Shown: piece by piece, positions 1 to 64,000 of the stretch
Layout of the letters: every line of letters starts with the position of its first letter
Position numbering within the stretch: the first letter of the stretch is position 1
IMG/VR virus record: IMGVR_UViG_3300042503_000110
Span: 1 to 64,000 of that record
Reading direction: 5' to 3' (one strand)
Origin: a virus
Length of the DNA: 64,000 nt
The notes under the pieces: generated by a model
The model's input: only the letters and a program-made list of their open reading frames with translations
Databases searched by the model: none
What the model was told of the DNA's origin: nothing
Translations under genes and position numbers: made by a program

Positions 1-62
<62 letters not shown>

Positions 63-96
63 ACAAACAACCGCCCCCCGGGCCCTAGAAAAAAAT

Positions 97-315
97 TTAG
101 GAAAATGGTGGGGCTATCCTATCAACTACTCTACCAAAGGTCTGGTTAGATCTTACCTTGATGTCCTTGTGGGTAAATTGCCAGAGTTCTCCACTGTCTA
201 GTATTACGGTGTATATGGTGTCCGTCTCATGGCCGTAGTCTGTTACTAGCCATACTATTCCTTTTCCTTTAGGTGTGTTTACTTCTAGTCTGTTATGGGG
301 TTCGTATATGTGCAT
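97..315 (-). CDS. Small phage hypothetical protein (72 aa)
   Basis: Track ORF 97..387. The ATG at 315 (MHIYEPHN...) cuts the overlap with the upstream gene from 95 to 23 nt. The TPKG.G...YG...D...GE.W pattern resembles common small phage proteins. Confidence 0.65.
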   Translation of the reverse strand: MHIYEPHNRLEVNTPKGKGIVWLVTDYGHETDTIYTVILDSGELWQFTHKDIKVRSNQTFGRVVDRIAPPFS

Positions 316-988
316 GAGAGTCTCGGTTACATAGTTTAATGTAAAGTTGGGTATCTTTAGACCAGTGTTTTCCTGTCCACCATTCAAATCCCTTGAACTG
401 AGATTTGTATATGCAGGATTCTTCGTAGCCCCCTAAGATATAAAGGTATCTACAGTCTAGGAGGTTTGCTAGTTCGGATTCGTACATCTGGGAAATATTA
501 CCTAAAGATAACTTGGGTTCTTGGTAGTCCCATAGGAACTGATAAGATACAAACGCGGATTCGTTGCTCTGTCGGTACAACTTGTGAATCAAAGCCCCTA
601 TCAGTCTCTCCTCCTTATAGTAAAGAAGTACGAAAAAGTCCTTTGTAGTTAAGAAGTCTTTTAAGTTTATCTTACGCTCAAAACCGTGTTTCTCTATGTA
701 CTCGGCATAAATAGGCTCTAGTAGCTCAACAATCTCCGCAGTCAGCCTACAACTGGTATAAGTAACGTCCTTGGCTAGTTTCCTCGTAGTCTTGCTAGGC
801 TTGTACTGACGTAAATCCAGCCTGACCGACCTTAGATTGTACCAGTAGTCTCCCCACTCTACCCAGCCACTCTCAAGATAGTCGATAAAGTCTTTACCTT
901 GAGCAATTCCCTTGGGGTCTGAATAGATAAAATCCTGCTCAGTGATCTTTCCAAATCCCTCTATATGGTCAAAGACTACCTTTATCAT
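293..988 (-). CDS. Aminoacyl-tRNA-protein transferase-like protein (ATE1/Bpt family, GNAT fold)
   Basis: ATE_N-like L.SGW...WY..RSVRLDL.QYKPSKTTRKL, and ATE_C-like WDY.EPKLSLG.....E...A......YLYILGGY...C.YKS.F..FE. Confidence 0.7.
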   Translation of the reverse strand: MIKVVFDHIEGFGKITEQDFIYSDPKGIAQGKDFIDYLESGWVEWGDYWYNLRSVRLDLRQYKPSKTTRKLAKDVTYTSCRLTAEIVELLEPIYAEYIEKHGFERKINLKDFLTTKDFFVLLYYKEERLIGALIHKLYRQSNESAFVSYQFLWDYQEPKLSLGNISQMYESELANLLDCRYLYILGGYEESCIYKSQFKGFEWWTGKHWSKDTQLYIKLCNRDSHAHIRTP

Positions 989-1005
989 ATTACTGTATCT
1001 TAATT

Positions 1006-1013
1006 CAAATTTA
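1006..1013 (-). promoter_or_regulatory. Bacteroidota -7 promoter element for the leftward genes
   Basis: CAAATTTA on + reads TAAATTTG (TAnnTTTG) on -, 17 nt upstream of the ATG at 988. Confidence 0.55.
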
Positions 1014-1015
1014 AC

Positions 1016-1023
1016 TATCTTTG
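1016..1023 (+). promoter_or_regulatory. Bacteroidota -7 promoter element
   Basis: TATCTTTG, 4 nt before ATG 1028. Confidence 0.65.
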
Positions 1024-1027
1024 TCTT

Positions 1028-1528
1028 ATGGAGAATGTTTTTTTAATTGATGGAGAATTAGAATCTAGTTTAATTAATGTTGTTTGCTTAGAAGTTAAAG
1101 AAAAGTTTAAAGACCTTTCTGAAGTATCTAAGTTAGGAGTCTTGTGTGTTTCTCCTGATTATTCGGGGACAATTGGTATGCGCGTTCTTCATGCCCTGTA
1201 CTCCCTGCACAAAAACCAACTTCCAGAATACGTCTGTATAGACACCCCCTATTCTACAGATTCTGACGAACAAAAAAACAACTTTAAGGTTATCTTAAAT
1301 GTCATAGCTCCCTACTTTAAACAGAAGGTTGACAAAGTTGTTATTGTATCTTCCGTAGACTCCGAAGAATACTCTTGGATAAAAGAAATTTTAATTAAAG
1401 CTAACTTCCTAGAAGAGAACTTAACATTCATTTCTCTGGTAGAATCCCAAGATTCTGAATTTAAATCAGAGATCGTAGGAGAGTACATAGAGTTCACGCC
1501 TAAGTTCTGGTGGGAAGCTATTTCTTAA
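1028..1528 (+). CDS. Type I phosphoribosyltransferase-fold protein, degenerate
   Basis: Alpha/beta pattern VLCVSPDYS...VVIV...F.SL, like phage PRTase-like proteins; the PRPP-binding loop is not canonical. Confidence 0.45.
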   Translation: MENVFLIDGELESSLINVVCLEVKEKFKDLSEVSKLGVLCVSPDYSGTIGMRVLHALYSLHKNQLPEYVCIDTPYSTDSDEQKNNFKVILNVIAPYFKQKVDKVVIVSSVDSEEYSWIKEILIKANFLEENLTFISLVESQDSEFKSEIVGEYIEFTPKFWWEAIS

Positions 1529-1566
1529 CACTTAAAGTTAAAACTTTACTTTTTTGGGCAAAATCT

Positions 1567-1574
1567 TATCTTTG
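1567..1574 (+). promoter_or_regulatory. Bacteroidota -7 promoter element of the long tail fibre gene
   Basis: TATCTTTG, 8 nt before ATG 1583. Confidence 0.65.
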
Positions 1575-1582
1575 TATAAGTC

Positions 1583-4500
1583 ATGCCTTACAGCAATCCT
1601 ATTACCCAGGCCGAACTCACGGACCTCGCCTATTATAATCCCTTACATCCGAGGGATGGCAGTCCTGCTGAGCAGTATATGCCACAAGCGTACTTCCTTG
1701 TTCCTCCTGCAACACAGGCGGGGCCAGTTAAATGGAGATTATTTGACGCAGCCTACATTACTACGGGTATCATCGACCCCAATAGGCTAGGAACTGGAGC
1801 CACTGGGGCAGGGAACCTTTACTTAGCAGATGATGGAACATGGAAACCTGTTTCAGGAGGAGGAGGCGGAGCTGTAGATAGAATAATAGCAGGAACTAAT
1901 ATAAGCATTAGTCCAACAGGAGGAACAGGTGTAGTGACCATTAATGCAACTACTCTCAATCCAGACCCTACTGGATACGGTTCTTTCTTTTCAAACCAAA
2001 CTCAAGCTATATCTGTTATTAATACACCTCAAGTTGTTACCTTTAACAACACTTACGAGGCAAATGATGTTTACCTTTCTTCTAACCGTATTTACTTTAA
2101 TAAGGCAGGTACATATCAGTTTGCTTATATCGCTCAAGTATTTAATACTGCTAATAGCATAGAGCATTGTTCTTTTTGGATAAGGTATAACGGAAATAAT
2201 TTTCCTAACTCTGCTACACATATAACTGTAAACGCAAGAAAGTCTTCTACAGAGCCTTCTGAACAGCAGATGAAACTTATCTTAAGTGGAACGGCTCAGA
2301 ACGATGGAGACTACATAGAGCTATATTGGCAAGGTACTACTACTAGTTTGAGTTTGGGATATATTGCTGCAGGACCAGGTGAGGCTCCAGTAAACTCCCC
2401 TTCTGTAATTGCAAACATTATCCCTATTGGTGCACAAGGAAGAGATTCTAACTTAAACGAGTTAAACGACGTTACTATTACCTCTCCTGTTAATAATCAA
2501 TTACTCAGATACAATTCAGGAATTTGGGAGAACTGGACTCCTAACTTCTTAACTTCTGTTCCTACTTTAGATCAAGTTACTACTGCTGGTAATACTACCA
2601 CTAATGCGATTACCATTGGTGGGTTAAATAGTATCAATAAAGACATTGGAACAAATCTACATTTGTATACAAAGCCAAATTTTATTCAAGATGGTAGTTC
2701 TATTGTGTACGCTAAGAATTTATCTGGCAGTAAAGGTTCTTTTTCAGGAGTTGTAGTAGATAATGTTTCGGGGGCTTTTGGGGGACATTTCATAACAAGT
2801 TCGGCATCTGCCAATCCAGATTGGTTAATTGGACTTAGTAAAAATGTAGGTACTTGGGGAGATTTGTTTTATATGGCAGATAGTCTTGCAGCATCAGTCG
2901 TTTTGACATTAACTAAAGCTACAAAAAATGTCCTCATAGGCACTACTACTGATGCAGGATATAAATTAGATGTTAATGGGACTGCAAGAATTAATGATGT
3001 CTTTACTATTACTAAACCATTCCAAACTGGAGTAAGAGAAAGATTATTAACAGCAAGTGTTTCTGATGCATCTGGTGATTTCTTTTTTATCAATAATGGT
3101 ACAATTGGTGATGGTAGATTTGCTCCAGCTTTTGGTGGTATAATGAATACCACTAATAGTTTATTTGGATTAAGTTTTCAAGGATTTACAACCTCTGCAT
3201 TAGATACAGCGGCTGGAAATTTTGGGTTAGTGGATTTTGGAGCAATGCGAACTACAAATGCAACTGACCCCCTTAATGGAACATTATCTAATGTAGTTAA
3301 TAGAAAACTTTTTACTTTTAGAGGATTAGATGCTTCAAGCACATATTTAACAATTTTTTCTAGTGGTAATGTTAATATTGGAAATGTTCTTACTGATACG
3401 GGATATAAATTAGATGTAAATGGAACTGCCAGGGTACAAGGAGAACTAACAGTAAATGTACCTTCAGGTGGTAGTTTTGTAAGAGAGTCTTTAGTTAGAA
3501 TGTCTGTAGCTGATGCTCCTAATGATGCTTTTTTTATTGGTAATGGAACTAATGGAAATAATGTATTTTGGCCATCTTTTGCAGGATTCGGAACTAATGC
3601 TAATAGAGCAGGTATACAATTCTTAGGAATAGTTAATGAGACTAGTGACGTTGTTGGAGATGGAATTACATCAATTTTAAATTTTGAGGTAGCAAAAATT
3701 AGCGGAACGTCTGATCCGTTAAATGCTACTCGAAGTTCCGTAACTACAAAATCAGTACTAACTGTTGTAAACAATGGTGCATTTTATTTAAGAATGTTTG
3801 CTAATGGTAACTTAGCAATAGGTACTACTACAGACAATGGATATAAATTAGATGTTAATGGTAACACAGCGGTAAGAGGTAGTTTATTAGTAACAGACAC
3901 AGCAGGTACTCTCAGAACCGCTATATCTGGATTTGATAATAATGAAATTGCTTTTAATGGGACTAGATGGGTTCCAGATGCGTCATCAAATATAACTTAC
4001 AGTAATGGACAACTTACTCTTGGGGGAAGTAATCCTAGAATACTTGCTGGAAACCAAGATATTATTATAACAAACGTTAATGGTAACGTACCAAACAGTT
4101 ACATAACTTTAAGAGGTGTTGGAGCAACTAGTATTTACAGTAATAGAACAAGAGACATAGTTTTACTAACTATGTCTACTGTAATTCCATCTGGTTCAAG
4201 TAATATAAACTATAATTCATTAAGTATATCTCCCTCTGTAGATTACTCAGGAGTTACTGGGTCTAGTATTTTTAGAGGGTTATACTATGCCCCTATACTA
4301 ACAGGGTTTGTTGGTGAACATGAAGCAATAAGAACTGCCGCAGGAAAAGTAATACACCAAGGACTAACCAACGCAACACACTCAGATGTAGTTTATTATA
4401 ACTCTACTACAGGAGAGCTTACTTATGGAGCATTACCTACCCCTGCTACGCCAACATTAGATGCTGTAACTACTGCTGGTAATAGTACTACTAACGGAAT

Positions 4501-7237
4501 AACTGTAGGTGCTTCTGTTATTGATGGCATTACAATATGGGATAGTAATAGTTCAGGAACAAAAAATATAGGTATTGGATTCCAAACTCTTTTAAACTCT
4601 ACTACTGGGTTTAGCAATACTGCTGTAGGTTATAGGGCAGGGGAAGCTACAACTACTGGTTTAGGTAATGAGTTTTTTGGAGCAGAAGCTGGAATTAACA
4701 ATACTACAGGTTTTGCAAACGTTTATCTGGGAGGAAGTGCTGGTTATTTTGAAAAAACAGCAAACTATAATGTATATATAGGTAATTCGGCTGGAGGAGG
4801 TTTTTCAGATGGAACATCTACTAGTGGAAACAATGTAGCTATTGGCAGATTAGCGGGAAATAATTCTAGTGGTGGAGACAACGTGTTTCTTGGACATAGT
4901 GCTGGTAGAAATTCTACTGTGTCGAATCGACTTATTATAGGCAATAGAAATAATTCCAGCTTACTTGAGGGAAATTTTAGCACAGGTAATATTTTAATTG
5001 GCACAAGTACCGACAGTGGATATAAGTTAGATGTAAATGGAGATGTCCGCATTCTTGGAAACTTGTACATGAACGATGCAACCAACCGAACTATCTACGG
5101 TATAAATGGAACTTATATAAATCTATACAACGGAGGTACAGGAGGTATGGATTTTTACTCCTTAGGTGGGAATGCGGAATCTAGATTTTTTGGAGGACTA
5201 AGAGTAACAGGAAACTTAATTACGCAGGGTTCTTTCAGCATGAGTGGAAACCTAGACATAGGAAGCAACAACTTTGTAGGGGCTGTATCCAATGGTATAC
5301 GTCTTTATAGAGGATTTGATGCAAGTATGCAGTTTTATCTAGGACATCCAACAGTCGGAGACTTTCTTTGGGATTACCCAGAAAACACAACGTTAATGGT
5401 TTTAAAGCGTGGAGGTAACTTAGGAATAGGAACTACAAACCCAACCGATAAATTATACGTTCAAGGAAACTCTACAGTTACAGGGTACTTAGGAGTGCAT
5501 GGTCTTTTATATCACAGGTCTAGTTTTGCAGTCTTAAATAAAGCAGCAGGAGGATGGTTATTCTGGGCTAACAGAAACGACAGCGAAGCAGAAGTTGCTA
5601 TGCGTTTAGATTATGTAAGATCTATTAACGGTACAGCAGGAGGTAATGTTGGAATAGGTACAACAACCCCATCACATAAATTAGAGGTCGTAGGCGATAG
5701 TTTTATTCAAACACAAATAAGATCTACTAATAGTGCAGCAGGAATTAAACTTGTTCCTTCTAGTGGACATAACTACGAGATACAGGCAACTACCTCAAAC
5801 GAATTTTTAATTTATAATAGAACAACAAATCAATACAATTTATTTATTACTGGAGGTGGTTATGTAGGTATAAACACAAGTAGTCCTACTCATACTTTAG
5901 ATGTAAATGGGCCAGGGAGATTTACAGGTGTTTTAAGAGCAGATAATGCTGTAGACTCCTATAGTTCAACAGCTTCACATAGATTATTTACTGGGTCTTC
6001 TGTGTTTGCAGGAGGTATTGGACTTTCTAACTGGACTGGTAGAGGAGGATCTGATATTGATATATATTCAGTATCAAATATCGCTTTCCAAACCAATGAT
6101 ACAAATGTTCCTAAAATGTTTATTAATACCACTGGAAATGTTGGTATAGGAACAACAGCTCCTAACTCTAAACTACATATTTACGGAGGTATACAGAACT
6201 GGAATGCTGATATTCCAGGACAAACAGTAGGGACAATTCACTTAGCCCCTAACAGCAATGCTAGTGATTTTGGAAATGCTATTACATTTGGAGCAATTGA
6301 CTGGAATAGTGGGGGAGATGCTCAAGCAGGTATTTATGTAAAAGCAAGTGGGGCATATGGTACTAAAATGTACTTTGCTACTACTAATAGTTTTGCAACT
6401 GGTTCTAGAACTAGAATGATGATCAACAATGATGGAAGAGTTACAATAAATACAACAGTTCCAGCTTCAGTATTAACCGTAAACGTAGGAAACGGAGGAG
6501 CAAATGGTTCAGGAGGTGTCACAATTTATGGAACAGGAAATTACCATAGCTTAGAAATGGGTATTGAAGGTAATTACGATGGAATGATTCGTACCTATGG
6601 TAATGACCTTTTGTTATATGGAGGACATTGGAGAACTGTAGGTGCAGTAGCTAGTGGAGACCATAGTATTAAATTCTTTACTACAAAGAGTGGTAGTGCT
6701 GACTGGTCGACTGCTAAAATGGTCCTAAACCATAACGGTAACTTAGGAATAGGTACAACTAATCCAGGATATAAATTACACGTTAATAATGGAGATGTAT
6801 CTATAGGAGATTCTACTTCTCAAACTTATTTTGCTCCAGATACTGTTTACAGCAGAGGTGCAATTATGGGCCTTGGTAGTACTATTTCTGCTGAAGGAAC
6901 TACTAGACATCTTAGATTACTTACAAGTTTAAGCGGAGCAACAAGTAAAATATCTATTGGATATTTTAAAGCAGGGCCTGGTTGGTATGCAGCATTCCAT
7001 GTAGATAGTTCTCAAACAAACCCAGCAGTTCTTCTTCAGCCTGAAGGAAACAACGTAATTATTGGAGGCACTACAGACTCTGGAGACAAATTAAACGTAG
7101 TAGGTACTGTAGCTGCTACTGGGTATAAGATTAATGGAAACGTTGGGTGGACAGGAACTATCTTTATTGCAACCAATCCTCCAGGTCAACAAAACATTAC
7201 TGTTGAAGGCGGTTTGATTACAGGTTTTGGTGCTTGA
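1583..7237 (+). CDS. Long tail fibre / receptor-binding protein (1884 aa)
   Basis: G/N/T/S-rich; many Bacteroidota-type GN(V/L)GIGTT.P..KL.V.G and GYKLDVNG modules; two TLD.VTTAGN.TTN.IT.G repeats; N..(I/L)G..AG beta-roll repeats at about 4560-4940. Confidence 0.85.
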   Translation: MPYSNPITQAELTDLAYYNPLHPRDGSPAEQYMPQAYFLVPPATQAGPVKWRLFDAAYITTGIIDPNRLGTGATGAGNLYLADDGTWKPVSGGGGGAVDRIIAGTNISISPTGGTGVVTINATTLNPDPTGYGSFFSNQTQAISVINTPQVVTFNNTYEANDVYLSSNRIYFNKAGTYQFAYIAQVFNTANSIEHCSFWIRYNGNNFPNSATHITVNARKSSTEPSEQQMKLILSGTAQNDGDYIELYWQGTTTSLSLGYIAAGPGEAPVNSPSVIANIIPIGAQGRDSNLNELNDVTITSPVNNQLLRYNSGIWENWTPNFLTSVPTLDQVTTAGNTTTNAITIGGLNSINKDIGTNLHLYTKPNFIQDGSSIVYAKNLSGSKGSFSGVVVDNVSGAFGGHFITSSASANPDWLIGLSKNVGTWGDLFYMADSLAASVVLTLTKATKNVLIGTTTDAGYKLDVNGTARINDVFTITKPFQTGVRERLLTASVSDASGDFFFINNGTIGDGRFAPAFGGIMNTTNSLFGLSFQGFTTSALDTAAGNFGLVDFGAMRTTNATDPLNGTLSNVVNRKLFTFRGLDASSTYLTIFSSGNVNIGNVLTDTGYKLDVNGTARVQGELTVNVPSGGSFVRESLVRMSVADAPNDAFFIGNGTNGNNVFWPSFAGFGTNANRAGIQFLGIVNETSDVVGDGITSILNFEVAKISGTSDPLNATRSSVTTKSVLTVVNNGAFYLRMFANGNLAIGTTTDNGYKLDVNGNTAVRGSLLVTDTAGTLRTAISGFDNNEIAFNGTRWVPDASSNITYSNGQLTLGGSNPRILAGNQDIIITNVNGNVPNSYITLRGVGATSIYSNRTRDIVLLTMSTVIPSGSSNINYNSLSISPSVDYSGVTGSSIFRGLYYAPILTGFVGEHEAIRTAAGKVIHQGLTNATHSDVVYYNSTTGELTYGALPTPATPTLDAVTTAGNSTTNGITVGASVIDGITIWDSNSSGTKNIGIGFQTLLNSTTGFSNTAVGYRAGEATTTGLGNEFFGAEAGINNTTGFANVYLGGSAGYFEKTANYNVYIGNSAGGGFSDGTSTSGNNVAIGRLAGNNSSGGDNVFLGHSAGRNSTVSNRLIIGNRNNSSLLEGNFSTGNILIGTSTDSGYKLDVNGDVRILGNLYMNDATNRTIYGINGTYINLYNGGTGGMDFYSLGGNAESRFFGGLRVTGNLITQGSFSMSGNLDIGSNNFVGAVSNGIRLYRGFDASMQFYLGHPTVGDFLWDYPENTTLMVLKRGGNLGIGTTNPTDKLYVQGNSTVTGYLGVHGLLYHRSSFAVLNKAAGGWLFWANRNDSEAEVAMRLDYVRSINGTAGGNVGIGTTTPSHKLEVVGDSFIQTQIRSTNSAAGIKLVPSSGHNYEIQATTSNEFLIYNRTTNQYNLFITGGGYVGINTSSPTHTLDVNGPGRFTGVLRADNAVDSYSSTASHRLFTGSSVFAGGIGLSNWTGRGGSDIDIYSVSNIAFQTNDTNVPKMFINTTGNVGIGTTAPNSKLHIYGGIQNWNADIPGQTVGTIHLAPNSNASDFGNAITFGAIDWNSGGDAQAGIYVKASGAYGTKMYFATTNSFATGSRTRMMINNDGRVTINTTVPASVLTVNVGNGGANGSGGVTIYGTGNYHSLEMGIEGNYDGMIRTYGNDLLLYGGHWRTVGAVASGDHSIKFFTTKSGSADWSTAKMVLNHNGNLGIGTTNPGYKLHVNNGDVSIGDSTSQTYFAPDTVYSRGAIMGLGSTISAEGTTRHLRLLTSLSGATSKISIGYFKAGPGWYAAFHVDSSQTNPAVLLQPEGNNVIIGGTTDSGDKLNVVGTVAATGYKINGNVGWTGTIFIATNPPGQQNITVEGGLITGFGA

Positions 7238-7264
7238 CAACTGTAATATAAAATGTTATATTTG
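7234..7264 (+). promoter_or_regulatory. Bacteroidota sigma promoter
   Basis: TTG at 7234, 20-nt spacer, TATATTTG at 7257-7264; ATG at 7270. Confidence 0.7.
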
Positions 7265-7269
7265 TAATT

Positions 7270-7563
7270 ATGATTAAGATTCAAGACGTTGTAGTTCCGA
7301 CCAAAGGAACAGGAAAATACTTTAACCTTCTTGCGTTGAACTTTCCGCCTAACCCTACATCAGTAAGTTTTTACTGGTCTGTGTACGAAGAAACGCAAAA
7401 CGGACAAACTGAAGAAGGAACTCCTACACTAGGTCCTGGTAAGTTAATCTTAGAAGGAAACATTACTATGAATCAAGAAACCTATGCAAATTGGGGCACA
7501 GACGATGAGTTTGTAATTGACTGGGCTTTGAACGAACTAGGATTCACTAAAGTAACCGAATAA
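7270..7563 (+). CDS. Small acidic protein, probable tail fibre assembly chaperone
   Basis: Directly follows the fibre gene; C-terminal Y..WG.DD....DW...ELG pattern. Confidence 0.55.
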   Translation: MIKIQDVVVPTKGTGKYFNLLALNFPPNPTSVSFYWSVYEETQNGQTEEGTPTLGPGKLILEGNITMNQETYANWGTDDEFVIDWALNELGFTKVTE

Positions 7564-7583
7564 ACAAAATAAAACCAACCTAT

Positions 7584-7856
7584 ATGTCTACTACAAAAAT
7601 CGACTTAAACAAAGCTATCACAGATCTTGATGGCAAAGAAATTGAAGGTTCTAACCTTGGTAAACTTGTAGCTCAAATGCTTATCACCGCAACTAAAGGT
7701 GATGCTTTGAAGTACATGTCTTGGGCACTTAAATTGCATGCAGGAGAAAGTCTTGAACTAGACCCTAGCGACAAAGACTTGCTTAAGAACTTTATCAAAG
7801 ACCACGAGCAGTTGACTATCCTTTCTAAGGCACAAATGTTAGAATGTTTTAACTAA
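7584..7856 (+). CDS. Hypothetical protein, possible tail assembly chaperone
   Basis: Clean ORF with a DLDGK...WA.KL..G..LELD.SD pattern; has the AAAACCAACC leader. Confidence 0.65.
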   Translation: MSTTKIDLNKAITDLDGKEIEGSNLGKLVAQMLITATKGDALKYMSWALKLHAGESLELDPSDKDLLKNFIKDHEQLTILSKAQMLECFN

Positions 7857-7860
7857 GATT

Positions 7861-8121
7861 ATGAGCGAAACTAGATTACCATTAAGCCCTGAAGAAAAAG
7901 CTGCATTAGAGCAATTTCAGACTAAAGTACACCAAGTTATTATTGACTTAGGTAAAATTGAATTGCAACTTAGTGACTTACAGAATGTTAAAGACCAAGT
8001 TAAACAAGTAATGTCACAAGTAGTAGCTGAACAAAATCAGTACTTTGCTGATTTAGAAGAAAAGTACGGTAAGGGAGGAATAGATCCAAAATCTTACGAG
8101 TACATTCTTTCTGAAGAATAA
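7861..8121 (+). CDS. Coiled-coil hypothetical protein, possible chaperone
   Basis: Heptad Q/E/L-rich helix ending L.EKYG.G.ID, a common motif in fibre-associated phage proteins. Confidence 0.65.
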   Translation: MSETRLPLSPEEKAALEQFQTKVHQVIIDLGKIELQLSDLQNVKDQVKQVMSQVVAEQNQYFADLEEKYGKGGIDPKSYEYILSEE

Positions 8122-8134
8122 TTTTTAAAAATGG

Positions 8135-8163
8135 TTGGGATATCACAAACTTAATTATATTTG
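8135..8163 (+). promoter_or_regulatory. Bacteroidota sigma promoter driving a short non-coding transcript
   Basis: TTG 8135-8137, 18-nt spacer, TATATTTG 8156-8163; no + strand ORF before the terminator. Confidence 0.55.
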
Positions 8164-8164
8164 T

Positions 8165-8233
8165 GTTTCCATCTAGCCATTTGTTTTCCATATTCCTTCG
8201 CAAGAAAGGTAGGGCCCTCTCCCTACCTTTTTT
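8165..8233 (+). ncRNA. Candidate small RNA (about 70 nt)
   Basis: Lies between a consensus promoter and a strong intrinsic terminator; contains no ATG; pyrimidine-rich 5' part with three CCAT motifs. Confidence 0.45.
8205..8233 (+). terminator. Rho-independent terminator
   Basis: AAAGGTAGGG-ccctct-CCCTACCTTT followed by TTT. Confidence 0.85.
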
Positions 8234-8238
8234 GTTTC

Positions 8239-8268
8239 TTGACTTTATTTATAATTTAACTATTTTTG
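8239..8268 (+). promoter_or_regulatory. Bacteroidota sigma promoter
   Basis: TTG 8239-8241 (in CTTGACTT), 19-nt spacer, TATTTTTG 8261-8268. Confidence 0.7.
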
Positions 8269-8288
8269 TGAATAGCTGATATTCTGTT

Positions 8289-8636
8289 ATGGGAGATATG
8301 AGATTTAGGCCCGAATTTATGGGCAACGGACACGCTGGTAGAGTGCTGGACCTAATTCTCAAAGGAAGAAGTAGAATCACTTACTTGAATTTAATTGATT
8401 ACAACTCACTTAGATTTATGTTAGGTTCTATTGACGGAATTTCTCTAGATGGCAACATAGCTACAATTAGAGATGCAATTGGTAATTTTGAAACTACGTT
8501 AATTATAGACCAAAAGTTACGTAGTTTTGATTTAAAATTTGCAGACAAATATCCTACGGTATCTTATCTTCTTTACGATGATTTGAGCGGCCCAGGATAT
8601 TTGCTAACAGAATTAGGCGAGCGTTTAGTAGTTTAA
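8289..8636 (+). CDS. Hypothetical virion-associated protein
   Basis: Follows a promoter; C-terminal YLLTE.G.RL motif seen in phage fibre and structural proteins. Confidence 0.6.
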   Translation: MGDMRFRPEFMGNGHAGRVLDLILKGRSRITYLNLIDYNSLRFMLGSIDGISLDGNIATIRDAIGNFETTLIIDQKLRSFDLKFADKYPTVSYLLYDDLSGPGYLLTELGERLVV

Positions 8637-8645
8637 AAATATAAA

Positions 8646-9953
8646 ATGGCAACTTTAGAAAGAAGAACCTCCGAACTCCCCTTAGTCTCTGGTCTATCTG
8701 CTGTAGATAGAATCCTTGTATTAAAAGCAGGGGTGACTTCACTTGCAACAGTAACTGAGGTAACAGCAGCTTCTTTCTTAGGTAAAACTACAGACCAACT
8801 TGCTGAGGGAACAAACAATCTTTATTTTACACCTAGTCGAGTATCTCAGCAGATTTTAAATACGCTGGTAGCAGGGACGAACATATCTTTTGGATATAAC
8901 CTTACGACCAATCAAATTACAATCAACTCTACTGGTAACGTCTTTAGCGTAAATAATAAGACAGGAGCAGTTAGTTTAAATACAGACGATATTGGAGAGG
9001 GATCTACTAATCTTTACTATACAAACGAAAGAGTAGATGATAGAGTAGCTACCTTACTACAAGCAGGAAGTAACGTTAGTTTAGTTTACAACGACCTACT
9101 AAATACTTTGACTATTAGCAGCACAGGAAACGTGCGCTCAGTTAACAGCCAAGTAGGAGACATTACTCTAAACACAGATAATATTGGAGAAGGCTCTAAC
9201 AATGTTTATTATACAGTCGCTAGAGTAAATCAGTGGTTAATTACAAAGTCAACTACAGACTTAGCAGAGGGCACAAACAAATACTTTACTGAGCCTAGAG
9301 TTTTGGTTTCTTTGTTGGCTGGACTAACAAACCAGACGAACACACCAATCACAACAGCTGATTCAGTTCTGACTGCTTTTGGTAAACTCCAAACTCAGCA
9401 CACTACTCTTCTAAACTCTACAAATACGCACGTAGGCCGCACAGACAATCCTCACAACGTTACTAAAGCTCAAGTAGGATTAGATAACGTACCTAACGTT
9501 AATACGTCAAACGCATCAAACATAACAAGTGGGGTACTTCCTGATGCGCGACTTTCGTCAAACGTAACTCAACAAGGAAACACATTTAACGGACTTAATC
9601 AGTTAGTTAGATTAGACGCTCTAGGAAAACTTCCTGCAATAGACGGATCTCAACTAACAGGGTTAATTTCTCAAATCGCTAACTTATCAGACGTTCAACT
9701 TATAGATTTACAAGTAGGACAAACTTTGTCTTACAATGGTACTAAGTGGGTAAACACCACCTCAGCTACTGCGACTGTACGCCACGACTACTCAGGCGTT
9801 TACTCGTATGTAGGAAGAGCACCTCAGTTAAGTCCTGAAGCGAGCGCAGTCTGGAAAATTACCCGAATCCAAGTCCTTACGGACGGTAACGTTTTAACAA
9901 CAACAGCAAACAACGTGACCTGGACAGGTCGCCTAACTCATTCATATTCATAA
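8646..9953 (+). CDS. Fibre protein with EG.TNLY(Y/F)T repeats
   Basis: N-terminal TSELP (KISEL-type) motif; four (T/N)TD..(A/G)EG..N.Y(Y/F)T repeats; SVN...G...L repeats; NPHNVTKAQVGLDNV fibre motif. Confidence 0.75.
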   Translation: MATLERRTSELPLVSGLSAVDRILVLKAGVTSLATVTEVTAASFLGKTTDQLAEGTNNLYFTPSRVSQQILNTLVAGTNISFGYNLTTNQITINSTGNVFSVNNKTGAVSLNTDDIGEGSTNLYYTNERVDDRVATLLQAGSNVSLVYNDLLNTLTISSTGNVRSVNSQVGDITLNTDNIGEGSNNVYYTVARVNQWLITKSTTDLAEGTNKYFTEPRVLVSLLAGLTNQTNTPITTADSVLTAFGKLQTQHTTLLNSTNTHVGRTDNPHNVTKAQVGLDNVPNVNTSNASNITSGVLPDARLSSNVTQQGNTFNGLNQLVRLDALGKLPAIDGSQLTGLISQIANLSDVQLIDLQVGQTLSYNGTKWVNTTSATATVRHDYSGVYSYVGRAPQLSPEASAVWKITRIQVLTDGNVLTTTANNVTWTGRLTHSYS

Positions 9954-9965
9954 GATTATAATATT

Positions 9966-10262
9966 ATGCCTATACAATCAACAAACCCAACCATTGTAGA
10001 TGGAGTAGAGTATCCTCTTCTTCTTGTTAATTTGGCTATATCTCCTTTAGTTAAAGAGGGAGGACAAATTGGAGCATCTGTAGCTATGCGTCTTGTTCCC
10101 TACAGAGATTTGGGGGGAGACATTGAGCAACTTCCTGAGTCTATGAAAGCTGTTTCATATTTTGACATATTCAAAGAAGCTGAGACAGATCCTGAAATAG
10201 CGTCTGCTGTTACTAAAATAATGGAAGGTCTACAAGAATTTATCAACGATAAAGGACTTTAA
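9966..10262 (+). CDS. Small hypothetical protein, possible fibre chaperone or adaptor
   Basis: Tightly coupled ORF between fibre genes. Confidence 0.6.
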   Translation: MPIQSTNPTIVDGVEYPLLLVNLAISPLVKEGGQIGASVAMRLVPYRDLGGDIEQLPESMKAVSYFDIFKEAETDPEIASAVTKIMEGLQEFINDKGL

Positions 10263-10264
10263 TT

Positions 10265-11902
10265 ATGGGACTTAGAGTTGCAGTAGCTAATGGAAACTGG
10301 AGTAATCCTAGTACTTGGGAGGGAGGTATTCTTCCTACTGCTACAGATGTTGCAGCAACTAACGGTTTTGTAGTTAATATTGACCAAGATATAACAGTCG
10401 AAGGTCTTACAAACTTAGCCCATTATCCAAGTGCTATTCCTCCTATGGTTGACAATGACTTCCCTGGAGGAGTAGTTACTACGAGTGGTACTTTTGATCC
10501 ATCTTACGATTCTTGGAAAGCATTTAATTTTAGTACTGATACATTCCAATCATGGATTCATACCAATGGTGTTGTCGCAGGTTGGTTGGCTTACGAGTTT
10601 AAAATTCCTAAAGTTATTAATAAATACGTAGTCGTAAGAACATATGCTAACCAACTTGCTAGTATGCCTAGAGACTGGACGTTTGAAGGTTGGACTGGAA
10701 GTACTTGGGTAGTTCTTCATACAGTTACTGGACATAACTCTCTCACTCCTTACACAGGAACATTTACAAATACAACAGCATATAAAAAATACCGTATAAA
10801 CATAACAGCAAATAATGGTGGAAGCTACAGTGCTATTGATTTGATGTATATGGGCCTTACTACGGACCCAACAACTACAAGTAATGTAGGAGGGTCTTTT
10901 ACAGTTACTCCTGGGAGAACAATTACCTGTACTCAAATTGGTTTATTAGGAGGGGGAAATAATGTTCTTATAACTTTAAATTCTACAGGAACTTATAATA
11001 TTATTGGGGACATTATAAAACAAGGAAGTGTTAATGTTTTAAATATTACCGCAAATTGCACTGTTAATATAGTTGGAGATATTAAAGCAACATTTTCGGG
11101 AGGAAGAACAATACAAACTTTTAGTACTTGTACTTTAAATATTACAGGAAATATTTTAGGACCATTTTCTAATAACTCAAATTGTTTGTATTTAGATTCA
11201 GTTGCTGCTGTTTATATTACGGGAAACATTACTTCTAATAATAGAAGCAGTGGCACTGATTATGCGATTTTTATAGTAAATAGTTCTAGATGTGAAATAA
11301 CTGGAAATGTATTTCATAATTATGCTGGCCAAGGAATAATAATAAACAACTCGGGACTTTTAAGAATAGTAGGAACTTTAAATGCAAAAGCTATTAATCT
11401 TGGAGGGTTTCCTGTAATTTACAATGATTATAGCAGTTCAGCCACAAATTTATTTTCTGGTCCCTTTGTTTTTTCAGAGAGTGCACACTCTCCTATTATG
11501 GTAGCAAGAATGAATTTAATCAGAACTTTTAACTCTTACGTAGAGTTTAGAGACAATTCTACAAACGGAGCATTACTTCCAGCACTTCAAGCACCTGCGA
11601 CAAGATTAGTATCTCCAGATACAGTAGCGGATGCTCCAAGTCCAAATAACGTAAGACAAGGAATTGCATACTCTTTAGGTGCTTTGACTGGAACTATGAT
11701 AGTACCAAGTCCAAGTAATGTAGCAAACAACGTACCTGTAGACAACACAGTAGGTACGGCTGTACTAGACGCTAGTTCAATTTGGGCAGTTCCTTTGACT
11801 AACTTAAACATTTTAAATAGTATAGGAAGAAGAGTCAAAAACGCTGCTACGGTAGAAACTACGGGAGCACAAATTCAAGCAACTTTAAACGATAACGAAT
11901 AA
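10265..11902 (+). CDS. Fibre/spike protein with F5/8-type C (discoidin/CBM32-like) domain, paralogue 1
   Basis: W.AF...W...WL.YEF...PRDW.FEG.....W..L...Y..YRINIT discoidin signature, followed by a beta-helix-like I.G.I repeat region. Confidence 0.7.
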   Translation: MGLRVAVANGNWSNPSTWEGGILPTATDVAATNGFVVNIDQDITVEGLTNLAHYPSAIPPMVDNDFPGGVVTTSGTFDPSYDSWKAFNFSTDTFQSWIHTNGVVAGWLAYEFKIPKVINKYVVVRTYANQLASMPRDWTFEGWTGSTWVVLHTVTGHNSLTPYTGTFTNTTAYKKYRINITANNGGSYSAIDLMYMGLTTDPTTTSNVGGSFTVTPGRTITCTQIGLLGGGNNVLITLNSTGTYNIIGDIIKQGSVNVLNITANCTVNIVGDIKATFSGGRTIQTFSTCTLNITGNILGPFSNNSNCLYLDSVAAVYITGNITSNNRSSGTDYAIFIVNSSRCEITGNVFHNYAGQGIIINNSGLLRIVGTLNAKAINLGGFPVIYNDYSSSATNLFSGPFVFSESAHSPIMVARMNLIRTFNSYVEFRDNSTNGALLPALQAPATRLVSPDTVADAPSPNNVRQGIAYSLGALTGTMIVPSPSNVANNVPVDNTVGTAVLDASSIWAVPLTNLNILNSIGRRVKNAATVETTGAQIQATLNDNE

Positions 11903-13605
11903 TGGCAGCAATCGTAGCAATAAAAAGTGGCAACTGGAATGATCCTACTGTTTGGCATTTAAGTAGAATACCCGAAGTAGATGATGTAGTTTATGCAAGT
12001 GGTTATACTGTAACTGTAAATATAAGTACAACTGTTCGACGAATTTCAAATAAAGCTTCTACGGGATTTAGTGCTGTTCCTATTATGACTGGGTATACTA
12101 CTCCTTCAGGTATAGCAAGTTCACTAACTAGATACGATGACAATAACTATCAACCTTGGAAAGCTTTTGATAATACTACTTCTACTGAATGGATTGGAGT
12201 TAGCGGAAGACCATTACCCGAGTGGTTACAATATGAATTTGTTAGTCCTAAAATTATAATAGGTTATTCAGTTCAAAATATTACTTATAATGGAGATCGT
12301 CCTACGAACTGGCAATTTCAGGCTTGGGATGGAACAAATTGGGTTGTTTTAGATACTGTAACAGGTGCTCCCTCCCAAACAACTCCTTATGTAAGAACTT
12401 TTACTAATTCTACAGCTTATTCTCGATATAGAATCTATATCACTGCAAGTTTAAGTACAAATTATGTGGCAATATCTGAGTTAAGATTATTTGAAACTAT
12501 AACAGACGCACAAAACGCTGCAAGTGGCGGAGGATTTATTTTAAATCCAAACGTAAGTTTAAATTGTACTGAATGGATTGAAGCCTCTAACGTTACTATA
12601 TTAACTTGGGCTGGAGGAGCAGGAACAACTAGTTCAGTTACTAGCCCTATTTTATATGCAGCAACTGCAGGCAATACTTTTGTTATTAATGGACAAGGAA
12701 CTTTAAATGTTAATATTGCCTCTACTACGACTCAAGGCGGAAGCACAAATATTTATTTTATATCTAATACAGGCACAGTTAACTTAGTTACTAATATTAC
12801 TCCATTAACTACAGCAAATACTGGTGGAAGAATGGTTTATATAAGTGCCAATGCGCTTGTAAATATTACTGGAGATTTAACAGGAGTATTTAGAAATATG
12901 GGTATGGTCCAAATAACAAGTAATTGTACCGTTAATATTGTAGGTACTGTTACCTATACTGATGTTTCTTATCCTTTTGATATTAACACTTCTATTTGTA
13001 CAATGAACATAACAGGAACAGTGCGCAGCGCTGTAAATGCAACTATTTCTCTAGGAATAGTAGTTTACAGTAGTATTGTTTTGACTATTGTTGGACCTAT
13101 TATAAGTCAAGGAAATACCGTCCCTTTGTATTTACCTTCAAATAACTCAATTGCTCTTCTTTCAGGTCCCTTTGTGTATTCACCTTATGGATATAGTCCT
13201 GTTTGGGCTTCTAGATATCATTTGATTCCAAGTACAACTACTTATATTGAATTTGCAGACTCAACTACAGGAGGCTTACCTTTTCCAGGAGCTATAGCAC
13301 CTAGAGCACAGTTTATTTCTCCATCAGCAAGTAGTGATAGTCCTGATCCAGAAGATGTTAGATTTGGAGTGTCTTATGCTTATAATTCTCTTACAGGAAC
13401 TTTGCGCATGCCTCATCCTAACCAAGTAACCTACGGAGTAGCAGTAGATAATACTTTTGGTAACGCAGTACTTACCGCAGCTTCTGTATGGGATTATCTA
13501 GTCTCAAACATTACTACAGAAAACAGCATAGGTATGAGATTAAAGAACGTATCTACTCCCCAAACTACGGGAGAACAACTTGAAGCATTCTTGCGCTTAG
13601 AATAG
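11902..13605 (+). CDS. Fibre/spike protein with F5/8-type C domain, paralogue 2
   Basis: Same architecture as 10265..11902, with a shared C-terminus (P.P..VR.G..Y...LTGT...VDNT.G.AVL.A...NSIG.R.KN..T..TTG.Q). Confidence 0.7.
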   Translation: MAAIVAIKSGNWNDPTVWHLSRIPEVDDVVYASGYTVTVNISTTVRRISNKASTGFSAVPIMTGYTTPSGIASSLTRYDDNNYQPWKAFDNTTSTEWIGVSGRPLPEWLQYEFVSPKIIIGYSVQNITYNGDRPTNWQFQAWDGTNWVVLDTVTGAPSQTTPYVRTFTNSTAYSRYRIYITASLSTNYVAISELRLFETITDAQNAASGGGFILNPNVSLNCTEWIEASNVTILTWAGGAGTTSSVTSPILYAATAGNTFVINGQGTLNVNIASTTTQGGSTNIYFISNTGTVNLVTNITPLTTANTGGRMVYISANALVNITGDLTGVFRNMGMVQITSNCTVNIVGTVTYTDVSYPFDINTSICTMNITGTVRSAVNATISLGIVVYSSIVLTIVGPIISQGNTVPLYLPSNNSIALLSGPFVYSPYGYSPVWASRYHLIPSTTTYIEFADSTTGGLPFPGAIAPRAQFISPSASSDSPDPEDVRFGVSYAYNSLTGTLRMPHPNQVTYGVAVDNTFGNAVLTAASVWDYLVSNITTENSIGMRLKNVSTPQTTGEQLEAFLRLE

Positions 13606-13607
13606 AC

Positions 13608-13637
13608 TTGACTTATTTTTTTAAAGGTTTATATTTG
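13608..13637 (+). promoter_or_regulatory. Bacteroidota sigma promoter of the lysis/secreted-protein operon
   Basis: TTG 13608-13610 (in ACTTGACTT), 19-nt spacer, TATATTTG 13630-13637. Confidence 0.75.
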
Positions 13638-13660
13638 TCTTAGGACAAAGAACTATATTT

Positions 13661-13909
13661 ATGAAATTTGTAAATTTTATTGGAGGTCTTTTCAAGGATG
13701 AAAAAGGCAATGTCTCCATGAAACGTTTGTGCGGATTGGTATGTACTCTTACTCTTTGCGCAACGTTGTACGCTAACTCTTTTACAGAGTCTCACTTTGC
13801 TCCATCTACTCCTTTGGTAGATGCTGTAGCATTACTTGCATTTGGCACTCTCGGGCTCACAAGTGCCGAAAAAATTCTGAAAAAGAAAGAAGGAGACTCT
13901 GCTGAATAA
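13661..13909 (+). CDS. Putative holin
   Basis: 82 aa; G..S.KR motif, then two hydrophobic helices and a charged tail; first gene of the operon that contains the endolysin. Confidence 0.6.
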   Translation: MKFVNFIGGLFKDEKGNVSMKRLCGLVCTLTLCATLYANSFTESHFAPSTPLVDAVALLAFGTLGLTSAEKILKKKEGDSAE

Positions 13910-13911
13910 AC

Positions 13912-14610
13912 ATGGCTTATGTCTACAGACATATCAGGTTAGATAAGAATGTACCTTTCTATATTGGATTAGGTACAGATTCTAATTATTCTAGAGCACA
14001 TCAAACTAAAAGTAGAAATCAACACTGGCATAATGTTGTAAAACACTCTGAGTATAGGGTAGAGATTATGTTAGACGATTTATCCTTTGAGGAGGCTTGT
14101 GCAAAAGAAATAGAACTGATAAGTGTGTATGGCAGAGTAGATACTTGTGGAGGTACTCTAGTTAATTGGACTGATGGAGGACAAGGTACTTTAGGTTGGA
14201 GACATGAGATAGGTTACTGGACAGGTAGGACTTTACCAGAATCTATGCGTAAGAATCTATCTGAAGTTGCTAAGTTAAGAGTAGGAGAGAAGAATCATTT
14301 TTATGGGAAATCTCACTCCGAAGAAACAAAAGAAAAACTTAGACAGTCTAGACTAGGTAGTGCTCTTCCAGAAGAAACTAAACTTAAAATAAAAGAGTCT
14401 TTAAAGAACTCTGAAGCTTTTAAGAATAGAGTTCAGGCTGTTAGGCTAGGGGCAGACAATCCTAAATCTAAACAAGTAATCAATACCGAAACAGGAGAGA
14501 CTTATGAGAACCTTAGAATAGCTTCAGAAATTACTGGAATAAACTACGATAAACTAAGATCTTACTGCCAAGGAAAAGTAAAAAGTAAAACAAATTGGAG
14601 ATATAATTAA
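13912..14610 (+). mobile_element. Free-standing GIY-YIG-like homing endonuclease with NUMOD3 repeats
   Basis: N-terminal YVY.H....PFYIG.G, A..KE..LI..YGR and L.N.TDGG.G; NUMOD3 NHFYGKSHSEETKEKLR; C-terminal NUMOD1-like HTH. Confidence 0.8.
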
Positions 14611-14612
14611 TC

Positions 14613-15263
14613 ATGAACTATACTAGAGAACAAATCGAAGCCGCAGTAAAAGCCAAGGGCTATGTTTACTTTGATGGCGCAAAAGACTATGATGTAAATA
14701 TCATAGGTGTACGTAATTCTTCTACTGGAAATGATGTTACCAACCTATTTGATGACACCATGACTGTTGCTTACAAAGTAGCAGGTAAATGGGTATTTCA
14801 TCAATGGCAAGCTACTACCGATCCTGGAACAAAAGGTGTTATGCAGTTCCATAACCCTGGCGGAGTAGCGCGTCTAGTTGCTGGTCAATATCGTGGAAGC
14901 CACGCTATTGGGTTGCACCAAGGAAAGTATGAAGCGTTGAAACAAAAAGCAAACGTAAAAGTTTACCGTGACGCTAACAAAGACATGACTTATGATGAGT
15001 CTAAAATCACTGAAGGTGTGTATGGTATTAACATCCACAAAGCAGGTGCAGATTCTACATTTGTAGAGAACTGGTCTGAAGGATGTCAAGTATTCAAACG
15101 TGAAAAAGATTTTAACCAATTTATGGAAATCATGCGCCAAGCACGTGGTGTCCATGGTAACTCTTTCACTTACACTTTGATTGAGTCTGGGGACTTTCTT
15201 GCCGCAGACAAAGCAGCTGGAGAAGCAAAGAAAGCAGCAAAAGCAGCTAAGGCAAAAAAATAA
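14613..15263 (+). CDS. Putative endolysin (L,D-transpeptidase/YkuD-like peptidase)
   Basis: TTDPG, GQY and GINIH.A...WSEGCQVF (H...S.GC catalytic-type motif); next to the holin; Ala/Lys-rich cationic C-tail. Confidence 0.6.
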   Translation: MNYTREQIEAAVKAKGYVYFDGAKDYDVNIIGVRNSSTGNDVTNLFDDTMTVAYKVAGKWVFHQWQATTDPGTKGVMQFHNPGGVARLVAGQYRGSHAIGLHQGKYEALKQKANVKVYRDANKDMTYDESKITEGVYGINIHKAGADSTFVENWSEGCQVFKREKDFNQFMEIMRQARGVHGNSFTYTLIESGDFLAADKAAGEAKKAAKAAKAKK

Positions 15264-15722
15264 ATGAAAAATTGGAAGGCCCTTTGTAGTCTTCTTTTCT
15301 TAGTCAACTCCTGCTTTTGTCAAACATTGTCAAAGGCAGGGGATGGCTGGGACTTAAAAATTGATTCGGCAATCAACCTAATTAAAAACTATGACATTGA
15401 TAAGTACATAGTTTTTACTGAAGTCTGTGAGCGGATTGATTTTTGGAACAGTTCTTTTTCTTCCACAGGTATAGTTGAAGGTCGCTATACCATACTTGTA
15501 GCAGATGCAGACATTAAGTTAAATTCAATTAACAACTTAGCCTGCGTCTTAGTTCACGAAAGCCAGCATCTTTTCTACGCAAAAGAAGGCATTGTTTTAA
15601 GTGAAGCGGAAGAAGAATATAAATGCTACATGTACGAGTTGTCCTTCATCAAAAACATTCCAACCCCTGAGCCATGGTTACTGGCAAATCTTTATGAAAA
15701 ACTGCAAAAATATAGACAATGA
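15264..15722 (+). CDS. Secreted zincin-like metalloprotease
   Basis: Signal peptide ending ...SCFC|Q; VLVHESQH (HExxH) followed by EEE..CY..E. Confidence 0.65.
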   Translation: MKNWKALCSLLFLVNSCFCQTLSKAGDGWDLKIDSAINLIKNYDIDKYIVFTEVCERIDFWNSSFSSTGIVEGRYTILVADADIKLNSINNLACVLVHESQHLFYAKEGIVLSEAEEEYKCYMYELSFIKNIPTPEPWLLANLYEKLQKYRQ

Positions 15723-17608
15723 AAAAACTAATTCTATTTGTAGTCGGGGTAATAACCTTGGCTACTAACCTATTTGCACAAAGTGCAAACACTTCTCCAG
15801 GTACGGGCCATTGGGTTGTTATTGACTCAGGCTATCAAGTAGCTACAACTACTGTAGGACAAACAGTAGCTCCACTTCATTTTTACAACACTTCTACTTC
15901 TGAAAAGATCACAGGTATGCAGTTTCGTGTATTCTACGACAACACTGCATTTACTGCTGTAGTGCCTTCCTTAAAGATCTCTACTTCAGACCAATACCTT
16001 CAGTATGTAGATAGTAACGCACAGGGATTCTTAACTGTAACTTTAGCGTACACAGGTTCTAGTGCTAGTTTTAACTATTCTAACGGAGCAACTTTTGACC
16101 TGACTTTCACTCATGCTAGTAGTGCTATTTGGAACAACTTAGATTCTATTAAGACTATGAAAGTTGCAGGTGTTAAATCATTTGCAAACAAAGCTGCTAC
16201 TAACTGGGGTAACGACACTACTTTGGTAGTTTACTCTTACGGAGGTCGTTTCAATCAGAAAGTTTTAAGATTCGCTGCTAAGTTCAAAAACGTTACAGGC
16301 TCTGATGCTAAGAGTTTGTGGGTGTCTTTAGAAAAGAAAGCACCAACTGGGTCTTGGACTCAAGTAGATGCTAAGGCAACTAACTCTGTAGGACATGTTG
16401 TGTTTAGAGAATTTTTAGATACTACATATTGGGATGTCCGCATGGTTGTTAAAGGAGACACAATGACTCCAGGTAACGTATTCTCTACTGCGGATGCACA
16501 GAAGATTAACCAATCTATACTAGGTCAATACACTCCCTCAGGCTTTGATTACTACACAATGGATGTAAATGGAACTACTGGAGACATTAATATTGCTGAC
16601 GTATACTCTGTGTATGGAAGATTAGCTGGTAGATTTACTTCTTGGCCTAACTCTAAGAAAGACGTAATGTTCTTTACTGTCGCTGAGTACAACGCAATCA
16701 ACGGGGCTACATCTAACTTAACTTCAACTTATGCTACTGTAAATAACTTTAATTACACTATTGACGGTAGAGACTCCATTACCTATTACGTAGCAGTAAA
16801 AGGAGACGCAAACTCTACAGGATTTAAGATGGCTCGTTTGACTCCTATTAAAATTGTCAACCAAGCAAATGCTAAGAAATACATTATTGACCAAACAGTA
16901 TCTTATGACAATCCTACTTTAGATAAAGTAGAAATCAACATGCCGAAAATTACCGTGGAGAGTGGAAACTTAGTAAACGTACCAGTTAAAGTTCTTACAA
17001 ACGGAAAATCTTTGGGCGCTCTTCAGTTAGATCTTAAATACGACACATCTTACTTAGAGTTTAAGAACATTGAAATGACTGAAAAATTAATGAAGTGGAC
17101 TGCATACACTAATCCTTCAGGAGGAATTGTTTCCTGGGGAGGAGCAGACTTAACTAACACTAATCTATTGGTTGATGGAGAACAAGCATTTACCTTACAG
17201 TTTATTGCTAAAAAACCACAAGACTCTTGGGCAACCGCAGCTATCTGGACATCTGAAAAATACGTAGGTGATGACAAAGCAAAAGACATGGTAATCACTC
17301 CTACTATGGGTATCGTAGAGGTGCGTAGAAAAGGCACAGTAGCAATGAAAGATATTTCATCTATGCTGGCGTTTCCTAATCCTACAGTAGATTACGTAGA
17401 GATTCATTTTAAAGTAGAAGAAGAAAGCCAAGTTGATTTATCTCTGTACAACGAAGTAGGTCAATTAATTGAAACTATCTTACATACAAAAATGCCTAAA
17501 GGGTCATACCAATACACTACAAATCTAGAAAGATTATCTAATGGAACTTACATTTTGGTACTAAGAACAAACAAACAGTTACTAAATTCTAAACTATTAA
17601 TTATATAA
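15719..17608 (+). CDS. Secreted scaffoldin-like protein: cohesin - Ig - dockerin - cohesin - T9SS type A C-terminal domain
   Basis: SPI signal NLFA|QS; cohesin motifs ITGMQFRVFYD and VNVPVKV...LGALQLDLKYD; dockerin STAD...DVNGTTGDINIAD...KGDAN; CTD from FPNPT through LYNEVGQ and LSNGTYIL to KLLII. Confidence 0.8.
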   Translation: MKKLILFVVGVITLATNLFAQSANTSPGTGHWVVIDSGYQVATTTVGQTVAPLHFYNTSTSEKITGMQFRVFYDNTAFTAVVPSLKISTSDQYLQYVDSNAQGFLTVTLAYTGSSASFNYSNGATFDLTFTHASSAIWNNLDSIKTMKVAGVKSFANKAATNWGNDTTLVVYSYGGRFNQKVLRFAAKFKNVTGSDAKSLWVSLEKKAPTGSWTQVDAKATNSVGHVVFREFLDTTYWDVRMVVKGDTMTPGNVFSTADAQKINQSILGQYTPSGFDYYTMDVNGTTGDINIADVYSVYGRLAGRFTSWPNSKKDVMFFTVAEYNAINGATSNLTSTYATVNNFNYTIDGRDSITYYVAVKGDANSTGFKMARLTPIKIVNQANAKKYIIDQTVSYDNPTLDKVEINMPKITVESGNLVNVPVKVLTNGKSLGALQLDLKYDTSYLEFKNIEMTEKLMKWTAYTNPSGGIVSWGGADLTNTNLLVDGEQAFTLQFIAKKPQDSWATAAIWTSEKYVGDDKAKDMVITPTMGIVEVRRKGTVAMKDISSMLAFPNPTVDYVEIHFKVEEESQVDLSLYNEVGQLIETILHTKMPKGSYQYTTNLERLSNGTYILVLRTNKQLLNSKLLII

Positions 17609-17612
17609 AACT

Positions 17613-17963
17613 ATGAGTTTAAAGAACAAACTTGGCTTCGGCCAAGCAGAACCCGTAGCAGTCGAGCCTAACAATAGGTTTTATTACATGCTACAACAGA
17701 TGCAAGCTAATCGTTGGAGAATTACTGCCATCGTATTAGGTTTATTTTTCTTCATTATTGTTGGGATTAACTCAGCAGTATTCTTTGGAGTCGAGATTCA
17801 AGAATCTTGGAAAGAAATGTTACTTATCCTTTTTGGAGCCTTTGTAGGTAATTTGAACAAAGTAGTAGACTACTGGTTTAATTCAGAAGACCGCGACAAA
17901 ATGCTTATTCAAAAAGTAGATGAGGAGGATGGAGTATCTTTGTCTAACACAACTAACTCTTAA
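17613..17963 (+). CDS. Two-TM membrane protein
   Basis: Hydrophobic helices ITAIVLGLFFFIIVGI and MLLILFGAFVG, then VVDYWFNS. Confidence 0.7.
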   Translation: MSLKNKLGFGQAEPVAVEPNNRFYYMLQQMQANRWRITAIVLGLFFFIIVGINSAVFFGVEIQESWKEMLLILFGAFVGNLNKVVDYWFNSEDRDKMLIQKVDEEDGVSLSNTTNS

Positions 17964-17967
17964 TATT

Positions 17968-18288
17968 ATGTCAGAAGAACAAGAAGGCGGAATGTCTGGA
18001 GTAAAGAAAGCTATTATCGGAGCCATCACCACCGCAGTTACTGCAGGTGGTGCTTGGTTCGCTACTACTTTAGGTGGTGGAGAAGAGAAAGATAATACTC
18101 CAACAGCTGTAACAGCGCCCGCACCCGTAATCAACATTACTAACAGTAATGAGAATCAACAGAAGCAACAAAATAATGGCGGTGGCAACACTGTAATTAT
18201 TAAGGAAAAAACAGTTCCTGCTCCTGCTCCTACCCCTGCGACTGCACCAGCTTCTAAACCTCCAGCAGATGAAGAAGATCCTTGGTAG
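17968..18288 (+). CDS. Single-TM protein with Pro/Gln-rich extended tail
   Basis: In-frame ATG at 17968, 4 nt after the upstream stop; KK + AIIGAITTAVTAGGAWF anchor; PAPAPTPA tail. Confidence 0.65.
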   Translation: MSEEQEGGMSGVKKAIIGAITTAVTAGGAWFATTLGGGEEKDNTPTAVTAPAPVINITNSNENQQKQQNNGGGNTVIIKEKTVPAPAPTPATAPASKPPADEEDPW

Positions 18289-18958
18289 CCTATTGATTGT
18301 AATCCTTGTCTATGGTTGTGGTTCTATGAAGACCACAACCGAGGATGAGGTTATTGAGAAAGCAGACATCTCTACTGTCTCTAACTATACGGACTCTATC
18401 AAGAGAACCGTACAAGTTATTAGTATGGACATGACTAAAGTATTGGCTATGTATCCAGACTTGCAAGAGAAGAACGTAGGGTTAGGTTTTGCGGAATCCG
18501 TATTAGATTATTTAGATGAGACAAATCGTTTTGTATTTACTGAGGAAAAGGGTGAAATCAAGGAAAGGATGGTAACTCAGTTCAAAGCCTCTAAAAAAGG
18601 AGTCTTTGAAGAACCCATTGATGGCAAAGGAAAGATCAAAGCAGCACAATACTTTGTGTATGTGACTGTGGCAGATTTTGCCGTAGATGAAGACGAAACT
18701 GTAGAAGGAGCTAAAGCTAAAGTAGTTGTTACTACTTTTATCCGTTTACAAGTTCGTTTTGTAGATGCAAAAACAGGACAAATCTTTATTGGCTCAGGAG
18801 AAGGAGAGTCCACTAAAACTGGAGAATCTTTTCTTAAGTCGCTAGACGGAATGAAATTTTCTCAAAGCACAGTAGGTAAGGCTACACGTAAATCACTAGA
18901 AACTGCTACAACTAAAGTGATTGAAAACCTTATCAAGAACGGTGTCTTTAAGAGTTAA
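18269..18958 (+). CDS. CsgG/HfaB-family lipoprotein
   Basis: Lipobox VYG|C; G.....L..L..TNRF...E, A.Y.V...V.DF and .RLQVRFVD.KTG.I....G.G signature. Confidence 0.75.
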   Translation: MKKILGSLLIVILVYGCGSMKTTTEDEVIEKADISTVSNYTDSIKRTVQVISMDMTKVLAMYPDLQEKNVGLGFAESVLDYLDETNRFVFTEEKGEIKERMVTQFKASKKGVFEEPIDGKGKIKAAQYFVYVTVADFAVDEDETVEGAKAKVVVTTFIRLQVRFVDAKTGQIFIGSGEGESTKTGESFLKSLDGMKFSQSTVGKATRKSLETATTKVIENLIKNGVFKS

Positions 18959-20303
18959 CATATTAATCTTGTTTATGTGTATAGGACTGAGTTTAAACGC
19001 TCAGTCCTTTACATATTCGTACACAGACCCGTGTACAAAAGAGCTAAAGTTTATATTCGCAGATATGAACTCTCCTATAGTGATTAGTTACTATGGGCAA
19101 GTCAGAAGTTTTAATTACGCAGAACTTCAGGATGGTACATTTGACAATTGGTTAAATAGTACCTACTTGAATTTTCGAAACGCTAAACCCTGCGAAGGAG
19201 TATTTTCAACAACTACAACCACTACCTCAACTAATACAGTAACATCTTTAGTTAGTAGTGTGATGAATTTAAACTCAATATCTAGTTTAGATTTATCCTC
19301 AACTTCTATGGGATCTAGTACCTCTATAGGAAGTACAACATCTTCAGGAACAACAAGTACAGACAGTAAAAATGAAAGTTCGAACGACAAGCCCAGTAGC
19401 AATGGAGATAATAATTCTACTGGTAATTCTGGGGATAACTCTGGTCAAGGTGGCGAATCATCTGGACAAGGGTCCAATACGTCGCAAGGACAAGTAAGTG
19501 TTGGGAGCAAATCTAAGGGAGGCTCTGGCGGAAGTGGTGGAAGTGGCGGAGAGGGCGAAACTCCAGCCGAAGAAAAAACCCCTGAAAAAATTGAAGAACA
19601 AAAGTCCGAAACCCAACAAGCAGGCGGAAGTGCGTCTGCAAAGTCAGCAGCAAAAGGTAAAGTAGAAACACAGAAACCAGCTATCCTAGTTACAGGAGAC
19701 ATTGTAGGTGTTCAGACAGTTAAAGACCAAGCACAAGACGCGCGTGGTACTATGTCTTTTACTCGTGTTAAAGGAGATGGCACAGCTTCAATTGGATTGT
19801 CTGCTGACTATATGGTTAATGCAAAGATTGGAAACTTTAACGGTATGCGATCTTGGATGGGCGTTAACAAAAAAGGACACAAGCACATTAACGTATTATC
19901 TGCGGGAATTAACTTAATGCCTAGGTCTTACAACGGCTCATTGCTTTTTGTAAGAGTAAACTCGCTTAAAAACTTTACAGCTCTGTACGGAGCAGCCGCT
20001 TCTTACGGAGAGTTATTTAAAGAAGAAGTAATCTCTACTCTTCTTATAGGAGGTTTTATGTACAAAGGACAACTAACTAAACATATTGACGCTACCATTA
20101 TCGCAGCTAGTGTGTACGCACCATACACAAAATACTACACTGAGAGTTTGTTTGAGTCTCAGCCTATTATAGTTCCGTTCCTAAACATTAACTATTCTAT
20201 AACTAAGACTTTTAAATTTGGCTTAACCGCAGGAGGTACGTATATCGCAAACCAGGATATAGTAAACTATCAAGTCTTAATGGGAGGTAAACTAAAGATA
20301 TGA
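18942..20303 (+). CDS. Secreted protein: N-terminal domain, Ser/Gly/Thr linker, C-terminal outer-membrane beta-barrel
   Basis: In-frame GTG at 18942 gives signal peptide SLNA|QS; long low-complexity linker; alternating hydrophobic strands ending YQVLMGGKLKI. Confidence 0.6.
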   Translation: MSLRVNILILFMCIGLSLNAQSFTYSYTDPCTKELKFIFADMNSPIVISYYGQVRSFNYAELQDGTFDNWLNSTYLNFRNAKPCEGVFSTTTTTTSTNTVTSLVSSVMNLNSISSLDLSSTSMGSSTSIGSTTSSGTTSTDSKNESSNDKPSSNGDNNSTGNSGDNSGQGGESSGQGSNTSQGQVSVGSKSKGGSGGSGGSGGEGETPAEEKTPEKIEEQKSETQQAGGSASAKSAAKGKVETQKPAILVTGDIVGVQTVKDQAQDARGTMSFTRVKGDGTASIGLSADYMVNAKIGNFNGMRSWMGVNKKGHKHINVLSAGINLMPRSYNGSLLFVRVNSLKNFTALYGAAASYGELFKEEVISTLLIGGFMYKGQLTKHIDATIIAASVYAPYTKYYTESLFESQPIIVPFLNINYSITKTFKFGLTAGGTYIANQDIVNYQVLMGGKLKI

Positions 20304-21283
20304 GATGGCTGATTGTTCTTTTTTTATTCTCGTCTCCTCTAATAGCACAATTTACCTATTCGGGATATCTCTATAATGCGAATGGTTCTGGCGCAGCTAA
20401 CGTGGCTGTTAAACTGTACAGAAGAACAAACTCAACCATTGCAGGATTTACTAACCAACAAAATTATAATGGACACTCTTACTATCGTTCTACTGGAAGT
20501 GCTACTTGGACTACTGCTAGGTCTAACTGTGTAGCTATGGGTGGACACTTAGTAACCATTACAACTTCAGGTGAACAATCATTTATATTTAATATATGGC
20601 CTTCAGGATGGATAGGACTAACAGATGAAGTCAGTGAAGGTACTTGGAGATGGGTAACAGGAGAAACTTATTCTTATACTAACTGGAACTCTGGAGAACC
20701 AAACAATGCAGGTAATGAAGACTACGTACAGTTTGTATCTAATGGAAGGTGGAATGACTTACCTAACAACTACAATCTTCCTTATGTACTAGAGTTTGAA
20801 TATTTAGTTACAACTTCTTCTTGGACTCTCTATAAAACAATCTATACTAACTCTTCAGGTTATTATTCTATTTCAGAAGCCTACGATCCATCAAAGGAAT
20901 ACTATATTCAGATAGATGCGCCTACCAGAGTTCAAGCCTACACCAATGCAGACATACAAAACATTTCTAATATTATCTTAGGTAAGACTACAATTAACGG
21001 TCTTACCTATCATAGATTTGATCTTAATGACGACGGGCGAATAAACATAGCTGACAAGTATTATCTATCTGGTAGAAAGGCAGGAAGATTTAATCGGTGG
21101 AAAACTGCACCTGATGTAAGAATCTTCACACTTGCTCAGTATAATGCTATAGTCGCATCTAAAGTAAATGTGCGCACAACTTACCCTGGAGTAGCTACAT
21201 TTACAACCTCAACACTTACTACAGGAGGAACACTAAACTTATATCTTATTGCTCCAGGGTACTCAGGACAAGTAACTTATTAA
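20300..21283 (+). CDS. Secreted C-type lectin - dockerin protein
   Basis: Signal PLIA|QF; CTLD YNGHSYY...W..A...C...GGHL.TI...E...WIGL.D...EG.W.W with EPN (20696) and WND (20750); dockerin DLNDDGRINIAD. Confidence 0.8.
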   Translation: MRWLIVLFLFSSPLIAQFTYSGYLYNANGSGAANVAVKLYRRTNSTIAGFTNQQNYNGHSYYRSTGSATWTTARSNCVAMGGHLVTITTSGEQSFIFNIWPSGWIGLTDEVSEGTWRWVTGETYSYTNWNSGEPNNAGNEDYVQFVSNGRWNDLPNNYNLPYVLEFEYLVTTSSWTLYKTIYTNSSGYYSISEAYDPSKEYYIQIDAPTRVQAYTNADIQNISNIILGKTTINGLTYHRFDLNDDGRINIADKYYLSGRKAGRFNRWKTAPDVRIFTLAQYNAIVASKVNVRTTYPGVATFTTSTLTTGGTLNLYLIAPGYSGQVTY

Positions 21284-21285
21284 CC

Positions 21286-21726
21286 ATGAAAAAACTAATT
21301 ATAATTCTCACAGCTGCTATTACAGCATCGTTAAGCGGTCAATGTTACAAAATTGACACAGTTAGAAATCACACACAGATGAAGGAACTTGCAGGGAGAC
21401 CTGTAGATTTTGGAATTGTAACAACAGCCGAACAATTAATTGCAGATAAGTATAGTATTTGTGACACAGGCATTAAGGTAGACTTAGCACTAAACACTAT
21501 TGGTATTCCAGAAAGAATAATTAACATTGCAGGAATCCAGTTACTAAAAAGAGACTATATAGTAAATATGTCCATTACTGCTAATAACATTACACATTAT
21601 TCTAGGCACATTAAGACAGTTTACGTAAATGCAATGTTCTTAACTGTAGAGCAAATTCCTCACAATAAAAAAGCCTATTCAAAAGCAGTTGAGAAGTGTT
21701 TAATAGATTTAGTTAAGAAGTTATAG
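21286..21726 (+). CDS. Secreted protein, possibly of the CsgG/LptE/TolB_N-like fold
   Basis: Signal SLSG|QC; strand-helix-strands-C-terminal helix pattern; last gene of the module. Confidence 0.5.
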   Translation: MKKLIIILTAAITASLSGQCYKIDTVRNHTQMKELAGRPVDFGIVTTAEQLIADKYSICDTGIKVDLALNTIGIPERIINIAGIQLLKRDYIVNMSITANNITHYSRHIKTVYVNAMFLTVEQIPHNKKAYSKAVEKCLIDLVKKL

Positions 21727-21794
21727 TGGGAATCTTTATCTTAACTTTCTATGTTAATTATGAAAAATTAACTTGATGAGTTATAACTTTTAAC

Positions 21795-21824
21795 TTGACT
21801 TTTTTTGGTTGTATATTATCTTTG
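21795..21824 (+). promoter_or_regulatory. Bacteroidota sigma promoter of the packaging operon
   Basis: TTG 21795-21797 (in ACTTGACTT), 19-nt spacer, TATCTTTG 21817-21824. Confidence 0.75.
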
Positions 21825-21838
21825 TTTAAAACCAACCA

Positions 21839-22231
21839 ATGAAAGTAGCAAGAAAATACGAATCGGGCGTGCAACTTCATCAAGCATACATAGATATTTT
21901 ACTACGTCTGGCAGGACATAGATTGTCAGATTTGTACACTAGTATTCTAGCGCACAGCTCTTATTATGGCACAATTAACAAAGAGATTAAAGACTCTATT
22001 GCAGAAAGAAATCAGACTTCTGCGCAGGTTATCTCTAACGCAATCACTCGGTTACGTAAATTAGGGCTGTTAGAAAAGAATATAATAAACAAGAAACTTT
22101 CTCCTATAGCTAGAGATAATGCTTCTATTACTTTGTTATTGTCTTTGAAGGAATTGGCCCCCGTAGTATTGAATACAACATCTCCTGAATCTAATATAAC
22201 ATCTAATGTTAAGTTCGAAACGGCACACTAA
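21839..22231 (+). CDS. Winged-helix HTH DNA-binding protein
   Basis: IAE...TSAQVISNAITRLRKLGLL. Confidence 0.7.
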   Translation: MKVARKYESGVQLHQAYIDILLRLAGHRLSDLYTSILAHSSYYGTINKEIKDSIAERNQTSAQVISNAITRLRKLGLLEKNIINKKLSPIARDNASITLLLSLKELAPVVLNTTSPESNITSNVKFETAH

Positions 22232-22763
22232 CGAAATCAAATTCAACACGCATGGATTCTTTTCTTCTGTAGCTAGAAAGACAGGATATAGTGTGTCAGA
22301 TGTTAATACTGTTTATACTTGGTACATAAACAAAAGTTTAGAAGAGGCGCAGAATACTCCTGCATGTAAGGTAAAATTAAAAGGATTAGGTGCTATGAAG
22401 TTTAGTCCTGGTCTTTCTATTCGTAATCTCACAGGTTTTATTGCTGGACTAGAGACAGCAGTCAATGAGTTTTTAGATCCTGAGTTAGAACCTAAGGTTG
22501 CGTACAGTATTATAGTTGCCAAACATAAGGTTCTTTTAAATGCCCTTTATTCTTTTAGAGAAAGAATAACGAAACTTAAAGACACAGGTTTTGTGAACGA
22601 AACGTATCACATAAACAAAATGACTCGATCAGAACAACTGGAAAACCAACTAAACCAAATATATGAATCTATTCAAAGAATACCTGAGTATCAGCAAAAA
22701 AGGACTTCAGAACGCGGACAAGATTTTACATGGACTGACGAACAAGGTAGCAAACCGTTTTAG
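22206..22763 (+). CDS. HU/IHF-like DNA-binding protein with C-terminal extension
   Basis: VARKTGYS..DV..V...........KVKLKGLGAMKF. Confidence 0.6.
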   Translation: MLSSKRHTNEIKFNTHGFFSSVARKTGYSVSDVNTVYTWYINKSLEEAQNTPACKVKLKGLGAMKFSPGLSIRNLTGFIAGLETAVNEFLDPELEPKVAYSIIVAKHKVLLNALYSFRERITKLKDTGFVNETYHINKMTRSEQLENQLNQIYESIQRIPEYQQKRTSERGQDFTWTDEQGSKPF

Positions 22764-23043
22764 ACTATTAAGCAATGAGAAGAAAGAAGTTATATCTTCC
22801 CGAATGGACATTTGCCTTGGATGCCCTTACAATTCTATCAATGCTAGAATATCCGAGGAATATGAACAACTCACTGGAAAGCACTACGACACGTCCAGAC
22901 CTGAGCTACACTGTTCGCTATGTGGCTGCATCCTCGAAATTAAAACGTCTTCCCTATCTTCGGATTGTGGTATCGTAGACTGGAACGAAGATAATCCAGA
23001 TAAAAAACTAAACCCTAAATGGACTCAATATGAACAAAACTAA
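22663..23043 (+). CDS. Cys-rich Zn-finger protein
   Basis: R..IC..CP...C..CGC....K......C pattern. Confidence 0.7.
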   Translation: MNLFKEYLSISKKGLQNADKILHGLTNKVANRFRLLSNEKKEVISSRMDICLGCPYNSINARISEEYEQLTGKHYDTSRPELHCSLCGCILEIKTSSLSSDCGIVDWNEDNPDKKLNPKWTQYEQN

Positions 23044-23173
23044 CACACAACCCCAGAACCAAACCACAATCACTAATGGCTGTGGTGGCAAAAAAGGCAC
23101 TAAATGCGGAGTAGAACTTTACATTATGCCTCATGACTCTCAAATCAGCATAACCAAAGCTGTTAAAAAGTAA
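23030..23173 (+). CDS. Small 47-aa protein (below the track cut-off)
   Basis: MNKTNTQPQNQTTITNGCGGKKGTKCGVELYIMPHDSQISITKAVKK; fills the gap between two coupled genes. Confidence 0.5.
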   Translation: MNKTNTQPQNQTTITNGCGGKKGTKCGVELYIMPHDSQISITKAVKK

Positions 23174-23180
23174 TCAGACA

Positions 23181-23396
23181 ATGCAAACCAACCAACCGAA
23201 GTCTTCTAGAAGGGAAAAAGAAATCATTCAACCCTCTAAAACATTCCAAGATTCTTTGTTCTCTGTAACAAAGGTTTTTTGGAAAGCTGGTTATCAGTAT
23301 AGCCAGAAGGGAAAGAATGAAGATTTTTATGCTACTCTTCTAGAGGACTTTATGAATTTATCCTACCAAGAATTTTTAACCAAATATGGCGAATAA
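23181..23396 (+). CDS. Hypothetical protein
   Basis: Coupled ORF overlapping the next start. Confidence 0.6.
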   Translation: MQTNQPKSSRREKEIIQPSKTFQDSLFSVTKVFWKAGYQYSQKGKNEDFYATLLEDFMNLSYQEFLTKYGE

Positions 23397-23700
23397 AAAG
23401 CAAACATACGTATCAGCAGAACTAGAATGGGCAGAATCTAAACTAGCCGAATGGCGAGCGTACATAGATAACAACCCTATCAATACTCTGAAGGACAGAA
23501 TAGAATGGAAGCCAACATCCAAAGGTGGAACCATGCCTATGGTAATTGCCTCAATCGAGAGTCAGATTAAATCTCTTAGAGATACCATGAAAGAGTACCT
23601 AGCCTTACTAGATGTTGTAGATAAGCTTAGAGAAAAAGAAGAAGCCAAACAAGAGGCTCGTGGTTCTCAAGAGATTAACGGTAAAATGAAAAACTTTTAA
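23386..23700 (+). CDS. Probable terminase small subunit
   Basis: Helical 104-aa protein ending 2 nt before terL; call rests on position. Confidence 0.5.
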   Translation: MANKKQTYVSAELEWAESKLAEWRAYIDNNPINTLKDRIEWKPTSKGGTMPMVIASIESQIKSLRDTMKEYLALLDVVDKLREKEEAKQEARGSQEINGKMKNF

Positions 23701-23702
23701 GT

Positions 23703-25715
23703 ATGCATTTAGACAGTCCAGAATTTTTAATTAACGTAAAGTCTTTGCCTGACCCAGAGTCAGCAGAGTATACTGCGTTTTGGCAAAATGAGGACAAAAA
23801 GATAAATGAAGGAGTAACTATAAATGGTTTCTACTTTTCTCCTTTTGTATACTGGCATTTAAATTTTGGGGCCTTATACATTGACGAAAAGGTAGGAAAT
23901 AGAAATATAAGGAAACTAGGTAAGCCCCAGTTATGGGATACATACCTAGAAGTGGATGATGCGATTTACCGCGCAGAGAATCACCCAGATGGAAAGAAAG
24001 GTCTGGTGATAGTAGGTAGTCGACGTATTTCAAAAACCATTCTTACATCTTCATACATTGCCCATAAGGCAATTACACTTCAGGGAGGGGACAATCTAAT
24101 TTCCGCTCTAAACCAACCTGACTTGAATAACACTACTCAAGCCGTGGATCTTATTTTGCGTAACCTCCCTGATTATTTTAGATTCCCCCGTATTGAAGAC
24201 GACTGGAAACGTCAAGTAACTTTAGGTTACAAAGACAAAAAGTCCAACGCAAGACACGAGTGGTCTAAGATACATGTAAGAAACTTTGACGAAGGGAACA
24301 ATACGGAAGCAGCAGCAGGTCTTACTCTATCCTCTTTCATGCTTGAAGAAGCAGGTAAAGGCAGAATCTTGAACTGCTTGGCTGCGACTATCCCATGTTT
24401 TGACTCACCTTATGGATGGCGTTGTTCTCCTATTGTAATTGGAACATCGGGAGACATGACTAAGGCAGGAGACTTAGAAGAACTTTTTAATAACCCTGAC
24501 GCATATAACTTTCTTCCCGTAGCTGTAGAAGAGTCTGGAAAGTCTTACGGACTATTTGTCCCAGGAACAAAGTCTCTTAAAGTACCTAAAGAACCAACTC
24601 CTCTTGGACTTTACCTAGAGAAAGAAGATCCTTCTGAACTAGATAACATTACTATTTGGGTAGCCAACCAAGACAAGGGTAAGGAAATGATTATAAAGAA
24701 CAGGGAGCAAGTTAAAAAAGCCTCTGGTCTTGAAGCTTATCTAAAGGAGGTCATGTACTACCCGCTCACGCACGAGGAGTGTTTTATGGAAATGTCACAG
24801 AACATTTTTCCTGTAGACCTTCTTCAGGAGCAATTACAGAAACTTGTAGCAAATGAAGTACGTGCAGATTTTGTAGAATTGTACGTAAAGCCTGATGGAA
24901 AAGTAGGACACAAGTTCACGGATAAAAAGCCTGTAGAAAACTTTCCAACTAAACCAGCAGATAATCTAGAAGGCGTAACCCAAATATGGGAGTATCCTAT
25001 TCTAGATGCACCTTATGGACTTTATACAGCAGGGACTGACCCATACAAACAATCTCAAGCACAATACTCTACTTCATTAGGATCTACTTACATTTATAAA
25101 AGAGTTCATAATCTTTCAGGTGAAGGTTGGCAGAATATTGTTGTGGCCGCATACACAGGTCGTCCTAAGAAGATTGACATGTGGTACGAGAATACCAAGA
25201 ACCTATTAAAATTCTATAATGCCAAGAGTCTTTGTGAAAACATGGACTATGGTTTTATTCAACACTGCGTAGAGAAAAATGAAGGTGCACGTATTCTAGA
25301 ACGTACTCCATCATTCTTAACGGACATCCACCCCAACTCTATGGTAAACCGTGACTACGGAATACACATGACCAAAGAGATTAAGGCTTATCTACTAGGT
25401 CTTATTATCGAGTATATAACTGAAGTCATTGATGTAGAGCGTGATGCAGCAGGAAATATTACAAAAGAACGCTTAGGTGTAACTAGAATTTTAGATCCCC
25501 TTTTGATAAAAGAATTAATAAAATATACACCAAAACTCAATGTTGACCGTATTATTGCATTTGGTTTGACATTGGCTATGACTCGAAGTCTTTCTAATAA
25601 AATTACCATCCATAGTAATGCAGAGGACGACAGGATTAGAGAATACTTTCAAACCAAAAAAACTTCTAGTCCATTTAGGATTGGAGGATCAACACCATTT
25701 TCAAGATTTAGATAA
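23703..25715 (+). CDS. terL: Terminase large subunit
   Basis: Walker A-like GSRRISKT, Walker B FMLEEAG, GTSG, nuclease AG.DPY and N.DR..A; crAss-like organisation. Confidence 0.9.
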   Translation: MHLDSPEFLINVKSLPDPESAEYTAFWQNEDKKINEGVTINGFYFSPFVYWHLNFGALYIDEKVGNRNIRKLGKPQLWDTYLEVDDAIYRAENHPDGKKGLVIVGSRRISKTILTSSYIAHKAITLQGGDNLISALNQPDLNNTTQAVDLILRNLPDYFRFPRIEDDWKRQVTLGYKDKKSNARHEWSKIHVRNFDEGNNTEAAAGLTLSSFMLEEAGKGRILNCLAATIPCFDSPYGWRCSPIVIGTSGDMTKAGDLEELFNNPDAYNFLPVAVEESGKSYGLFVPGTKSLKVPKEPTPLGLYLEKEDPSELDNITIWVANQDKGKEMIIKNREQVKKASGLEAYLKEVMYYPLTHEECFMEMSQNIFPVDLLQEQLQKLVANEVRADFVELYVKPDGKVGHKFTDKKPVENFPTKPADNLEGVTQIWEYPILDAPYGLYTAGTDPYKQSQAQYSTSLGSTYIYKRVHNLSGEGWQNIVVAAYTGRPKKIDMWYENTKNLLKFYNAKSLCENMDYGFIQHCVEKNEGARILERTPSFLTDIHPNSMVNRDYGIHMTKEIKAYLLGLIIEYITEVIDVERDAAGNITKERLGVTRILDPLLIKELIKYTPKLNVDRIIAFGLTLAMTRSLSNKITIHSNAEDDRIREYFQTKKTSSPFRIGGSTPFSRFR

Positions 25716-25723
25716 CTACAACT

Positions 25724-28168
25724 ATGATAATTGAAGCTTTAAAAGAATACAATGACCCGCTAAATCATGCGTATTTTTATCCTAAACAGTTTGTAACTAG
25801 GAAGGAAAAAGGCACTGAGCAGTTTATTAAGTCTACTTTAGACTACTTTGCTAACATTGCTTTTGCTCAGTACAAACAAAATATACAATTCCGTAAAAAC
25901 TATAGATTGTTTAACGGTGAATTTAACTTTGAGGATTATGTTAATCAGCCAGAGTTCAAAGAGATTCTTGATTACTTGGCAGATGTACCTGACCAAGAGC
26001 CTGAAGTTCCTCAGTATCTTAAACATTATTCTATAGTAACTCCGCCAATTAACCAACTTAAAGGTGAATTGATTAATCGCCCACACAAGTACAAGGTAAA
26101 GGCAGTAGACGATGCGGCTATAGAAGAGACAATTGATTTCAGAACTAATCTCCTTAAAGACTATTTCTTAAATCAACTACAAGCTAAGCTAGAAGGCCAG
26201 CCTATATCTCCTGAAGAGATGGCTGCTCAAGAACAAGAGATTCAAAACAAAATTTTAGACTATACTTCTTTAGCAGAAGAGTGGGGTAATAAAACATTAA
26301 CTGCACTTAAGTATCACTTTAACTTTAAAGAGAAATCAGCGCAGGCTTTTCTTGATTTCTTAATTACAGGTAAAGAGTATCACCACTTCTATCCAGATAA
26401 CTCTCGTGTAGGTTATAGTTACAAAGTAGAGAACCCTTCAAACGTTTGGTACTTAGCAAATCGTAATGCTATCTACACAGATGATTGTTGGGCAATTGGA
26501 ACTATTGAAGTTCTTTCTGTTTCTGAGATTCTTGCACGTTACCAATTAACAGGAGAGGAAGTTGAGCATCTTGAAACCAGAGCAATCCAGAATCTTCGTA
26601 ACAACGAATATTCTCCACTAGCTCCAGCACTTCCTAACCCTAACGATCCTTTGTGGCAGTTGACCTTCGAAAACGTAGGTGACTTTGCTAACGGAGGTAT
26701 TGACCATAACGTATTCTCGTTTAACTCTCAGCACGCCTTTACAGTAGTTACTTGTTACTGGCAGTCTAAGAAGTTAATCTACAAAAGAACTTTCCTAGAT
26801 GAGCAAGGCTTCCAGCAAGAAATGTTTGTAAACGAAGATTACAAGTTTGACAAACGTATGGGAGATGTATCTCTTGAAGAGATTTGGATTAACGAGTGGT
26901 GGAGAGGAATTAAGATAGGAGCAGATATCTACATCAACGTAGAGCCTTTAGAGTATCTTTCTTCGAGTCCTATTGTAGGAGTAATCAACACAGCACGTAA
27001 TACTCAAGGTAAATCTTTCTTAGACTTGCTTAAGCCGTACCAGATTCTTTATAACATTGCAATGAACCAATTGTGGGAGTTGCTTGAAAAAGAAATAGGT
27101 GTTGTGTTCCTAGGTGACTTGAAGGTGATTCCTAAGAAAGATTCTCAAGACCCTATTGAGATGCTTTTGTGGAACGCTAAGAACAGAGGTACATTGTTTA
27201 TCGATACTTCTATTGAGAATACAGGAGGTGCAGTTCAGTTTAACCAAATGTCTCGCGTAGACCTTTCTCGTTCTGCTGAGATACAGACTCGTATTCAATT
27301 AGCACAAATCTTAAGAAACGAAGCTTATGAATTGATTGGTATTACTCGTCAGCGTTTAGGAGCAACTCAACCTTCAGAAACTGCTACAGCTACCAACCAT
27401 GCAATGGTACAATCTTTTGCACAGACTGAAACTTGGTTTGCTTGGCACGACACTATTCTTCAAAAAGTCTATCAGACTATTCTAGATATGACTCAATACA
27501 TAGAGTTGCAGAAGCCAACTTCTACATTAAACTATCTTAACTCTGAATTAGAGAATGTCTTTCTCCAGATTACGAAAGATGAACTTCTTCACGAGTTATT
27601 TGTGTTTGTAACTTCATACGCAGAAGATAAAGCTACTCTTGACCAATTGAAACAGTTGGCACAACCTGCAATGCAGAACGGAGCCGAGCTTATCGAGATG
27701 CTTGACTTGTTTACTGCATCATCTGAAAGAAACTTACGTAAGACTCTAGAAGATGTACAGAAGCGTAAGCAAGCAATGATGGAGCAACAGAACCAGTTGA
27801 AGCAACAAGAGATGGCTCAACAGCAAGAACAGTTCCAGCAAAAAATGCAAATGGACGCTGCTGAAAAAGCTGAACAGGCTCGTCGTGATGATATGAACAA
27901 AGAACTTGACAGACAAAACCGCCTAGAAGTTGAAAAGCTTAGAGGTATTGCAAACGAAGGTTCGTTTAATCCAACAGCAGACACAACTGATTTGCTAATC
28001 AAACAAACGTCTCTATCTCAACAAATCTCTAAGGATGCTTTTGAAAAAGCAACCAAGCAAAGACAAAACTCTTTAAAAGAAAGAGAACTTGATCTTAAAG
28101 AGAAGGAGATAGACACTAGTCTTCAGATAGCAAAAACCAATAAAAACAAGTATGATAAGAAAAAGTAA
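25724..28168 (+). CDS. Portal protein
   Basis: Follows terL; crAss-portal motifs INEWW.G.KIG, LKPYQ.LYNI and GITRQR.G; Q-rich C-terminal coiled coil. Confidence 0.9.
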   Translation: MIIEALKEYNDPLNHAYFYPKQFVTRKEKGTEQFIKSTLDYFANIAFAQYKQNIQFRKNYRLFNGEFNFEDYVNQPEFKEILDYLADVPDQEPEVPQYLKHYSIVTPPINQLKGELINRPHKYKVKAVDDAAIEETIDFRTNLLKDYFLNQLQAKLEGQPISPEEMAAQEQEIQNKILDYTSLAEEWGNKTLTALKYHFNFKEKSAQAFLDFLITGKEYHHFYPDNSRVGYSYKVENPSNVWYLANRNAIYTDDCWAIGTIEVLSVSEILARYQLTGEEVEHLETRAIQNLRNNEYSPLAPALPNPNDPLWQLTFENVGDFANGGIDHNVFSFNSQHAFTVVTCYWQSKKLIYKRTFLDEQGFQQEMFVNEDYKFDKRMGDVSLEEIWINEWWRGIKIGADIYINVEPLEYLSSSPIVGVINTARNTQGKSFLDLLKPYQILYNIAMNQLWELLEKEIGVVFLGDLKVIPKKDSQDPIEMLLWNAKNRGTLFIDTSIENTGGAVQFNQMSRVDLSRSAEIQTRIQLAQILRNEAYELIGITRQRLGATQPSETATATNHAMVQSFAQTETWFAWHDTILQKVYQTILDMTQYIELQKPTSTLNYLNSELENVFLQITKDELLHELFVFVTSYAEDKATLDQLKQLAQPAMQNGAELIEMLDLFTASSERNLRKTLEDVQKRKQAMMEQQNQLKQQEMAQQQEQFQQKMQMDAAEKAEQARRDDMNKELDRQNRLEVEKLRGIANEGSFNPTADTTDLLIKQTSLSQQISKDAFEKATKQRQNSLKERELDLKEKEIDTSLQIAKTNKNKYDKKK

Positions 28169-28218
28169 GAAGCCAAATTTACAGTTTGGCTATAATAATC
28201 ACGACTTTTTTTAACTTG

Positions 28219-28248
28219 TTGAATTAATTTTTTTAAACATTAATTTTG
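28219..28248 (+). promoter_or_regulatory. Bacteroidota sigma promoter of the capsid operon
   Basis: TTG 28219-28221, 19-nt spacer, TAATTTTG 28241-28248. Confidence 0.7.
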
Positions 28249-28267
28249 AACTAACCAAACCAACCAC

Positions 28268-29440
28268 ATGATAACAAATGACAATCCACTAGAAAGTCTA
28301 GAGTTCTTAGATTTACTATCAGGAGAAGATCCAATTGATTCTCCCGCCTATGACCCCAACAAGAATATCGCACCTGATATTCTTTCTGGCAAACCATTAA
28401 CTCCTCCAGATGATAATTTGGATGACGAAGATGAAGATGACGATACATCTAGTTCTAACGATGAGCCACCAGCTCCCGCACAGAAAACTCAAAGTCAACC
28501 TCCTGCAAATGAACCTGCAGATGAGGATGAACCTTTAGATGATGATGAGGACGATGATGACATCAACTACTTTGAAACCTTTGGAAAAGGATTAATCAAA
28601 GCAGGAATGTTGGAAGTAGGAGAAGGAGAAGATCCAGAAAAGATTGAGTGGACTGAAGAAACTTTCTTAAATAAGATGGAAGAAACCATTGAGAAGAAAG
28701 CTTGGGATACTTTAGAAAGCATTGCTTTGGAAACTTACGGAGAAGCAGGAGTTAAACTTGTTGAGGACTTATTTATAAATAAAGTTCCAGTTAACGAGTA
28801 CTTGACTATGTTCCGTAACGAAGAGGTTGTAGCTAACATTGACTTGAACAGTGAAATGAATCAAGAAAGAGTTGTACGTCTCTACCTAGCAAAGACAGGA
28901 ATGGAAGAAGAAGAAATCGACGATCAGATTGCTTATGCAAAAGATAACGAAAGACTTCCTTCTTACGCTAAAAAGTATCACGGAAAACTGCTTGAGAGAA
29001 TGGAGTATGAGCGTCAAACTATGGCACAAGAAAGTGCTGCTAGAGTAGAGGCCGCTCAACAGAAAGAACAAGAGCGTCAAGAGTTGTATGCTAATGTTCT
29101 TGAGAAATCCATTAAGGACGGATCAATTGAAGGATATCCTATAAACGAAAACTCTGCTGGGGAGTTGTTTGATTTTGTTTTAGCTAAATCAGTACAATTA
29201 CCTAACGGACAAAAAATCAGCGAATTTGAATACAAACTAGCTGTAATGCGTCAAGAGGATCCATCTAAATTTTTAGCTGTAGCAAGACTAGTTCAGAACG
29301 GCCTAGACTTGAGTCCAATTAAAAAGAAAGGTGTATCTGAAGAGACAAACTCAATTTTCAACGAATTGAGAACCAAAACTAAAAAGCCCGCCAAGAGCAA
29401 CAAGTCTGACCAAGACATGTTCTCTAGGTACTTTAAATAA
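28268..29440 (+). CDS. Probable capsid scaffolding protein
   Basis: Very acidic D/E/P-rich N-terminus and helical C-terminal part; lies between portal and MCP as in crAss-like phages. Confidence 0.7.
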   Translation: MITNDNPLESLEFLDLLSGEDPIDSPAYDPNKNIAPDILSGKPLTPPDDNLDDEDEDDDTSSSNDEPPAPAQKTQSQPPANEPADEDEPLDDDEDDDDINYFETFGKGLIKAGMLEVGEGEDPEKIEWTEETFLNKMEETIEKKAWDTLESIALETYGEAGVKLVEDLFINKVPVNEYLTMFRNEEVVANIDLNSEMNQERVVRLYLAKTGMEEEEIDDQIAYAKDNERLPSYAKKYHGKLLERMEYERQTMAQESAARVEAAQQKEQERQELYANVLEKSIKDGSIEGYPINENSAGELFDFVLAKSVQLPNGQKISEFEYKLAVMRQEDPSKFLAVARLVQNGLDLSPIKKKGVSEETNSIFNELRTKTKKPAKSNKSDQDMFSRYFK

Positions 29441-29460
29441 TAACATAAACTAAAAGAACT

Positions 29461-31005
29461 ATGCCAAATCAAAACATTCCAAGAGTCAATGGGCGAGTGA
29501 TAGCTAACGCCCACATGACTAGTTCTTACTATTCCAAAAATGGTTTGAACAAACTGACCGACAAAAACTTTGTCGAAACTATGTTGCGTACTAAGCCTGA
29601 CCAGTATGACAAAATGATGATTCGTTTGTTTACAGACACTCGTTTGTATTCTAACGATTTGATCGATCTTGTTATGAAGTCTGGCAAGCCCTTCATGGTA
29701 AACGATCCTAATGGTGTTTTCACCTACAAGATTAAGAAACGCGCTGAACTTCCTAAAGTTGTAGCTGCTTACTCTGCTGGTACTACTTCAGCTTTGCCTG
29801 CAAAGCCTGGTATCGACGGACAAGAGTTTGACATTATCCTTGACAAGCAAGTATTTGCTGTTAACGATATTATCACTTCTCACCGTTACGAGCAAGAGGT
29901 TCAAGTTCAGATTGTGTCTGAAGGTGAGCGTTTTCAAAATGCTTTCCGTTATCGTTGCCGTGCTGCTGGTGCTAACTCTGCTGATTTCGTAAGCTCACGC
30001 TTCTTGACAGTAGGGGTTGAGTACTTCAAAGTTGGTAACGTATTGGGTGAGTTCTCTACTAGCTTCTCTGGTTTAGGCTTGTTCGATGGTCACTTAGAAG
30101 TTATGGCTGATGTTCTTAACCAATATGGTGTAGAGCATACCATCACTGACTGGGCTGATGCTACCAAATTAGGTGCACAAACTGACGCTTCTGGTAATCC
30201 TTTGGATATCACTTACTACTCTGTAACTGATCCTAACGCTGAAGGTGAGAAAACCAAAATCGTTGGTTGGGAGCCTACAGTATCTAGATTGCTTCGTATG
30301 GAGATGATGCGCATGCGTGCGAACATGTTGATGTGGGGTCGTCAAGGTAACACTAAAGATGAAAAAGGTCGTCCAACTCGTTTGAAGCCAGGTTTGTGGC
30401 AGCAATTGCACTTGGGTAACGTTATCTACTATGATCGCGGTCAATTCAGCTTGAACCTTTTGCGTTCTGCAATCGGTGACTTGTTCTACAACCGTGTGAA
30501 AGTATCTGAGCGTTATGTAAAAGTATACACTAACCGTGCAGGTATGGAATTGGCTTCATCTGCAATGCGTAAAGACTTCAACAACTCTAACTTCATGTTG
30601 TCTGCTGACAAATTCATGGATGGTAAAGATCGTTTGAAGCAAGGTTACGCTTTACAGTTTGACCACTTCATGACTACTGAAACTGGTCCTGTTGAGTTCA
30701 TCGAACTTGAACAATTGAACGAGCATGCTACTTTCTTGGAATTAGGTCCTAATAAGAAAGTTCCACCAATTTTCATCATCATGGACGTGAGCAACGAAGG
30801 TGGCTCTAACATCCGCGAGGTGAAATTGTCAACTCGTCCTAACATGTACTACCAGTACATCCCTGGTTCAGTAGGTTTCGGAAGTCAACAAACTGTAATT
30901 GCTAACAAAGATCCTTATAGCACTTACATCATGAAAGACTTCTGCGGTATCTTCTTGGAAGATCCAACCAGAACTGTAATCATTAAAGAATACCCACGCC
31001 TCTAA
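29461..31005 (+). CDS. Major capsid protein
   Basis: 514 aa after the scaffold; strongly biased high-expression codons (CGT, GGT, TTC, AAC); crAss-MCP-like ending G+.+.DP.+; followed by a hairpin. Confidence 0.85.
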   Translation: MPNQNIPRVNGRVIANAHMTSSYYSKNGLNKLTDKNFVETMLRTKPDQYDKMMIRLFTDTRLYSNDLIDLVMKSGKPFMVNDPNGVFTYKIKKRAELPKVVAAYSAGTTSALPAKPGIDGQEFDIILDKQVFAVNDIITSHRYEQEVQVQIVSEGERFQNAFRYRCRAAGANSADFVSSRFLTVGVEYFKVGNVLGEFSTSFSGLGLFDGHLEVMADVLNQYGVEHTITDWADATKLGAQTDASGNPLDITYYSVTDPNAEGEKTKIVGWEPTVSRLLRMEMMRMRANMLMWGRQGNTKDEKGRPTRLKPGLWQQLHLGNVIYYDRGQFSLNLLRSAIGDLFYNRVKVSERYVKVYTNRAGMELASSAMRKDFNNSNFMLSADKFMDGKDRLKQGYALQFDHFMTTETGPVEFIELEQLNEHATFLELGPNKKVPPIFIIMDVSNEGGSNIREVKLSTRPNMYYQYIPGSVGFGSQQTVIANKDPYSTYIMKDFCGIFLEDPTRTVIIKEYPRL

Positions 31006-31021
31006 TCTAGGCGGTCTCTAG

Positions 31022-31044
31022 AGGGGGAGCCGAAAACTCCCCCT
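31022..31044 (+). terminator. GC-rich hairpin after MCP (leaky terminator or mRNA stabiliser)
   Basis: AGGGGGAG-ccgaaaa-CTCCCCCT, with no proper U-tract. Confidence 0.55.
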
Positions 31045-31081
31045 TACAGGGACATAGATTAAACAAAAACAAAAACCAACC

Positions 31082-32020
31082 ATGACTAAAGAATTATTAA
31101 AGGGAGTGCGTATAATCCGCCCTTACAAAAAATCGATCTCTAATCCTCGCACATTAGAAGGATCATTAGCCCAAAACGGCTACAACTTTATCCCAGGAAC
31201 TGCTCGAAAGTTTTATCCGAGAGTAGATTCAAGGGGTGTAATAAGAACAGGACTCGATGAAAACTCTCCGAAGTTGAAAGGAATCCTGGACTTAAAAACA
31301 AGGGAACAAGAAACTGCACGAGTTAAGCAATTAAAAGAGTACTACGAATCTTTGCTTGACGAGTCACTTGAACCTAACAGTACGTTCTATGACGAAATAA
31401 AAGAAAATGGAATTAACCTCGAGGACGGAGATAACATTTTTAATATGGACAATCCAAGAGATGCAGTAAACTTTTACTGGTTGATGGAGACAGAAATGGT
31501 TGCACCTAGTTTAGATGCAATTGAGTCTGGCGAAACTGACGGATCTATGGTAAGATTTTACGTATTTGATGGAACCGTTGAGACTAAGAGTACATTTGAA
31601 CGCAAGAAGCGTATTAACAGTGCGATTGCGGCTTTAGATAAAATGAGCCAAATCAAACGTAAGAAAGTTCAAAAGCTTATTGGCTTAGGTCTTTCTAATA
31701 CAGCTTCCGAGGAAGAAGTATACAATGCAGTGGATGAGTACTTAAGAACTCCTTCAACTGCTTTGGGACTTGATCCTATAGAAAACTTTATGAGAATCAT
31801 GAATTACAGTGATGACTTGTTAGATGTCAAATCTTTGATTCGCGATCTTGTAGACACAAACATTGTCCGTGTAAAAGGTTCTGTAGTTTACGAAGGTGAG
31901 CATGTGTGGGCTAAATCAGCAGAGGAGTTTGAACTTCTTTTGGTTGACCCTAAGAACACCGTAGAATACGATTCTTTCAAAGACAAGTTAAAACAAAAAC
32001 TAAAGATTAATACCTTATAA
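31082..32020 (+). CDS. Conserved crAss-like protein downstream of MCP (gene 75-like)
   Basis: Position after MCP; RTGLD motif; about 310 aa. Confidence 0.6.
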   Translation: MTKELLKGVRIIRPYKKSISNPRTLEGSLAQNGYNFIPGTARKFYPRVDSRGVIRTGLDENSPKLKGILDLKTREQETARVKQLKEYYESLLDESLEPNSTFYDEIKENGINLEDGDNIFNMDNPRDAVNFYWLMETEMVAPSLDAIESGETDGSMVRFYVFDGTVETKSTFERKKRINSAIAALDKMSQIKRKKVQKLIGLGLSNTASEEEVYNAVDEYLRTPSTALGLDPIENFMRIMNYSDDLLDVKSLIRDLVDTNIVRVKGSVVYEGEHVWAKSAEEFELLLVDPKNTVEYDSFKDKLKQKLKINTL

Positions 32021-32736
32021 TGATACCTGTTCAAGAGTTGATATACGAGTTTAAACTGATGATTAACAAAGTTAATCGCCAGGACAATGTGGATATTCCA
32101 GTTGAGGATATTATCATTTATTTGAATCGTGCTCAACTCTCTTGGGTTAAAACTAAGATTAACCCTAACAACGTATACAAAACAGGGTATGAGTCTATTA
32201 GGAAACGTATTGATGACTTGCAGACCTTAAAGGTTACTAATGCAAAACTCAATGCAATTAAAACGAATGATACTTATCTAGTAGGCTATGAGTGCCCATT
32301 AGACCAAGCAGCAGATTATATGTTCTACGTATCTGGCCACTGTGCTGCCACAAAAAACAAATGTGTGCAGAACATTGGAATAGATTTAGTAAAGCAAGGA
32401 GACATCCGAACCATGTATTTTGACGCGAACTTTAGCCCTTCATTTGAATGGAGAAGCACACTAGCTACCATAGGCGATGATAAGTTGTACGTATATACTG
32501 GAGAGGAGTTTACAGTGAATGAAGTCTTTTTAACTTACTTACGTTATCCTAAAACTATTGATGTTGAAGGTTACGAGAAGTTAGATGGAACTTTATCTAA
32601 AGATGTAAACTGTGAACTTCCTGCTTATGCTAAATATGATATAGTAGATTTAGCCGTAAAATTTGCAGCACAATCTAATGATAATCAAACTCAGGCATTA
32701 TTTGCCGAAGATAGGTTCGTTAAACACTCTGAATAA
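32020..32736 (+). CDS. Tail ring protein (crAss gene 74-like)
   Basis: I..YLN.AQ...K...GYE...KRIDDL..L and Y+RYP...CELP.....IVDLAV. Confidence 0.75.
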   Translation: MIPVQELIYEFKLMINKVNRQDNVDIPVEDIIIYLNRAQLSWVKTKINPNNVYKTGYESIRKRIDDLQTLKVTNAKLNAIKTNDTYLVGYECPLDQAADYMFYVSGHCAATKNKCVQNIGIDLVKQGDIRTMYFDANFSPSFEWRSTLATIGDDKLYVYTGEEFTVNEVFLTYLRYPKTIDVEGYEKLDGTLSKDVNCELPAYAKYDIVDLAVKFAAQSNDNQTQALFAEDRFVKHSE

Positions 32737-32747
32737 TATAAAATAAC

Positions 32748-34088
32748 ATGAATCACAAAATCACACAAGTATTCGTGCCTACCTCAGTAAACACCTCGTT
32801 GACTACTGACGCTTTAGGCAAACAAGTGATGGGCGTGTACAACCCCAACACTTATGCTAACATTGGTGGAACTACTGCTGACGCAGACTTCTTGGTTGCA
32901 ATTGGCTCAGCTGCCGTTGGAAGCAAGTATGGCTCTTTCAAAAGTTCTCCCATCAAATTGTCTAACATTATCTCTACCCGTAAAACACAGGCAGATACTA
33001 CTGTTAAACAACAGATCACTTACATCGGTTACGATGACGTAAACGATTCTAAGTCTCCCGTTTTCGGTTGTGACGAAGAGTACACTTTGACTATCAAGAT
33101 TGATGAGTACTGGTCTAAAGGTATTTTCCAACCTATGATTCAGGAGTCAGTACGTGTTAAAACCACTTGCTGCACTGAGTGTGGTGGAAACTGCGATGCT
33201 TTAGGTTGCTACCCTTTCATGATTGAATTGGTAAACAAAGTAAACAGCAATCCTTTGTTGAGCAAGTATGTAGTTGCTACTATGGTAAACAAAGGTAGTG
33301 CACCTACCTACAAGTTCCGTTTGGTAGTAGCTGACCCAGGTGACAGTACTGCAGAGACTTCTGTATTGACTGCTTTGCGTTCTGCTTATGCTTCTTTCGT
33401 TGCAACTGCTGGTACTGACATCGTTATCACTTCAGACACTGATGGTGACTCTGATGCGGATAGCTTAGGTACTACTATGTATGAGTTGACTTCTAACGTA
33501 GCTGCTATCAACAGCGGTGCGCAAGAGTTGCCTCCTTACAATGGTATTGCTTGGGAAAAATTCGAAGCTAGTGCTGGTTCAGTAACTGCTTGCGGTATTG
33601 AACTTGAAGGTAAAGCTTTGGACGAATTTGGAAACGCTTGTGTTCCTGATGCAGTTCCTTACGTGTTTAACTTGGTTCGTTTCCAAGCTGTAGTTCACAA
33701 AGGACCTTTCACCACTATGGATTTTGACTTGCCTTCAGATTGCGGAAACTGGGCCGTGACTAAAGTTCAAGACATTAAATATCCTGTAGGTGTTGGTGCT
33801 GCGATTGCAGAATTTGAGCGTCACCATTTCACTAATAACTTGCCTGCAACTGCAGATGCTCGTTACTACTGGAATCCAATTTACAACGAAGATGCTAACC
33901 AGTACTTGTATGTTAACTCTGCAACTACTTATGACATGTATGAGATCACTTACTTGGAGGATTCTCCTGTAGGTTTCGAGAACAAAACTCGTAACACTCA
34001 TTCATTGGTTGTGTTGGCTTCTTCAGGTGTTACTGCTGCGGTAACTACTGCGTTGAACAACGTATTGCCTACTGTTCTCCACGTGTAA
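32748..34088 (+). CDS. Auxiliary capsid / abundant structural protein
   Basis: High-expression codon bias like MCP; position matches the crAss auxiliary capsid gene; followed by a terminator. Confidence 0.6.
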   Translation: MNHKITQVFVPTSVNTSLTTDALGKQVMGVYNPNTYANIGGTTADADFLVAIGSAAVGSKYGSFKSSPIKLSNIISTRKTQADTTVKQQITYIGYDDVNDSKSPVFGCDEEYTLTIKIDEYWSKGIFQPMIQESVRVKTTCCTECGGNCDALGCYPFMIELVNKVNSNPLLSKYVVATMVNKGSAPTYKFRLVVADPGDSTAETSVLTALRSAYASFVATAGTDIVITSDTDGDSDADSLGTTMYELTSNVAAINSGAQELPPYNGIAWEKFEASAGSVTACGIELEGKALDEFGNACVPDAVPYVFNLVRFQAVVHKGPFTTMDFDLPSDCGNWAVTKVQDIKYPVGVGAAIAEFERHHFTNNLPATADARYYWNPIYNEDANQYLYVNSATTYDMYEITYLEDSPVGFENKTRNTHSLVVLASSGVTAAVTTALNNVLPTVLHV

Positions 34089-34095
34089 TTTATTT

Positions 34096-34120
34096 GGGGG
34101 AGGTAACACTCCCCCTTTTT
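34096..34120 (+). terminator. Rho-independent terminator
   Basis: GGGGGAG-gtaaca-CTCCCCC-TTTTT. Confidence 0.8.
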
Positions 34121-34142
34121 ACCTTTAACCCAAAAAAAATAA

Positions 34143-34586
34143 ATGAAAGATTTAATTTTAAAAACTGGAACATACGTAGAGTTAGTTACCAACAAAAACA
34201 CTCAAAGCAAAGCTGTCCCTGGCGCTTCTTTGGAGAAGTTTGTGGTTACTCTACTAAAGAATCCAACTTGCTGTGCCAAGTTCGTTTCTTTGACTAAAGG
34301 AGTTGTTACAGGTATTGCTGCTGGAGGTAGTACTACTTTGCAAGCCCCTGCGGGTGATTTAACTATTGCTAGCCAAACTATTGGTGCAGGCTCTTCAATT
34401 TCCTTTACATTGAACAATTCTTTTATCAAGGCGGATTCTGTAATTTTAGCTACGGTAAATGACACAACTGGGACAGGTGTTTTATTCTGTATGGTAGATA
34501 ATATTGTTGCAGGTTCTTGCACAATAACAATCTACGCGCTTACTGCAAACACTGGTGTTGTAACTGTTGGATTTGCAATTTTCTAA
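34143..34586 (+). CDS. Small structural protein (head fibre/decoration-like)
   Basis: C-terminal beta-sandwich F.L.NS.I.A.S.I..TV...G...I.I; flanked by two terminators. Confidence 0.55.
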   Translation: MKDLILKTGTYVELVTNKNTQSKAVPGASLEKFVVTLLKNPTCCAKFVSLTKGVVTGIAAGGSTTLQAPAGDLTIASQTIGAGSSISFTLNNSFIKADSVILATVNDTTGTGVLFCMVDNIVAGSCTITIYALTANTGVVTVGFAIF

Positions 34587-34596
34587 ACAAACTAAT

Positions 34597-34622
34597 AGGG
34601 GAGAGAAATCTCCCCTTTATTT
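34597..34622 (+). terminator. Rho-independent terminator
   Basis: AGGGGAGA-GAAA-TCTCCCCT, then TTATTT. Confidence 0.7.
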
Positions 34623-34628
34623 AAACCT

Positions 34629-35141
34629 ATGCCAAACATTAAATTAAACCTAGAAGTATATAAATCAAAAGATTGTGGTACTATGGCTGTGCTAGACACA
34701 TCCTATTATCCTGTAGCTCCTGACACTGCAAGCATAACTATTGACGTGCCAGGTTACGATACTCCTTACAATTTTCCTTTTGTTTTAAATGAGATTAACA
34801 TTTTAAACGCCTACTCGTTTGGCTTGGTTGCTAGTGATGAAGATAGTGCCCAGTATCAATTACCTGATGGTGTCTATCATCTCACAATTACTACTTGTCC
34901 TGACTTAGGATTAAATAGCAGATTTCATTTAAGAACCTGCAACATTGATTGTCGTCTTGCAGCTCAATGGGTAAAATACATTGACTGTTGTGAAGACGAA
35001 AAAATGCTCTATTACTTAGATAGAGTTGACTTTTTACTTCGTGGTGCGGAAGCGCATGCCGATTTGTGCAACCCTGAAAAGGCTACTGAACTTTATAGAA
35101 AAGCAGATGACTTACTCCGAAGAATTGAGCTTGACTGTTAA
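34629..35141 (+). CDS. Tail hub-like structural protein
   Basis: LPDGVY motif, Ig-like N-terminal part and helical Cys-rich C-terminal part; position matches. Confidence 0.5.
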   Translation: MPNIKLNLEVYKSKDCGTMAVLDTSYYPVAPDTASITIDVPGYDTPYNFPFVLNEINILNAYSFGLVASDEDSAQYQLPDGVYHLTITTCPDLGLNSRFHLRTCNIDCRLAAQWVKYIDCCEDEKMLYYLDRVDFLLRGAEAHADLCNPEKATELYRKADDLLRRIELDC

Positions 35142-35295
35142 GAAGAAACTTGCTAATGCTGCATACAAAGAGTTACAGCATATCAAGTATCTTACAAAAC
35201 CATACCATAAGAAGTCGCGTAAATACGTTAGCTTCTTAAGATACCAACACTGCCTTGAATGTGCAGACACATTAAACTTTAAATTAAAACACTAA
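35107..35295 (+). CDS. Small hypothetical tail protein (62 aa)
   Basis: In-frame ATG at 35107 (MTYSEELS...) within track ORF 35026..35295; ends 1 nt before the next start. Confidence 0.5.
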   Translation: MTYSEELSLTVKKKLANAAYKELQHIKYLTKPYHKKSRKYVSFLRYQHCLECADTLNFKLKH

Positions 35296-35296
35296 A

Positions 35297-35851
35297 ATGG
35301 CCAAATGTTGTCAAACTAATAACTGCGTAGAAATACAACCTTCAGGTTGTGTTAAGTACACTGGTACACCCACCGCTAATGGTTTATTGGATAAACAAGA
35401 CTATTGTGATCCTTACCTAAACGATGTCATCAAGTTTATTGATGATACTATGACTGGGTTGGATACTCGCGTAGGTCTTGATAAAACAGCTCTTGACACT
35501 GCAAATTCAGCGTGCGGAACTGTTCCTCTAATGAATCTTGCCACTGTTACCGTAAAGGATAACAAATATTACTCAGCTGAAGTAGTCCTAAAACTAGTAG
35601 CTGTGATATGTGAATTACGTTCTAGACTTAACTATCTAGTTAACGAAGATATTAATACTAATCAAGGAAACTTGCATTGGGAAGATTTGCCTCTAAGCCA
35701 AAACTTTAAAGATTGGATGCAACAAAACGGTTATACAGCATGTTTAGGTAACGATCCCTGTGATCCTACTAAACAAATTTTAACATTGGGAACACTTCTT
35801 CAGGCTTTAATTAAAAAGATTTGTGAGTGCTGCGAGGGTACTATTCAATAA
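35297..35851 (+). CDS. Cys-rich structural/tail fibre base protein
   Basis: C....C...CVKYTG motif shared with the N-terminus of the next gene. Confidence 0.6.
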   Translation: MAKCCQTNNCVEIQPSGCVKYTGTPTANGLLDKQDYCDPYLNDVIKFIDDTMTGLDTRVGLDKTALDTANSACGTVPLMNLATVTVKDNKYYSAEVVLKLVAVICELRSRLNYLVNEDINTNQGNLHWEDLPLSQNFKDWMQQNGYTACLGNDPCDPTKQILTLGTLLQALIKKICECCEGTIQ

Positions 35852-35859
35852 AATAAACT

Positions 35860-37779
35860 ATGGGACATTGTACTGATTGTTACGGATCTTCGGTTGTAGC
35901 CCCTTGCAGTGATCAAGGTTGCTTATCGACAAACTTTGGTAAGTGTATAACTTACTCAGGTGTAGACTTATTTTGTGCTACAGGCGCAATAGGAAATATT
36001 AGTGTTGGAGGAACTGCTGTGGTTCCTGGGACAACTACTACCCACGCAAACATCTCTGGTACTAACATTACAGGTACTGGTACAGGTGCTACATTCGACG
36101 TAGTTAGAACAGCAGGTTCTAATACGTACAGTGTAATAGTGGCGAACAGAGGTTCTGGGTATGCTGCGCTTAATCAAATTAGAATTTTAGGTACTAGTGT
36201 AGGTGGAGCATCTCCAGCTAATGACATCACTATTACTATTTCTACGTTGAATGCAGTTATTGCTTCAGGAGCTAATCTAGACACTATCATCACCACCTTC
36301 CACAATGCTTTGTGTTCTGGAATAAGTGGTGCAGGAGGATTAGATTACTCTACCTTAAACTACTCTTGTCTTCGTCAGAATGGAGTGCTTACTGGTATTG
36401 GTACTCCAATTACTACTGAAGCTCAATTTGTTCAAGCCGCTGCTGCTGCAATGTGTGCACTTAACACTACACTGCAGGACTACGATGGACAAATTATTCT
36501 AAACAACATTGAAGGAAGTATCCCAGGATTACCTGGTACTTACAATCTAGACCAGTATTTGACTTCTCTTACTTCTTATGTAAACACCATTAGAGGTTAT
36601 GTAGAGATGAATACTGTCTTGGACAATCCTTGCGTAGGTTATGCGTTTACTACTAAACCTAGTACCGATATAATTGCTGATTATATTAACTGGATTACAA
36701 CTAACATGTGCGGAATGTATACTTCATTAAATGGAAGTATTACCAGCACAACTACTACTGCAAATAACTTAAAAACTTATATTGCAGGTGCAGGAACAAT
36801 TCCTTCAGTTGTAAATACATCTACACTTCCTGGAGGTTCTACTACTAGTAATGCTTCAGCAGCGATTACATTGCTTGTTTCACAAGTTGCGTCTATCAAT
36901 ACTGCTTTATCTAGTGTACCATCAGCAAACTACGCATTAACTTGGGCTACTTGTTTCCCAGGATCTTTCCCAGCTAACTCTGTATTCAAGAGTCAAACTT
37001 GGAACTACTCCAATACAGCGACTACTTTACAAACTCAGTTAGACAGAATCGTAGCAGTACTTTCAAGACTTAATATTAAGTTTGACGCTACCTTATTTAC
37101 CGTAGATGCTACGTCTAGTTGTGGTGCTACAATCGGACTTCAGTCAGGAGTTGCATTTACTCCTGCTAGTTTGAATGCTGCTGTCTTGAATGACTTAGGT
37201 GATGTAACAACTTCATCTCTTGTTAATGGAGACTTCTTGACTTACGATACAGGTATTTGGAAAAACAAAGTAGTTACTGTTAAAATCAACGGTTCTACTG
37301 CAAATGTTACTAAGACTGTAAGTGCGAGTGAGATTAGCTTTGACTTAGCAATCACAAGTGCTACTCCAGCTATCTATCCTCTTGCGCCTTTCAACACTGT
37401 AGAGTATACTGTTGCTAATGCTCCAAGATTTCCTATGGGAGGTCAACCTTTTCCTTATGCTGTGTTGCATGGTAATATGGTTACTCTTCATGGAGTATTG
37501 CAAATGAATACAAGTAGTTTTAGCTGGAACCATCTTGGAACTAAGCTGATTGCTACTCTTCCTGCTCCTGTTAGACCTCTTACTACGGATGTTTACTTTA
37601 ACGTAGAACTTTACGTTAAAGTGGGTGCGAACTACTCACCTACGTACACTAGAGCTACAGGACAAATCACACCTACTGGAAACTTAATTCTTCACTTAAT
37701 GAATCCTGCTGGAGGTATTGTACTTACGTCAAGTGATTTAATTGAAGTCTTAATCGGAGGCGTTACCTACGCTATCTAA
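35860..37779 (+). CDS. Tail fibre/spike protein
   Basis: N-terminal C.DC...CITYSG; G.GATF.V...GSGY repeat module; L.DLGDV motif; C-terminal gp37-C-like ..TLP...RP domain. Confidence 0.7.
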   Translation: MGHCTDCYGSSVVAPCSDQGCLSTNFGKCITYSGVDLFCATGAIGNISVGGTAVVPGTTTTHANISGTNITGTGTGATFDVVRTAGSNTYSVIVANRGSGYAALNQIRILGTSVGGASPANDITITISTLNAVIASGANLDTIITTFHNALCSGISGAGGLDYSTLNYSCLRQNGVLTGIGTPITTEAQFVQAAAAAMCALNTTLQDYDGQIILNNIEGSIPGLPGTYNLDQYLTSLTSYVNTIRGYVEMNTVLDNPCVGYAFTTKPSTDIIADYINWITTNMCGMYTSLNGSITSTTTTANNLKTYIAGAGTIPSVVNTSTLPGGSTTSNASAAITLLVSQVASINTALSSVPSANYALTWATCFPGSFPANSVFKSQTWNYSNTATTLQTQLDRIVAVLSRLNIKFDATLFTVDATSSCGATIGLQSGVAFTPASLNAAVLNDLGDVTTSSLVNGDFLTYDTGIWKNKVVTVKINGSTANVTKTVSASEISFDLAITSATPAIYPLAPFNTVEYTVANAPRFPMGGQPFPYAVLHGNMVTLHGVLQMNTSSFSWNHLGTKLIATLPAPVRPLTTDVYFNVELYVKVGANYSPTYTRATGQITPTGNLILHLMNPAGGIVLTSSDLIEVLIGGVTYAI

Positions 37780-37853
37780 AGATATTGGCGGGAATTTAAA
37801 GGTTGGTTTTCCTCGTCTGATGCTGAAATGAGCCTAGGTGACTAGGCTCTTTT
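37780..37853 (+). ncRNA. 3' UTR / candidate 3'-derived sRNA carrying the anti-leader GGTTGGTTTT
   Basis: GGTTGGTTTT (37801-37810) is the exact complement of the AAAACCAACC leaders and is followed by a terminator. Confidence 0.35.
37830..37853 (+). terminator. Rho-independent terminator
   Basis: GAGCCTAG-gtga-CTAGGCTC-TTTT. Confidence 0.8.
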
Positions 37854-37867
37854 AGTTTAATATAAAC

Positions 37868-37897
37868 TTGACTAAAAATGAAATTTAAGTATATTTG
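37868..37897 (+). promoter_or_regulatory. Bacteroidota sigma promoter
   Basis: TTG 37868-37870 (in ACTTGACT), 19-nt spacer, TATATTTG 37890-37897. Confidence 0.75.
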
Positions 37898-37911
37898 TAA
37901 TACCCAGAGTT

Positions 37912-38553
37912 ATGTTAACTAACGGAGAATTAATAGCAAGAGTTAAAAACGCTAACAAATTTGTTAGTGATGATGACGTTATTAGCGATAGGTTCATCTA
38001 TGATTTGCTAAAAGCAAAGGCTTCTGTCCTAGTTAAACGGGAACTAAATCTTCGTAAATTATTAGCTTCAGATAACGTTTATCAAGCATACGAATGTATC
38101 TGTTTAATTGAGGCTCCTGGTGCGGAATGTGACTTAGGGTGTAATATAAGAAGAACTAAAAAGAAACTGCCTAAGATTGAAGAAGGTCTTTATTCCTACT
38201 TTATTCAGGGAGTGTTTAATACATCTAATTCTGAAGAACTTTTTCCTACTACTATTCGCGATTTTATTAATCACGGTAGACTTCGTATTAAGACTCCTAA
38301 GAAGTTTTATACGATACGTAACGGCTATCTTTATGTACTTGATCCCGATGTAGAATCAGTAAACATGTACGCATATTTTACAGAGTCTATAGAAGACATA
38401 GATGGAGTAGAATGTTTGAGCATGTACGACAAAGAATTTAAGATAGCATCTTATCTTATAGATCCTTTGGTTCAATTAGTAAACCAGGAGTTAATTAACT
38501 ACCATAAATTACCAGTTGAGCAAGAGGATAACAACAGAGATGAACAAATATAA
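37912..38553 (+). CDS. Tail ring protein (R2-like)
   Basis: SDD...S.R.I, RT...LP and NGYLY motifs of crAss ring proteins. Confidence 0.7.
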   Translation: MLTNGELIARVKNANKFVSDDDVISDRFIYDLLKAKASVLVKRELNLRKLLASDNVYQAYECICLIEAPGAECDLGCNIRRTKKKLPKIEEGLYSYFIQGVFNTSNSEELFPTTIRDFINHGRLRIKTPKKFYTIRNGYLYVLDPDVESVNMYAYFTESIEDIDGVECLSMYDKEFKIASYLIDPLVQLVNQELINYHKLPVEQEDNNRDEQI

Positions 38554-38555
38554 CT

Positions 38556-39011
38556 ATGGAAGTTAGCCAACCTAAGAAGACACTGAAAAGATTAAGTTCC
38601 GATGTTAATTGTAATAACGCAGCTGCCTATCGGAAGTTTATAAAAGAAACCCAACGTTCTGACATTAGCTACGAAATGTTTTCTAAAATCCCTGAGTTAG
38701 TTCACGAAGAGATGCTTAGAAAATTAAAGTCTGGTCCATACGCAATCTTGATACCGAAACTTGGGGTATTAAAATTAATTAAAGTAATTCCCTACATTAA
38801 GGGACATGCTTTGATAGACTGGGGCAGATACAATAAGACAAAAGTGTGGGCTCCTTATAGAAACAATCACTCCGATGGTTATATTTATAAGACACATCTC
38901 TACACTTACACAAGAAAGTACCCAAACCTAGGTCTTTTTGAGTTTCAAGTAATTCGTAAACATCAAAGAGAACTAGCACAACTTATAAAAAATAACGAAC
39001 TAAACCGATGA
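38556..39011 (+). CDS. IHF-like protein of the crAss tail block
   Basis: IP.LG.L...IDW......Y.N.HSDGY, located between ring genes. Confidence 0.6.
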   Translation: MEVSQPKKTLKRLSSDVNCNNAAAYRKFIKETQRSDISYEMFSKIPELVHEEMLRKLKSGPYAILIPKLGVLKLIKVIPYIKGHALIDWGRYNKTKVWAPYRNNHSDGYIYKTHLYTYTRKYPNLGLFEFQVIRKHQRELAQLIKNNELNR

Positions 39012-39844
39012 AGTACGAGCACATAAACTTCATATCTTCTGAGCCTCTTATTGCGGAGGTTAAACAAGAGCTTAAAAGTTACTTTGAGTCAGGGGCTATC
39101 TCTGAAGTTTTAGTACCTACTTTCATAGACCAGGCTTTACGTAAGTTAAAGGTAATGGTGCTTACTCCAGAGGATGTTGTATTGCACTTTGTAAATTATA
39201 AGTCTGAGTTGCCCTGCAACTTTGCTCTTTTAGATCGAGCAACATTGTATGATTCTGATATTACGTTCTCTTCAGGTATGACATCTCTTAAGGGGTACTG
39301 GTATCAATCTTACGAAGTTCTAGAAGGCTGCGTAGACTGTACTCCTAAGACGGAATACTTTGAGCAGTTAATGATTCCTACTCCTGGCTTTAAAATAACT
39401 ATGAAGAATCCAAAGTGGGTAAGAGTTTATCACGGATCAAAAGCTTTATGTACTGAAGGTTGTCCTAACCTAAACGAGCCTAGTCCTGATATTATCCAAA
39501 TACACGATAACAAAACAGTTAGTTCTTCTTTTGAAGAGGGCTGTGTGTACGTAAGATATTTCTCTAGACCAATGGATGATGATGGAATCCCTACTGTGCC
39601 TGAGATACTTGAGGTCGAGGAATACGTTAAATCTTATATGAAGTTTAAATTCTTTGAAATGTTGTGGCACTCACAGATTGACGAAAGTGCAGCACAGGTA
39701 GAACGAAAATTTCAATACTACAAACAAGATCAATTAAATAAACTACAAGCTGCCTTTGCTTATCTTTTGACTAAGACTAAACAACAAAGTGCGGACAGTG
39801 TAGTAAAAGGACGTAAACAGTTTGTTAAGTTTCATATCAAGTAA
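39008..39844 (+). CDS. Tail ring protein (R1 / tail tubular protein-like)
   Basis: ELP.NF and SF..G...+.Y...P.D.DG.P..P motifs; immediately before the muzzle. Confidence 0.7.
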   Translation: MKYEHINFISSEPLIAEVKQELKSYFESGAISEVLVPTFIDQALRKLKVMVLTPEDVVLHFVNYKSELPCNFALLDRATLYDSDITFSSGMTSLKGYWYQSYEVLEGCVDCTPKTEYFEQLMIPTPGFKITMKNPKWVRVYHGSKALCTEGCPNLNEPSPDIIQIHDNKTVSSSFEEGCVYVRYFSRPMDDDGIPTVPEILEVEEYVKSYMKFKFFEMLWHSQIDESAAQVERKFQYYKQDQLNKLQAAFAYLLTKTKQQSADSVVKGRKQFVKFHIK

Positions 39845-42800
39845 TGGAGAATAAAATAAATCAGAACCTCATTGGTCTTAATTTAGATGCTATTACTTGG
39901 CAAGTAAAGGAAAACCAAATTACGTGGGCATTGAACGCAAACATTCAAGCGCACGATGGAGATTCTATTACCTATACAAATGAACCAGGAAACACTCCTT
40001 GTTACTCTTTTACGGAAGGGCAATTAGCGGGATTTAAAGTTGTAGGATTTACTAACATTGTAGAGCAATCTAAAGTTATTTTATTTCTTACTCACCCTGA
40101 TGGAAGATCTCGTATAGGACAAATTACTTCGATAAATGATTCTTGTCTTGACATAGAAATAACTGAAAAGGACTGTGGTTGTAAAGAAGGAACTGTAATT
40201 ACTGAAGGAGTAGTTGTATCTAACTTACCTAACGTAGAGATTATTCCTACCTGTCCTGATGGATATTATTATGACCCAGCAGACCAGCTCTGCAAAAGAA
40301 TCCAATATGCTCAGCCTGAGATACAGAAAGAAACATTTGTTCTAACAGCAACTAATAACTCAGCTTTTGGATTTATGAATCCTGTCCTCTATGATGAAGG
40401 CTGGAACTCTAGAGGTTGGGGTGGTAATGGTTCTTTTAATAATGGAATAACCCGTCTAACTCTACCTTGGTGGAGATTCAATGGGACACCAGGAAATCCT
40501 GGACGTATTAACGAAATAGCTGTAAGAATTTCTTCAGGGTCTGTTGTAAATACTTGGTTAAGTTTTACTACTACTTTGTGTGTGGCTGAAGAGAAAGTAT
40601 ACTACTTTGCTATTGCAGCAGACAATGCTTTTAGAGCAAAGTTAGATGGTGTTACTATTCTTGACCCGACTTTATCTTCTTTGTATGATATCTCTGGATT
40701 AGAAGACCAATGGAGAACAAATGTATTTGGTTCTCCTACAGCAGTCAATGCAGATCGCATAGGCTATGGTATGCTTCACATCTACCCATTAAGACTTACT
40801 GCGGGAAACCATATTCTACAACTTGAGTATGTTGACTATGGTACTCCTCAAATGATTGCTGCTGAGATTTACGATAATACTCATGCTGAGATAATCGCAG
40901 CTACTTCTATTGGAGACCTTGATTTAATTTGGACTACCGACAACCAAACCCAAGTAGAATCTATAACAGCAATAGACTGCCCTGATGGATACACTTTAGG
41001 AGCAGATGAAGATTGTAATTTAAGTTGCGTACTCAAAATTGAGAGTGAACCTACTTATGTACAAAGCGCACCTTCTTGTTGTAAGTACGAAGACATTGTA
41101 GTCGATGACTGCCAAGATATTTGTCCAGACTCTTGCTATGAATACGTAGTAGGATTTATACCTAACAATGCTACTGTTGTAGTGGATGGGGTTACTACTG
41201 TTATTCCCGACCCTGTATCAAGTATTGAGAAGACATTTAGTTACGTTGATTGTTTAGGTAATCCTGTTTCAAACTTTATCTTAGGAGACAATAAAAGATT
41301 CACAGCAAGAAAAGGAACTCTTGAACTAAACCACAAGAGGCTTATCATCTTCCAGGAAACAAAAGTTATTGACCCAGCAACTCCTACATTCTCTAAAGAC
41401 AACTGTTGTTTAAAGTTTGATATTGCATTTCCTATCAATGCAGAATATCGCATAGACGAGTGTGAGACTAAAATTTATTATGTAGGACGTAATATTCCGC
41501 CTAGATACTTCTCTATTGAATATCCTTACGGAAGAGATTCCTGTGGAAATTCTAGAGATTGTATTAAAGACTCTTGCGAAGACTCTAAGTTGTTTCCTGA
41601 CTTCTGTATTCCAGAAGTTCACGCAACTAGCGTAGATAGTAACGGACAGTTAAAAGCAGGGGTTTATTCTTTTGCCATAGCTTATGCAGACGAGCAGGGA
41701 ATTGAACTTACTGACTACTGTGACCTTACTAATCCTATTCCTGTATTTGAGCGTAGCATTACTGAACAAACAGAATACGTTACTTCTAAGTCAATAAGTG
41801 TACAAGTTCAGCATAAGACTAGAATCTTTGAATACTTTAACTTAGTAGTAGCTGAGAACGTAAACACAGTTACTAACTATCACTTAGTAGGAACCTACAG
41901 AGTAAATCAATACACCGACCAAGATACGTTGACTTACACAGGGGACTTTAAATCTACGTTCTCTTCTATTGTACCTCTTATTAGATCTCCTCACTATGAG
42001 ACTGCAAACATTATTGAGAAACAAAACGACATCTTAATGATTGCAGACCTAGAAGAGTTTCCTAAATTTAACTTTCAACCGTTTGCCTCTAAGCTGAATC
42101 TTTTCTGGGAGACAGTAGAGATGCCAGCAGATAATGATTTAGACTACTCTTCTCCCGAAGTTGCCTACTTCTTCCGCACTTATCAGCGTGACGAGGTGTA
42201 TGCTTTTGGTATAAAGTTTAGATTAAAGAACGGAAAGTATACAGACGTATTCCATATTCCTGGAAGAAGACCTGACTCCAATGATCTTGAATTAGAATCT
42301 TCTGCTACAAACAAAGACGTATTTGTAGCCGAGACTGATTGTTTGATTCCAGACTCTTCTCCTAGATGGAAAGTTTACAATACCGCAGGATTTGGTGGTT
42401 CAGTTTTAAAAGACCCTGACTTAGCTAACGATATTGAAAAACAATACAACTGCGCTATTACTGTACACGAGCGTGGACAGTTTGCTTATTGGGAATCTAT
42501 TGATGTGTATCCTTGCTACGATGAAATTTGGGAACAATCAACTGACCCTAACGCACCTTACTTTAATCCAGATGCTTTAGCGGGTAAACCTATCCGTCAC
42601 CATAAGTTTCCTGACTCTGCAATTTCGCACATTCACGGAAACAAAAGATTAACTACAGAGTTATTCAACGACCAAATAGGAAACGAATCTACTAGTGTAC
42701 TATATCCTGTAGGAGTTCGTTTAAATGAAGAACTAATTGTTGCGCTTCTAAACGAAAAACTACCTAACGGTCAATACAAACACACAGTGTTTGATCCCAT

Positions 42801-45800
42801 CAACAAAAAGAACGTACCAATCAAAGATGTAATCTGTGGCTACGAGCTAGTTAGGGGCAATCGTGTAGGTAATAAGTCTGTAGTAGCTAAAGGTCTTTTA
42901 TATGATGTAGGGGAGTTTGAAGATACTTCTGGGGACGGAGTTGCCAAAAAGTACTACTATTCTAATTATCCCTATAACGATTTGCGTGTAGATCCATTTT
43001 TGCGCATAGACTCTAAATGGTACAATGACAGTAGAGGACCGAGATTAGGTTGGCTAGGCATTCCGTTAGGAGGAAATGATTTAAACGACTCAATTGTACC
43101 AAGATTAAATGGATTTAAAACATACTCTGACAATGGTGGAAATAATAGATATACTTTTTACTCTCCAGACACTTCTTTCCAATATCCTAAGATTGGTACG
43201 GAACTAAAATTAGAGACCGTAGAATTTGGTAAAGTATTTGGGCACTTTGTTTCTGTACTTGAGCACCCAAGATATAGATTCTTAGATAAAGGGACATACT
43301 TTGACGCTGGGCTTTTAGCAGGTCTAACTTCGGTAGACCTTGAAGGAGATACACAAGTTGACGCTAGTGTTACAGGCGGGCTTAGAAATACAGTACGTCC
43401 TGGTATTCGTTACGATAGGATGTTGGTTAACGAGCAGATTATTTTGGATATAGTAGAGAAACTTATTCCATTTGTAAACTTTGCCTACCAATATAACTCT
43501 ATTGCAAACTACAATCAGTTTATTTCAATAGATCCTCAGCGTACTTTAAGTCATCGTGGACAGTCTAGAAGATTTATTGAGTTAGGGTATTATGCAAATG
43601 AACGTATAGTTCAAGTATTTGATGATGCTCCTTTACACAATAGACTTAGAGAAACTTCAGTTTATCTTAAACTAAAAGATTTCTTACCTCAACACGAATC
43701 TCAAATCTTTGATGACAGTCGTTACTTAGCATCTGAGCACAGAGGTGCGCCTACTGACCTAAACGAAGACAAGAAAACTAGAGCATACTATGCCTCAGTT
43801 AAAAGACAATTCCCTAATCAGTACGGAGTAGTCGAGAATCTTAAGTACGTATCTACTGGATACAAGCAAGATGTTATCTTAGACATAAACGGAGAAGCGA
43901 CTGTAGAGTACAAATACTATCCTGCATTTGGTGGAGATACTTATATTACTCCATTTGCTTTAAAACGTAAACACTCGTTCTTTACTCGTAACTTGGTAAA
44001 CCTTCCAGCCAAAGTAGATGAGGTTCCTTTTGACTACTGGTTATTCCCTAACATGGCATATCCAACTTACTTTATAGGAACGTCTACTGAAGCTGCGGAC
44101 ATTACTGCAGTTGATTTTGCTACTGCAGCTGGTGTAATTATTCTTGGAATAACTGGAATTACTTTAGGTGCAAGTTTAACAGGTGCGGTAGCAGTAGTAG
44201 CATTAGTTGCAAGTAATGCACTAATTTTAACAGGAATTAATGCTTTGTGGTCAAAGTTTGTAAAGAAAACTGCACTAGACAAAAACCAACAGCATCGTTA
44301 CTATAAAGATGGTATCTTCTACACAGCTTCTTACGGTATTCCTATTTTCTTTGTAGAGTCAGATGTTAACGTACACTTCCGTCACGGAAGAGATATGGAC
44401 AAAGAAAACTTCTACCCTAACGTAGGTGGAGGTGTGCCTGATGAGTGGTTACAAGAAGCTACTGTACCAATTAAGTTTGATAACTTCTATCATTACAACG
44501 CGACTTACTCTGCACAGAATCAATCTCCTAACTTCCCTTACAAATTAAAGTACCCTAATCTTGAGTGTATTATTAATCATCAGAACAGAGTAATCTACTC
44601 TGACCAAGCAAGTGATTCTAATCTTACTTCAGATAAGTGGTTAGCTTTCCGCCCAGGTAACTTCTATGACTTCCCTAAACAAGGTGGTCGTTTGATTGAC
44701 TTGAACGCAGGGGAGAGTGAAAGAGTATATGCTAGGTTTGAAAATACCACAAAGGTTTACAATGCACGTATTGTCCTTAGCTCTACTTCTCCTTACCAGT
44801 TAGAGATAGGTAACGCAGATATGTTTAAACAGAAACCTGTAGACTTATCAGCAACTGACTTGGGCTATATTGGATCGCAGCACAAAGCGTACATACGTTG
44901 TGAGTACGGAACCTTCTGGGTAGACGCTAAACGTGGTCACGTATACCAAATCACAGGTGGAGGATTTAACGAGATTAAATCTGAACTTAACTACAATTGG
45001 TTCAAAGAAAATCTTCCTTTCCAAATCTTAAAAGATTTCCCTGAAGCAGATGTAGACAGTCCTTCTTTAGGTATTGGTATTGTAATGGGCTGGGACGAGA
45101 GATTTGAGCGTGTCTTTATCACTAAACTAGATTATAGAGTAAGACCTCAATATCTTCAAGGACCTGCTAAGATTGAATACATCACCGACAGATTAGATGC
45201 CGATTACAAGTACTATGTGTTGAACGATAATGGAGTTAAGACTAGAGTAGACTTTAGCAATAAACTATACTTTGAGAATAAGTCGTGGACTGTAGCCTAC
45301 AGCCCTAAGATGAAAAACTTTATCTCATTCTACTCATTCTTACCGAACTTCTTTATTTCCCAACTAGGTAACTTCCAGACTATCATCACTACTCCTGCAG
45401 GTTCTTCTTTGTGGAATCATAACTTAAGTCCATACTTGTATCAGACTTATTATGGCAAACTATATCCTTACATCATAGAGTACTTAGTAAATACTATTCC
45501 GATGAATGGTAGCGTCACAAGTGTTTCTATGATTCTAGATATCCAAGAGTACTTCTCTAAATACGAGTACTACTCATTAGGAACTACTAACAACAAGAAT
45601 ACTGCAAACTTCACAAAAGCGATTATCTATAACAGAGAGCAGTCGTCAGGTATTATCAGCTTAGTTCCTGAGATTTACGGCAACACTCGTCAAAAGGTTT
45701 TGTATCCAAGAATGACAACTAACGGTATTGAAACTCTTTTATCTAGAAGAGAAAACAAATACACGTTTAATGGCTTCTGGAACATAGCCGCACAAGCGAA

Positions 45801-46020
45801 TGGTCAACCTCTTTGGACTACTAAGTGGGATGATTTACAGAACAACTACTTTATAGATAAACTACCAAACACAAAAGCTATTAGAAATTTAAGTATTGCT
45901 TATCAGAAAAATAAGATAAAGTCTGACTTTACGAAAGTTAGATTAATACAAGATAAGTATAATAGATATAAATTTGTGAATAATCTACAAATAACACAAC
46001 TAAATAACACTACCTTATAA
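39844..46020 (+). CDS. Muzzle / tail stabilisation protein (P22 gp10-like), with insertions
   Basis: GLNLD...ALNA N-terminus; G.L..GVY.F...Y, Y.RDEVY.FG, IRHHKFP, FGGDTYI, YIGSQ and SWT..YS.....F.S..SF motifs. Confidence 0.8.
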   Translation: MENKINQNLIGLNLDAITWQVKENQITWALNANIQAHDGDSITYTNEPGNTPCYSFTEGQLAGFKVVGFTNIVEQSKVILFLTHPDGRSRIGQITSINDSCLDIEITEKDCGCKEGTVITEGVVVSNLPNVEIIPTCPDGYYYDPADQLCKRIQYAQPEIQKETFVLTATNNSAFGFMNPVLYDEGWNSRGWGGNGSFNNGITRLTLPWWRFNGTPGNPGRINEIAVRISSGSVVNTWLSFTTTLCVAEEKVYYFAIAADNAFRAKLDGVTILDPTLSSLYDISGLEDQWRTNVFGSPTAVNADRIGYGMLHIYPLRLTAGNHILQLEYVDYGTPQMIAAEIYDNTHAEIIAATSIGDLDLIWTTDNQTQVESITAIDCPDGYTLGADEDCNLSCVLKIESEPTYVQSAPSCCKYEDIVVDDCQDICPDSCYEYVVGFIPNNATVVVDGVTTVIPDPVSSIEKTFSYVDCLGNPVSNFILGDNKRFTARKGTLELNHKRLIIFQETKVIDPATPTFSKDNCCLKFDIAFPINAEYRIDECETKIYYVGRNIPPRYFSIEYPYGRDSCGNSRDCIKDSCEDSKLFPDFCIPEVHATSVDSNGQLKAGVYSFAIAYADEQGIELTDYCDLTNPIPVFERSITEQTEYVTSKSISVQVQHKTRIFEYFNLVVAENVNTVTNYHLVGTYRVNQYTDQDTLTYTGDFKSTFSSIVPLIRSPHYETANIIEKQNDILMIADLEEFPKFNFQPFASKLNLFWETVEMPADNDLDYSSPEVAYFFRTYQRDEVYAFGIKFRLKNGKYTDVFHIPGRRPDSNDLELESSATNKDVFVAETDCLIPDSSPRWKVYNTAGFGGSVLKDPDLANDIEKQYNCAITVHERGQFAYWESIDVYPCYDEIWEQSTDPNAPYFNPDALAGKPIRHHKFPDSAISHIHGNKRLTTELFNDQIGNESTSVLYPVGVRLNEELIVALLNEKLPNGQYKHTVFDPINKKNVPIKDVICGYELVRGNRVGNKSVVAKGLLYDVGEFEDTSGDGVAKKYYYSNYPYNDLRVDPFLRIDSKWYNDSRGPRLGWLGIPLGGNDLNDSIVPRLNGFKTYSDNGGNNRYTFYSPDTSFQYPKIGTELKLETVEFGKVFGHFVSVLEHPRYRFLDKGTYFDAGLLAGLTSVDLEGDTQVDASVTGGLRNTVRPGIRYDRMLVNEQIILDIVEKLIPFVNFAYQYNSIANYNQFISIDPQRTLSHRGQSRRFIELGYYANERIVQVFDDAPLHNRLRETSVYLKLKDFLPQHESQIFDDSRYLASEHRGAPTDLNEDKKTRAYYASVKRQFPNQYGVVENLKYVSTGYKQDVILDINGEATVEYKYYPAFGGDTYITPFALKRKHSFFTRNLVNLPAKVDEVPFDYWLFPNMAYPTYFIGTSTEAADITAVDFATAAGVIILGITGITLGASLTGAVAVVALVASNALILTGINALWSKFVKKTALDKNQQHRYYKDGIFYTASYGIPIFFVESDVNVHFRHGRDMDKENFYPNVGGGVPDEWLQEATVPIKFDNFYHYNATYSAQNQSPNFPYKLKYPNLECIINHQNRVIYSDQASDSNLTSDKWLAFRPGNFYDFPKQGGRLIDLNAGESERVYARFENTTKVYNARIVLSSTSPYQLEIGNADMFKQKPVDLSATDLGYIGSQHKAYIRCEYGTFWVDAKRGHVYQITGGGFNEIKSELNYNWFKENLPFQILKDFPEADVDSPSLGIGIVMGWDERFERVFITKLDYRVRPQYLQGPAKIEYITDRLDADYKYYVLNDNGVKTRVDFSNKLYFENKSWTVAYSPKMKNFISFYSFLPNFFISQLGNFQTIITTPAGSSLWNHNLSPYLYQTYYGKLYPYIIEYLVNTIPMNGSVTSVSMILDIQEYFSKYEYYSLGTTNNKNTANFTKAIIYNREQSSGIISLVPEIYGNTRQKVLYPRMTTNGIETLLSRRENKYTFNGFWNIAAQANGQPLWTTKWDDLQNNYFIDKLPNTKAIRNLSIAYQKNKIKSDFTKVRLIQDKYNRYKFVNNLQITQLNNTTL

Positions 46021-46028
46021 CTACCGCT

Positions 46029-46409
46029 ATGGCAGAAAAAGAAATTTTCACAACAGTCCGTCCTGAATTAGTAATAGGCCAACTGTTCCAGTCTAGAGAC
46101 ACAATCCACATTGCGCATCTTCAGACCGTAAGTTATGCAGAGCATAAAGCTTTGAATGAGTACTATGACTCTTTACTAAATTTAACCGATGGTTTACTAG
46201 AAACTTATTTCGGCACAATCGGAAAAAGAATTAATATCAAGATCCCTGCGTCTGAGTACGTAAATCCACAGCAGCATCTTAAGCAGTTAATGGACTACGT
46301 TAAAAAGCACAGAGGGGTTTTTGGTATTGAGAATACTCATCTCCAAAACATCGTTGACGAAATCTTAGCTTTAATTGCTAAGACTTTGTATTTATTAACC
46401 TTATCATAA
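46029..46409 (+). CDS. Ferritin/Dps-like four-helix protein (DUF5856-like)
   Basis: H..HLQT.SYAEHKAL..YYD......D.L.E.Y.G ... LQNI.DE......T.Y.LTL. Confidence 0.75.
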   Translation: MAEKEIFTTVRPELVIGQLFQSRDTIHIAHLQTVSYAEHKALNEYYDSLLNLTDGLLETYFGTIGKRINIKIPASEYVNPQQHLKQLMDYVKKHRGVFGIENTHLQNIVDEILALIAKTLYLLTLS

Positions 46410-46419
46410 AATCACGACA

Positions 46420-47310
46420 ATGAATAACTTGTATAAAAACTACATGATGAAGAAGGGTGGGCAGTGGATTCAAGCTGCTATTAAAAAACCTGGTGCATTA
46501 ACTAAGCAAGCAAAAGCTGCTGGTATGTCTGTTCCTGCTTTCAGAGAACAAGTATTAGCTAATAAAGAAGATTACTCTGGCACTACAGTACGTAGAGCTA
46601 ATCTAGCTAAAACTTTATCTAAAATGAAAAAGGGACAAGGCGGTATGGAATTTAAAGATCCAATGGGTCCTGACCGTATGATGGGTGAGGCAGAGATGGT
46701 AGACAATAATTCTTTGACAGGAAGCGAGTTTGAAGTAGCTCCTTCTATTCAAGCCCTTGACCCTAATTTAGATTTTGCACGTCAAGATATTGCTAGCCTA
46801 GAAAAACAAGCAGAACGTGATAACGTAAAAACTTATCAAAGAATGCTTAATCAGAAGTATGGGGCTGGCTTATCAGAAGATGGTGCATGGGGTCCTAAAA
46901 CTCAAGCTGCTTATGAGAAGTTTATTATGGCTAAGAAAGCCGCTCCTGCAAGTAAAGAGCCTAACCCAATGACTAAGAATCCTGAAAGAGACTTACCTAA
47001 TTTTGAGAGAATGTCTCCAATAGAGATTAAAGCTAAGAAGAAGGCTGAACCTATGACTTTATTGCCTAAGCGTCCTATTCCTCAGATTCAACCTACAATG
47101 AGTAACTTTATGAACAGCCCTGCTGCTAAATTTAACTCTCGTAGTTATTCTGACAATACCAGAGTAGCACCTGCCGCTAGACCAATGACTCGTACTGCGC
47201 CTGCTGCTAAACCTGCAAATCGTTTTGACCGAACCACAATAGGACCAACTCCTAGCGGATACCGTTCTGTATTGTACGATCAGTTTCTACAAAGAAACAA
47301 ATTAAAGTAA
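46420..47310 (+). CDS. Basic internal virion protein with PG-binding-like motif
   Basis: WIQ.AIKKPGAL...RRA.LA.TL phage motif; Q..LN....L..DG.WG..T..A (PG_binding_1-like); xxGG motifs. Confidence 0.6.
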   Translation: MNNLYKNYMMKKGGQWIQAAIKKPGALTKQAKAAGMSVPAFREQVLANKEDYSGTTVRRANLAKTLSKMKKGQGGMEFKDPMGPDRMMGEAEMVDNNSLTGSEFEVAPSIQALDPNLDFARQDIASLEKQAERDNVKTYQRMLNQKYGAGLSEDGAWGPKTQAAYEKFIMAKKAAPASKEPNPMTKNPERDLPNFERMSPIEIKAKKKAEPMTLLPKRPIPQIQPTMSNFMNSPAAKFNSRSYSDNTRVAPAARPMTRTAPAAKPANRFDRTTIGPTPSGYRSVLYDQFLQRNKLK

Positions 47311-47313
47311 TCT

Positions 47314-48843
47314 ATGGAAATTAAAGCCTTATATAAAAAGTTCTTAAAGCACAAAGGAATCTCTGCGCCTAAAAATAAAGTGCAGAGTAAAAAACCTATC
47401 ACCGTAAGTAATGTAGGATTGTGGGACAAAAGCAAAAAGAAAGTTATTGTTCCTTCTAACAGAATTACTATGAAAGGTCCCAAGGGCGAACAAGACTTTT
47501 TTAAAAGGCCTGTATTAGCTACTGGGTTGCAGTCAGGTAAACAAGTCTTGATGCAACCTGGTGGCGAATACTATTTTCCAGAAGATAAGCAGGTGTTTGA
47601 AAAGCGCATGCAGGGTGGTGGAACAGTTCAGACTAATATGCTTCAGCCTATTAAGAAAGACGAAGAGTCTCTTCCTGTTATTCTAGATTCTTTATTCTCT
47701 CAGTTTCAAAAAACCAAGCAAGAGTTTGGCGTAGAACCTGAAGAGCCTGAGACACCTTCTTTACAAACAGGAGGACACGTTATTCAGCCTGGAGAAACAT
47801 TTTTTGGTATAGCTAATAAGTATAATTTAACTAAAGAGGATTTAATAGATGCCAATCCTGACGTAGATATAAATACTATTCAAATAGGCCAAAGTCTTAA
47901 AATTCCTGTAATAGAATCTGTAGGACAAGTAGAGATAAATGCTGCTGCTGCAAAAACTCCTACAAAATGGTTTGATTATGTTAACCCAATGAACTGGGGA
48001 GCACCGAATTATGATGATGCTGGAAACTTTAGACAAGCTTTTAGAAAAGCTAGAATTGAAGGAGAAAATGATTTTATGTGGTATGGAGATAGATATTCTT
48101 CTGACTTAGCTAATCTAGAAAATAAAAGACAAGAGCTAGTAAAAGATATTGCAGAAGAAACTGAAACTTTAGAGCCTATTAAAACTAATAGACGTAAAGT
48201 TAATGAACAACTCCCCACATCTACTGGAATTAACAACGACATTCTTTTACGCCAAGCATACAAAGAATCTACCTTTGATCCCAAAGCTCAGTCATCTGCA
48301 GGCTATATGGGATTGGCTCAGATTGGTGACGAAGTTATTAAAGATTATAAAAAGGCTACAGGTGTTCAGAGTGTAGATGCTTATGATCCAGAACAAAACG
48401 CTGCTGTACAAAGATGGGCAATGAATCAAATTTATAACTCTGATTTTGTTAATAAAAAAAATCAGTCAGATGAGGTTCGATTAGCTAAAACATTGGCAAG
48501 TTACAATTGGGGTAAAGGAAATGTTAGAAATTATTTAAAAAGACAAAAAGCAAAAGGAGTTGATATTTACAATTCATTAGATTGGTTAGAAGAACTTCCA
48601 CAAGAAACAAGGGACTATGTACATAAAATACAATTAAGAGATGTTCCTGAGTTTGATATACAGTTTAACCAAGCTATAAAGAATAAAAAATATTCTCCTT
48701 ACGTAGAATTATATCAGAATAAGGCAAACGGAGGAATTATTAATACATTCCAAATGGGCGGCATGTCTATACCAGGAGTTAACGGGACTGTAATAGCCAA
48801 TACTAATGCTCCATCTCTTTACAAAAAATATAAACGTAAATGA
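47314..48843 (+). CDS. Virion lytic transglycosylase with LysM domain
   Basis: LysM HVIQPGETF.GIA.KY......L..ANP....IQIGQ.LKIP; SLT ES.FDP.A.S.AG..GL.Q, ASYN.G.G.V and P.ETRDYV. Confidence 0.85.
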   Translation: MEIKALYKKFLKHKGISAPKNKVQSKKPITVSNVGLWDKSKKKVIVPSNRITMKGPKGEQDFFKRPVLATGLQSGKQVLMQPGGEYYFPEDKQVFEKRMQGGGTVQTNMLQPIKKDEESLPVILDSLFSQFQKTKQEFGVEPEEPETPSLQTGGHVIQPGETFFGIANKYNLTKEDLIDANPDVDINTIQIGQSLKIPVIESVGQVEINAAAAKTPTKWFDYVNPMNWGAPNYDDAGNFRQAFRKARIEGENDFMWYGDRYSSDLANLENKRQELVKDIAEETETLEPIKTNRRKVNEQLPTSTGINNDILLRQAYKESTFDPKAQSSAGYMGLAQIGDEVIKDYKKATGVQSVDAYDPEQNAAVQRWAMNQIYNSDFVNKKNQSDEVRLAKTLASYNWGKGNVRNYLKRQKAKGVDIYNSLDWLEELPQETRDYVHKIQLRDVPEFDIQFNQAIKNKKYSPYVELYQNKANGGIINTFQMGGMSIPGVNGTVIANTNAPSLYKKYKRK

Positions 48844-49310
48844 AACAAATGATAAAACGTAAAGACGGATCATACTCACAACGTGGCTTGTGGGATAACA
48901 TCCGCGCCAATCGTGGTTCAGGCAAAAAGCCTACTGCACAGATGCTTAAGCAAGAAAAGAAGATTAAAGCAGAGGAAAAGTCTAGCATGAAGTACGGAGG
49001 TCGTTTGTATAAATCTTATAAGCAAGGTGGTACTATTGCGCACACTACTAAAGGCCCTGGTGCAAACTACCGTCCTACTAAATCAGGAGCAGGGATGACT
49101 GCTAAAGGAGTAGCTGCATACAGAAGAGCAAATCCAGGTTCTAAACTACAAACAGCAGTAACAGGTAAAGTTAAACCAGGAAGTAAAGCTGCTAATCGTA
49201 GAAAATCATATTGTGCTCGTTCATTAGGACAGTTAAGACAGGCTTCTGCTAAAACTAAAAACGATCCTAACTCAAGAATACGTCAGGCAAGAAGGCGGTG
49301 GAAATGTTAA
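48840..49310 (+). CDS. Highly basic phage protein (DUF6321-like C-terminal domain)
   Basis: G.T.KG..AYR..NPGSKL...V...RRKSYCAR..G...DPNSR...ARRRW.C; N-terminal GLWDNI motif. Confidence 0.7.
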   Translation: MKQMIKRKDGSYSQRGLWDNIRANRGSGKKPTAQMLKQEKKIKAEEKSSMKYGGRLYKSYKQGGTIAHTTKGPGANYRPTKSGAGMTAKGVAAYRRANPGSKLQTAVTGKVKPGSKAANRRKSYCARSLGQLRQASAKTKNDPNSRIRQARRRWKC

Positions 49311-49334
49311 TCATTAACTTTTAAAATTAATAAC

Positions 49335-49484
49335 ATGGCAACTAAATCAAAATCAACCAGCGTTTCTTCTTTATTTAAAGAGAAACCTAAAGTAAACAGA
49401 CCAGGCGTACACGCTAAAACAAAAGCTTCTAAGTTGAAGCAGAGCAAGAACTACAAGAAAAGTTACAGGGGGCAAGGGAAATAA
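49335..49484 (+). CDS. Small basic protein, 49 aa (below the track cut-off)
   Basis: MATKSKSTSVSSLFKEKPKVNRPGVHAKTKASKLKQSKNYKKSYRGQGK; A-rich leader; followed by a terminator. Confidence 0.7.
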   Translation: MATKSKSTSVSSLFKEKPKVNRPGVHAKTKASKLKQSKNYKKSYRGQGK

Positions 49485-49501
49485 AATCCCTTGCTTTTTT
49501 T
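49472..49501 (+). terminator. Rho-independent terminator overlapping a stop codon and the next promoter
   Basis: GCAAGGGA-aataaaa-TCCCTTGC-TTTTTTT. Confidence 0.75.
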
Positions 49502-49520
49502 GCTTTATAAAGTATATTTG
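49491..49520 (+). promoter_or_regulatory. Bacteroidota sigma promoter of the cargo operon
   Basis: TTG 49491-49493, 19-nt spacer, TATATTTG 49513-49520. Confidence 0.7.
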
Positions 49521-49581
49521 TAATTACCTATAATATAATGAGTTATTAACTTTTAATGTTATAACTATAAAAATTAATCCA

Positions 49582-52461
49582 ATGTTAAGGCACTCTCTTT
49601 ATAAAAAACTAGGAAAGAAATACCAAAACGGAGCTAAGACTAATGTTGCCGCTGAATTTAAAGCGCCCGCTCCTTTCGGTACTTATACAACACCCAATCA
49701 ACCACAAGGTACTATTACTACTCAGGATGCTTCTTTTGCTCCTGGGGTATTTAGTAATGAGAAGGCAGACAATACCTTTACTCCTTTTCCTGCTCCTTTA
49801 AATATATTTGACGTTAATCTTCAGACACCTCAAGTTGAGCAAGGTCCGCTTACAGAATCTGATACGTCTGAACGAGGTCTTAGTGCTGAACCAGCAGCTG
49901 AGACTAAACCTAAAGAAAAAGAATCTCAATGGCAAGACTATGCCACATTAGGATTAGCTGGTGTATCTGGTGGACTAAACTTCTTAGATACTCAAAAAAG
50001 AGATCGTGAGCTACAACAATCAATTCAACAAAGAGATAGTAAACCTTTATACGATTACAACTGGATGTACGGTAGAACTACTTCTGGTGGTACAGAATAT
50101 CAACCCATTATTATGGCACAACAAGGCGCAAACATCCGTAAGCCTTTAAACTCATTAGAAGCATCTAATGTAGAAATAGAAGGTGGAGAGTTCTTGATAC
50201 TCCCTGACGGAACAACTGAAATTGCAAAAGGCCCATCACACGCAAAAGGTGGCATAGATACAATCCTTCCTAACGGAACTAAAGTATTCTCTAACCATCT
50301 CCGTCCTATGGACTTGCATAAGATGCCAGCCGAGTATAAGAAAATGTTACTAGGAGGCTACATGCAAGCAGGCGGTGAAGTTGGTGATTTAGGATTAGAC
50401 TATCTTGAAGATATGATTGGCTCAGGTAAAAAACCTAAAGGCAAGGACGCACAGAAGACTTTTGCTGAGATTGCTAAACGTTACGACCTTGCAATGTATC
50501 AGAAAGTATTAGATAATCCTTTTGCTTCTGCTGTAGATAAACAAACAGCTTCTGTTATGCTAAAGCGTAACGCTGAAATTCTTGAGCAACTTTTCCGCGA
50601 CCAGCAAATGCTTAACGGTAATTCTAGCGGAGAACCTATGGAAGGTATGAAGAATGGTGGCATAAACAACCCTGGTTTTAAATCACTTCCTGGATATGTT
50701 CAAGCTAAGATTATGTCGAACATGACAGATGGGGGTAAGTATAAGCTTCCTGAAGGAGCTAACGTAGTTTCTGAAGCAGATGTTGCTAAAGCTAACGCAG
50801 GTGACTATGTACGTTTCTCTGACGGAACTATAAAAAAGCTTACAAAGAAAGACGTTAAAACAATTGACAAAGGATTTAATAAGGACTTCTCCGTTATGAA
50901 ACAACGTTGGGATGATCCTAAACTAAACCCTGTTAAAGACCAGATGTGGAACAAGTACATTCAAGCTAATCCGAATGCAAAGATTAGCAAAGAGCAGTAC
51001 TTAAATAACTACATTAAAACTCAAGAGCAACTTTATGCAATTGACGCTGCTGCAGCTAAAGACCCAAGTATTGACTTATCGAATCCAGAGTGGGACAGAA
51101 CCGCAGGAGGCGCAAAGAATAAACGATACAAAGAACTAACTAAAAAGTTAGGACTTCCTGAATTAAACGAGGAGCAGATTACTCAGTTCCAACAAGGATA
51201 CAAAGACTTAGCTGCTATTCAAGAAGACCCTCAATACAAAGAATCACTTGCTGACTTTGACTTAGCACCTAAAGGGGTGGGAGACCAACAATACTTAGGT
51301 AAAGCTATTTCTCCAGCAGATGCTATTTTAGGTAATACTACTGTAAGACAACTTCAGTATTTAAAGAACAAAGAAGAAGTTCCTACCTACGAGTATGAGA
51401 ACGTACCTGAGGAAACTCCAACTGGTGGAGACTACAACTTACAAGGTAAGAATGCTAGAGGCAAGTATGAGCCTATGCCATTCCCACTAAGTCAGGCTAT
51501 TCCTGCTGCTTACGGACTTGCACAAGCACAAGAAACTTTCCCCTATGCTATTCCTGAAGTAGAGGCTCCTTATATCAGACCTCAGACTTTAAACATTCAA
51601 AGTCAACTGCAAGACGCAGATAACAATGCTATTGCTGCTATGCGTTATGGAGCAGATCCTAATCTTGCATACATAGCAGGACTAGATGCAAAGCAAAAGT
51701 CATTTGAGACCAAACAGAACTACGATGCAGAAGGTAGATCTCGTGCTGATATATACAATGCAGATGCTAAGTTTAAAGCAGACACTGTAAACGCAGGTGC
51801 TTTTAACCAAGTCTACAATGATTTGTATGCAACAGCTAAATCTAATCAGTCTGAAGAAAAAGTAAAAGCAGTAAATGCACTAGCTACTAACAGAGCAAAG
51901 TGGGCTCAAGACGAGAATCTAAAGAAGTTTTATTTTAACAACTTCGTTACCAACTACGACTTTGATTCCAACGATCCTAATAAGGAGATGAAAGCAAAAG
52001 GAAGTCAACAATTTAGTATTACTGGAGTTAATCCTACACAGAAAACTACTCCGTCTACAACAGGAACTCCCTCTGTAACTACAGCCCCAACTACAACTCC
52101 AGCTACGTCTCCAACTTCAACTGCACCTACACAAACTAATCAACCACAAACTTCTATGCCAACTTCCTCTACGATGAGAAGAAGCCTTGACCCTAACCTA
52201 CCGCTTTCTATGCAGTATGGGGTTAATAACCCAGGTATTCCTGAAGTAGGTGGTTTTACTCCAAAGAGAAGTTTAAATCCTAACTTACCTTTATCCATGC
52301 AGTATGGTCCTACTTTTAATCAACCTACTGATGTCAACTTATTGACTCTTCCGCAATCTATGGGTGGAGCAGGGTTGCCGCCAAATGAGTTTGAGATGGG
52401 GGGACAGTTAGACAGTTACTTGAATCCATTTAAAAAGAAAAAAGGTTTTAGAAAAAAATAA
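49582..52461 (+). CDS. Cargo/ejection protein 1-like
   Basis: VE.EGGE....DG......GPSH..GG......VFS motif typical of crAss cargo protein 1; Q/A-rich helices; Thr/Pro-rich tail. Confidence 0.7.
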   Translation: MLRHSLYKKLGKKYQNGAKTNVAAEFKAPAPFGTYTTPNQPQGTITTQDASFAPGVFSNEKADNTFTPFPAPLNIFDVNLQTPQVEQGPLTESDTSERGLSAEPAAETKPKEKESQWQDYATLGLAGVSGGLNFLDTQKRDRELQQSIQQRDSKPLYDYNWMYGRTTSGGTEYQPIIMAQQGANIRKPLNSLEASNVEIEGGEFLILPDGTTEIAKGPSHAKGGIDTILPNGTKVFSNHLRPMDLHKMPAEYKKMLLGGYMQAGGEVGDLGLDYLEDMIGSGKKPKGKDAQKTFAEIAKRYDLAMYQKVLDNPFASAVDKQTASVMLKRNAEILEQLFRDQQMLNGNSSGEPMEGMKNGGINNPGFKSLPGYVQAKIMSNMTDGGKYKLPEGANVVSEADVAKANAGDYVRFSDGTIKKLTKKDVKTIDKGFNKDFSVMKQRWDDPKLNPVKDQMWNKYIQANPNAKISKEQYLNNYIKTQEQLYAIDAAAAKDPSIDLSNPEWDRTAGGAKNKRYKELTKKLGLPELNEEQITQFQQGYKDLAAIQEDPQYKESLADFDLAPKGVGDQQYLGKAISPADAILGNTTVRQLQYLKNKEEVPTYEYENVPEETPTGGDYNLQGKNARGKYEPMPFPLSQAIPAAYGLAQAQETFPYAIPEVEAPYIRPQTLNIQSQLQDADNNAIAAMRYGADPNLAYIAGLDAKQKSFETKQNYDAEGRSRADIYNADAKFKADTVNAGAFNQVYNDLYATAKSNQSEEKVKAVNALATNRAKWAQDENLKKFYFNNFVTNYDFDSNDPNKEMKAKGSQQFSITGVNPTQKTTPSTTGTPSVTTAPTTTPATSPTSTAPTQTNQPQTSMPTSSTMRRSLDPNLPLSMQYGVNNPGIPEVGGFTPKRSLNPNLPLSMQYGPTFNQPTDVNLLTLPQSMGGAGLPPNEFEMGGQLDSYLNPFKKKKGFRKK

Positions 52462-52467
52462 CCAACT

Positions 52468-54135
52468 ATGATTTCGCATAAATCAAAAGGATTTGTATAC
52501 CCAGAATATATCTCTCCGCTACCAGCAGATGAGTTTATTAAAGGTGCGCTTCTTAAACAGAAGATGTACGATGAGGGTATTGACAAAGTACAACAACAAT
52601 TAGATACCTACGGACAAATTCGCAAAGGTCTTTTGAAAGAAGAAGACAAGGCATACTTTGACCAAGAAGCAACTAAGCTAGTAAACGCATTAAATAAAAA
52701 TGCGGGATTAGACTTTGCTAACAAAAACAATGTCCGCTCTGCGTTATCTCTTGGAAACAATCTAGTTAATGACCCTATCATCTCTAACGCTGCGGAGTCT
52801 ACTGCTACCTATAAAAAGATGATGGAAGAGTACAGCAAGTTAGATCCTAAAAACAGAAGTTCTGTAAATGACTACTTCTTTATGAAGGACATTAACAACT
52901 GGATGAAAGACGGCAAAACTGGTTCTAAACTCAGATACAATCCTTATACTGTTTACACAGACGAGCACGTTAAATTATGGGGTGAACTATCTCAAAAATT
53001 AAAACCAGATGAAGTAGAAGTTCCTATGTTTGATGGTAAGAGTGGGGAGTGGATTGTTCAAAAGAAGTATTCGGGTGTAAGTGCAGAGCGTTTTAGAACT
53101 GCATATCTTAATGGACTAAGCGCACAAGCTAAAGCCCAGTTAGAGATGGAAGCACGTTACGTTTTTGAGACAGGAGATAGAGATCAAATAATGTCTCTTT
53201 ATAACCAAGACGTAACTACCAAAATTACTGCTTTAAATTTAGATATAGATAAAGCTACGACTCAACGTACTGAACTTGCGGGTAAATACGGAAACCAATC
53301 TCCTGAAGTACGTAAGGCAGATGAGCAACTGAATCAACTTAGGGCTACTCAACGTTTCTACGAGGAGAAACAAACGGCTGAAATTAAAGACAACGATTTG
53401 ATTACTTTCTTGAGAGATGATAAGATTTTTGACGCAGCAGGTGGTTTTGCTTACAAGAACGAAAGTACTAAACTTGAAGCTAATCCTTATGTAGTAGATA
53501 TACGTAAGATGCAGAACAACATAGCTGAGTACAGAGCTAAAGCAGAAATTGATATTCTTAAAGAACAAGAACTTGTTAGACGTGGGTTAAAAGACGGTGC
53601 AGCTGTTGCTGGACTTAGTATGGGATCTTATTTACCTGATAGTCAGTATAACGGTAGTCCAGTTATTCAAGACCTTAATCCAATTTATGGCCAAACTAGA
53701 AGTACTCAAGAGGCTGGTTTAATCCAAAACGGTCTTGTTAAATTTGCAGAAGGAAAAACTGTAAATGAAGCACTTCAAGCAATAATGGATGAAGGTAAAA
53801 TATCAGGAGAAGACAGACGTGATATTAATGAGATGTTCTTACCTTCTGGAGTTTTAGAAAGACTGCCAGTAGCAGAGCAACGTGCAAGACAAAAAAGAGG
53901 TGATAGATTAGTTGAAGAAATGTTTTGGAAGTTTAAAGGTATTTACGAAACCCTACAAGGAACTAGAACAATTACACAGGGAGAAGATACTTATAATCTA
54001 AAACCAACTGATACTGTTTCAGTTCTAGAAATGACTGGCGGGGTAAGAGATATGAGCGTTTCATCTCTATTAAATAGGGATGGAAGTTATTTATCTCAGA
54101 TTAAAGAAATTAGAGTTAAGACATTAAACAAGTAG
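52468..54135 (+). CDS. Cargo/ejection protein
   Basis: Y.SPLP......KQ..YD N-terminus; helical; lies in the cargo operon. Confidence 0.6.
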   Translation: MISHKSKGFVYPEYISPLPADEFIKGALLKQKMYDEGIDKVQQQLDTYGQIRKGLLKEEDKAYFDQEATKLVNALNKNAGLDFANKNNVRSALSLGNNLVNDPIISNAAESTATYKKMMEEYSKLDPKNRSSVNDYFFMKDINNWMKDGKTGSKLRYNPYTVYTDEHVKLWGELSQKLKPDEVEVPMFDGKSGEWIVQKKYSGVSAERFRTAYLNGLSAQAKAQLEMEARYVFETGDRDQIMSLYNQDVTTKITALNLDIDKATTQRTELAGKYGNQSPEVRKADEQLNQLRATQRFYEEKQTAEIKDNDLITFLRDDKIFDAAGGFAYKNESTKLEANPYVVDIRKMQNNIAEYRAKAEIDILKEQELVRRGLKDGAAVAGLSMGSYLPDSQYNGSPVIQDLNPIYGQTRSTQEAGLIQNGLVKFAEGKTVNEALQAIMDEGKISGEDRRDINEMFLPSGVLERLPVAEQRARQKRGDRLVEEMFWKFKGIYETLQGTRTITQGEDTYNLKPTDTVSVLEMTGGVRDMSVSSLLNRDGSYLSQIKEIRVKTLNK

Positions 54136-54144
54136 TAAGTAGGT

Positions 54145-57100
54145 ATGGCAAAAAAAGTAGATAGTTCCTTTAACTTTTTAGGAATAGATCCTCGCCTAAA
54201 TGTAGGAGATCCAAATGTTGTTAAAACAGCAGTTGATAGGTCAATCAACAGTGACCCTGTTTTATTTAATGCTTATCATACTAAAGAACTTGTAAGACCT
54301 AGATTAGATGAAATAAGAAGGCAAAATGAAATGGAGCGTCTGCGTAATGTAGACGTAAACTCTTTCAATTACCTAGCAAAGAAAGCAGGATACGATGAAG
54401 GTTATGCTGCTAGTCTTTTTAATCGAGTGCAGGACTTATCTTCTATGGAAACCCAAGAAGCTTTGGCAACTTACAGTGACCTGTTAGGAGAATTAAATGA
54501 TCTAAAAGAACAGGCAACTACAGAACAGTTTGGAGGTATAGATAAATTAGCAGACTTTGGAGAGGGCTTTTTTGAGACAGCTAAAGGACTTACTAATCTT
54601 ACTAATTCATTGTTTGGTGGTGAGGCACAGTTTACTGACCCGTCAGAATATTTAGGTAAGAATAAAAATGATGTAATGGCGCAAAAGGCTTTAGATGAAG
54701 TCTTTACTCCTACAGAAATTTATAACTACGCCAAAAGAGTTTTAGATCGCCAACACAAACAAATATCTATTAAGAAGTTCTCTCAAGAGAATGGAGGTGC
54801 AGACAAAATATTGAGTCTTATTGAATCCAAGAATCGTGACTTAACAAGCATGAATGGATTTGATGATTTGATTCTTCCTGTTTTAAATAATCAATTTACT
54901 ACCCCTGGTTCTGACTATTTTAGAGGCGAAGGTGGTGACATGACCGCACAAGATGTTAGAGAGTTTCAGGATTACACTAAACAGCTTTTTACAACTGACC
55001 TAACTAAACGTAGTTCTTGGGGGTCTCATATTGGAAATGACGGAATTGGTTATGGTAAGTATGATTTAGAGAAAGAGGCGCTTAATGACTACAAGTCTGT
55101 ATTACAAGAAGAACTCTTTACTGTTGTAGATGAACGTAGAGGTCTTATAGATCAAGACAAACTAAAGAAAAACTCCAAAGAAGATTTGGTCTACCAAGGT
55201 AAGATAACCAGACTAAACTCTGCTTTAGACAAACTTGTATCAAGAGAAAAGAATATTGACCAAGTATATGGAGTATCTGTAGGAGACCGTAGTGGTTTTC
55301 TTAGAGGTACTTTAGGTAGTGCCTATATGGCTACTAGGGACTTTGCTACTTTTATTACTCCAGGATTTGATAGTCCAAAATTTGATATAGAGACACAACT
55401 TCTTAGGAATGCTATGTATAAACCAGAGGTTGTAAAGTACGACAAGTACGGAAACCCTGTTTTATCTAATCAAGTATTTTATGAGACTGCTTCTGGAAAC
55501 AAAGCTAACTGGTCAGGTTTATTTGAGGCAGGTGGCGCAATGATTGGTGATATGACTCCTGCTATTCTTACAGGGGGTTTTGTTGCTCGTGCAGTAGGGG
55601 CAGGTCTATCATTAGCAGCTACAGAAGCCGCAGAGGCTACATTTGCCGCAAGAGCTGTATCCTCTACAGCTAAGGCTTACGATAAAGTAAACAGATACGG
55701 CAATCTAAGACTGGCAGATAGAGTCAGTACTTTTGGTACAATCTACGGATCTACCAAGCCTAGAATCTATGAGCAAGAAAAGAAATGGGGTGGAGACGCA
55801 GAAGGTAGGGCAACCTATCTTGCTATTGCAGAAGCTGCCGCTGAGTCAATAGGTTTTCCAGATGTAGGAATGCTTAAGGTAACTCCTTATAGTAGAGGAC
55901 TTGGCGCAGCTGCTAGGACTGCTACAGGAGTTAATCTTACACGTTCTCAGTTAGCAGGTGCTTATTTAAGAGGTGGTGCAGAATTTGCAAAGAACGCTGT
56001 TAAAGCAAACCTAGTAGAATCTTTTGAAGAAGAGATGTCTTTACTTGGTGAGACTTTAGTTAGCCAAGCTTATGCTGATGAATACGCTAAAGCAGGAAGA
56101 GAGCAGACTGAGTTTTCCGCAGAAAACATTGTTGATACTTTTGTAGAGTCATTTAAAGGCGGACTTCTTTATAGTGGCTTAATGACTGGACAAAATCATT
56201 ACAGAGCTACCCGTAAAGACGCACTCCTAGATCAAGCCGAATATGAGGCTGCACTTAACCCTGAATTATTTAAAGCTAAGTTAAAAGAGATTCACCAGAA
56301 AAACCCAGCTGAACTTTCTGAAAAACAATTAGCAGATGGGATTGTAACTATAGATAATCTTTCTAACACATTTAAGGGTCTTTCTCAGCTAGAGAACTTA
56401 AGAGACTTAAATACTTTCTTTGAGGATGAAGAGTCTCGTAGAAGATTATTTACTGCTGCTAGACAACGTGATGTACTTCGTAGTATTGACTTTGATAGTT
56501 TAACGCCAGAACAACAAGAGGAGTTTACTAAAGCAAAACTTTCAGGTAAGATTGCGAAAAACGCTACCAAAGAATATAATAAAGTACGTCAGCAGATTGC
56601 TAATCTTGTAACAGAAACCCAAGGTAAGAAGTTAACTCCAGAAGAATCAATTCAATTAATTGCCCTACAAGCCCAAGCTTTTAAATTAAAAGAAGTAACA
56701 AACACAATTGATTTAAGAAAATTAAATAATTCTCAAATGGAGACACTGGCTTCTATGGGAATTATACAAGATAAAGACTTCCAGTTTACCCAAGAAGACT
56801 TGGATAAGATGATTGGGGAAGTTGATACAGAAATTCTTAAAACTGAAAAGCGTGCATTTGAATATGCTTCTATGAGCAAAGCAGAAAAAGCAGAAGCCAT
56901 TAAGAAAGCATACGAGAAGAAGATAGCAGAAATCAATCAAGTAGATGAGCCTAATGTACTTATGGAGTCTTTAATTAAACTTAAGAGAGACTATGAGTAC
57001 CTAGAGAAGAATGTTCCAAACATTAATCCAGAAATCTTAGCTAACAAACAAGCATTGCTGGATGCGTTTGAACAAAAGTTCGACTCACTTACACAGAGAG

Positions 57101-60100
57101 ATGAGTTTGGTAACAATGCTTTTGAAGCTAAACTAAGAGAGTTAGATGTAGATAAAGCAATTACTGATTACAACATAGAAGATTTAGTTAAGTTATCACG
57201 TCAACTTAATTTCAATAAAGAGCATATCAACGAAGACCTGGCTGAACTTTTGGGCGATCAAGTTAGCCAAGCACAGGCTCAGATAATTGAAAACTTAAAT
57301 AAACTTACTGGAGATGCAAAAGTTCAGGCTCTGGCAAAAATCCTAGACCAAACTATAAAGCAAAACACCATTACTTATTTTGATAAAGCTTCTTTCTTAA
57401 AATTCTTAACCTACGATAAGAAGTTCTACGATGCTCAAACAAACAAACTAACTCGTACTGAAACTGTAAGTGCAGCTGTAAGTGATGAAGAGTTTGAAAA
57501 AGTAAGAGCAGAAGTTATTAGACAAAGAGGACTACGTAAGAGTGCGTCTATGTCAACTACTGGCAGCGTAGACAACGTGAGTGCGCCTGTAGATTCTCAA
57601 TTCCAGGAAGATGCTTTGCGTACAATGGCAAAACAAGCAGCTACTGCTTCTAATCAAACAGATGAAGACGGCACGTCTCCACGTTCTGTTCTTGAAAAGC
57701 AATATGCTGATTCTTTCCTAGCAGGAAAAACTCCCGCAGAATCTGTAGCTGCACTTAAAGACAGAATAGGACAACTCCTTAATGCAGGAAGTGCTAGAGC
57801 AACTACTTTACTTAATGCGTTTAATAACCTACTTACCAGTAAAGATACAGTTGCATTTGACTCTCAACTTGCTTCCTTAAAGGCAGCGTTAAAAGCAGAG
57901 GCAGACTCTTTACGTAGTAAAGATAGAAACTCAAAAGCAGCCCAAGCACTTGATGGGGTAATTGCTGAACTAGGTTTATGGCAGAATACCGCTAAGAAAC
58001 TTTTGATTCTTAACCCTGCTACTGACTTTGCTCCTTTAGTAAACATTACTCCACCACCTGTAACTCCAGAAGTACCTCCAGTAGTTGATTTAGAAGAGGA
58101 CGACAATACTCTAACTCCTAATCAAATTAAATCTAAACAGGAAGAAATCAACAAACTAGATGAAGTCCAAAAAAGAAGACGCTCTCGTTTACTTGACCTA
58201 ACTAGTCCTGTTAGAAGTAATGGAATAGAGTTAGATCCAAAAGACCAAATTAACCAAGACCCTGTAGTTAAGCGTAGAGTAGCTTTTATTAATGACCTAG
58301 CTTCTACTCCAGATGCTAAGATTAAAATCTTTAATAAGAAACAATTCTTACGTGAGTTTTTAGCCTCTAAGTATCCTAATAAAACAAGTGTTGAAATCGA
58401 GCAGGATTTAAAGACCATTGAAACTTTCTTTGCACAGCTACCAAAAACTACTGTAGACAATTGGCTTACTCTTGAAAACCAAGCAGAGATTCTGACTCCT
58501 ATAACAGACTTGTTAGGAACAGAGTTTTTAGATAAAGGTCAAGTTAATTACTACGTAGCAAATAAAGGGGCTGGTTTAGTTACGACTCCTGAAGTTATAA
58601 TGACGGCTGCGGATAACAATGGTAAGATTATCCTTAAAGACGGTTATCCTTTAGAACTTAGTTTTGTTGCAGACAACAATACTGGTAATAATTCTAAATT
58701 TGCAGATGTTCCTTGGAAACTTTCAGGTAGAATACAAGATGAATCAGACAACTTAACTATTAAACAAGGTGATGTAATCGATACCCATAAACAAACCTTT
58801 GCTGATAAGAAAGCTGTAAAAGCTTATCTCGAAAAGAACGACACCAGTATTATGGGGCCGTTTGAAATTAGCGAAGGAGTTCTTGTAACTAAGGGCGCTA
58901 CATCTACAACTATTGCTGATTTAGAAAATAACCCACAGCTACAATCTGCAAGTATCAGAGATTTTGCTCTTCCTACTCAAAAAGGAACATTGATTGCAGG
59001 AAAACAATTTAAGTATAATGTAGGTCGTTTATATTACGACAATAATGGTAATCCTGTTTTACTTGGAAATAACAAACTTGATACAGATGAAATTTTAGCA
59101 ATAGCTGAAATTATTTATTCTTCCGAGGAAGTTATAGATCCTAGTGAGTTGGATGCGGCTTTGTTTGATTTAGTCAATCAGATTAACAAAGACAGTAAGT
59201 TAGTATTCTTTCCAACAGAGCCTTTAATGAATACAGAGGGGCAGTACGTATACCCCCAACTATTGAGTCCTAGTAAAGTAACTATTAACGAAAAAGGAGA
59301 ACGTAAGTACAAAAAGCTGTCTAAGGAAGAGTTTATTGAAGAAATGAAGAACTCTTACTACAAAGCAAGTGCTGCGTATTTAGAGGGAGGAACTAAGTTC
59401 AACCAAAAGATAACTCGTTTTGGCATGCAGAACGGTAAGCCTGTCACATATCCACAGCCCTACCTAGAGTTTATTAAAGAGACTCACACTATTCCAGTAA
59501 ACTCTGAAGGAGAAATTGTCCCGCTTGTAAATAAGATAGTTTATCCTAGTCCTTCCATATTTGAAGAGGCAAAGAAAACTTTTAAACTATCTGAAGATAC
59601 TAAGAGCCAACCTCCTAGTAAAGGTAGTGTGTCAGCAAAGTCAAATCCTGTACCTCCAAAAAACACTAAAAAGAGTACAGACCCAGCTAAGACACCTGTT
59701 CCTAACGATGTGTTTAACATGATTCCATTTAGTGAACTTCCTGCTTTCTTGGAGTCACTAGGTTTAGGTGCGTTGATTCCTACTTACTCAGAAGATACCT
59801 ATAATGCTCTGTTAGCTGAGATTCAAAGTAATCCTTCTTTTACTCCTTTTGTCTTTACAAAAGACGGACAAGGTGTAATGAGGAGCGACTATGTAGGTAA
59901 CAATCCTCAGGCATCTTTCTTACGAGCTGCGATAACTTTAAATGGTAAGACATACTTTGTTTACTTCAGACCAGGTTCTCATACTACGGGAGTAAATATT
60001 GGTGCAGTAATGACTGAAGGTAACGTAAGTTTTACAACTCAAATACCTCAGCCAACTCAGACACAAACTTTGCCCGAAGTTCCTACCACTACTGGAGGTA

Positions 60101-60513
60101 AGTTAGAGAACGTAAGGTTCCAAAACAAAGACTACAAAGTAGAATTAGTCCAGCAAGAAGACGGTACTTTCCAAGTTGCAAATATCTTTAATCCTGATGG
60201 CAAAAGTATTCCGCTCCAAACTGCTACGGGAATAAGTGTAATGATGTTATTAGATGACGAAGCTTTAGGTAAAAAAGATACAGGATTTATGAGTGTTAAT
60301 GACTTGATGAATGCTGCTAATCAAACACCACAAAGACCATCTGCTCCATCTAAACCTGCGCCTAAAACTCCTACAAATACTGTCTTTACTGAAGATGAAT
60401 CTCAACAAGCTAAAGAGAACAAAGACAGTTGTGCTAAAGGATTAGGAGAGGTTCCTTCTTTCAAAAAAATTAATAATCAAGTTCCTACTGGGAACAGGAT
60501 TCGCAAAAAATAG
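54145..60513 (+). CDS. Giant cargo/ejection protein (2122 aa), virion transcription-complex region
   Basis: Gly/Ala hydrophobic TM-like segment near 55510-55680; E..EE motif; long coiled coils; position before the zincin giant. Confidence 0.65.
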   Translation: MAKKVDSSFNFLGIDPRLNVGDPNVVKTAVDRSINSDPVLFNAYHTKELVRPRLDEIRRQNEMERLRNVDVNSFNYLAKKAGYDEGYAASLFNRVQDLSSMETQEALATYSDLLGELNDLKEQATTEQFGGIDKLADFGEGFFETAKGLTNLTNSLFGGEAQFTDPSEYLGKNKNDVMAQKALDEVFTPTEIYNYAKRVLDRQHKQISIKKFSQENGGADKILSLIESKNRDLTSMNGFDDLILPVLNNQFTTPGSDYFRGEGGDMTAQDVREFQDYTKQLFTTDLTKRSSWGSHIGNDGIGYGKYDLEKEALNDYKSVLQEELFTVVDERRGLIDQDKLKKNSKEDLVYQGKITRLNSALDKLVSREKNIDQVYGVSVGDRSGFLRGTLGSAYMATRDFATFITPGFDSPKFDIETQLLRNAMYKPEVVKYDKYGNPVLSNQVFYETASGNKANWSGLFEAGGAMIGDMTPAILTGGFVARAVGAGLSLAATEAAEATFAARAVSSTAKAYDKVNRYGNLRLADRVSTFGTIYGSTKPRIYEQEKKWGGDAEGRATYLAIAEAAAESIGFPDVGMLKVTPYSRGLGAAARTATGVNLTRSQLAGAYLRGGAEFAKNAVKANLVESFEEEMSLLGETLVSQAYADEYAKAGREQTEFSAENIVDTFVESFKGGLLYSGLMTGQNHYRATRKDALLDQAEYEAALNPELFKAKLKEIHQKNPAELSEKQLADGIVTIDNLSNTFKGLSQLENLRDLNTFFEDEESRRRLFTAARQRDVLRSIDFDSLTPEQQEEFTKAKLSGKIAKNATKEYNKVRQQIANLVTETQGKKLTPEESIQLIALQAQAFKLKEVTNTIDLRKLNNSQMETLASMGIIQDKDFQFTQEDLDKMIGEVDTEILKTEKRAFEYASMSKAEKAEAIKKAYEKKIAEINQVDEPNVLMESLIKLKRDYEYLEKNVPNINPEILANKQALLDAFEQKFDSLTQRDEFGNNAFEAKLRELDVDKAITDYNIEDLVKLSRQLNFNKEHINEDLAELLGDQVSQAQAQIIENLNKLTGDAKVQALAKILDQTIKQNTITYFDKASFLKFLTYDKKFYDAQTNKLTRTETVSAAVSDEEFEKVRAEVIRQRGLRKSASMSTTGSVDNVSAPVDSQFQEDALRTMAKQAATASNQTDEDGTSPRSVLEKQYADSFLAGKTPAESVAALKDRIGQLLNAGSARATTLLNAFNNLLTSKDTVAFDSQLASLKAALKAEADSLRSKDRNSKAAQALDGVIAELGLWQNTAKKLLILNPATDFAPLVNITPPPVTPEVPPVVDLEEDDNTLTPNQIKSKQEEINKLDEVQKRRRSRLLDLTSPVRSNGIELDPKDQINQDPVVKRRVAFINDLASTPDAKIKIFNKKQFLREFLASKYPNKTSVEIEQDLKTIETFFAQLPKTTVDNWLTLENQAEILTPITDLLGTEFLDKGQVNYYVANKGAGLVTTPEVIMTAADNNGKIILKDGYPLELSFVADNNTGNNSKFADVPWKLSGRIQDESDNLTIKQGDVIDTHKQTFADKKAVKAYLEKNDTSIMGPFEISEGVLVTKGATSTTIADLENNPQLQSASIRDFALPTQKGTLIAGKQFKYNVGRLYYDNNGNPVLLGNNKLDTDEILAIAEIIYSSEEVIDPSELDAALFDLVNQINKDSKLVFFPTEPLMNTEGQYVYPQLLSPSKVTINEKGERKYKKLSKEEFIEEMKNSYYKASAAYLEGGTKFNQKITRFGMQNGKPVTYPQPYLEFIKETHTIPVNSEGEIVPLVNKIVYPSPSIFEEAKKTFKLSEDTKSQPPSKGSVSAKSNPVPPKNTKKSTDPAKTPVPNDVFNMIPFSELPAFLESLGLGALIPTYSEDTYNALLAEIQSNPSFTPFVFTKDGQGVMRSDYVGNNPQASFLRAAITLNGKTYFVYFRPGSHTTGVNIGAVMTEGNVSFTTQIPQPTQTQTLPEVPTTTGGKLENVRFQNKDYKVELVQQEDGTFQVANIFNPDGKSIPLQTATGISVMMLLDDEALGKKDTGFMSVNDLMNAANQTPQRPSAPSKPAPKTPTNTVFTEDESQQAKENKDSCAKGLGEVPSFKKINNQVPTGNRIRKK

Positions 60514-60522
60514 TAATTGAGT

Positions 60523-60530
60523 TATATTTG
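60523..60530 (+). promoter_or_regulatory. Bacteroidota -7 promoter element
   Basis: TATATTTG, 17 nt upstream of ATG 60548. Confidence 0.55.
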
Positions 60531-60547
60531 TATTAAAACAATAAAAA

Positions 60548-63500
60548 ATGATCTGTCCTAATTTTAGTAATCCTCAGATAAGCAAACAATTTTATGATTT
60601 AGCTGGAGTAGTAGGTGAAGACTTTGCTTACTTTTTATGGGATAAAAATGATGGGTTGCCTTTAACTTTAAAAGTTAATCCTAATAATCCTGCTGAGGTT
60701 ATTCCTAATCCTTTATATGAATCTTTGGATGAAAAGTTTGGCGGAGATTTTGTAAAAGCTACTTTGGGAACTGCATTAACATACGGTTCAACATTTAAAA
60801 AAGCTAATCCAAAGTTTAACTCATTTACACCCCAACAACAAGCTGATGCTATTAGTGGTTATGTAAACAATCTAGATATTAGTTTAGAGGATGCAACTCA
60901 AAACTATATTAAGAAAGCAAACACAATTAATAGAACATTCAAACGTGCCTACAAAAACCAAGAACAAGTAGTTGCTAGAGAAGATTTGCGTAAAGACCCT
61001 AACTCTGTAGTTAATCAAGTAGAAGATTTAACCGCAGAAGACCGCACAGCAGCTTACGAGTTCTTCAAGACAAACAATCTTTTAAATAAGATTAGTTTTA
61101 AGAACGCCCAAGGAGTAGTAAACTCTGGAGCTTACGCACAGTGGACTAAGAAAGGAGTAACCTTATATAAAGGTTCCGACTACACAGACCTTTATCACGA
61201 AGCTTGGCACGAGTTTACCCAGTGGTTTTTAACTCCACAAGAGAAAGCAATTCTTTATGGTGCAGTAAGAGCAAGAGAAGGCTCAGTTACTCTAGGAGAT
61301 ATATCGGTTCCTTACTATGCGCTAAGTCAACGTCAAGCTGAAGAAGTATTGGCGGAAGAGTTTAGAGCATTTTCTATCAAGAAAGCCCGTAACGAGAAGG
61401 CAGAAAATCTTGAGCCAAAAGTAAAAGGTTTCTTTGAGAGACTATATGACTGGTTGCAATGGTTGTTCTATGGTGCACCTAAGACAAACACTCCTGTAGA
61501 AACCTTTAATCTACAGAACGTAAATTCTTTGTTTGAAGCTTTCTACAATGGGGACATCTCTACTACTAGAAAAGCGGCTGACAACATTATAGAAGATTCT
61601 TTAAATAGAAGTACTGCATTTAGTGTACCCATTGTTACTGATGAGGGAGTTAAGCAGCGTGACATTGACCCTGCTACTGGTGCAGAGATTATCAGTTACG
61701 TAAGTTACAGTATCTACAAGCAGATGCGCGACCAAAAAATCGGCATGAGTTCTTTGTTGAATCCTGAAACTAGAGCAAAAATTATCCCTGAATTATACAT
61801 AGCAGTAAGAGCAGAGATTAACGACATCATTGATAAGTTAGAAGTTGACTATGAGAAAGCTATAGCTGCTGGTAAAGAAGCTACTGCTAGTATGATAGAT
61901 GAGCAGATGGTCAACCTAATTGATTTGGTAAACGAAGACGAAGCGTGGCAGCGTGTAGTCGACATGCACCAAATTAGTTCCCAAGCACAAATCTTCCTTG
62001 TTGAAGAGATTGACGATACTAAGGACGAAAAACAAGACCAACAGGCAGACAACGAGCCTATTGAAGAAAATACTCGTAACACAGTAGAATACGGAGATAA
62101 ATCAAACGTAAATCCTCTAGACCTTTACGATCCTTATGTGGTTGAGTTGATTAAAGGGATGCCTGATATTATCCGTTCAGGCGACAGAGAGATTCCAAGT
62201 ACAGGACGTAACTTAGGTTTACCTTTAAATGGAGACTTCCAACGCAACAAGAACTTACTTCAGAACTTGTTATCAGGTGTAACTAACTATCAGCAAGCAA
62301 TTGACACTCTAGTTCTAGCTAGTGAACAACACCCACAACTTAAGTATCTTATCCAGCTTTTACCTGACCCTAATGCAGAAACTCTTTCTTTAGAAGAAAC
62401 TTCTTTACAGGCACAGTTCGTACAAGCCTTGTCCATGCCTCGCATAGACCCTTATTCTATTAAGGCACGAGAGACTACTGAGTTAACAAATGACGGAGAA
62501 GTTAAAAACATAACCTTTAATACTTTCTACATAAGCACTCTTACCCAAGATGCTTTGTTAGAGTACTTGGATGATGAGTTTCAGAAATCAGCAGTTAGTG
62601 ATTTTAAATCAGAGGCTGACCAAGCTACTAGTAGACAAAGACAATTTGTAAACAAATCAATTAGTGGATTAGAGTTTGCTACATTCTCTACCGCTTCTTT
62701 ACTTGATGAATACAAAATTACTCCTGAGAGTTCAGACAGTCTTCTTTTTGAGTTTATGGATTCTGCTTTTGGTGTGGACTTATACCAGGGCATTGATCCG
62801 CAATACTTATTTGATGCTAAAGGAAACATAAAACTAAGCAATAGTCGTTACACCAAAGCAGAAAGAAACGCGCTTAACAAAGTTTCTATTGCTACTTATA
62901 ACAAGGTAAAACTATACCACCTTATAAACAACCTTCCTAAAGGAATAGGTAAGTCAATGAAAGACTTAATTCCTGCTAGGATTGAGACTCCTGCAAAAAC
63001 TTTTATTGAAGACGTAAAAGCATCTCTAGTAAAAGAAATAGAAGGATTAAATAAAGTAATTGAAAAGACTACCAAAGAAGAACACAAACAAGCACTGCAA
63101 GAAATCTTAGATCTTTATAACTCATTAATTAAAGGTAATAATAATCTAAGAAACGAAAGACAGATTCTTTTCCGTTCTATCGAAAACCACTACAACAAGG
63201 TAGTTAAGTCAGCTTCTTATTTAAATGATGAGAACAACTTAGAGTGGTCTATTCGTGAGTGGCAGCATGTAGTAACACAAGCCGCAGGTTTAAACCAAGC
63301 TACTAGTTTAGCGGACCTTACTGGGCATTTGTCTACTAGTGATTTTGTCGCTAACTCTAGATTAATTAACAGAGCATTTGACACAGAGACAGGTAGTCGC
63401 ATCTCTAACAGGGATGGAGACAATGTACTATTTGAATTAGTTAATATCTCTGGATACTCAACTAAACCAGAAGGAAAGAAAACAATTAACCTTGACCCTG

Positions 63501-64000
63501 ATGATAAGTTGATTCAGGATCTAACAGCTTTTATCAAAGACGGTATTGTAGAGAACCTACGTTACGGTGCTAAATCAACAAGTCTTGGTCTTAGAACAAA
63601 TGGTTCAAGAGCAGACAGATTGTTTTTTGATCGTAGTAAGTTCGCCTATAACGAAGAGACTGGTAGAATAATACTAGACCCTCAGGTAATTACTACATTT
63701 AAAAACTACTTACGTTATGAACTAAGTAGGATGTATGATGACAGAGCTGAATCTACTGCTAAAGAAAAACGTGGGTTTGACTTAATCATTCTTAAAGACA
63801 TCTTAGGAGATAGAGTAGAGAGTTTAAAGGCAATGATTAAAAACTCTACTGAAGGCAAAGAAGCTACAGTAGAGAGTGTGCTTAAGACAATTAGTGGGGC
63901 TGAGATGAATGTGCGCATAACTGATTACTTTAATAATGAAATAAACGCCTTCAAACAAGACTTAGCAGAAGCCCTTAACCAAGGTAATGTAGAAGCCAAA
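60548..64000 (+). CDS. Giant cargo protein with zincin domain, probably a virion RNA polymerase-associated polyprotein (3' truncated)
   Basis: Not in the track, presumably because it has no stop in the window. ATG 60548 gives MICPNFSNPQISKQF..L...VG...AY..W; in-frame LYHEAWHEF (HExxH at 61196-61210) and EE.LAE.F. Confidence 0.8.
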   Translation, partial: MICPNFSNPQISKQFYDLAGVVGEDFAYFLWDKNDGLPLTLKVNPNNPAEVIPNPLYESLDEKFGGDFVKATLGTALTYGSTFKKANPKFNSFTPQQQADAISGYVNNLDISLEDATQNYIKKANTINRTFKRAYKNQEQVVAREDLRKDPNSVVNQVEDLTAEDRTAAYEFFKTNNLLNKISFKNAQGVVNSGAYAQWTKKGVTLYKGSDYTDLYHEAWHEFTQWFLTPQEKAILYGAVRAREGSVTLGDISVPYYALSQRQAEEVLAEEFRAFSIKKARNEKAENLEPKVKGFFERLYDWLQWLFYGAPKTNTPVETFNLQNVNSLFEAFYNGDISTTRKAADNIIEDSLNRSTAFSVPIVTDEGVKQRDIDPATGAEIISYVSYSIYKQMRDQKIGMSSLLNPETRAKIIPELYIAVRAEINDIIDKLEVDYEKAIAAGKEATASMIDEQMVNLIDLVNEDEAWQRVVDMHQISSQAQIFLVEEIDDTKDEKQDQQADNEPIEENTRNTVEYGDKSNVNPLDLYDPYVVELIKGMPDIIRSGDREIPSTGRNLGLPLNGDFQRNKNLLQNLLSGVTNYQQAIDTLVLASEQHPQLKYLIQLLPDPNAETLSLEETSLQAQFVQALSMPRIDPYSIKARETTELTNDGEVKNITFNTFYISTLTQDALLEYLDDEFQKSAVSDFKSEADQATSRQRQFVNKSISGLEFATFSTASLLDEYKITPESSDSLLFEFMDSAFGVDLYQGIDPQYLFDAKGNIKLSNSRYTKAERNALNKVSIATYNKVKLYHLINNLPKGIGKSMKDLIPARIETPAKTFIEDVKASLVKEIEGLNKVIEKTTKEEHKQALQEILDLYNSLIKGNNNLRNERQILFRSIENHYNKVVKSASYLNDENNLEWSIREWQHVVTQAAGLNQATSLADLTGHLSTSDFVANSRLINRAFDTETGSRISNRDGDNVLFELVNISGYSTKPEGKKTINLDPDDKLIQDLTAFIKDGIVENLRYGAKSTSLGLRTNGSRADRLFFDRSKFAYNEETGRIILDPQVITTFKNYLRYELSRMYDDRAESTAKEKRGFDLIILKDILGDRVESLKAMIKNSTEGKEATVESVLKTISGAEMNVRITDYFNNEINAFKQDLAEALNQGNVEAK

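Follow-up and report, generated by a model that had tools for sequence, protein, structure and literature searches.

What does it mean that a short A/C-rich sequence, AAACCAACC, recurs directly in front of the start codons of several genes of a phage, while its only minus-sense copy in the genome (37801-37809) is placed at the end of the late structural operon, after a stop codon and ahead of an intrinsic terminator? The original prediction for this locus regarded the leaders as a translation-initiation tag and the inverted copy as an RNA that feeds back on the tagged genes. We followed up this proposal in a stretch of 64 kb (the window), the first part of a virus record that consists of one contig of 78,728 bp, and in its relatives.

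The phage and its host

As judged from its gene content, the phage is crAss-like, since the capsid gene and the tail ring protein 2 gene gave family matches (Table 1), with capsid and tail ring proteins in conserved order and synteny kept. All the large genes lie on the plus strand. A nucleotide search of a phage collection gave no match and IMG/VR scans with the single proteins P0080 and P0065 returned nothing new, while the segment 36500-39000 was found, among public sequencing runs, solely in lake and freshwater DNA metagenomes, with no RNA run among them. The record measures 78.7 kb, and related IMG/VR genomes rated 80-100% complete (G003-G007) measure 95-122 kb; the record may be incomplete.

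The promoter pattern of Bacteroidota (cTTGACt, 18-19 nt, TAtaTTTG) appeared at 12 intergenic sites located 4-61 nt 5' of start codons, at most of them at a distance of 23 nt or less, so that the host is very probably a member of Bacteroidota and many of the mRNA leaders would be very short. Several mRNAs appear nearly leaderless, with the promoter 4 nt before the ATG at 1028 and 5 nt before the ATG at 7270. Translation in Bacteroidota starts without Shine-Dalgarno pairing and, to our knowledge, Hfq is absent from this phylum. Contigs of distant relatives have been binned in Sediminibacterium, Cytophagales and other metagenome-assembled genomes (MAGs), not all of them Bacteroidota; two of these contigs, L172 and L175 (112 kb and 59 kb), fall in Sediminibacterium bins, a weak host lead for the wider lineage, in the direction of Chitinophagaceae.

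Table 1. Positions of the genes, promoters, leader motifs and RNA elements discussed in the text
Feature	Position	Strand	Sequence or remarks
Bacteroidota-type promoters, window	1016, 1567, 7257, 8261, 13630, 21817, 28241, 37890, 49513, 60523		Intergenic; found by pattern
Bacteroidota-type promoters outside the window	69116, 75099		Intergenic; found by pattern
Leader of gene 7584-7856 (90 aa)	7571-7581	+	AAAACCAACC at 7571-7580; 11 nt complementary to the loop; 2 nt before ATG
Leader of gene 21839-22231 (130 aa)	21828-21837	+	AAAACCAACC; 10 nt complementary to the loop
Possible leader of gene 22663	22640-22650	+	GGAAAACCAAC; 12 nt before ATG
Copy inside 71-aa ORF 23181-23396	23185-23197	+	AAACCAACCAACC; at +5 to +17
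Leader of gene 28268-29440 (390 aa, directly upstream of capsid gene)	28257-28265	+	AAACCAACC; 9 nt complementary to the loop
Capsid gene	29461-31005	+	Matches to phrog_11589 and PF23898
Leader of gene 31082-32020 (312 aa)	31072-31081	+	AAAACCAACC; 10 nt complementary to the loop; abuts ATG
Upstream gene, fibre-like, variable (639 aa)	35860-37779	+	3'UTR carries the element
Hairpin H1	37787-37817	+	5' arm 37787-37794; 14-nt loop 37795-37808; 3' arm 37809-37817 with one bulged U
Anti-leader	37800-37812	+	AGGTTGGTTTTCC; core GGTTGGTT (37801-37808) inside the H1 loop
Hairpin H2, intrinsic terminator	37822-37856	+	Core stem 37830-37849; U-run 37850-37853; extended lower stem
Bacteroidota-type promoter of next operon	37868-37897	+	TTGACT, 16-nt spacer, TATATTTG
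crAss tail ring protein 2 gene	37912-38553	+	PF25702 CrAss_Ring_2, 1.7e-17

A leader motif shared by several genes

The 9-mer AAACCAACC occurs six times on the plus strand and once on the minus strand of the window, against 0.51 copies expected, and seven matches were reached by none of 100 shuffled sequences; the remaining 14.7 kb of the 78.7-kb genome contain no copy. Four of the plus copies stop 0-3 nt 5' of an ATG (genes 7584, 21839, 28268 and 31082, named after their first nucleotide). The predicted coordinates of the leader copies and of the anti-leader were all correct, and the anti-leader was confirmed to lie just before a terminator, formed by the hairpin at 37830-37849 and TTTT. The list of copies was right for the four leaders and had missed two further plus copies, at 23185-23197 and 24110. 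Among the variants also listed, the one at 22640-22650 is present, and those before 52468 and 23386 are weak, the latter being moreover unconserved in relatives.

The two missed copies differ in standing. That at 23185-23197 is a likely extra target, because the nucleotide motif is kept in orthologs even though the reading frame differs in one clade. The copy at 24110 was ruled out as a target, being intragenic and coding for a conserved N-Q-P peptide with synonymous variation. Gene 22663 is a possible lineage-specific target, as the motif at its leader appeared in few close relatives only.

In front of 21839 the motif starts 3 nt after the -7 promoter box (21817-24) and constitutes nearly the whole 5'UTR, and in front of 28268 it begins 8 nt after the -7 box (28241-48) and again fills essentially all of the 5'UTR. 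No promoter adjoins the leaders of 7584 and 31082, gene 31082 standing directly downstream of the capsid gene and of the terminator of the latter. Overall, the position of the motif follows the ATG (0-8 nt upstream, or +5 in an ORF) and not the promoter.

The functions previously assigned to the tagged genes (mostly scaffold, chaperone and DNA-binding factors) turned out to be largely unsupported. The products of 28268 and 31082 gave no sequence match in Pfam, PHROG or PDB and no fold match. The 28268 product has an acidic disordered N-terminus of about 100 residues followed by long helices, one of them of 55 residues, and the 'scaffold' leads obtained from Atlas were weak, so that a scaffold-like nature suggested by the predicted structure should be taken as a weak lead. 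A fold was confidently predicted for the 31082 product, with no structural counterpart, and the 21839 product showed a sub-threshold MarR_2 hit (E = 0.0035). Gene 7584 is clade-specific, its ortholog missing in five relatives.

A two-hairpin element at the 3' end of the late structural operon

The 84 nt that follow the stop codon of the fibre-like gene 35860-37779 fold into two hairpins (-28.6 kcal/mol, z = -4.1). The first one, H1, starts 8 nt after the stop codon and consists of an 8-bp stem with one bulge and a loop that holds GGUUGGUU; it is separated by a 4-nt linker from H2, whose 8-bp core stem with five G-C pairs, followed by TTTT, was recognised as an intrinsic (Rho-independent) terminator both by a terminator scan and by folding. 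No ORF covers 37800-37812. Orthologs of the upstream gene occupy the same place at 28-46% identity, and the operon that begins after the promoter downstream of H2 opens with the tail ring protein 2 gene. In all lineages only 1-8 nt separate H1 from the upstream stop codon, the sequence AAGATAT in between being conserved in several clades, and a terminating ribosome would overlap the 5' arm of H1. No family of Rfam 15, C4 included, was matched at its gathering threshold; the best candidate, SpF41_sRNA, scored 20.7 bits (E = 0.7), where 52 would be required.

No promoter motif was found between the -7 box at 28241 and H1 (37787), and hence the element would constitute the 3' end of read-through late transcripts beginning at or before gene 28268. 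Three G+C-rich terminator hairpins are located within the late structural operon (31024-31049, 34096-34115 and 34597-34616), with no promoter after them. One follows the capsid gene and the others follow two further genes, an arrangement which suggests that graded read-through may set the stoichiometry of the late proteins.

The hairpin loop alone was folded against all 55 initiation regions, and six of them (7584, 22663, 31082, 21839, 23181 and 28268) reached -13.3 kcal/mol or lower, the next best being -10.7; none of 1000 shuffled loops fitted the initiation regions as well. The duplex with the 7584 leader (-15.2 kcal/mol) was the best in the genome, and together with the clade-specific nature of this gene it suggests that genes may be enrolled simply by gaining the leader. 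A duplex scan of the whole region with the stem included produced many spurious matches and was uninformative. The duplex of the H1 loop and 3' arm with 28518-28541 (-28.3 kcal/mol, 250 nt inside gene 28268) was probably a chance match, unconserved in seven relatives.

Conservation of the element

A search of IMG/VR with the capsid protein gave 49 loci at 81-98% identity. The element appeared at the same syntenic place in all 44 loci that cover the site, namely those reaching the ring-protein gene, and it was also present in all the close metagenome contigs. The core GGTTGGTT is invariant in 24 aligned variants and present in all 44 loci, while the loop flanks, the stems and the linker vary, and all variants fold alike into two hairpins. 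Across the alignment 90% of the structure cells are paired, a value that falls to 35-52% when the partners are slid, and in eight pairs both positions have changed; for H2 the corresponding values are 94% of cells paired and seven pairs changed on both sides. The G-U pairs of the stems are formed solely in the plus sense.

A covariance model found exactly one copy of the element per genome and detected it also in L162 (capsid identity 42%, E = 8e-6) and L050 (66%, E = 0.015). The most diverged versions (L133, L172 and L175) were missed by the model and recognised by eye and folding only. In these three and in L050, the H1 stems have entirely different sequences and are still paired; stem arms of distant relatives read GUUCAUGGG/CCUUUGAAC, CAAUGUUG/CAACAUUG and AAAUCUUG/CAAGAUUU. 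Recognisable versions of the element extend down to 35% capsid identity, and to the same limit the tagged genes remain syntenic with the capsid gene and the element. In every clade, a leader of the ACCAACC type precedes the orthologs of 21839, 28268 and 31082.

A pattern scan of IMG/VR confined the element to this phage group, other matches being due to chance. The cultured crAss-like Flavobacterium phage FpV4 contains neither ACC-rich leaders nor such a hairpin, and the system is thus lineage-restricted.

Co-variation of loop and leaders

Loop and leaders change together in several lineages. The loop/leader pairs read, by lineage, GGUUGGUUGUCUGU/ACAGACAACCAACC, AUUGGUUUU/AAAACCAAU, UUUUGAUUGGUU/AACCAAUCAAAA and UGGUUUUU/AAAAACCA, the fourth being weaker. 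In clade Z the loop GGUUGGUUGUCUGU faces the leaders ACAGACAACCAACC (14 nt, 21839 ortholog) and CAGACAAACCAACC (28268 ortholog), with a duplex of -27.6 kcal/mol within the clade versus about -16 kcal/mol across clades. L050 has the loop UUUAUUGGUUUU and the leader AAAACCAAU-AUG at two orthologs, and in its full genome a 14-nt match, AAAACCAAUAAACC, lies 1 nt before the ATG of a 70-aa ORF 67 kb away. In L162, with the loop UUUUGAUUGGUU, the sequence ACCAATCAAAA occurs three times on the plus strand, always in a 5'UTR and among others at both of the orthologs that flank the capsid gene, and its single inverted copy is the one in the loop, against 0.017 expected. The matches are shorter in other distant relatives: L133 (52%) combines the loop UUUGUGGUUUUU with AAAA(A)ACC-AUG leaders in a weak match of 7-8 nt, and L172 and L175 (35%) combine the loop UGUUGGUUUA with AAACCAA-type leaders over 7-8 nt. 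The predicted pairing takes in the A of the AUG in L050 and L133. A second shared leader motif, AACTACAT, was observed at capsid-flanking genes (L172:8696 and 11719; L175:8703; L173:795 and 3696), at most 4 nt from the ATG and mostly abutting it; it reads ACTACGT in one L172 leader and is not complementary to the hairpin loop.

When the loops were permuted against the leader sets of 12 lineage representatives, the diagonal sum exceeded the mean by 4 SD (p about 5e-4). Since the lineages are related, it is the number of independent events that counts, and we estimate about three clear co-variation events and a weak one. Leader mismatches showed no enrichment of wobble-compatible transitions (64 transversions versus 19 transitions), in a comparison confounded by indels, which dominate.

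The central claim of the original prediction, that leaders and anti-leader form a functional complementary pair, thus stands up to the co-variation of relatives in several lineages, as far as sequence comparison can tell. Every relative with the leader motif also displays the complementary element, in a hairpin loop next to a terminator, and no case was seen in which the leader was kept and the complement lost; the distant relative L173 (36%), which has no such loop, has no such leader either.

A candidate antisense RNA and the alternatives

The structure, its conservation, the complementarity and the co-variation of loop and leaders are the observations from which we propose that the element is a 3'UTR-borne antisense RNA which pairs with initiation regions, most likely repressing them late in infection; we assign to this reading a probability of roughly 0.6. 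This figure and the gradings given below to the other explanations are matters of judgement and do not derive from a discriminating test. From the sequence, the architecture is that of a base-pairing antisense RNA. According to our proposal, the untranslated segment with which the late structural operon ends (37787-37856) would act as a conserved regulatory RNA of about 70 nt, in which H1 would present the G/U-rich GGUUGGUU(UU) in its loop, while the terminator H2 would both end and protect the RNA. The loop would pair with the A/C-rich (A)AAACCAACC of five or six phage mRNAs (7584, 21839, 23181, 28268, 31082 and perhaps 22663), where this sequence would make up most of a very short 5'UTR or the first codons. 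The RNA would have to accumulate, either cut out as a fragment or within the full-length mRNA, and to pair with the leaders in vivo, the duplex most likely blocking the access of the 30S subunit or the ribosome and lowering translation. The target mRNAs have no Shine-Dalgarno sequence and would rely on an unstructured leader, so that a duplex only 0-3 nt from the AUG would most likely keep the 30S subunit from binding. Likewise, because the RNA is complete only after the three upstream terminators (31030, 34096 and 34597), it would act late. This would amount to negative feedback late in infection, directed at the first part of the RNA's own operon as well as at other units, which together would form a small regulon of assembly and regulatory genes. 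We speculate that the terminating ribosome might transiently open H1 and expose the seed.

Several observations count against the antisense reading, among them the lack of enrichment of wobble-compatible transitions noted above. No promoter or cleavage site from which a separate small RNA could arise was found at the element. In clade Y, the most populous one, the contiguous match spans just 7-9 nt, because the leaders carry an extra A (AAACCAAACCA) that is uncompensated by the invariant loop. Finally, in clades W, X and Y the own-clade pairing was no better than the cross-clade pairing.

The same pairing could also have another outcome: target mRNAs might be stabilised or activated through protected 5' ends, or the loop might form a cis link between 28257 and 37801 on a transcript of about 9.6 kb. 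All the co-variation evidence fits this explanation equally well, the mRNAs of 21839 and 28268 practically begin with the motif, and the 28268 leader and the anti-leader can share one transcript, as no promoter intervenes between 28241 and 37787. We nevertheless consider it unlikely. Action in cis would leave most targets unexplained, as they belong to no fewer than three transcription units, one of them at a distance of 30 kb (67 kb in L050), and three intrinsic terminators stand between 28268 and 37787; in sRNA action, pairing at or over the AUG is usually inhibitory.

More improbable still, the motif might be a double-stranded DNA operator near promoters, recognised by a phage protein such as the weakly MarR-like 21839 product, with the copy at 37801 as an inverted site and all sites evolving together with the protein. 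Co-variation of all copies in both orientations would be equally expected for such a site, two of the copies lie 3 and 8 nt downstream of -7 boxes, and the 21839 product, with its sub-threshold hit, would be encoded behind a leader that itself bears the motif. These points have to be weighed against the fact that in every lineage the sole inverted copy sits in an RNA hairpin loop beside a terminator, even where the stems are wholly different, and that the G-U pairs of the stems point to an RNA structure in the plus sense. In addition, the site is non-palindromic, it tracks the ATG instead of the promoter, and at 7584 and 31082 it is not beside a promoter at all.

We give slightly less credit yet to the possibility that the leader is a lineage-specific translation enhancer and the loop an unrelated 3'-end stability or protein-binding element, their complementarity arising from composition and descent. 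Both sequences are compositionally simple, and the short pairing in clade Y, together with the lack of own-clade advantage in clades W, X and Y, would agree with this view. Composition and descent would hardly account for lineage-specific matches of 11-14 nt that include the non-repetitive ACAGAC, AAUCAAAA and AAUAAACC (expectations of 0.02 or less), nor for the failure of 1000 shuffled loops to fit as well, the permutation result, or the joint loss of both features in L173. Pairing of the leader with 16S rRNA was rejected, since the best complement in the 16S rRNA of a Sediminibacterium MAG, which holds a distant relative and may not be the host, was an internal one of 6 nt (TGGTTT), the 3' tail of this rRNA reading ...GGCTGGAATACCTCCTTT.

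Returning to the antisense RNA, a further step would be to regard the A/C-rich leader as an 'address label', which recruits ribosomes to near-leaderless mRNAs in a host without Shine-Dalgarno pairing and at the same time subjects them to one phage RNA, acting as a global timer of the regulon. We advance this only as a tentative and rather doubtful extension. If it were true, the tag/anti-tag system would be ancient, as it is kept to 35% capsid identity, and new genes, such as 7584 or the 70-aa ORF of L050, would be enrolled just by getting the leader.

Comparison with known regulatory RNAs

By analogy, the systems closest in working principle would be c4 of phages P1 and P7, CI of the satellite phage P4 and the 3'UTR-derived sRNAs of enterobacteria. 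The c4 RNA (immI of P1/P7; Rfam C4) and CI act on the immunity and antirepressor genes of temperate elements and depend on processing by RNase P. As is proposed for the present element, they are small structured phage RNAs whose exposed loops pair with at least two repeated sequences at or near ribosome-binding sites, and they are cut from or carried on a transcript shared with their targets. Here, the 28268 leader and the element can share a transcript and the loop would pair beside the AUG, with most targets located in other units. In contrast to c4 and CI, the phage is crAss-like and apparently lytic, its putative target genes are small or belong to the assembly module, and the RNA is at the 3' end of an operon, shares the operon terminator and matches no Rfam family, C4 included.

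The enterobacterial CpxQ, DapZ, SroC and MicL are cellular, Hfq-dependent RNAs released by RNase E or produced from internal promoters. They resemble our element in lying between a stop codon and the mRNA's own terminator and in having a conserved seed and several targets at initiation regions. The phage element is likewise non-coding with a conserved structure, and offers a conserved, predicted single-stranded seed whose complementary target sites are conserved or co-vary. It differs in that no internal promoter was found and that the seed is placed in a hairpin loop and not in a 5' single strand.

The GibS-type sRNAs of Bacteroides are chromosomal, have metabolic targets and act at initiation regions lacking Shine-Dalgarno sequences. 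They share with the phage element the Bacteroidota context, in which pairing to unstructured A-rich initiation regions could plausibly block ribosomes. The two are unrelated in sequence, and what is proposed as the target here is a leader specific to the phage and common to several genes, which accounts for almost all of the 5'UTR. The OOP RNA of lambda and sar of P22 are phage RNAs that control phage genes by base-pairing, as is proposed here; they are cis-encoded, fully complementary transcripts from the opposite strand, whereas the element described here is sense-strand and trans-encoded, with a seed of 9-14 nt and several targets.

Implications for crAss-like phages

Neither for crAss-like phages nor for phages of Bacteroidota did literature searches retrieve a description of a regulatory or small RNA. 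The element also serves as a sharp marker of this freshwater lineage in genome sequences, and the natural co-variation series offers a ready-made set of compensatory 'mutants'. If the proposed regulation is real, this phage group, about whose gene regulation hardly anything is known, would possess a compact post-transcriptional regulon, and one that works in a host phylum without Shine-Dalgarno pairing and without Hfq. It would also show a phage enrolling new genes into late control by means of a 10-nt leader alone.
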